Source: Myxococcota bacterium
Lineage (GTDB): Bacteria; Myxococcota; XYA12-FULL-58-9; JALHOP01
Length of the DNA stretch: 28,961 bases
Assembly (NCBI GenBank): GCA_041288095.1
Contig: JBGGMJ010000153.1
Location: forward strand, 1-28,961
Direction of reading: 5' to 3'
Position 1 is the first letter of the stretch. The number at the start of each line of letters is the position of its first letter. Shown here piece by piece: positions 1 to 28,961 of the stretch. The notes beneath the pieces are model-generated. The model had not been told where the DNA came from and searched no databases. It saw only the letters and a program-made list of their open reading frames with translations. Both the position numbers and the translations under genes were made by a program.

Positions 1-3000
1 CGCGCAGCCGGGCGAGGCGCGTGTAGTACGAGCCGATGTCGCCGGCGGCGATGGGGGTGCGCGCAAGCTGCGCAGCTTCGTTGCCTAGAGTCTGCGCGAT
101 CTGCTGGTCGACGCGGCCGATGGCGGCGAGGTTGGTGCGCAAGAGCGCGTCGAGATCGCGCGCGGCGATGGGGCCGAGCTCACGCTGCATGGCGGCGAGC
201 GACGCCCTGCCCTGCTGCGTCTCGAGCATGTTACGGACTGTGACTAGCTCCTGGCGCGCGTGCAGCGCCGCCTCGAGTGGCATCGCACGCGTGCCGGCAT
301 TGCGGGCGTGGACATTCACCTGCGCCCAGCTGCGAAGCTCCACGGGTGGCCGGTTCGAAGCGTGCAGTAAGCGCACGCCACGCTGACCGGTCGGCGCGCC
401 ACTGCCGGGCGTCGGGCCGGGAGTCGGTCGTGGCGGTGGCGGGCCGCGGAGGATCTGTTCGCCATTGCGGAGACGCTCAGCTGTCCGCTCGAGCAGCGTA
501 CGTGCCTGCGCCTCGGTGAGCCGCGCGCCAGCCTCGGCAACGCCCATGCGCTGCAAGAGGGACATGGCGTGTTGCAGAGCCTCGCCTTGGATTTGGACAC
601 CGCTGGCATTGGCGTAAAGCGTGAGCGTCGTCAGCCAGCGCGCCTGCTCCGTCATCGCGGCCACACTGGTCGCTGGGGTGCGCGCCAGAGTCGCGAGGTG
701 ACGGTTGATGCCTTGCGACAGCAGCGCGCGTGCATCGTCGGTCAGCTCGATGACGACGCCCGGCGGGGGCAGCTGGCCGCCCGAGAGATTACCGAACGCG
801 CGCTCCATGCCGCGTAGGTCACGCGCGCCGATGTAGCCACGGAGATTCTCGTTGAGCTGTTCCCAATGGTTCGCGGGCACGCTCGCCATGCCGCCACCGG
901 CGCGGATCATCCATTGCGCGAGGCCCATGACGCCGGCGAAGCCCAAGCCGAAGACCGCGCCGCGCAGCGCATCGCCACCGACCTTGCGGAGCATGTCCTC
1001 GGTGCTCTCGAACTCGACGCCGATGTTACTCGAAGCAGACAGGCCGCCCATCACGGTGGCCATGACGACGCCGTTACGAGCGGTGCTCGCCAAGATGCCG
1101 GCGCCCGGAATCACGCGCGCGAGAATAGCGTTGGCCTGTGGCGAGGCCGCTCCGAGGCCGGCGAAGGCGCCATAGGCGAAGCCGCGTGCGCCGCTCGTCA
1201 GGTAACGGTTGTCGCCACCTTGCAGGGGCGCGGTCGCCAGACCCGCGACCGTGCCAACCGCCGCCACCGCCGCGATGCGCGTCGCGACCGTCGTCCACAA
1301 GGCCGCGCTCGGGGCGGCGCCGAGGCCGAAGGTGCCGACGCTGACGGCGATCGAAGCGACCGTCGTCGAGACCAGAATGGTCGTGTCCTGGATCGTCCGC
1401 GCTAGCGCATCGCGCTCGACTTCGAAATTGCGGCGCTGACCCACCAGGCGGCGCACGGCTTCGCCCAAGCGGATTTGCTCGTCCTCGGTGAGCTCCGTCG
1501 CCTGACCCGACGCCTGGCGGCGCTGCTGCACGGCGGTGAGCACTTGAGCGAGGGTCACCTCGAACTGCATGAGGCGCTCTTCGAGGGGCTCGCGCTCGTG
1601 ATCGAATTGCCGCAAGAGCCAAGCGCAACGGGACTGCAAGTCGGCGGTCACCGCGGCGGCGAGCTGGGCGCCGGTTTGATTGGCGGCGTCGGCGTTGGTC
1701 GCATCGAAGCCGGTGAGGAATTGCAAGGCGCGTTGGCGTTCTTCGCCGCGCAGCGCCCCGCGAACCGCGGCCCTGATGTCGGCGGTACCACCAGGTGGCG
1801 CAACGCCGGCCTGCGACATGTGCGCAACCACCTGCTCATAAGCACGTTCGACGCCGCCCAGGGCGACGAAAGGCGTCCGCGATAGCAATGTGCTCACCGC
1901 GGCGGCATCACTTCGCTGCAAAGCGAAGAAGAGCTGCGCGGCCGGAGAAAGGCGACCATGCTCGTCGTAGAGGGGTGCCTCGACGCGTGGTCCGCCGACC
2001 CGCTGGACGATGAGAGCGGCTTCGCTGTTGGCGCCACAAAGCTGTGCCACATGTTGGTAGAGCGCACTGGGGTTGGCCGCGGGGTCACCGCCGCTGAGCT
2101 GCGCCGCCGTCTGGTTCATGATGGCGAGCTCTTGGTCGTTGAAGAGCTCACCGTCGGTCCGCTTCAGCAGACGCGCGATCTCGCGCGGGTCACGGCTCCC
2201 GAGGATGCGCCGGGCGATCCCCGCCGGCTCGTCCGGACTCGCGTTGTCGCGGCGGACCACGTGCACGATCGGGTCGTTACCGAGGCGTTGGAGAATGGAA
2301 TCGAGGGGCGTGCTGCTCGCGCGCGCGGGGTTCGTGCGGAAGTCGGCGTCGACCACCTGTTGCCAGGTGGGAGTGCCGGTCTCGGTGCTGCCGACGAGAC
2401 GCAGAGCGGCGCGCAGGCCATCGTTGTCGCGAGCGCGGGCGCGGAGGGTCAAGGCGATGTAACGAGCCGCGGCGGTCGGATCGCTGCGCGTGCCCAGAAG
2501 GAGCGCCTGGTAGCGCAGCATCTGATCGCCGTCGAGCATGGAGAGGGCGCGGGCGTCGAGACTGCCGCCGTGATCACGGCCAAAGCCGGCGTTGAAAGCC
2601 GCCGTGATCGCCGCCATCTGCTCACGGCTGCGACCCTCGAAGAGCTTGAGGAAGTCCTCACCGGTGGCGACCGTCGCCTGCGAAGCGATCTCGAACGCGC
2701 GGCGCTCGGTACCCGGCGGCATGCGCAAGATCGCGAGCATGCGGTCGCGCTGAGCTCCGCTAAAGCCGCCGGTGACGTTCTTCCAGCGCGCGTATTCGCT
2801 GTTGACCATGTCGGCCAGCGGATTGCTGCCGGCCGGTGCCGCTTGAACGGCGCCGTCGAGGGGCGCGGGTCGTCGATGCGGATAGACCATGTCGGCGATG
2901 CGGCCGACGATGCCGGGGTTTCCGGGGTCATGGCTGAAGCGCGCGTTCGAAACCATGCCCGCGGGATTGGCGCCCGCGCGGCTCGCGATGACCGCGTTGG

Positions 3001-4063
3001 CGGCGTCGACGCCGATGGTTTCGACGATCTCCCAGAGCGCGTCTTCGAAGCTCGCGTCAGCGGTGCCGACGCCGGCATCGAGTTGCATGAAGCCGCGCTC
3101 GCGGTATCCGATGGCGGCGAGGACGGCGCGGATCGGCGGGCTCACCTGACCGTCGAAGGGCGTCGATTCGTCGTTCCACACGTATTCACTGGCGCGCAGG
3201 ATGTCGCGGCTCGAGAGACCCGAGGCGCGGAGATCGGCGATGAGCTGCCACTCGTTCTGGGACTGCGCGGCGGCGGCATAAGCGCGGCGCGCGTCCTGGT
3301 TGGTCCAATCGCCGCTCGCCATCATGGCGTAGACGATGCGTAGGACGTTGTCGCGGTTGCCGGCGCGGAGCTCGGTCACGAGGCCCGCGGCGAGCTGTTG
3401 CAGCTGGCTCGGCTCCGTGGTCGGGCCGGCGGGAGCGAGCGCCCTAGCGGCTGCGTCGGGCGCCAGGGCGGCGGGACCTTGAGGGCCGGCGGCGACGACG
3501 TTCGCATCGGCGACGACGAGATTGGGGTCGGGGACCACGGTGTTCGCATCGGCGACGACGAGACTGGGGTCGGGGACCACGGCATTCGCATCGGTGACGA
3601 CGGCAGCCGGCGGCCGCTCGGCTGCCGGGACGTCGAGCGGGTCAACAGTCAGGTCTTGGGTGGGCACCGATTGCGGTCGAGGTCCACGCGCCGGCGGCGT
3701 CGCGATCCGCGGACCATCGGTTGGGCGCGCCCGAACCGTGCCACGAGCACGATCGCTGTCGACGGTGGCAAAGCTATCCGGGGTCAGCCCCCGATAGGCT
3801 TCGCGCCAAACCTGCGCCCGCTCCCCGCCCAGCGATTCTCGCTTGGGCAGCCAGAGAGCCGTCCCAGCGGCGATGCGACGAAAGTCACGGATGCCGTTGA
3901 CCTGCGCGATCGCGGCCAGGACCTCACGGGTGACGGGTACACCGCGGGCGCGCAGAGCCTCGATGACCGAGCTACCGCCGGCCAAAGGCACTGATTCCCA
4001 GTCCGCCTGTCCGGTACTGCCTAACGTCGGAGGCGTTCCCGCGGTAACGGCCCGCTGACTCAT
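1..4063 (-). CDS. Large (>=1354 aa, 3'-truncated) protein: LysM-like N-terminus, annexin-like helical repeats, coiled coil, Gly/Ala-rich hydrophobic block; putative effector/toxin-like protein
   Basis: Not in the ORF track. Manual translation shows no stop codon from ATG 4063 (GGGAGA 4 nt upstream) to the window edge. Starts MSQRAVTAGTPPTLG; LysM-like ...VLAAIAQVNGIRDFRRIAAGTALWLP; ends at the edge ...GDIGSYYTRLARLR. The + strand ORFs here (866, 1475, 1958, 3398) are its antisense shadows. Confidence 0.88.
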   Translation of the reverse strand, partial: MSQRAVTAGTPPTLGSTGQADWESVPLAGGSSVIEALRARGVPVTREVLAAIAQVNGIRDFRRIAAGTALWLPKRESLGGERAQVWREAYRGLTPDSFATVDSDRARGTVRARPTDGPRIATPPARGPRPQSVPTQDLTVDPLDVPAAERPPAAVVTDANAVVPDPSLVVADANTVVPDPNLVVADANVVAAGPQGPAALAPDAAARALAPAGPTTEPSQLQQLAAGLVTELRAGNRDNVLRIVYAMMASGDWTNQDARRAYAAAAQSQNEWQLIADLRASGLSSRDILRASEYVWNDESTPFDGQVSPPIRAVLAAIGYRERGFMQLDAGVGTADASFEDALWEIVETIGVDAANAVIASRAGANPAGMVSNARFSHDPGNPGIVGRIADMVYPHRRPAPLDGAVQAAPAGSNPLADMVNSEYARWKNVTGGFSGAQRDRMLAILRMPPGTERRAFEIASQATVATGEDFLKLFEGRSREQMAAITAAFNAGFGRDHGGSLDARALSMLDGDQMLRYQALLLGTRSDPTAAARYIALTLRARARDNDGLRAALRLVGSTETGTPTWQQVVDADFRTNPARASSTPLDSILQRLGNDPIVHVVRRDNASPDEPAGIARRILGSRDPREIARLLKRTDGELFNDQELAIMNQTAAQLSGGDPAANPSALYQHVAQLCGANSEAALIVQRVGGPRVEAPLYDEHGRLSPAAQLFFALQRSDAAAVSTLLSRTPFVALGGVERAYEQVVAHMSQAGVAPPGGTADIRAAVRGALRGEERQRALQFLTGFDATNADAANQTGAQLAAAVTADLQSRCAWLLRQFDHEREPLEERLMQFEVTLAQVLTAVQQRRQASGQATELTEDEQIRLGEAVRRLVGQRRNFEVERDALARTIQDTTILVSTTVASIAVSVGTFGLGAAPSAALWTTVATRIAAVAAVGTVAGLATAPLQGGDNRYLTSGARGFAYGAFAGLGAASPQANAILARVIPGAGILASTARNGVVMATVMGGLSASSNIGVEFESTEDMLRKVGGDALRGAVFGLGFAGVMGLAQWMIRAGGGMASVPANHWEQLNENLRGYIGARDLRGMERAFGNLSGGQLPPPGVVIELTDDARALLSQGINRHLATLARTPATSVAAMTEQARWLTTLTLYANASGVQIQGEALQHAMSLLQRMGVAEAGARLTEAQARTLLERTAERLRNGEQILRGPPPPRPTPGPTPGSGAPTGQRGVRLLHASNRPPVELRSWAQVNVHARNAGTRAMPLEAALHARQELVTVRNMLETQQGRASLAAMQRELGPIAARDLDALLRTNLAAIGRVDQQIAQTLGNEAAQLARTPIAAGDIGSYYTRLARLR
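3500..3601. repeat. 42-bp in-frame tandem repeat, about 2.4 copies (14-aa unit VV[TA]DAN[AT]VVPDP[SN]L)
   Basis: gttcgcatcggcgacgacgagattggggtcggggaccacggt (3500-3541), gttcgcatcggcgacgacgagactggggtcggggaccacggc (3542-3583), partial attcgcatcggtgacgac. Confidence 0.92.
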
Positions 4064-4170
4064 CCGGTCTCCCAGTCGACCCGCCGGTCGGCTTGGTGTG
4101 TTAAACAATTCCCGGGACACTTCGGACGTTTGGCCGTAGTGACCCCGTCCGCATTATCGGCTGCCGAGGA

Positions 4171-5889
4171 GTGATGTCGCCTAAGACCAAGAAATCGGGT
4201 GTGACACGAAAACAGCCGAGAAAAGCGCGACTTAGCTCGCGCGAGAGCTTGGCGGAGCAACTCGCCGCCGTCCGGGCCATTGGCGAATCGCTCGCCCACA
4301 CCGTCGGTGTCGACCAGTTGCTGGCCCAAGTCGTCGTCCAGGTGACCCGCCTGATGCGCGCCGCCCGCACCACCCTGTTCATTCACGATCCCGAGGCGAA
4401 CGAGATCTGGAGCAAGATCGCCGAGGGCATCGAGGTACGTGAGATTCGCCTGCGGGTCGGTCAGGGCATCGCGGGCTGGGTGGCCATCCATCGCAAGCCA
4501 GCGATCGTCGTCGACGCTTATGCCGACGAGCGCTTCAACCCGGCCGTCGACAAGGCCACCGGTTTCCGAACGCGCTCGGTCGCGGCTGCTCCCCTCCTCG
4601 ATCCCGAAGGGAAGCTCCTGGGGGTGGTGCAGGTGCTCAACCGCCGAGGCGGACCATTCAACGAGCAAGACATGGGCTTGCTCACCGCGATCGCGGCCCA
4701 GATCGCCTTCGTGCTCGAGAACGCCCGGCTGTCCGAAGAGCTGCTCAAGCGCAACCACGAGCTGGATCTGCTCTACGCGCTCGAGCAAGAGGCGTCCGCG
4801 AGCCACGAGGTGCGCGGCCTACTCACTTCGGCCCTGGGGCTGGTGTGCGACCAGCTGAACGCGCGAGCCGCCGCTGTTCTGCTGCGCCCCGCGCGTGGAG
4901 CACCGGTCATCTATCGCCTCGAAGGCAAGCGCGAGCTGTCCGTCGCAGCGGTCACCGCCGACGAGCCGCTCGCCCTAGTCGCCGACTACGGCGCTTCCAT
5001 GCCGGAGCACAGCATCTTGCGCGTGCCTCTGGTCTGGGACCGCCGCATCATCGGCGCGTTCGAAGTGTCGCAACCGGAGCCGCGCGGCAACGGTCGCGCC
5101 GGCTTCGAAGACGACGACATCAAGACGATGACCGTGGTGGCCGCGCAGCTATCGCGCGTCATCACCAACGCCGACGAGCGACTGCAGCGTAACACCAACG
5201 AGCGCTTGGCGGCGGTGGGTCAGATGCTCGCAAGCGTCGCCCACGACCTGCGCACGCCGATGACCGTGGTGTCCGGCTACGCACAGCTGATGGGCGAGGA
5301 GGAAGACGATCCGTCGCAGCGGACATATCGCTGCAACCGCATCCTCACGCAGATCGACGAGATGATGGCGATGATCGGCGACCTGCTCGCTTTCGCCCGT
5401 GGCGACAGCCGCCTGCGCGCCGGCGACGTGAAGCTCGAGAGCCTGGCCGCCGACCTCCAGGAGACCCTACGCCATGCCTGCGACCCACGCGGCATCAAGC
5501 TGGCAATCGAGCGCAAACCGGGCGTAGCTGTCGTGGATCAGGGCCGGGTGAAGCGCATTCTCCACAACCTCGCCAAGAACGCGATCGACGTCATGCGCCG
5601 CGGCGACGGCCTGTTCATCGATCTGCAAACCTCCGACGAGGGGCTTCACCTCACCGTCCGCGATCAAGGGCCAGGCATGAACGAGGCCACACGTGCCCGT
5701 ATTTTCGAGCCCTTCTTCACCGACAAGGCAGGTGGCACGGGCCTCGGCCTCGCCATCGTCAAGCGCTTCGTCGAAGATCATTCCGGGACCATCGCGGTAA
5801 AAAGTGCGCCCGGGCAGGGTACGACGGTCGAGGTGCTCTTGCCGCACGCCGCCCGTTCTGAGAACGATACGGCGATGGGTGCGACTTGA
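4171..5889 (+). CDS. Cytoplasmic GAF-GAF sensor histidine kinase (HisKA + HATPase_c)
   Basis: GAF motifs (GQGIAGWVA, DERFNPAVDKATGFRTRS, GVVQVLNR, FNEQD); H-box VAHDLRTPM; N-box NLAKNAID; G1 DQGPGM; F-box FEPFF; G2 GGTGLGL. No TM helix. Start could be 4171, 4174 or 4201. Confidence 0.93.
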   Translation: MMSPKTKKSGVTRKQPRKARLSSRESLAEQLAAVRAIGESLAHTVGVDQLLAQVVVQVTRLMRAARTTLFIHDPEANEIWSKIAEGIEVREIRLRVGQGIAGWVAIHRKPAIVVDAYADERFNPAVDKATGFRTRSVAAAPLLDPEGKLLGVVQVLNRRGGPFNEQDMGLLTAIAAQIAFVLENARLSEELLKRNHELDLLYALEQEASASHEVRGLLTSALGLVCDQLNARAAAVLLRPARGAPVIYRLEGKRELSVAAVTADEPLALVADYGASMPEHSILRVPLVWDRRIIGAFEVSQPEPRGNGRAGFEDDDIKTMTVVAAQLSRVITNADERLQRNTNERLAAVGQMLASVAHDLRTPMTVVSGYAQLMGEEEDDPSQRTYRCNRILTQIDEMMAMIGDLLAFARGDSRLRAGDVKLESLAADLQETLRHACDPRGIKLAIERKPGVAVVDQGRVKRILHNLAKNAIDVMRRGDGLFIDLQTSDEGLHLTVRDQGPGMNEATRARIFEPFFTDKAGGTGLGLAIVKRFVEDHSGTIAVKSAPGQGTTVEVLLPHAARSENDTAMGAT

Positions 5890-6827
5890 CCACAGCCGAG
5901 GCTCCTGCCGAGCTCCGCGAGCGCTTCGGTCCTTACACGCTTGTCCGCAAAATCGGACAGGGCGGTATGGCCGAGGTCTTCCTCGCGTACCGTGATGGTC
6001 AGCAGCCCGGTACCGCGCCGGTCGTCGTCAAGCGCTTGCACCAAGAGCTCGAGAAGAACCGCGACGCCGTCGACCTGTTCCTCACCGAAGCCGACGTCAC
6101 CCTGCTGCTCGAGCATCCGAACGTCATCCGCGTGCACGACTCCGGCGAAGCCAACGGCCGCTACTACATGGCGATGGAGTACGTGCACGGCAAGGATCTC
6201 GGGCAAATCACCGACCGCATGGTGCAGCTCGGCCGCCGCTTCGATGTCGACATCGCGGTGCACATCGCCATCGAGATGCTCAAAGGCCTCGACTACGTGC
6301 ACCAGGCGAAGACGGTGTCGGGCCGCGCGCTCGGCATCGTGCATCGCGACGTCACCCCGTCGAACATCTACATCTCGGTCACCGGCCAGGTGAAGCTCGG
6401 CGACTTCGGTGTCGCCAAGCTCGTCGGTGTCGAGGGCTGGACGATGGCGGGCTCCTTGAAGGGCAAGCTCGGCTACCTATCGCCGGAGCAGATCGCCGGT
6501 GAGTCGCCCACGCAGGCCATCGACTTGTGGAGCGCATCGATCGTCTTGTTCGAGATGCTTGCGGGCGACCGCGCCTTCGTCGGCGACAACGAGCTCGAGG
6601 TGATGCTGCGCATCAAGGCGGCCAAGGTCCCGAACCTGCGCAAGCTCAACCCGGATGTGCCCAAGCCCCTCGCGAAGATTCTCGAGAAGGCGCTGCACCG
6701 AAAAGAGCGCAAGCGCTTCCAGACCGCGCGCGAGCTGATGGACGAGCTGGTGATTTATCGCACCAAGAACGGTCAAACGTTCGGCGAGGCGCAGCTGGTG
6801 CAGTTGCTCACGCAGCGACTGTCGTAG
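5886..6827 (+). CDS. Hanks-type Ser/Thr protein kinase, catalytic domain only
   Basis: IGQGGMAEVF, VVVKRL, HRDVTPSNI, DFGVAK, KGKLGYLSPEQ, DLWS. TTG start overlaps the histidine kinase stop (TTGA). Confidence 0.93.
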   Translation: MTTAEAPAELRERFGPYTLVRKIGQGGMAEVFLAYRDGQQPGTAPVVVKRLHQELEKNRDAVDLFLTEADVTLLLEHPNVIRVHDSGEANGRYYMAMEYVHGKDLGQITDRMVQLGRRFDVDIAVHIAIEMLKGLDYVHQAKTVSGRALGIVHRDVTPSNIYISVTGQVKLGDFGVAKLVGVEGWTMAGSLKGKLGYLSPEQIAGESPTQAIDLWSASIVLFEMLAGDRAFVGDNELEVMLRIKAAKVPNLRKLNPDVPKPLAKILEKALHRKERKRFQTARELMDELVIYRTKNGQTFGEAQLVQLLTQRLS

Positions 6828-6831
6828 CGAG

Positions 6832-7598
6832 ATGGCGAAGAAGGAGAAGGCCGGGTTCAATTCGCCGTTCGCGAAGCTGAAGACGCTGCCGCCGGAGAAA
6901 CCGAAGGCCGAGAGCCGATCGGTGAAGGGCGATGGGCGAAAGCCGATCGCCGATGGCCGATTACCGAACGCCGACGGCCGAAAGCCGATGGCCGAGAGCC
7001 GTTCGCCGAAGGCCGATTCGGCCGTCAAGGCGGATGTCGGGGTCAGCGCCGCCGAGTCCGATGAGTTCTTACGGGCGATGAGCGACATCGCCCCGATTGC
7101 GGCGCCGAAGAAGCGCGTCGAGCCCGAAAAGCGCCTCGAGTCCGCCCTTCCCGACGACGACACGCTCGCCTTGGCCGAGCTACACGCGTTGGTCGAAGGC
7201 GATACGCCCTTTCATGTCGTCGAGTCCGAGGAGTTCTATTCGGGCGCGGCGCCGGGAGTCAGCCACGAGCTCGTCGACAAGCTGCGCGAGGGTGCCTTCT
7301 CGTTCCGCCGCCACGTCGACTTACACGGCTACACGCGCGACGACGCCAAGACCGCTTTGACGGACTTCATCGCCGCGGCTCGGCGTGACGGCGAGCGCTG
7401 TGTTCTCGTCATCACCGGTCGAGGGAAGAGCTCGCCCGGAGGCATCTCGGTCCTGCGCGAAGCCCTGCCCCGCTGGCTCGGCCGCTTTCCCCTGCGCTCA
7501 CACGTGCTGGCCTTTTGCACCGCGCGCTCGGTCGACGGGGGGCCCGGCGCCTTCTATGTGCTGCTGCGCCGCCTGGGGTCGCGGCCGTACGGCGGTTC

Positions 7599-7602
<4 letters not shown>
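6832..7602 (+). CDS. Smr domain endonuclease (stand-alone SmrA/SmrB-like)
   Basis: EFLRAMSDIAPI N-terminal motif; VDLHGYT; VLVITGRGKSS; DGGPGAFYVLLRR. Confidence 0.9.
6900..7018 (+). repeat. Degenerate 7-bp tandem repeat, 17 units, consensus GCCGA(T/A)N, inside the Smr gene
   Basis: accgaag gccgaga gccgatc ggtgaag ggcgatg ggcgaaa gccgatc gccgatg gccgatt accgaac gccgacg gccgaaa gccgatg gccgaga gccgttc gccgaag gccgatt. Confidence 0.88.
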
Positions 7603-8528
<926 letters not shown>

Positions 8529-8540
8529 CGTGGGGGGGGG

Positions 8541-9890
8541 CTAGCTCTCGCGAACGTCGGCCCAGCGGGTCACCGTGTTGCGGCTGCGCTCCTTGGATTT
8601 GTAGAGGGCGCGGTCGGCGTAATCGATGAGCTTGCGGCCGTCGCGGGAGTCATGGGGGTAAAACGCCACGCCAACGCTGATGGTGAGCTTTCCGTTCGGC
8701 TGGGTCTCTTCCCGCGGGAAGGGCTGCGCCTCGACGACCTGTTGGAGCTTGTGGGCGGTCGCGTAGCCCTCGTCGGCGCCGGTGTCGAGCAGGAGGACCA
8801 CGAACTCCTCGCCGCCATAGCGCGCGATCACATCCGTGCCGCGCAGGTTCAGCGACAAGAGGGCCGCCATGCGCTGTAACAGCTCGTCGCCGGCGCTGTG
8901 GCCGTGCGTGTCGTTGTAGCTCTTGAAATGATCGACATCGAGCAGGATGAGCGCGAACTGGTGCGGATTGCGGGCGCCGCGGCGGAGCTCGAAGTCGAGC
9001 TGCTCCATGAACTGGCGCCGGTTGTACAACCCGGTGAGCGGGTCCGTTTTAGCGAGTCGCTCGAGCTGCTGATTGACCTCCACGAGCTGGGAGTTTGCCG
9101 CCGCGAGCTCGTGCGTGCGCTCGTCGACGCGCTTCTCGAGAGACGCGGTGTAGTCCTCGATGCGCTGGGCCATGGCGTTGAGCTGCTCGGCAAGCTGGCC
9201 GACCTCGTCACGGCTGCGGATGGCCACGCGCGCGGTGAGCTCGCCGCGACTGACTCGCGCCGCCATGCCCTGCATCTTCTCGATAGGGCGCACGACCAAT
9301 CGATGCAGCGTGAGGAAAGCGATGAGGCCGGGGATCGACATCATGACGAGCGCGAACACGAAGACTCGCGTGCGTCGCGCCGCGATGGCGCGCTCGACGT
9401 TCGCGAGACTGAAGGAAGCTCGAATCGTGCCCCAGCGTAGGCCGCTCACCACGGGGACCGCGACTTCGAGGACCGGCTCGCCGCCCTCGACGAGATCGCG
9501 GGTTTGCGGCGCTTCAGCGGCGAGCGCCGTCCGCGTGAACGGATCGTCGTAGACCTTGCCGAACTCCCCCTGGCGCGTATGCGAGACCACGCGGCCCTGG
9601 AAATCGAGGACCGCCATGTGACGCAGATCGAGGCTGCTGGCGGCTTCGGAGAGCTTTACGACGTAGTTGTCGAGCGTCGGGGTGTCGTTGTTGGCCATGG
9701 CGACCCCGCAGGGGATGGCGAACGCCCGGAGCAGTGCCACGGCGCGACTCTCGGTTTCCCGCTGGAGCACGCGCTCCTCGTGGCGGATGGCGGTGAAGCC
9801 ATAGGCGGCCACCGCGACCATCACGACGGAAAGGACGGCAAATGCCAATTTCGCCCGCAGACCCATGGTCGAAAAACCTGGGCCCCCCAT
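8541..9890 (-). CDS. Membrane-bound diguanylate cyclase (TM-periplasmic sensor-TM-HAMP-coiled coil-GGEEF)
   Basis: Two TM helices; HAMP (VRPIEKM...RDEVGQLAEQLNAM); DPLTGLYNRR; DVDHFKSYNDTHGHSAGD; RGTD I-site; RYGGEEF. Start uncertain (9920, 9890 or 9866). Confidence 0.93.
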   Translation of the reverse strand: MGGPGFSTMGLRAKLAFAVLSVVMVAVAAYGFTAIRHEERVLQRETESRAVALLRAFAIPCGVAMANNDTPTLDNYVVKLSEAASSLDLRHMAVLDFQGRVVSHTRQGEFGKVYDDPFTRTALAAEAPQTRDLVEGGEPVLEVAVPVVSGLRWGTIRASFSLANVERAIAARRTRVFVFALVMMSIPGLIAFLTLHRLVVRPIEKMQGMAARVSRGELTARVAIRSRDEVGQLAEQLNAMAQRIEDYTASLEKRVDERTHELAAANSQLVEVNQQLERLAKTDPLTGLYNRRQFMEQLDFELRRGARNPHQFALILLDVDHFKSYNDTHGHSAGDELLQRMAALLSLNLRGTDVIARYGGEEFVVLLLDTGADEGYATAHKLQQVVEAQPFPREETQPNGKLTISVGVAFYPHDSRDGRKLIDYADRALYKSKERSRNTVTRWADVRES

Positions 9891-9935
9891 TAGCTCGATC
9901 CGCCTTCGTGTAGCTACCAAGTAAAATTGTCGGCC

Positions 9936-12900
9936 TCAGGGGCGTTCCTTGGCCGCTAGTACGTTCGCGATGGCGGAATGCATCACCTCGCGCAGCTCCG
10001 CCTCGGCGAGCGGCATCCAACCTCCACCAACCTGCGGCTTGCTCCCGGCGTCGATGAGCGACGCCCTCTCCGGGAATCGTCGGACCGCCGCGCTCTTGAC
10101 CGCGTCGGTCATCTCCATCGCGTCGCTGTGCGCGTAGGAGCGCAGGAAGAACCGGGTACCGGCGATGCCCGCGAGGTTGGCCTCGGGAATCATCGCGATG
10201 ATGACGTCGGAGTGCTGCGCATGGCCGTCGAGACGGTCGAGCAAGAACCCCTTCAGATCGCGGTGGTGGTCGAGGCCGGCGCGCTTGCCCTCGAGGCGCT
10301 CGAGCAACGCGAGCGAGCTCGTGAAGTCGTACTTGAGCTCCGTCGCCGAACGAGGAGCTCCCGGCCCGTGGTCGAACAGACGGGTCGGGCCGCCGCGCCC
10401 ACGTCCCCCGCCGTAGAAGTTGTGACTACCGTAGTTGTTAGCGAGCGCGCGCCTCACCTCGAGCGGAATCTGACCACCGAGCTTCGTGAACGCCGCGGTG
10501 GCGTCCACGCGGGGCGACAAGGCACGGAAGAATCCCAGCGTCGCCTCGTTTGCGTTGGCGAGCGGGCGCGCCGCCCCACCCCATACGTCGGTATAGGCCG
10601 CGACCAGGAGGGGCTCGATGATGTCGCGAGCGCCGCGGCCCTGCAGCCCGACGCTCTTCGGCGGTACGTTGAACTTCCCCGCGTAGACCTGTCCGAGGTG
10701 GGCAACGAGGTCGCCGACCATCTGGCCCGACGACTGCGCTTTCGGATCGACCCAGCTGGCGCTCATTGGCCCCGTGTTCGACCACGGAGGCAGGTCGGCC
10801 TTGTGGTGGTCGATACGCAGCATCGGCGTTCCCTGCGGGAGAGCCTCCGCCGCCCGACCGAAGAAGTAGACGCTATCGACGCCAATCGCGAAACGGGGCG
10901 GATGCGTCGGAAAGATCGTCTGCGCGTTCTCCAGGACCTCGTGAGGCCGCGGCGCGTGGTCGCGTAGATTGCGCGGCAGAGGTTGGCTCATCGCCATGTA
11001 CGCCTCGACCCCCATGCCGCGAAGGGCGCGCACTGTCGCGATAGCGGACATGACCGAGTCGCCATCCAGAGGATGGGCGGGGAACACCGCCGCGTAGTCT
11101 TTCCCCGGTGTCGTCACCGAGGTCGTCGGTGCCTTGAACGGCTTGGGGCGCATCAGCGGCTCGATCAAGCCGCGGGTCGCGTCCGCGAAAGCGGTGGGGA
11201 CGTTGTCGGCATGAGGCGGCCGCATGGGAGCTCGCGACTGCGCGATCACTTCCGCCGCGAGCTGTGCCGCCCGACCCGGCATCGCCTTGTCGCTCACGCT
11301 GTCGAGCGCCGCGAGTGCCTTCTCCATGGTCTCTCGGCGCTCTTTGACCGCCGTCGCCGGAAGCTGACGGTAGTCGCGCAGGTGGCGCTCGACGCGGACG
11401 ACGGCCTCGGGGACGACGACCTTGTTGCCACCGAGCTTTCCGACCGCGCCCATCGCCACCAGGAACTGGAGGTTCGCCGTCACGACCTGTTCGGCGGCTG
11501 CGAAGTCGCCGGTGCGAAGGTAGGCGGCTCCAATACCGACGGCGCTCATCCCCGCGACCTGCTCCGCGGCCTGCTGCGCGATGAGCCTGCCGTTGTGCAA
11601 CCGCAGCCCGAGACTGCCTTGTACCGCGGGTGCGCTTTCGATGTTTCGCAGGAAGCTTCGCGCCCGCACGACATCGAACATCGTCGAAGCCAAGAGGTTG
11701 GTCGTGAACGCCGCCGGTGACCAGTCGGCGAAGCGCTCCTGCCCTATCGCGTCGAGCGCCAGGTTGTTGAGCGACGTGAAGGTGACGGCGTTGCCGACCG
11801 TGGCCGGCAAGGTCTTGAACGCCGCACTTCGAGCGGCAGCGGTGCTCAGACGGCCGGAGCGATATGCGAGCAGCAGCTCGCCCAGCTGAGGCATCCCGCG
11901 CGCGAAGGTCGCTGCGCCGATGCCGCGCGTCGCCATGGCGGCGCCCGCCATCACCCATGTGTTGACCGAATCGAACACGTCGGCGACGCCGCGACCGAAC
12001 TTCAGCAGCTCATCGGCGGTCGCCGCGCTCGCCGTGCGCCGTGTGAGCTCGTCGGCGCGAGCGAGCGCCGCGCGACCGCCGGATTCGAGAAAGGCCAGAT
12101 GCGGCTCGCTCGTCTCCACCGCCCGCAGGCGCTCGACTTCTCTCGTGAGCGCGGCGGTGACCTCGTCGCGCGCCCGGTTCTGGCGCCGGCCGCGCTGCGC
12201 GAGCGACAAGGTGTTCGGATTGACGCTCACGGAGGGCTCCGTGGCCTGAAGGCTGTCGTGCCGCCGCTTGAGCGTGGCCAGCTGGGTCTCGGATAGGCGA
12301 ATCGCGACGGCGGCGAGCTGTGCCGACGAATGCACCAATTCACGCTTGCCGAGCACGCCCTCGGCGATGAGCTGATTGAGCGCCATGGTCAAGCTCGGCC
12401 GTCCCGCGACACCGGTCTCCCCTGGCAGGCGATGCATGCTGCCGCGCGCCCCCGAGCTCATCTCGAGATAGGGCTGGAGAGCCGCCGCGTTCGCAATCAA
12501 GGCGCCGCTCACGCTGCCGCGCGCGAGCGCCGCTTCCGCGTTGTCGAGGTAGATACCCAACAGGGTCGCGGCGGACACGTGCTCGCCAAGCTCTTCGCGC
12601 GCCAACGATAGCACCAGCGGATCGCTGCTCTTGCCGGCGAGCTTGGCGAGTCCCGCGCCGCCGGCGACATGGGCACTCGCTGCTCCGACGTCGATGAGCT
12701 GCGCGTCGAGCGCCGCCAGTTGAGCGCGGTACGCCGACTCCACCGGATCCAGATCCGCGATGAGAGCGGAGATGCGCAGCGGCTTCACCTTGAGATGCGC
12801 CGCGAGGCCCTGCTCGAGCTCGCGACGCTGATGCGTGAGGTCGCGATAGCGGCCCTGCAGGGTCATCACGCGCTCCCAACGATCACGTTGCGCCGGATCC

Positions 12901-13580
12901 GCCATGGCGGCGCGCAGGGTCGCATCGAAGGTCTCGGCGCCTTTCCGCAATAGCGCACGCATGGTCTCGGTAGCGACCGCGGGCGGCTCGGAGGCCGTCA
13001 GGTTTGCCTCGGCTTTCAGAGACCAAGTGACGTCGAGACCGTGCTCGACGACGGCGGCGTTCACAGGGTGGCCGTATTGCCAGGCGACGCGGCTGCGCAG
13101 CACGTCGCGATCCACACGCAGCGTCGTCCCATAACTGCGGGAGGTGAGCTCGAGCTGCTCGCCCGTGATGCGCGTCAGCTCCAAGATTTCTCGCGAATAG
13201 CCCTGACCATCGCGGTCGCGCCGCTCGACGAGGACGCCCTGGCCGAGCCGGAGCTCCGGCCATTGCGCCTCGGGTCTCGCCATCGCGACGAGCTCACGCT
13301 CGAGCCGCTCGCCCGACACCGTGTTGGCCGCGTTCTCGAGCCCATTCACCGCGACCGGCGCTGGCGGCACCGCGGCGACACGCGGCGTTCCACGATCTGG
13401 CGCGGCGGGACGGCCACGCTTCATGACCTCAGCCGCTTGTTCCCGCCGCAGGCGCTCACTCTCCGAGCCGTCGCCGACCGGACTGTGTGCCTCGCCGCCG
13501 TCGAGCGTCTGCACCGGCGCCGGCTCGCGCTTGCGTTCTGTAACGACGCTGGTCATGGAGCGTCGATCGCCTGCAAGCAT
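9936..13580 (-). CDS. 1214-aa protein: unknown helical N-terminal ~800 aa with hydrophobic Gly/Ala block, C-terminal DHH-family phosphoesterase domain
   Basis: DHH motifs in order: AHPLDGDSVMSA, IGVDS, LRIDHH, SSGQMV, AYTD; DHHA1-like tail FLRS...AGSKPQVGGG. Start may be 13556. Confidence 0.8.
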   Translation of the reverse strand: MLAGDRRSMTSVVTERKREPAPVQTLDGGEAHSPVGDGSESERLRREQAAEVMKRGRPAAPDRGTPRVAAVPPAPVAVNGLENAANTVSGERLERELVAMARPEAQWPELRLGQGVLVERRDRDGQGYSREILELTRITGEQLELTSRSYGTTLRVDRDVLRSRVAWQYGHPVNAAVVEHGLDVTWSLKAEANLTASEPPAVATETMRALLRKGAETFDATLRAAMADPAQRDRWERVMTLQGRYRDLTHQRRELEQGLAAHLKVKPLRISALIADLDPVESAYRAQLAALDAQLIDVGAASAHVAGGAGLAKLAGKSSDPLVLSLAREELGEHVSAATLLGIYLDNAEAALARGSVSGALIANAAALQPYLEMSSGARGSMHRLPGETGVAGRPSLTMALNQLIAEGVLGKRELVHSSAQLAAVAIRLSETQLATLKRRHDSLQATEPSVSVNPNTLSLAQRGRRQNRARDEVTAALTREVERLRAVETSEPHLAFLESGGRAALARADELTRRTASAATADELLKFGRGVADVFDSVNTWVMAGAAMATRGIGAATFARGMPQLGELLLAYRSGRLSTAAARSAAFKTLPATVGNAVTFTSLNNLALDAIGQERFADWSPAAFTTNLLASTMFDVVRARSFLRNIESAPAVQGSLGLRLHNGRLIAQQAAEQVAGMSAVGIGAAYLRTGDFAAAEQVVTANLQFLVAMGAVGKLGGNKVVVPEAVVRVERHLRDYRQLPATAVKERRETMEKALAALDSVSDKAMPGRAAQLAAEVIAQSRAPMRPPHADNVPTAFADATRGLIEPLMRPKPFKAPTTSVTTPGKDYAAVFPAHPLDGDSVMSAIATVRALRGMGVEAYMAMSQPLPRNLRDHAPRPHEVLENAQTIFPTHPPRFAIGVDSVYFFGRAAEALPQGTPMLRIDHHKADLPPWSNTGPMSASWVDPKAQSSGQMVGDLVAHLGQVYAGKFNVPPKSVGLQGRGARDIIEPLLVAAYTDVWGGAARPLANANEATLGFFRALSPRVDATAAFTKLGGQIPLEVRRALANNYGSHNFYGGGRGRGGPTRLFDHGPGAPRSATELKYDFTSSLALLERLEGKRAGLDHHRDLKGFLLDRLDGHAQHSDVIIAMIPEANLAGIAGTRFFLRSYAHSDAMEMTDAVKSAAVRRFPERASLIDAGSKPQVGGGWMPLAEAELREVMHSAIANVLAAKERP

Positions 13581-13698
13581 GGTACCACCATGTCACACAT
13601 GGAGAACCGCTTAGACCGTCGAAAGAACGCGAGAATCCTCGCCGCATGCTGAGGTACCCACGCCACGTCTTGTGGGCTATTGCCGTCAGTGATCCTGA

Positions 13699-13727
13699 TT
13701 GACAGGCCAGAAGTCACTTGCTATTTG
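13699..13727 (+). promoter_or_regulatory. sigma-70-type promoter for tRNA-Leu/secG
   Basis: TTGACA (13699-13704), 17-bp spacer ending TGC, TATTTG (13722-13727), then GC-rich discriminator CGCGCG, typical of stable-RNA promoters. Confidence 0.68.
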
Positions 13728-13740
13728 CGCGCGTCACCAA

Positions 13741-13824
13741 GCGGTAGTGGCGGAATTGGTAGACGCACCAGCTTGAGGGGCTGGCGGTCGAAAGACCGTG
13801 TGAGTTCGAGTCTCTCCTACCGCA
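13741..13824 (+). tRNA. tRNA-Leu (anticodon GAG), CCA not encoded
   Basis: Acceptor GCGGTAG/CTACCGC + A; D-loop GGAATTGGTAGAC; anticodon arm CCAGC-TTGAGGG-GCTGG; long variable arm CGGTC-GAAA-GACCG; T-loop TTCGAGT (one T-T mismatch in the T stem). Confidence 0.96.
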
Positions 13825-13875
13825 TTCGACATATTGTTTTTGCCCGCCACCTGAGGCGGGACAGCAAGGCCTCCG

Positions 13876-14346
13876 ATGAACACGCTGATCACCATCATCC
13901 ATGTCATCACCTGCGTGCTCCTCATCCTGGTGGTGCTCCTGCAGTCGGGTAAGGGCGGCGGTCTGAGCTCGACATTCGGCGGCGCGAGCGCCCAGATCTT
14001 CGGCGGCCGCGGCGCGGGCGACTTCATGACCCGCGTCACCTCGGGCGCGGCGATGGTCTTCTTCGTGACCTCGTTCACCCTGGCGACCATCAGCTCGAGG
14101 CAACGCTCGGCGGTCGAGCGCGCTCTCGAGAGCAACAAGCCGGCGGCAACCGACACCACGAGCGACGGCAAGCCGACGACCGATGCAGGCAAAGACGACG
14201 CCGTGAAGGCCAACGAGGGCGAAGCGCCCAAGGCCGAGCCGACGAGCGCCACCGGCACCGCAACGCCGACGACCGACAGCAAGACGGACGCTCCAGCGGA
14301 CAAAGGCCCGGCGGCCCCGCCCTCCAATCCCGACGCCCCGCGCTGA
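13876..14346 (+). CDS. secG: Preprotein translocase subunit SecG with long low-complexity C-terminal tail
   Basis: IIHVITCVLLILVVLLQSGKGGGLSSTFGG...FGGRGAGDFMTRVT...FFVTSFTL. Confidence 0.95.
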   Translation: MNTLITIIHVITCVLLILVVLLQSGKGGGLSSTFGGASAQIFGGRGAGDFMTRVTSGAAMVFFVTSFTLATISSRQRSAVERALESNKPAATDTTSDGKPTTDAGKDDAVKANEGEAPKAEPTSATGTATPTTDSKTDAPADKGPAAPPSNPDAPR

Positions 14347-14362
14347 TCGGGAAGCCGTACCG

Positions 14363-15652
14363 ATGACCGACCTGCTGAGTCTCGCTCCCGATCGCGTCGC
14401 GGCGATGCTGCGTCAGGAGCGCGTTGCCCTCGCTTGGGCGGTTCTCGACGGCGATACCGTACGCGTCTCGCACGATTTCCTCGCGCCTCTCGTCGGGTTC
14501 TTCGCGGATCCGCGCTCGGGCTTTTCGAAGCACGAGGCCGTGTTCTTGCGACCACACGCCGAGCTGGATTTGCTGCTCGGCGCTTTCGTGCACGACACGA
14601 CGCGCGGCGCCGGCGCCGGCGGCACGCGCTTGTGGGCTTACGATGATCTGCGCGGCTATCTGCGAGACGGCCTGCGCCTGTCACAGGGCATGACTCGCAA
14701 GAACGCCCTAGCGGGCCTGTTCTGGGGTGGTGGCAAGGGCGTCATCGGTATGGGACCGGGCGGCAAGCTCGAGGATCGCGCCCAGCGCGACGCCGCCTTC
14801 AATGCGTACGGCGACATGATGACGGCCCTGCGCGGCTGCTACGTGACCGCCGAAGACGTCGGTGTGTTCACCCGCGACATCGCGGCGATCTTCGCGCGCT
14901 CGCGTTTCGTCACCTGCATCCCTCCCGAAATCGGCGGCAGCGGTGACCCATCGCCGCACACGGCGCGCGGTGTGATCGCGGGCATGCAAGGGGCGCTCGC
15001 CTACCGCAAGATGGGGACGCTCGCCGGCAAGACCATCGTCGTGCAGGGCGTAGGCAACGTTGGAGGACCACTGCTGTCACTGCTCTTCGAGCAAGGGGTC
15101 GCCAAGGTCATCGCGAGCGACGTCTCCGAGACCCTGATCGACAAGCGTCGCCACGAGCTCGCCGGCAAGCCCTTGGAGCTACGGTTGCTCGCGCGTGGTG
15201 ACCAATCGATTCTCGCGACCGAGTGCGACGTACTCGCGCCCTGCGCCTTGGGCGCCATCATCGACGCCAAGACGATTCCGCTGTTGCGGACGAAGGTCAT
15301 TTGCGGCGCCGCCAACAATCAGCTCGACGACCCGGCGCGCGACGGACGCGCCCTCCGCGAGCGCGGCATCACCTACGTCCCCGACTTCCTCACCAACCGG
15401 ATGGGCATCGTCAACTGCGCCAACGAGCAGTACGGCTATGTGACGCCGGACCCCGCCATCGAGCGTCACTTCGGCGTCGATTTCCGCTACTCCATCCCGA
15501 ACATCACGCGTGAAGTGCTCATGCGCGCCGAGCGCGACGGTATCCCCGAAGGCGACGCGGCAATCGCCCTCGCCGACGAGTTGGCGCTGGTGCCCCACCC
15601 GATCTTCCCCGGCCGGTCGCGGGCGATCATCCAGGCACTGACACGCACTTGA
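14363..15652 (+). CDS. Glu/Leu/Phe/Val dehydrogenase family (leucine dehydrogenase-like)
   Basis: GGTR, GMTRKNALAG, GGGKGVI, YVTAEDVG, GDPSPHTARGV, VQGVGNVG, PCALG, GAANNQL, YVPDF. Confidence 0.9.
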   Translation: MTDLLSLAPDRVAAMLRQERVALAWAVLDGDTVRVSHDFLAPLVGFFADPRSGFSKHEAVFLRPHAELDLLLGAFVHDTTRGAGAGGTRLWAYDDLRGYLRDGLRLSQGMTRKNALAGLFWGGGKGVIGMGPGGKLEDRAQRDAAFNAYGDMMTALRGCYVTAEDVGVFTRDIAAIFARSRFVTCIPPEIGGSGDPSPHTARGVIAGMQGALAYRKMGTLAGKTIVVQGVGNVGGPLLSLLFEQGVAKVIASDVSETLIDKRRHELAGKPLELRLLARGDQSILATECDVLAPCALGAIIDAKTIPLLRTKVICGAANNQLDDPARDGRALRERGITYVPDFLTNRMGIVNCANEQYGYVTPDPAIERHFGVDFRYSIPNITREVLMRAERDGIPEGDAAIALADELALVPHPIFPGRSRAIIQALTRT

Positions 15653-15683
15653 TCGTTTCATACCGCTGTGGCTTGACCGCGGT

Positions 15684-17681
15684 ATGCTGCGAATCACGCT
15701 CGTCCTCTCTTTGTTGGCTCTAGCCTGCGCCTCATCGAAAACCACCGAGCCGCCCGCCGTCGACGAGCCGGCGGCCACCCGCGCTCCGGACGTCAAAGAA
15801 GAAACGGCGCAAAGCTATAGCGGACATGGCCTCGAGAGCGTCTCACAGGCGGTCCTCGAGAAGTTCGCTCCCAAGGCGCCGCCAGCCGACATCGCCAAGC
15901 ACGCCCAGCAAATGGTCGAGCTCTATGGCCCCGGCGCTGGCGTCCTGACACCGGACGCCAAGCGTCTCGTGTTCACCTGGCGCGTGAGCGGCCAACAGCA
16001 GGTGTGGCGCATCGATGGCGCCAAGCGCTTTCCGGTGCAGCTCACGAGCGGCGAGGATCGCACCTTCGTCGAGGGCGTGACGCCGGACGGCAAGACGCTG
16101 GTGCTGAGCCGCGACGTGAACGGCGAGGAGAACCCGGGCATATACCTGATGCCGGTGAACGGCGGCGCCCTGAAGGCCGTGCAACACGTGAAGGGTGTGC
16201 AGACCCGCTATCACGTGATGAGCCGTGACGGTGGCTCGCTGTACTTCACGAGCAACGACCAGACCAAGGATAGCTACGCCGTCTATCGCCATGTGATCGC
16301 GACCGGCGCCCGCGAAGTCCTCTATAGCGGTCCTGGCCTGTGGTCGGTCAGCGATGTCCGCGATGACGGCACCCTGCTCTTGCGCAAGGCCGTGGGCTCA
16401 CTGCCCTCGGAATACTGGGAGTTGGCACGCGGCGCGACGGAGCCCAAGCACCTGTTCGGGCAGGGCGACAACGTCGAGTACGAGGCGGTCTATGGCAGGC
16501 CTGGCGAGATCATCGTGCAGACGCCGAAGCTCGGTGAATTCCGGCGGCTCTACGCCTGGAAAGACGGCACCCTGACGGCGCTGTCCGCTGAAACGGCCCA
16601 TGACGTCTCGGGCTTCGCCGTCGACGAGGACAAGAAGCGTCTGGTCTACCATGTGAACGACGGAGGCTTCACGCGGCTGTTCACCATGGTGGCACGCGCC
16701 AAGGGCTGGCAGGCCGAGGAGACGCCGTTCTTGCCGAAGGCCGATCACATCCAGGCGGCCTCGCTGACGCGTGGTGGCCGCTACGCTACCGCGAGCGTCG
16801 ACTACGGTGATCGCCCGCCGGCGACCCTGGTCATCGATTTCACCGCGCGCAAGGCGGAGGCCTGGCACGAGCAGAGTATCCCGGAGATCGACACGGCGAG
16901 CTTCGTGGCGTCGAAGCTCGAGAGCTACCCGACGCGCGACGGCAAGTCGGTGCCGGCGTTCGTGCGCCGCCCCAAGCAATGCGTGGACACCTTGTGCCCG
17001 GTCATCGTCGAGTTCCATGGCGGCCCCGAGGGTCAATACATGGGCGGCTTCAACGGCACTGCCCAGCTCTTCGTCGACGCGGGCTTCGTGCACATCGCGC
17101 CGAATGTTCGCGGCAGTGACGGCTACGGCAAGACGTATCTGGCGGCCGACGACGGTGCCAAGCGTCTGAGCATCATCACCGATATCGAGGACGCGGCTGT
17201 CTGGGCGCGCAAGACCTTCGCGGTCGGCGGCGTCCCGCCCAAGGTCGGCATCTACGGCGGCAGCTACGGTGGTTACTCGACACTGGTCGGCATGACCATG
17301 TTCGCAGGCACCTACGACGCAGGCGTCTCCGTCGTCGGCATCTCCAATCTCGTCACCTTCCTCAACAACACGGCGCCTTACCGTCGGGTGCTACGCATCT
17401 CCGAATACGGCGACCCCGAGAAGGACCACGACGCCTTGGCGCAGCTCTCGCCGTCGACGTACATCGACCGCATCCGCGCGCCGTTACTCATCCTGCAAGG
17501 CGCCAACGACCCCCGCGTCCCCGTCGGCGAGGCGGTGAGCATGTATGACTCCATGCAGCTGAAGAAAGTGCCCGCCGAGCTCATGATCTACGCCGACGAA
17601 GGCCATGGCGCGTCGAAGCGCGGCAACCGCGTCTCGATGATCGGCAACAGCATCCGCTTCTTCACGCAGCACCTGAAGTAG
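15684..17681 (+). CDS. S9-family (prolyl oligopeptidase/acylaminoacyl peptidase-like) serine peptidase, lipoprotein
   Basis: Lipobox LALAC; beta-propeller N-terminal half; HGGP, NVRGSDGYG, catalytic GGSYGG, GANDPRVP, DEGHG. Confidence 0.93.
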   Translation: MLRITLVLSLLALACASSKTTEPPAVDEPAATRAPDVKEETAQSYSGHGLESVSQAVLEKFAPKAPPADIAKHAQQMVELYGPGAGVLTPDAKRLVFTWRVSGQQQVWRIDGAKRFPVQLTSGEDRTFVEGVTPDGKTLVLSRDVNGEENPGIYLMPVNGGALKAVQHVKGVQTRYHVMSRDGGSLYFTSNDQTKDSYAVYRHVIATGAREVLYSGPGLWSVSDVRDDGTLLLRKAVGSLPSEYWELARGATEPKHLFGQGDNVEYEAVYGRPGEIIVQTPKLGEFRRLYAWKDGTLTALSAETAHDVSGFAVDEDKKRLVYHVNDGGFTRLFTMVARAKGWQAEETPFLPKADHIQAASLTRGGRYATASVDYGDRPPATLVIDFTARKAEAWHEQSIPEIDTASFVASKLESYPTRDGKSVPAFVRRPKQCVDTLCPVIVEFHGGPEGQYMGGFNGTAQLFVDAGFVHIAPNVRGSDGYGKTYLAADDGAKRLSIITDIEDAAVWARKTFAVGGVPPKVGIYGGSYGGYSTLVGMTMFAGTYDAGVSVVGISNLVTFLNNTAPYRRVLRISEYGDPEKDHDALAQLSPSTYIDRIRAPLLILQGANDPRVPVGEAVSMYDSMQLKKVPAELMIYADEGHGASKRGNRVSMIGNSIRFFTQHLK

Positions 17682-17701
17682 CGTCGTGTGACCTTAGGCC
17701 T

Positions 17702-18466
17702 CTAGTGCGTACCCCGCGTGGCGCGCACGATGGCGATGAAATCCGCGGCCTTGAGCGAGGCGCCGCCCACGAGTGAGCCGTCGATGTCCGGTTCTTCGTT
17801 GAGGTCGTGCGCGTTGTCGGGCTTGACGCTGCCGCCGTAGAGGATGCGCATCTTGTCCGCCATTGCGGCGTCCTTGGCGCGCAGGCGGTTGCGGATCATG
17901 GCGTGCACTTCTTGCGCTTGCTTGGGCGTCGCCACCTGACCGGTACCGATGGCCCAGACGGGCTCGTAGGCGATGATGGTGCGGTCGAGGTCGTCGAGCG
18001 AGAGCCCGGCGATGCCGCCGTCGAGCTGCTCGGCGACCACCTTGTTGGTGTTGTTCTTCTGACGGTCATCGAGGGTCTCGCCAACGCACAAGATCGGGGA
18101 GAGCCCGGCCTTGAGGGCCGCCTTCACCCGCTTGTTCGAGGTCTCGATGGTCTCGTGAAAATGTTGGCGGCGTTCGCTATGGCCGACAATGGCGTAGGCG
18201 CACCCGGCGTCCTTCACCAGCGGCGCCGACACCTTGCCGGTGAACGCGCCCGAGTCCTCGAAATAGATCTCCTGCGCCGACAGCCCGATGTGCGTCCCTT
18301 GGAGACGTTCGTGCACGGACCACAAGGCGGTGAACGGCGGCGCCACGACGACGTCGACGTCGCGCACCGACGCCAGGGCGTTCTTGAGCTCGGTCACCAG
18401 CGCCAGGGCTTCTGGAATCGTCTTGTTGAGCTTCCAGTTGCCCGCGACCATCGGCCGACGTGCCAT
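17702..18466 (-). CDS. tpiA: Triosephosphate isomerase
   Basis: AGNWK, GHSERR, AYEPVWAIGTG, YGGSVKPDN, LVGGASL. Confidence 0.98.
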   Translation of the reverse strand: MARRPMVAGNWKLNKTIPEALALVTELKNALASVRDVDVVVAPPFTALWSVHERLQGTHIGLSAQEIYFEDSGAFTGKVSAPLVKDAGCAYAIVGHSERRQHFHETIETSNKRVKAALKAGLSPILCVGETLDDRQKNNTNKVVAEQLDGGIAGLSLDDLDRTIIAYEPVWAIGTGQVATPKQAQEVHAMIRNRLRAKDAAMADKMRILYGGSVKPDNAHDLNEEPDIDGSLVGGASLKAADFIAIVRATRGTH

Positions 18467-18469
18467 GCT

Positions 18470-19660
18470 TTAGGCCTTCCCCAGAAGAGCTTCGATGCCG
18501 GGTAGCGTCCCGAGCTCGAGGAGCTCCAAAGAAGCGCCGCCACCGGTCGAGATGTGCTTGATGCGCGATTCGACGCCGGCTTTTTCGATGGCCGCGACCG
18601 AATCACCGCCACCGACGACGGTGTAGGCATTCGAGGCCGCCACCGCTTCCGCGATAGCGTTCGTGCCTTTGGCGAACTTGTCCCACTCGAAGACGCCCAT
18701 CGGTCCGTTCCAGAAGACGGTCTTCGCGTCGTCGATGACCTCGGTGTACCGCTTGCGCGACTCGGGACCGATGTCCAGACCCATGCTCCCCTCAGGGATG
18801 TCCTCATCGGCAATGATGGTCGCTTTGGCGTTCTCGTCGAAGACTTCGGCGACCACGTGGTCGACCGGCAGTAGGACCTTCACGTTGCGGTCCTTGGCCC
18901 GCTTCATCACCTCGGTCGCGTCGCGCAGCTTGTCGCCCTCCCACTTGGATGCGCCGACCTCGACGCCACGCGCCTTGAGGAACGTGTACGCCATGGCGCC
19001 GCCGATACAGAGCACGTCGACACGCTGGATGAGCGCCTTCAAGACGCCGAGCTTGTCGGCCACCTTGGCGCCACCGACGACGGCGACGAACGGTTTCTCG
19101 GCGCCTTCGAGCATTTTGCCCAGGGCCTTCACCTCGGCCTCGAGCAGGAAGCCGGCGCACTTCTGTTTCACGAAGTGCGTCATGCCGACGATCGACGCGT
19201 GCGCGCGATGGGACGCACCGAAGGCGTCGTTGACGTAGATCTCGAAGGGAGCCGCCAGCTTCTTCGAGAAGTCGGTGTCGTTCTCCTCTTCCTGAGCATG
19301 GAAGCGCAGATTCTCGAGGAGAATGACGCTCCCCGCCCGCGCGTCGCGGACGAGCCCGGTGACGCCGTCGCCGACGCAGTCTTCGGCGAAGACGACGTCC
19401 TTGCCGAGCAGCTCGCTCAAGCGGTCACCAACCAACTCGAGCGAGAACTCCTTGTTGCGTTTCCCTTTCGGGCGACCGAAGTGCGAAGCCAAGGCGAGCT
19501 TGGCGCCAGCGCCGAGCGCGTGCTTGATCGATGGCAACGCCGCGCGGATGCGGGCGTCGCTGGTGATCTTTCCGTCTTCGACCGGCACGTTGAAGTCGAC
19601 GCGCATGAAGACCGGGCGGCCTTCGAGCTGCACGTCGCGGATCGACGGCAAGGTTTTCAT
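18470..19660 (-). CDS. pgk: Phosphoglycerate kinase
   Basis: RVDFNVP, SHFGRP, LLENLRFH, NDAFGASHRAHAS, GGAKVADK, WNGPMGVFE, GGGDS, HISTGGGASLE. Confidence 0.98.
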   Translation of the reverse strand: MKTLPSIRDVQLEGRPVFMRVDFNVPVEDGKITSDARIRAALPSIKHALGAGAKLALASHFGRPKGKRNKEFSLELVGDRLSELLGKDVVFAEDCVGDGVTGLVRDARAGSVILLENLRFHAQEEENDTDFSKKLAAPFEIYVNDAFGASHRAHASIVGMTHFVKQKCAGFLLEAEVKALGKMLEGAEKPFVAVVGGAKVADKLGVLKALIQRVDVLCIGGAMAYTFLKARGVEVGASKWEGDKLRDATEVMKRAKDRNVKVLLPVDHVVAEVFDENAKATIIADEDIPEGSMGLDIGPESRKRYTEVIDDAKTVFWNGPMGVFEWDKFAKGTNAIAEAVAASNAYTVVGGGDSVAAIEKAGVESRIKHISTGGGASLELLELGTLPGIEALLGKA

Positions 19661-21177
19661 AGGAACTGAATTCCTTGGGCGAGCGGCAGCGCCGTCGACC
19701 AGTTAACGGTTTGCGTTTGTCGGCGCATGTACGCCTTCCAGGAGTCCGAGCCGGCCTCGCGACCGCCACCCGTGTGCTTCTCACCACCGAACGCGCCACC
19801 GATCTCGGCGCCGCTCGTACCAACGTTCACGTTGGCGATACCGCAGTCACTGCCCATCGCCGAGACCCAACGTTCGGCGTTGCGCATCGACTCCGTGAAA
19901 ATGGAGCTCGACAAGCCCTGCGGCACGTCGTTGTTGATGCGGATGGCATCCTCGAGCGAATCGACGGTGATGATGTAGAGGATCGGCGCGAAGGTCTCCT
20001 CGCGAACGATCGCCATGTCCGCCTTGGCGCGCACGATGGCCGGCTCGACGTAGCAGCCGCCGGGGTACTTGTCGCCCGACAGGCGCTTGCCGCCACGCAG
20101 GAGCTCGCCGCCCTGGGCTTTGACTTGCTCGAGAGCGCGCGTGTAGCTCGCCACGGCGTCGGTATCGATGAGCGGCCCCATCAACGTGCCTTCGCTGAGC
20201 GGATTGCCGATCTTCACCTGGTCGTAGGCCTTCACCAGCTTGTCGACGAAGCCGTTGGCGATGCTCTTGTGGACGAGCACGCGGCGGGTCGAGGTGCAGC
20301 GTTGACCAGCCGTGCCGACGGCGCCGAAGAGCACCGCGCGGAGAGCCAGGTCTTGGTTCGCGTCGTCCATGACGACCAGCGCGTTGTTGCCGCCGAGCTC
20401 GAGCAGCGACCTGCCGAAGCGCTTCGCCACCACCTGACCGACGTGCTGGCCCATGCGGGTCGAGCCGGTGGCCGAGATGAGCGGCACGCGCTCGTCGTTG
20501 ATCAGCTTCTCGCCGATGGTCTCGTTCGCGCCGATGACCAACGACATGACGCCTTGCATGCCGTGCTTGGCGAGCACTTCGTCGACGATCTTCTGCACCG
20601 CGATAGCGCACAGAGGCGTCTTGAACGACGGCTTCCACACCATCACGTCACCGCACACCGCGGCGAGGAATGCGTTCCACGACCAAACCGCGACGGGAAA
20701 GTTGAAGGCGCTGATGATGCCGACGCAGCCCAGAGGGTGCCATTGTTCGGTGAGGCGGTGCAGCGGACGCTCGCTGGCGATGACTTGCCCGTAGATCTGG
20801 CGCGACAGACCGACCGCGAAGTCGGCGATGTCGATCATCTCCTGAACCTCGCCTTCGCCCTCGGCGCGGATCTTACCCATCTCGAGCGCGACCAGGGCGC
20901 CCAGCGCCTTTTTCTTGGCGCGCAAGGCGTTGCCCATCTCACGGACGATCTCGCCGCGTAGCGGGGCGGGCGTGGCGCGCCATTTTTCGAAGACACCGAG
21001 CGTCTTCTTCATGACGACCTCGTAGTCGTCGAGCGTCGCCATCTTCACGCGACCAATCTTCGAGCCATCTCCCGGAGCGAAGCTGTCGAGCCAATCGCCA
21101 TGGGTTTCGATGGGGGCGCCCGCGGAGGCACCGAAGCTGTCGGCACCGAGGCCCAGCTCGCTCAAGATTTCGCGCAT
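19657..21177 (-). CDS. Aldehyde dehydrogenase family 7 (alpha-aminoadipic semialdehyde/piperideine-6-carboxylate dehydrogenase-like)
   Basis: GEVQEMIDIADFAVGLSRQ, ISAFNFPVAVWSWN, TGST, LELGGNN, GTAGQRCT, EETFAP, GAEIGGAFGGEKHTGGGREAGSDSWKAYMRRQT. Confidence 0.94.
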   Translation of the reverse strand: MREILSELGLGADSFGASAGAPIETHGDWLDSFAPGDGSKIGRVKMATLDDYEVVMKKTLGVFEKWRATPAPLRGEIVREMGNALRAKKKALGALVALEMGKIRAEGEGEVQEMIDIADFAVGLSRQIYGQVIASERPLHRLTEQWHPLGCVGIISAFNFPVAVWSWNAFLAAVCGDVMVWKPSFKTPLCAIAVQKIVDEVLAKHGMQGVMSLVIGANETIGEKLINDERVPLISATGSTRMGQHVGQVVAKRFGRSLLELGGNNALVVMDDANQDLALRAVLFGAVGTAGQRCTSTRRVLVHKSIANGFVDKLVKAYDQVKIGNPLSEGTLMGPLIDTDAVASYTRALEQVKAQGGELLRGGKRLSGDKYPGGCYVEPAIVRAKADMAIVREETFAPILYIITVDSLEDAIRINNDVPQGLSSSIFTESMRNAERWVSAMGSDCGIANVNVGTSGAEIGGAFGGEKHTGGGREAGSDSWKAYMRRQTQTVNWSTALPLAQGIQFL

Positions 21178-21334
21178 GTTTTCAATCCTCGAAGGCCGGC
21201 ACGAACACCGGAGCGCGGACAGTGCAGCCGCGTCTGCGCAAGGTCAAGGTCACCGCGGAGGTTGCGCGGCCCTGCGTCAAATCGCGCAAATGTTTCGTTT
21301 GCGAGGCCGCCATTCCCTCGCCTAGGTTTTGCGC

Positions 21335-23539
21335 ATGGCTCCCCGAATCGCGCTCGCTCTCGCCGTGGTGCTCACCGCCTGCTCCAAGCCGCCCGAGCTC
21401 ACCGACATCGGCCCTCGTCTCGTCAGCAACCAAACGAGCCAACCGCTCGCGCTGGTTGGGAAAAACTTCAAAGAAGGAATGCAGCTCGAGCTCGGGCCGC
21501 CCTTCTCGAGAAAGTTCCTGGTCACTTCGCTGGACGCGACGCATGCCTATGTTCGACTGCCCGCCGACCTTACGATCAGCGCCGGGAGTGACGCACAGGC
21601 GGTGACGGTGACTCTCGTGGGAGCCAAGGTGGCCGCTCAACCGCTCCGGCTGCGGGTCGTGAACGACGCTGCGTTTCCGGATTTGACGGCGTTGGCGGTT
21701 GGCGACGGCGGTGTCTTCGCCGCCTCGGGGACGACGGACACAATCTACCGCTACGACGTTGCGGAGGGGACGGTCGAGGCGCTGCCCGGTGGGGACGGGC
21801 CGAGCGCGCTCGCCGTCTTCGCCGAGAGCGATGGGGCCAAGCGTCTCGTCATCGCGCATCAGTTCGAGCCGACGGTGTGGATCTGCGATGGCGCGAGCGG
21901 CAAGAAGCTGCGCGAGCTGCCTGCTCCTGCCTACGCGAGCGCCGTGGCCATCGACGGCGACGGGGTGATCGTTGCCGAGCAGGCGCGCGACACGGTCAGC
22001 AAGATCGGACTCGCGGACGGTGCCGTGCGCTGGACCACGTCGGTCGATCCGAACCCGAAGAGCCTGACGATGACCTCGAGCTCGGTGGCGGTAGGCAGCG
22101 CGCTCACCGGACGCATCGAGCGCCTCGACCGCGAAAGCGGAAAACAGACATCGACGATCAGCCCCGATCCCGACACCCGCATCGTGGGCGGCCATACCGA
22201 GCCCTATGGGCCGTACGTCATGGGGGGCAAAGCCCAGCGCGATCTCGTCTGGCTCGCCAAGGCGGACAAGCTGCTGTCCGCCAACATCGGCCCCAACATC
22301 GGCCCCAATCCCGACAAGATGGAAGTGAGCATGAACGGCGGCATCAGCGTCGTCGATCTCGCCGGGAATCGCGTCACCTCCCACTTGGGTTTCGGCTTCG
22401 GGGTGCCACAGGGACTCGCGGCCGACGAAGAAGCCGGGCGCGTCTATGTCGCCGACGTCGCCACCGGTTTGGTGCGCGTGGTCGAGCTCGCGAAGCTCCT
22501 CGCCGGCGAGCAGGCTTCCGTCACCTCGCTGCCCATCCCCCCGCGCAAGGACTTCCCGCTCACCCGCGTGGCCTCCGATTTCAGCGTCAATCAACGTTCC
22601 GGAGTCGAGCTGCACTCGGGTCCGCAAGCGCTGGCGCTTTCGCCGGATCGCAAGACGCTCTACGTTTTGAACCGCTTTAGCGGAACACTTGCCGTCATCG
22701 ACGTCGAGAAAGCGCCGCAAACGCTAACGACCAAACAAGTGCCGCTCGTGAACACGCTCGGCCAGCGCGAGAAACGACTAGGGCAGATCCTCTACTACAC
22801 CGACCTCGGTCGCACCGGCATGTCCTGCGACGCCTGCCATCTCGACGGCCACGGCGACAGCGTCCTTTTCGAGAAGACGACGCCATTGCGCATCTACCGC
22901 GTCCCGACCGTGCGCGGCACCGCCGAGACGCCACCCTACTTCGTGCCCGCGAGCACCTTCAGCATCGCCGAGACCAATCGGAAAGTCGGCGACCGCAACC
23001 GCTTCCAAAACCCCGTGCAAACCAACGACGAGGTCACCTGGCTCACCATCTTCGCCAGTGAGGTAGCGACCCTGCCCAATCCCTTCGTCGGTGCCGACGG
23101 CGCGCCACCGCGGGAGCTCGCGCTGCCCGACGGCGCCAAAGGCTCGCCGCGCGCGGGCATGGCGCTGTTCGAAGGCAAGGCCGAGTGCGCCTCGTGTCAT
23201 CCCGCGCCCTACTTTACGACCGATCAGGTGACCGCGACGCGTAACCGCTTCATCGAAGTCGGCACGCCCCACCGCTTGCCACTCCGCGAGGAGATGCAGA
23301 GCGAGTACTTCACCGGCTTCTCCATCCCCGCGCTCATCGGCGCCTGGGACGTCTGGCCCATGCTGAACACTGGGCTCGGCGGCTTCGACGTCAGCGCCGA
23401 CAAGAAGGTGCTCGAGGTCCGCGATCGCTTCGCGCTCCGCGCCGTCGTCGAGCGCTACGCGAGCCCGCCCCACGGAAAGGCGAACACGCTCACGCCTGAC
23501 GAGGTCAACGATCTCTTGGCCTATTTGCTGACGTTGTAA
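21335..23539 (+). CDS. MtsA-like lipoprotein: Ig-like N-terminus, YncE-type beta-propeller, C-terminal di-heme c (bCcP/MauG-like) domain, 734 aa
   Basis: Lipobox LTAC; propeller motifs (GPSALAV, VPQGLA, VYVAD, GPQALALSPDRKTLYVLNRFSGTLAVID); CxxCH twice (CDACH, CASCH, the latter after GMALFEGKAE). Position upstream of TSP3/VWA genes recalls Myxococcus mtsA (recollection, not searched). Confidence 0.8.
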   Translation: MAPRIALALAVVLTACSKPPELTDIGPRLVSNQTSQPLALVGKNFKEGMQLELGPPFSRKFLVTSLDATHAYVRLPADLTISAGSDAQAVTVTLVGAKVAAQPLRLRVVNDAAFPDLTALAVGDGGVFAASGTTDTIYRYDVAEGTVEALPGGDGPSALAVFAESDGAKRLVIAHQFEPTVWICDGASGKKLRELPAPAYASAVAIDGDGVIVAEQARDTVSKIGLADGAVRWTTSVDPNPKSLTMTSSSVAVGSALTGRIERLDRESGKQTSTISPDPDTRIVGGHTEPYGPYVMGGKAQRDLVWLAKADKLLSANIGPNIGPNPDKMEVSMNGGISVVDLAGNRVTSHLGFGFGVPQGLAADEEAGRVYVADVATGLVRVVELAKLLAGEQASVTSLPIPPRKDFPLTRVASDFSVNQRSGVELHSGPQALALSPDRKTLYVLNRFSGTLAVIDVEKAPQTLTTKQVPLVNTLGQREKRLGQILYYTDLGRTGMSCDACHLDGHGDSVLFEKTTPLRIYRVPTVRGTAETPPYFVPASTFSIAETNRKVGDRNRFQNPVQTNDEVTWLTIFASEVATLPNPFVGADGAPPRELALPDGAKGSPRAGMALFEGKAECASCHPAPYFTTDQVTATRNRFIEVGTPHRLPLREEMQSEYFTGFSIPALIGAWDVWPMLNTGLGGFDVSADKKVLEVRDRFALRAVVERYASPPHGKANTLTPDEVNDLLAYLLTL

Positions 23540-23580
23540 GGCGTTGGCCAATGCCGTTCGGCGTGCCATGACATCCAAGA

Positions 23581-24579
23581 ATGTTCCTGGTGCTTCCGAA
23601 GGGGCAGTCTTTACGGGCGATCGCTGAGCGGCTCGGCGTCGCCGTCGAAGAGCTGCAGAAGCACACCCAGGTCAAAGACGTGGATGCGCCGGCGCCGATC
23701 GAGCAGCGGCTCGAGGTTCCGGACGGGTTCCTGCGGAGCAAACGCGACAAGGCGGAGCTCACCGACGCCATGTCGTCGCCGTCGGGTAAGCGCGGCGGCA
23801 TGAACATGTGGCTGGCGCTCGACATCGAGCAAAAGCGCACGCGCGCCGCCGGGGGGATGAGGGCCGGCAAGCAACGCGACAGTGAGGCGGAAGCTTTGGC
23901 CGAGGCACGGACGGCGTATTTGCGCTTCGAGGCTGCGAGCAACGATCTGGCGGCTGACCTCTATCAGCAAATCACCTCGACCATATCGACCGACGTTCGT
24001 GGCCAAGCCTTCGCCGGCCTCTCCTGTGCCCAGGCGCAACGCTCCCTCATGTTCGCCGATGTCGCGGAGCGCAATCGCGTCGTCGCCTTGAGCACCGCCA
24101 AGGCCGCTCAGCTCGCCGATCCGAAGCTCCCCGAGTCGCACCTGGCCATGGCCCTGGCCTTGCAAATCCAGGCGAGCGCCGCTGATCTCGAGGAGGCACG
24201 CGCCGAGCTCGATCGCGCGGTCGAGCTCGATCCCCACGGACACCTCTTATTCGCCGAACGGGCGCGGCTCGAGCTGCGCGCCGGCAACCACGCCGTTGCC
24301 CAAGAAGCCGTCGATGCCGCCCTGGCCATCGACTCGGCCTCCGTGCTCGCCCTCGAAGTGAGCGCCCACCTTCGCTTACATCGGGGCGATCGCGACGGAG
24401 CATGGGTTCACCTGCGGAAGGCGACCGAAGCGACACCTACCTACGCCGACACCTGGGCGCTCCTCGCCACGCTCGAAGAAGGTGACGAGCGGGTGAAGCT
24501 GATGGAGACCGCCCGCTCTCAAGCGACCTCGGAAGCTCACCTCGCGCACGTTAATAGCGCGATCTTGCGCGAGGGCTAG
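23581..24579 (+). CDS. LysM-like N-terminal domain + TPR repeat protein
   Basis: KGQSLRAIAERLGVAVEEL...LEVP (LysM-like); TPR motifs AQLADPKLPESHLAMA, RAVELDP, AALAIDS, ATEATPTYADTW. No signal peptide seen. Confidence 0.75.
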   Translation: MFLVLPKGQSLRAIAERLGVAVEELQKHTQVKDVDAPAPIEQRLEVPDGFLRSKRDKAELTDAMSSPSGKRGGMNMWLALDIEQKRTRAAGGMRAGKQRDSEAEALAEARTAYLRFEAASNDLAADLYQQITSTISTDVRGQAFAGLSCAQAQRSLMFADVAERNRVVALSTAKAAQLADPKLPESHLAMALALQIQASAADLEEARAELDRAVELDPHGHLLFAERARLELRAGNHAVAQEAVDAALAIDSASVLALEVSAHLRLHRGDRDGAWVHLRKATEATPTYADTWALLATLEEGDERVKLMETARSQATSEAHLAHVNSAILREG

Positions 24580-24989
24580 AAACCCCACTCAGATCTGCGT
24601 GGTATTGTCCCCACAAGACAATGTGTAGACTTTTGTCAACACGTTGGTCCTACTGACTTGTTTTTACTCGGAATTGGATCCGATGGCGAAATTGTGGTCG
24701 CCACGCCACAGTTCTCCTTGCATCTGTGCAACCATGAGTAATAACTAGAGAATAATTGAGCGTGGGGTATTGCCCCCGCACGACCGTGAGCTACGCAATT
24801 CGGAAAAGACGCAGTAAAATCAGGACTTTGCATCGGTACAGCAGGGCCGATGGTCGCTGTGGCGCCCACATGCCCGTACGAACCCCTGCGGTCTTGGCCC
24901 CCCACGCGGAAGCGACCAGGAACCTTCTTGGAGCGCCCCATGGGCCGTAACTCCGCGGATTTACAACTGACGTGCTGTCCACAGCGGTC

Positions 24990-25006
24990 TTGGCACAACA
25001 CTAGCA
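24990..25006 (+). promoter_or_regulatory. sigma-54 (-24/-12) promoter
   Basis: TTGGCACAACACTAGCA: GG-N10-GC spacing, TGGCAC exact, 68 nt upstream of the ATG at 25074, with a long AT-enriched upstream region. Confidence 0.7.
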
Positions 25007-25073
25007 ATGAACGTTCACGCGCTGCGCAAGCAGGCAGCAACTGATGTCGAACCTGAATGAAGGAGATTTACAG

Positions 25074-26444
25074 ATGAGAGCACTAGGACTTATCGGACTG
25101 TGTGGCTTGGCGATGGCCTTGACGGCCTTCGTTCCCAGCCAGGCGGCGGCGGGTGAGTGCGTGTCCGGTAACTGCGGTACCCCAACCCAATCGGGTGGTG
25201 GCTGCGGTTGCGGTTGCGGCTGCAGCATCCTCGTTGCCATGACTGACCGCGGCGTTACGTATCAGTTCGCCGACGATCAAGACGGCGACGGTGTCGAAGA
25301 CGACTTCGACAACTGCGCTTTCATTTCGAACTACGACCAGAGCGATGCGGACGGCGACCAGGTTGGCGACTCGTGCGACAACTGCTCGGCGTCTGCCAAT
25401 CAGCTTCAGGGTGACGTCAACCTCAACGGCATCGGCGACGCTTGCGACGCTGACGCTGACGGTGACCTCATCCCGAACACCACGGATAACTGCCAGCTCG
25501 TTCCGAACCCATCGCAGGGTAACAACGACGGCGACACCGAAGGTGACATCTGCGACACCGACGACGACAACGACGGCCTCTTGGACACCCAGGATCCGTG
25601 CCGCCTCGTTGCTGGTGCCGGTGGTAGCGCCGCGTGCGACGACGACCCAGACGGTGACGGCCTCGTGAACGACGCCGACAACTGCCCGGACGCCGCTGAC
25701 GCGACCGCGGCCGACATGGATGCCGACGGTGTTGGTAACGCTTGCGACCAGGACGCCGACGGCGACGGCCGCGAGAACTTCCGCGACAACTGCGTGTTCG
25801 TTGCGAACCCGGGCCAAGTCGACGCCGACAACGACGGTGTTGGTGACGCCGGTAACTTCAACACGAACGGTCAGTACGAGTCGTGCGACAACAAGGAGTG
25901 CTTCGTCGTCGACCGCGCTGCGTACGCAACCATGTCGGACAGCGAAAAGTCGTCGTCCTGCTTGGACCCGTCGCACGCCTTCGAGACGCGCCTCGCGATC
26001 GCTGGTAGCAATGATCTGACCCGCCTCCAGGTTGGTGACATCATCGAGATTCGTTTGTTCACGAACCGCGGTGACGAGATTCACAACTGGACGGCGACGT
26101 TCACCGAGCAGCCCGGTGGCTCGAATAGCACGCTGGACAACGCGATCGGCAGCGCCGCGACTTATCCTGGCACGTTCCAGGTCGGCACCGACCCGCGCTT
26201 CAGCACCATCCGCTTCAAGGCGGACAAGGAAGGCGCTTACTCAATCAAAGTTACGACTGAGCTTGTCAACGGAGACCCCCTTGGTCTGCCGCTGAGCCAG
26301 TCGACCCAAGAGATCAAGGCTGAGGTTGGCGAGGGATCTGGGGATTCGTCGGGCGGCTGCTCGTCGACTCAGGCGGAAGGAAGCCTTGCGGCTCTGGCAA
26401 TCGGGCTGTCGATTGCGGCCGTGTTGCGCCGACGCCGGGCCTAA
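25074..26444 (+). CDS. mtsC: MtsC-like thrombospondin type 3 repeat surface protein with MYXO-CTERM sorting signal, 456 aa
   Basis: AAGGAG 8 nt before ATG 25074; signal peptide ending QAAA; Cys/Gly motif CVSGNCG...GGGCGCGCGCS; about 10 DxDxDG..D.CD(NC) repeats; C-terminus SGGCSS...LAALAIGLSIAAVLRRRRA. Confidence 0.85.
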   Translation: MRALGLIGLCGLAMALTAFVPSQAAAGECVSGNCGTPTQSGGGCGCGCGCSILVAMTDRGVTYQFADDQDGDGVEDDFDNCAFISNYDQSDADGDQVGDSCDNCSASANQLQGDVNLNGIGDACDADADGDLIPNTTDNCQLVPNPSQGNNDGDTEGDICDTDDDNDGLLDTQDPCRLVAGAGGSAACDDDPDGDGLVNDADNCPDAADATAADMDADGVGNACDQDADGDGRENFRDNCVFVANPGQVDADNDGVGDAGNFNTNGQYESCDNKECFVVDRAAYATMSDSEKSSSCLDPSHAFETRLAIAGSNDLTRLQVGDIIEIRLFTNRGDEIHNWTATFTEQPGGSNSTLDNAIGSAATYPGTFQVGTDPRFSTIRFKADKEGAYSIKVTTELVNGDPLGLPLSQSTQEIKAEVGEGSGDSSGGCSSTQAEGSLAALAIGLSIAAVLRRRRA

Positions 26445-26500
26445 CAGCTTCAAAGCGTAGGAGCTTTGTTAGGACCCGTGTGATCAGGTGAGACATCTCG

Positions 26501-26540
26501 AGGCCCCTCCTACTCCGTGCAAATCGGAGAGGAGGGGCCT
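26501..26540 (+). other. Strong intergenic stem-loop between the mtsC-like and mtsD-like genes
   Basis: AGGCCCCTCCT-A-CTCCG / loop TGCAAAT / CGGAG-AGGAGGGGCCT: 16 bp with one bulged A; no long U tract after it. Confidence 0.8.
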
Positions 26541-26580
26541 TCGAGTTGGTGATAAAACCTCGGGGTACGGAGGAAATGTA

Positions 26581-28731
26581 ATGAACCCCCTCTGGCGCTG
26601 TCGTCCCGCGCTTCTTGCTGCCGCTCTGCTATCGCAGACGACTTGCTCCAAGGTGCGCCTCGAGTTCCCCGAGCGTGAGCAAGAGCTGGTCGGTGTCGAC
26701 GACAAGCTCCGCATCCAAGGCGAGTTCTGCACTTCCCCCGCCGCCAACGTCGTCTACCCCGTCAAGATCATGTTCATCGTCGACGGGTCCGGCTCGCAGC
26801 AGTTCTCCGACCAAAATCGCCAGCGTGTCGTCGCCGTCTCAGAGACCATCCAGGCGCTCATCGGCTCCGGCGCGACCTTCTTCAAAATCATCGTCTTCAA
26901 CGCCTCGGTGACACCGACCCCGCCCATCGCCGACGACGAGCCCGTCTTCACCAACGACCTCGCGCGCATCGCGCCCGGCCTCGACAATGTCGCTCAAGCG
27001 GACACCGTCACCGACTACCAGGGTGCGCTCTCAGTCGCCTACGCGGAGCTCGTCCGCGACATGGAGAGCGTCCGCAACGATCCGCTGCGTGGCTTCGCCG
27101 AGCTCGGCCGCACCAAGTACGTCATGGTGTTCATGTCAGACGGCTTCCCCGACCCGCAGTGTAAGGTCGGCCTCGGCAACGACTTCGATCCGAACTTCGC
27201 GGACGGCATCAATCGCCTCTGCGAAGACCCCGACTACATCGCCTGCATCATGCAAGCCGGTTCCTGCACCGACGGCACCCTCTGCCGCGACGACGCCGAC
27301 TGCATCACCGGTGGCGGCTGTTCCGGCCTCCCGACCTGCGGCCCCGATCCAGGCAACGGCGGCGCCTATGTGTGCACTTCAGCGGACGGCAACACGTCGT
27401 GCTTCGCCCCGGAAGATTCGAGCACCCTCTTCGGCGGCCTCGGCAACATCACGCTGCTCGGCGGCAACGACTACAACCAGCCGTACCAGATCCTCAAGCT
27501 GGTCCAGGACATCATGGACCTCGAGGATCGCTACCAAGTCGGAGAGATGCGCTTCAACTCGGCGCTCGTCCTCGATCCGCTCGCCGATCCCGCGATCATC
27601 GCCATCTTCGGCGACACCACCCAGGCGATCCCGCTAATGGAACAAATCGCCGAGGTAGGTGACGGCGACTACCTCGAGTTTTACGGCGGCGACAGCATCG
27701 ACTTCGGGTCGCTCAACTTCGATTCACTCAAGCAGACGCGCGTCGTCCGTGGCTTTTTCGTGCAGGCGGTCTCGAACCGGCTCACCGAGGGCGGCAATCT
27801 CGCGGACACCGACTTCGACGGCATGGTGGACGAGGACGAATACGACGCGGGCACCAACCCGCTCCGGGCGGACAGCGACGGCGACGGCTACGGCGACTTC
27901 ATCGAGCACAAGAAGCGCGGCTTCGGCTTCGACCCCAACGATCCCTGCTTGCCCGCTATCGTGGACATGTCACGCGGCGGCGACGCCACCCTCTGCGACG
28001 AGGACGATGCCCGGACCTGGGTGAACTGTGATCACGACGGCTTCGGCGCCGGCGCCAACTACTTCGACGACGACTTCGACGGTCTGAAGAACTGTGAGGA
28101 GCGCGCCGTGGGCACCGACCCACGCATCCCCGACACCGACGCCGACGGCCTCATCGACACCGTCGACACGCAGGCCGGCTTGTCCCCCGTCGAATGGGAC
28201 TACGATCGCGATCTCGATCAAGACGGCGTTCCGAACGGCCGCGAGGTCGAATGGCACTTGAATCCGCTCGTCTTCCAGAGCGATGTCGAGAGCCGTGAGC
28301 ACTACCGTTACGTGCGCAATGAGATCGGCAAGACGCTCGATAGCCGCACCTGTTACTCCTACGACGTGCGGCACGTGCATCTCGCCGCGACCGGCATGAG
28401 CGAAGACCTCGCCCCACCAATGACTGGTATCAACGAGATCCGGCTCTACATCCTCGAGAACATGTCGGACAACTTGTCGGGCGTCCCCTTGGTGCGCGTC
28501 GCCTGCTTGCGCCCACGTTACGTCCCGCCGACCTTGAAGATCCCGGCCAGCGGCGACGTCAACGGCCTCAACGGAGATCTCGTGGACCGCGACGGCAACC
28601 CCACCGACGCCTTGCAGCGGCAGCGTGAGCAGCGCTTCTTCCGCTACCTGGCGACACAGGATCCGATCGCCAACGACCTCCAGGACGTCGACTACTTCAA
28701 CCCAGCGGTCGATTGTCAGGTGTTGCAGTGA
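26581..28731 (+). CDS. MtsD-like VWA domain + TSP3-like Ca-binding repeat protein, probable lipoprotein, 716 aa
   Basis: GGAGG 7 nt before ATG 26581; signal with atypical lipobox (LLSQTTC); GEFCT; MIDAS PVKIMFIVDGSGS, TDYQGAL, VFMSDGFP; repeats DTDFDGMVD, DSDGDGYGD, DDDFDGLKN, DTDADGLID, DLDQDGVPN. Confidence 0.85.
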   Translation: MNPLWRCRPALLAAALLSQTTCSKVRLEFPEREQELVGVDDKLRIQGEFCTSPAANVVYPVKIMFIVDGSGSQQFSDQNRQRVVAVSETIQALIGSGATFFKIIVFNASVTPTPPIADDEPVFTNDLARIAPGLDNVAQADTVTDYQGALSVAYAELVRDMESVRNDPLRGFAELGRTKYVMVFMSDGFPDPQCKVGLGNDFDPNFADGINRLCEDPDYIACIMQAGSCTDGTLCRDDADCITGGGCSGLPTCGPDPGNGGAYVCTSADGNTSCFAPEDSSTLFGGLGNITLLGGNDYNQPYQILKLVQDIMDLEDRYQVGEMRFNSALVLDPLADPAIIAIFGDTTQAIPLMEQIAEVGDGDYLEFYGGDSIDFGSLNFDSLKQTRVVRGFFVQAVSNRLTEGGNLADTDFDGMVDEDEYDAGTNPLRADSDGDGYGDFIEHKKRGFGFDPNDPCLPAIVDMSRGGDATLCDEDDARTWVNCDHDGFGAGANYFDDDFDGLKNCEERAVGTDPRIPDTDADGLIDTVDTQAGLSPVEWDYDRDLDQDGVPNGREVEWHLNPLVFQSDVESREHYRYVRNEIGKTLDSRTCYSYDVRHVHLAATGMSEDLAPPMTGINEIRLYILENMSDNLSGVPLVRVACLRPRYVPPTLKIPASGDVNGLNGDLVDRDGNPTDALQRQREQRFFRYLATQDPIANDLQDVDYFNPAVDCQVLQ

Positions 28732-28961
28732 CGTCGTTCCGCCATCGCGGTCTTTTGGCCGCCGCTCTACTCGTCGGCACGGCGTGCACGAAGGACGAGC
28801 TCTTCGTGCCGCCCGGTTCCACCGACATCGTCCTCGACAACCGCGTCGAGCTCAACGGCAGCTTCTGCGCCGAGAACGCCGACGACCTGCGTTCGTTCTT
28901 GAAGATTGTCATCATCATGGACCGCTCGAACTCGATGAGCGTGAGCGACCCGAACAACCGC
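28728..28961 (+). CDS. Second VWA lipoprotein, paralogue of the upstream gene (3'-truncated)
   Basis: Not in the ORF track. GTG overlaps the upstream TGA; MTSFRHRGLLAAALLVGTAC (lipobox)...DNRVELNGSFC...KIVIIMDRSNS (MIDAS DxSxS); aligns with DDKLRIQGEFC...KIMFIVDGSGS upstream. Confidence 0.85.
   Translation, partial: MTSFRHRGLLAAALLVGTACTKDELFVPPGSTDIVLDNRVELNGSFCAENADDLRSFLKIVIIMDRSNSMSVSDPNNR

Follow-up and report, generated by a model that had tools for sequence, protein, structure and literature searches.

The two giant proteins encoded in the 28,961-nucleotide window (the whole stretch of Myxococcota DNA analysed here, contig JBGGMJ010000153.1) are, on sequence comparison, unrelated modular proteins that belong to different families. 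The explanation that best accounts for our results, and which we consider probable, is that giant 1 is a rare annexin-type membrane protein and that giant 2 represents a separate, sporadic, multi-copy family with interchangeable rear domains. An earlier note on this DNA had put forward, as a hypothesis, that both belong to a single dispersed family of carrier-plus-cargo proteins, with common ancestry as an inference. Direct comparison of the two by BLASTP gave a best E-value of 0.42, and profile–profile alignment with hhalign, run with 4 versus 3, 6 versus 6, and 12 versus 17 sequences, returned probabilities of 0.15%, 0.15%, and 0.24%. What survives of the carrier-plus-cargo idea is the existence of two separate families, each constant in its front and middle parts but variable at the rear. 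This genome holds no paralogue of either giant, and no motif common to both was found in their two upstream regions, where the note had proposed to look for one. The only link between them is a giant-1-type head carried by one giant-2 relative (P0011), a head that giant 2 itself does not have.

Both open reading frames exist on the minus strand, as the note had seen; that of giant 1 covers 2..4120 (1,373 aa) without closing before the contig ends, and that of giant 2 covers 9936..13580 (1,214 aa). The coordinate 905 with which the note opened is wrong for giant 1, whose frame extends to window base 2 and then off the contig. The true start of giant 1 is an ATG at 4063 (gene 2..4063, minus strand, cut by the contig end), and its C-terminal ~102 residues lie on a separate contig (G000:C122:23763-24068), giving a whole length of ~1,477 aa. 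The giant 2 gene (9936..13580, minus strand, stop codon included) likely starts at M9 (13556), so that the protein spans 1,206-1,214 aa. Stop-free full-length relatives were found for each, and both giants are real, conserved genes. In agreement with the reported absence of signal peptides, neither has an N-terminal hydrophobic segment on the Kyte-Doolittle (KD) scale: the first 19-residue window scoring at least 1.2 begins at residue 172 in giant 1 and at residue 350 in giant 2. The AlphaFold2 models of both proteins also bear out the coarse order of regions described before, namely a disordered N-region, a helical core, long helices, a charge-poor block, a Pro-rich hinge, and a rear domain. 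The resemblance drawn between the two helices quoted in the note fared less well; the helices are present, but neither BLASTP nor hhalign lends their similarity statistical support. Likewise, the blocks called hydrophobic are charge-poor in both giants (9.5% charged residues in giant 1 and 14.1% in giant 2, against 20.0% and 22.5% in the whole proteins), but only that of giant 1 contains a membrane-grade segment. GxxxG motifs were not enriched over shuffled sequences (4 observed versus 4.45 expected, and 1 versus 1.97).

Giant 1, all of whose parts lie on the minus strand, opens with a LysM-like N-terminal domain (3743..4036), modelled by AlphaFold2 as a beta-alpha-alpha-beta unit plus helices (E22-26, H33-39, H46-56, and E69-73; pLDDT 79-92). 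The topology predicted in this model would fit the beta-alpha-alpha-beta fold of LysM (PF01476). The head profile (A12) found only four matches among PDB sequences, all LysM or wall/chitin-binding, at non-significant E-values of 0.1-1.9; Pfam returned no match of any kind to the giant 1 head at E ≤ 10, and 0 of 8 family heads matched LysM. A Pro/Ala-rich disordered linker (3419..3742; pLDDT 25-31), whose length differs between orthologues, connects the head to ~570 residues of annexin-like helical repeats (1706..3418), for which matches were obtained by profile, PDB, Foldseek, and VIA-align searches. Both the folded N-terminal domain and the recognisable repeats had gone unnoticed in the earlier note.

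The annexin assignment comes from the giant 1 family profile, which was searched against 1,835,955,588 proteins and gave 17 matches at E ≤ 1e-3. Fourteen of these (all except P0007, P0023, and P0025) were run through Pfam; six proved to be Pfam annexins (E 1.4e-17 to 1.6e-142), and these true annexins match the family profile at library-wide E-values of 4.7e-14 to 8.4e-4. The family member P0014 just passes the Pfam annexin cut-off (25.4 bits versus 25), and giant 1 itself has no annexin (PF00191) match at E ≤ 1. The sequence match of the giant 1 repeats to the ~66-aa annexin repeat is made through the family profile and not through the Pfam gathering score of the protein itself. Against PDB sequences, all 37 profile matches at E ≤ 1 were annexins (best 3.2e-5), with the signal coming mostly from one repeat at profile positions ~150-270. 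The model was also compared with the annexin fold, in which five-helix repeats form multi-repeat discs: Foldseek paired the repeats with annexins at probabilities of 0.96-1.00 but with TM-scores of at most 0.29, and the top 36 VIA-align rows were annexins, a giardin, or annexin-A2 fusion constructs (Z 8.2-10.4, values near 10 being within the range that VIA-align describes as usual among helical repeats), with annexin VI aligned across model residues 216-786. One loop of the GxGT type, which in annexins makes up the type II calcium site together with a distal acidic residue, reads GVGTAD and is invariant in all four giant 1 orthologues, including G352 and T353; by eye, the remaining repeats have no such loop.

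Long coiled-coil-like helices (1394..1603; model helices 821-852 and 860-908), strongly conserved in stretches such as FDHEREPLEERLMQFEV, precede a Gly/Ala-rich hydrophobic block of about five predicted helices (890..1393; pLDDT <50). This block is 36% Gly+Ala and contains one membrane-grade segment (residues 915-933, KD 1.82) and four others at 1.27-1.59. The remainder (2..889) comprises a post-block helical domain, the Pro-rich hinge (~386-445), and the start of the C-terminal domain; giant 1 has no toxin or peptidase domain. The protein is syntenic in 4/4 genomes of the genus (that is, in all three sister genomes), its orthologues are 1474-1493 aa long and 70-86% identical, and it is vertically inherited and single-copy. 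It is also very rare: a search of 1.84 billion representatives yielded 7 clusters at E ≤ 1e-30. No phage protein turned up as a relative of giant 1. Relatives vary in the rear domain, and some end in a C-terminal membrane anchor: P0013 and P0014 carry a hydrophobic stretch near the C-terminus (KD 2.19 in P0013), and similar stretches are visible by eye in P0018 and P0019. These stretches fit resident membrane proteins. A PADLOC scan of 13 proteins, giant 1 among them, gave a single match, a chance-level DrmC hit (E 0.0048) on giant 1.

Giant 2, likewise on the minus strand throughout, is built from other parts. A small beta-rich SH3-like domain (12990..13274; pLDDT ~90) resembles the TraI translocation-signal domain in VIA-align (Z 5.8-6.4) and small beta-barrels in Foldseek. 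It is followed by a helical core (11994..12968) with long helices in the AlphaFold2 model, which is kept in distant relatives, and by a weakly hydrophobic helical block (11421..11993) that forms the family signature, with the conserved motifs DS..W.M, DWSP, and QFLVAM. No segment of giant 2 is membrane-grade (KD maximum 1.34).

The C-terminal domain of giant 2 (9939..11135) is probably an NrnA-type DHH/DHHA1 phosphodiesterase (PF01368, PF02272), although this is a weak call. Its predicted model, low in confidence (pLDDT 30-60), has the DHH-domain fold: VIA-align matched it to DHH domains at Z 6.0-7.4 (rmsd 3.2-4.3, 106-116 residues, at most 23% identity), and NrnA-type enzymes filled seven of the nine best-ranked places in Foldseek (probability 0.82-0.99, E-values 6.5e-3 or worse). 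The Pfam DHH match (15.2 to 18.3 bits, with E 0.003 at 18.3 bits) falls under the 28.1 cut-off, and the rear-domain profile found no DHH protein among its PDB sequence matches. By eye, the motifs DGD839-841, D902, DHH924-926, D998, and GGGW1185-1188 are invariant in 3/3 sequences; we take the DHH/DHHA1 motifs to be I-IV (DxD, D, DHH, and D) plus GGGH, in which giant 2 has W for H. The closest structures are M. smegmatis NrnA (4ls9), Rv2837c/CnpB (5jju), T. maritima TM1595 (5o7f), and B. fragilis Nrn (3w5w), at Z 7.2-7.4, rmsd 3.2-3.9 over 106-116 residues, and 14-23% identity. By eye, the DGD, D, DHH, and D motifs are all found in giant 2. Unlike these enzymes, which are stand-alone proteins of ~320 aa, giant 2 bears the domain at the end of a 1,200-aa chain, with GGGW in place of GGGH and sequence scores under the curated thresholds.

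The core of the giant-2 family is sporadic, occurring in 11/401 genomes of the phylum, five of which hold 2-3 copies. According to Pfam, its rears include a trehalase (E 3e-82), ABC1 kinases (E 9.6e-38 and 6.6e-29), and a TPR-S/MAP3K_TRAF_bd domain (E 6.6e-42), others being DHH-like or not recognised as any family. Two relatives, from two different genera, immediately follow glgE-treS-glgB. In the genome studied here, giant 2 arrived as a single-gene insertion: a 3,790-bp segment (9906..13695) that holds giant 2 alone is missing at this site in three sister genomes (G001, G002, and G003), and both junctions are bridged by contigs from runs X1 and X2. A tRNA-Leu (GAG) gene (13741..13824, plus strand) lies 45 bp from the insertion edge. 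Downstream of giant 2 is a sCache-HAMP-GGDEF gene (8541..9920, minus strand; true start probably near 9884); given the single-gene insertion, its adjacency to giant 2 is accidental. Giant 2 is 57-59% identical to its homologues in the genus, against 72-98% for orthologues of its neighbours, and no immunity-like ORF follows it in the 30 bp to the insertion edge.

We propose that in giant 1 the Gly/Ala-rich block would serve as a bilayer anchor, while the annexin-like repeats would lie along the face of that same membrane and the head, on its disordered tether of ~100 residues, would bind a glycan or a partner. In giant 2, the conserved front, made up of the beta domain, the helical core, and an amphipathic bundle, may place or regulate the rear enzyme inside the cell. 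As to the location of giant 1, we lean towards the cytoplasmic side of the producing cell's inner membrane over export to a target cell, at about even confidence for the former and clearly less for the latter. Against this lean, LysM-type folds usually act outside the cytoplasm, which, together with the presence of the head on a HopA1-family protein, favours export. Annexin-type repeats have been described in large bacterial proteins with transmembrane regions and extra domains, Myxococcota being among the groups (Kodavali et al.). Giant 1 resembles these bacterial annexins in joining annexin-like repeats to a predicted transmembrane region and in keeping the GVGTAD loop. It differs in its LysM-like head ("LysM" occurs 0 times in Kodavali et al.), in a ~570-aa repeat region that is mostly very divergent and Pfam-blank, in its multi-helix Gly/Ala-rich block, and in having no toxin or peptidase domain.

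The alternative that holds up best, though we consider it unlikely, is that both giants are exported effectors of separate ancestry that act on another cell's envelope, reached through non-flagellar type III secretion or another route encoded elsewhere. The head of giant 1 would then grip peptidoglycan, its repeats the membrane, and its block would insert or perforate, while the giant-2 family would deliver enzymes; we regard this scheme as equally unlikely. The missing signal peptides, the only moderate hydrophobicity of the hydrophobic segments, the variable rears of both families, and the TraI-like beta domain of giant 2 are all in its favour. So is the recurrence of the giant 1 head at the N-terminus of two short proteins, of P0011, and of a member of the HopA1 family (profile E 7.1e-15; Pfam E 6.3e-18). 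In the window, which the note had described as free of secretion genes, none of the 17 neighbouring ORFs scanned matched a secretion-system family in Pfam, but a non-flagellar type III cluster (SctJ, SctN, YscO-like, and FliK-like) and a FHIPEP gene lie elsewhere in the genome; the needleless type III system of Myxococcus has effectors that the available part of PMC12075869 does not name. Neither TssC nor phage sheath turned up in any of the five genomes tested. However, the FHIPEP export gate is present in 349/401 phylum genomes, compared with 12/401 for the head and 11/401 for the giant-2 core, so that co-occurrence is uninformative. The tool's control, Corynebacterium glutamicum, is matched by the HopA1 Pfam family too, which is therefore not specific to type III secretion. 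Further points against export are rears of metabolic or sensor type, none of them toxin-like, the lack of an immunity-like ORF after giant 2, the two relatives in line with glgE-treS-glgB, the C-terminal segment of P0013/P0014, and the single-copy, vertical inheritance of giant 1.

Comparison with known exported proteins is similarly divided. Like polymorphic toxins and modular effectors, both families combine a constant front with variable rears, and the giant 1 head sits on otherwise unlike proteins, but the giants have no toxin-type rear, immunity gene, secretion-gene linkage, or known trafficking domain. With type III membrane-inserting translocators and effectors they share the absence of a signal peptide, long helices followed by moderately hydrophobic ones, and a genome that encodes a type III system; they differ in giving no sequence or fold match in the searches run, in having no chaperone gene nearby, and in being far larger. 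It is doubtful, on this evidence, that the LysM-like head represents a new kind of N-terminal module, used for delivery or targeting in a Myxococcota order and marking signal-peptide-less proteins sent against other cells' envelopes, possibly by a needleless type III route. Giant 1 would in that case be an envelope-spanning effector with its head on the wall, its repeats on the membrane, and its block perforating it, a picture that we find just as doubtful.

Sporadic spread, multi-copy genomes, and fast divergence of the giant-2 family also fit a role in conflict or as effectors. We think it improbable, however, that each such protein acts by itself as a conflict or defence system in which a sensor or enzyme rear is mounted on a membrane-acting front. 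Its insertion at a new site and its low identity relative to the neighbours' orthologues are consistent with such a system, as is the one member with a TPR-S rear, a domain described as a sensor of conflict systems. Yet none of the 10 members included in the 13-protein PADLOC scan was matched, the family has no NTPase, nuclease, or other customary effector domain, two relatives occupy an operon-like position after glycogen/trehalose genes in two genera, and giant 2 has no membrane-grade helix. Finally, the reading of the earlier note, a single ancient family that has diverged in sequence past recognition, is very improbable and already largely refuted: the identical coarse order, the charge-poor blocks, and the head of P0011 speak for it, but BLASTP and the three profile comparisons show no similarity, the cores differ in kind (annexin-like repeats versus long helices with a beta domain), the blocks are unlike in hydropathy (KD 1.82 versus 1.34) and in conserved motifs, and the common head is a shuffled module absent from giant 2.

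To our knowledge, bacterial annexins are known from sequence analysis alone. By combining annexin-like repeats, a membrane block, and a wall-binding-like head, giant 1 offers a concrete, conserved protein for testing the role of annexins in bacteria. The giant-2 family, with a Pfam-blank core that bears a trehalase, an ABC1 kinase, a sensor TPR, or a phosphodiesterase, would be a new route for placing enzymes within myxobacterial cells. If the head of giant 1 is an export tag, the proteins that carry it would be candidates for the effectors of contact-dependent myxobacterial predation, which are unnamed in the available part of PMC12075869.

Both of the very long minus-strand ORFs described in the earlier note are real (giant 1 at 2-4120 and giant 2 at 9936-13580), and neither has a hydrophobic N-terminus, in line with the stated lack of signal peptides. 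The start coordinate of 905 was incorrect: giant 1 extends to base 2, where its ORF is open at the contig end, and ~102 C-terminal residues absent from the window were found at the end of contig C122. Judged by full-length relatives aligned with it, giant 1 starts at the ATG at 4063. Relatives of giant 1 (1474-1493 aa, 70-86% identity) and of giant 2 (1230-1235 aa, 57-59% identity) are without stops, and each giant is single-copy in its own genome (212 contigs, 90%-complete), in which the window makes up one entire contig, C153. A Pfam scan of 17 neighbouring ORFs gave 0 matches to secretion-system families, in agreement with the first description of the neighbourhood; these ORFs include a GAF histidine kinase, a Ser/Thr kinase, Smr, a GGDEF protein and glycolytic enzymes. 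A 316-aa ORF at 13734-14684 (minus strand), which overlaps tRNA-Leu(GAG) (13741-13824, plus strand) and the glutamate-dehydrogenase gene, had no Pfam match, is only partly conserved in relatives and is probably not a real gene.

The proposal that the two giants form one family of shared ancestry did not hold up, the relationship being undetectable by BLASTP (best E 0.42) or by profile-profile comparison, where the probability was 0.15%, 0.15% and 0.24% as the alignments grew from 4 v 3 to 12 v 17 sequences. Their hydrophobic blocks are alike in being charge-poor (9.5% charged residues vs 20.0% in the whole protein for giant 1, 14.1% vs 22.5% for giant 2), but only giant 1 has a membrane-grade segment (residues 915-933, KD 1.82, with four segments at 1.27-1.59), the hydropathy maximum of giant 2 being KD 1.34. 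A shared promoter motif was dropped, since the longest common upstream word was a 6-mer and 477 of 500 shuffles equalled it; a glycine zipper was dropped as well, GxxxG being no more frequent in the blocks than in shuffled blocks. NCBIfam returned 0 families for either giant, and the sole PADLOC match among 13 proteins, DrmC (E 0.0048), was at chance level.

For giant 1, an exhaustive search of 1.84 billion representative proteins with a profile of the core (A7, residues 235-1219) gave 17 matches at E<=1e-3, 7 of them at E<=1e-30; given so few matches among so many proteins, the family is very rare. P0020 (E 4e-24), a 484-aa fragment that corresponds to the part following the block, also belongs to the family. 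When 14 of the 17 matches were scanned with Pfam (P0007, P0023 and P0025 being left out), six weaker ones proved to be true annexins (E 1.4e-17 to 1.6e-142), and the family member P0014 only just attained the annexin cut-off. Against PDB sequences, all 37 matches of the A7 profile at E<=1 were annexins. The sequence signal comes mostly from one repeat, and one annexin is collinear with profile positions 40-302.

The AlphaFold2 model of giant 1 (residues 20-1219, 12 sequences, mean pLDDT 64.9) begins with a confident N-terminal beta-alpha-alpha-beta domain, a disordered linker and a well predicted helical core, followed by long helices, the hydrophobic block at low confidence and a confident helical domain. 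Foldseek matched the model to annexins at probability 0.96-1.00, and annexin VI, which has eight repeats, aligned over residues 216-786 in VIA-align. The top 36 VIA-align rows were annexins, a giardin or annexin-A2 fusion constructs, with Z of 8.2-10.4, a range that is common for helical repeats by the tool's own warning; the evidence for an annexin fold therefore depends on the accompanying sequence evidence. Some of these constructs are named as such in their titles; the rest of that PDZ series we take to be annexin-A2 fusions too. The ESM Atlas gave no usable match, and phage relatives were found neither by tblastn against 50,697 phage records nor in an IMG/VR scan (104 pattern matches, 0 confirmed). 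Separately, profile positions 14-72 (residues ~248-306, window ~3203-3379) match P0022, a protein with five CARD domains and a PYRIN domain, five times (library E 5.9e-10), which may reflect either a death-fold-like helical unit or a chance likeness of helical repeats.

Synteny of giant 1 with its neighbours (GAF kinase, Ser/Thr kinase, Smr, CxxC, GGDEF) extends to each of the three sister genomes of the genus. Among 401 sampled genomes of the phylum, the full family is confined to the genus (4/4) and two further genomes from its order. Distant members retain the head, repeats, helix motif and block and vary in their rears; hydrophobic stretches lie close to the C-termini of three of them: P0013/P0014 (KD 2.19), P0018 and P0019 (the last two by eye). 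The N-terminal head has no Pfam match, and the only PDB proteins matched by a profile of eight family heads were LysM, peptidoglycan-binding or chitin-binding ones; because these matches were non-significant (E 0.1-1.9) and Pfam was blank, we regard the head as putatively LysM-like rather than as a LysM domain.

Kodavali et al. 2014 (PMC3894181) reported annexins of bacteria, Myxococcales included, that carry transmembrane regions as well as peptidase and toxin domains; LysM is not mentioned in the available text of that paper, whereas giant 1 carries a LysM-like head. Literature searches on bacterial annexins and on annexins with LysM in myxobacteria yielded, among the papers listed, no description of the giant 1 architecture. 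Bacterial annexins are thus already described, and, judged against that available text, the combination of parts in giant 1 makes it a new variant of them.

We propose that the block would anchor giant 1 in a membrane, that the annexin-like repeats would lie on the surface of the anchoring membrane, and that the tethered head may bind a glycan or a partner. We put the chances at about even that giant 1 is a resident, cytoplasm-facing inner-membrane protein, and lean this way because the first 900 residues contain no signal peptide, because a relative has a strongly hydrophobic stretch close to its C-terminus and because inheritance is vertical. The same observations incline us away from an exported, envelope-attacking effector, which we consider rather unlikely.

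Turning to giant 2, Pfam gave a sub-threshold DHH match for the whole protein (E 0.027) and for the rear alone (E 0.003, 18.3 bits vs a cut-off of 28.1). DHH motifs and GGGW were recognized in the rear by eye and are invariant in three sequences; we take these patterns to be the classical DHH motifs and the GGGW variant of the DHHA1 motif. The structural model (17 sequences, mean pLDDT 59.9) has low quality over the rear. NrnA-type enzymes (NrnA, Rv2837c, TM1595, B. fragilis Nrn and a RecJ-like protein) occupied 7 of the top 9 Foldseek rows for the rear, with a best E of 6.5e-3, and VIA-align superposed the DHH domain with Z of 6.0-7.4, rmsd of 3.2-4.3 and identity up to 23%. Speaking against the assignment, a profile of the rear retrieved no DHH protein from PDB sequences. 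We consider it quite probable that the rear is a DHH domain, here a putative nanoRNA or dinucleotide phosphodiesterase.

At its front, giant 2 has a small beta domain (pLDDT ~90), long helices and a helical bundle with the family-defining motifs DS..W.M, DWSP and QFLVAM. The beta domain (residues 103-197, window 12990-13274) aligns with the translocation-signal domain of TraI, the F-plasmid relaxase (entries 4l0j and 9f0x-9f12; Z 5.8-6.4, 20-23% identity), a resemblance that may be only that of a generic SH3-like fold. Residues 658-782 (window ~11235-11606) form a four-helix bundle like those of vinculin, alpha-catenin and the lipid-droplet protein TIP47 (Z 7.4-8.1); the match is of a generic helical kind, but association with granules or droplets is possible.

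Pfam, NCBIfam and PADLOC contain no family that the core of giant 2 matches; the ESM Atlas gave noise-level scores only (0.82), and a word-based protein search with the core profile returned just the three known close members. In the phylum sample, the profile located the family in 11 of 401 genomes, five of which carry 2-3 copies, within ORFs of 1328-3715 aa. Inside this family, the earlier note's picture of a constant front with differing C-terminal domains was borne out: rears include a trehalase (E 3e-82), an ABC1/UbiB-type kinase (two members) and TPR-S/MAP3K_TRAF_bd (E 6.6e-42). The rear was unrecognised in 8 of 11 newly scanned family proteins, two or three being cut by contig ends. Two relatives from two genera (L047:6691-10656 in G196 and L050:4963-8922 in G212) follow a same-strand glgE-treS-glgB row at a distance of 23-35 nt from glgB, and a paralogue fused to trehalase lies at L049:5797-9462 (G196); there are hints that giant 2 relatives are tied to trehalose and alpha-glucan metabolism. 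A low-GC genome from the same order as the window has two intact paralogues and, beside them, a copy with two in-frame stops (TAG, TAA) at G006:C115:12497-13822, probably a pseudogene.

In the window, a 3,790-bp segment containing giant 2 alone (9906-13695) lies between the GGDEF gene and the tRNA-Leu spacer. In all three sister genomes the GGDEF gene adjoins this spacer with no giant 2 between. Giant 2 is thus an insertion at this site, and its adjacency to the GGDEF gene is accidental. Giant-2 homologues in two sisters, G001 and G002, occupy another locus, which holds other genes in the window's genome, G000, and their DNA identity is 66-67% vs 84-87% for the flanks. The G000 counterpart of that site (G000:C169:36034-37456 and C53:1-700) is a variable spot with other ORFs, one carrying a HEARH (HExxH-like) motif; it ends at a contig break, and a direct repeat of ~80 bp lies in the head of C53. 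At window 9875-9920, the TTG listed as the start of the GGDEF gene (9920) falls within the inserted segment, and relatives of its product align only from residue 4-16 on; the true start is probably near 9884.

Most likely, the conserved front of giant 2 would place or regulate the rear enzyme inside the cell, a reading we prefer because of the housekeeping-type rears and the glycogen-operon placement. Sporadic spread, mobility and fast evolution keep an effector or a conflict system in play as alternatives. The idea that the DHH phosphodiesterase and a diguanylate cyclase work as a pair was dropped, as the sisters have the GGDEF gene without an adjoining giant 2 (3/3). Targeted integration at the tRNA was dropped too, the segment edge being 45 bp from the tRNA-Leu 5' end with no integrase and no flanking repeat seen, as was a chimeric assembly, since contigs of sequencing runs X1 and X2 bridge both junctions, although X1 and X2 may themselves be the sample from which the window came.

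The one real link between the two families is the head of giant 1, which recurs elsewhere. Its profile (A12) matched 12 of 401 phylum genomes, in giant-1 relatives, weakly in M23 peptidases and at the N-termini of three other proteins. A 477-aa protein joins this head (profile E 7.1e-15) to a HopA1-family rear (Pfam E 6.3e-18), and proteins of 333 aa and 266 aa also open with it. P0011, a relative of giant 2, has an N-terminus that matches the heads of the latter two (BLASTP E 3e-9 and 7e-8); a shuffled N-terminal module thus connects the two families in some members, giant 2 itself being without it; a direct comparison of P0011 with the head profile was non-significant. A shared head on different proteins is the best support for the idea that the giants are carriers of cargo. 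That idea is weakened by the non-specificity of HopA1, whose Pfam family also matches Corynebacterium (a control), and by the co-occurrence of secretion systems, which is uninformative with an FHIPEP gene in 349 of 401 phylum genomes (a tally including G195).

G000 itself has a non-flagellar type III cluster (locus L105, G000:C92:8671-25958, with SctJ, SctN, YscO-like, FliK-like and FliG_M-like genes) and an FHIPEP gene; none of the 5 genomes tested for TssC and phage sheath had either. Large uncharacterised ORFs are interleaved in L105, one of them encoding a 779-aa DUF4781 protein that is a possible type III substrate. In G001 and G002 (contig C2 of each), flagellin genes and a 536-aa FliF stand beside type III genes, which is unusual among organisms placed with myxobacteria; neither was found in the 90% complete G000. 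Because the effectors of the needleless type III system of Myxococcus are not named in the available text of Herrou et al. 2025 (PMC12075869), the export reading would be important if true.
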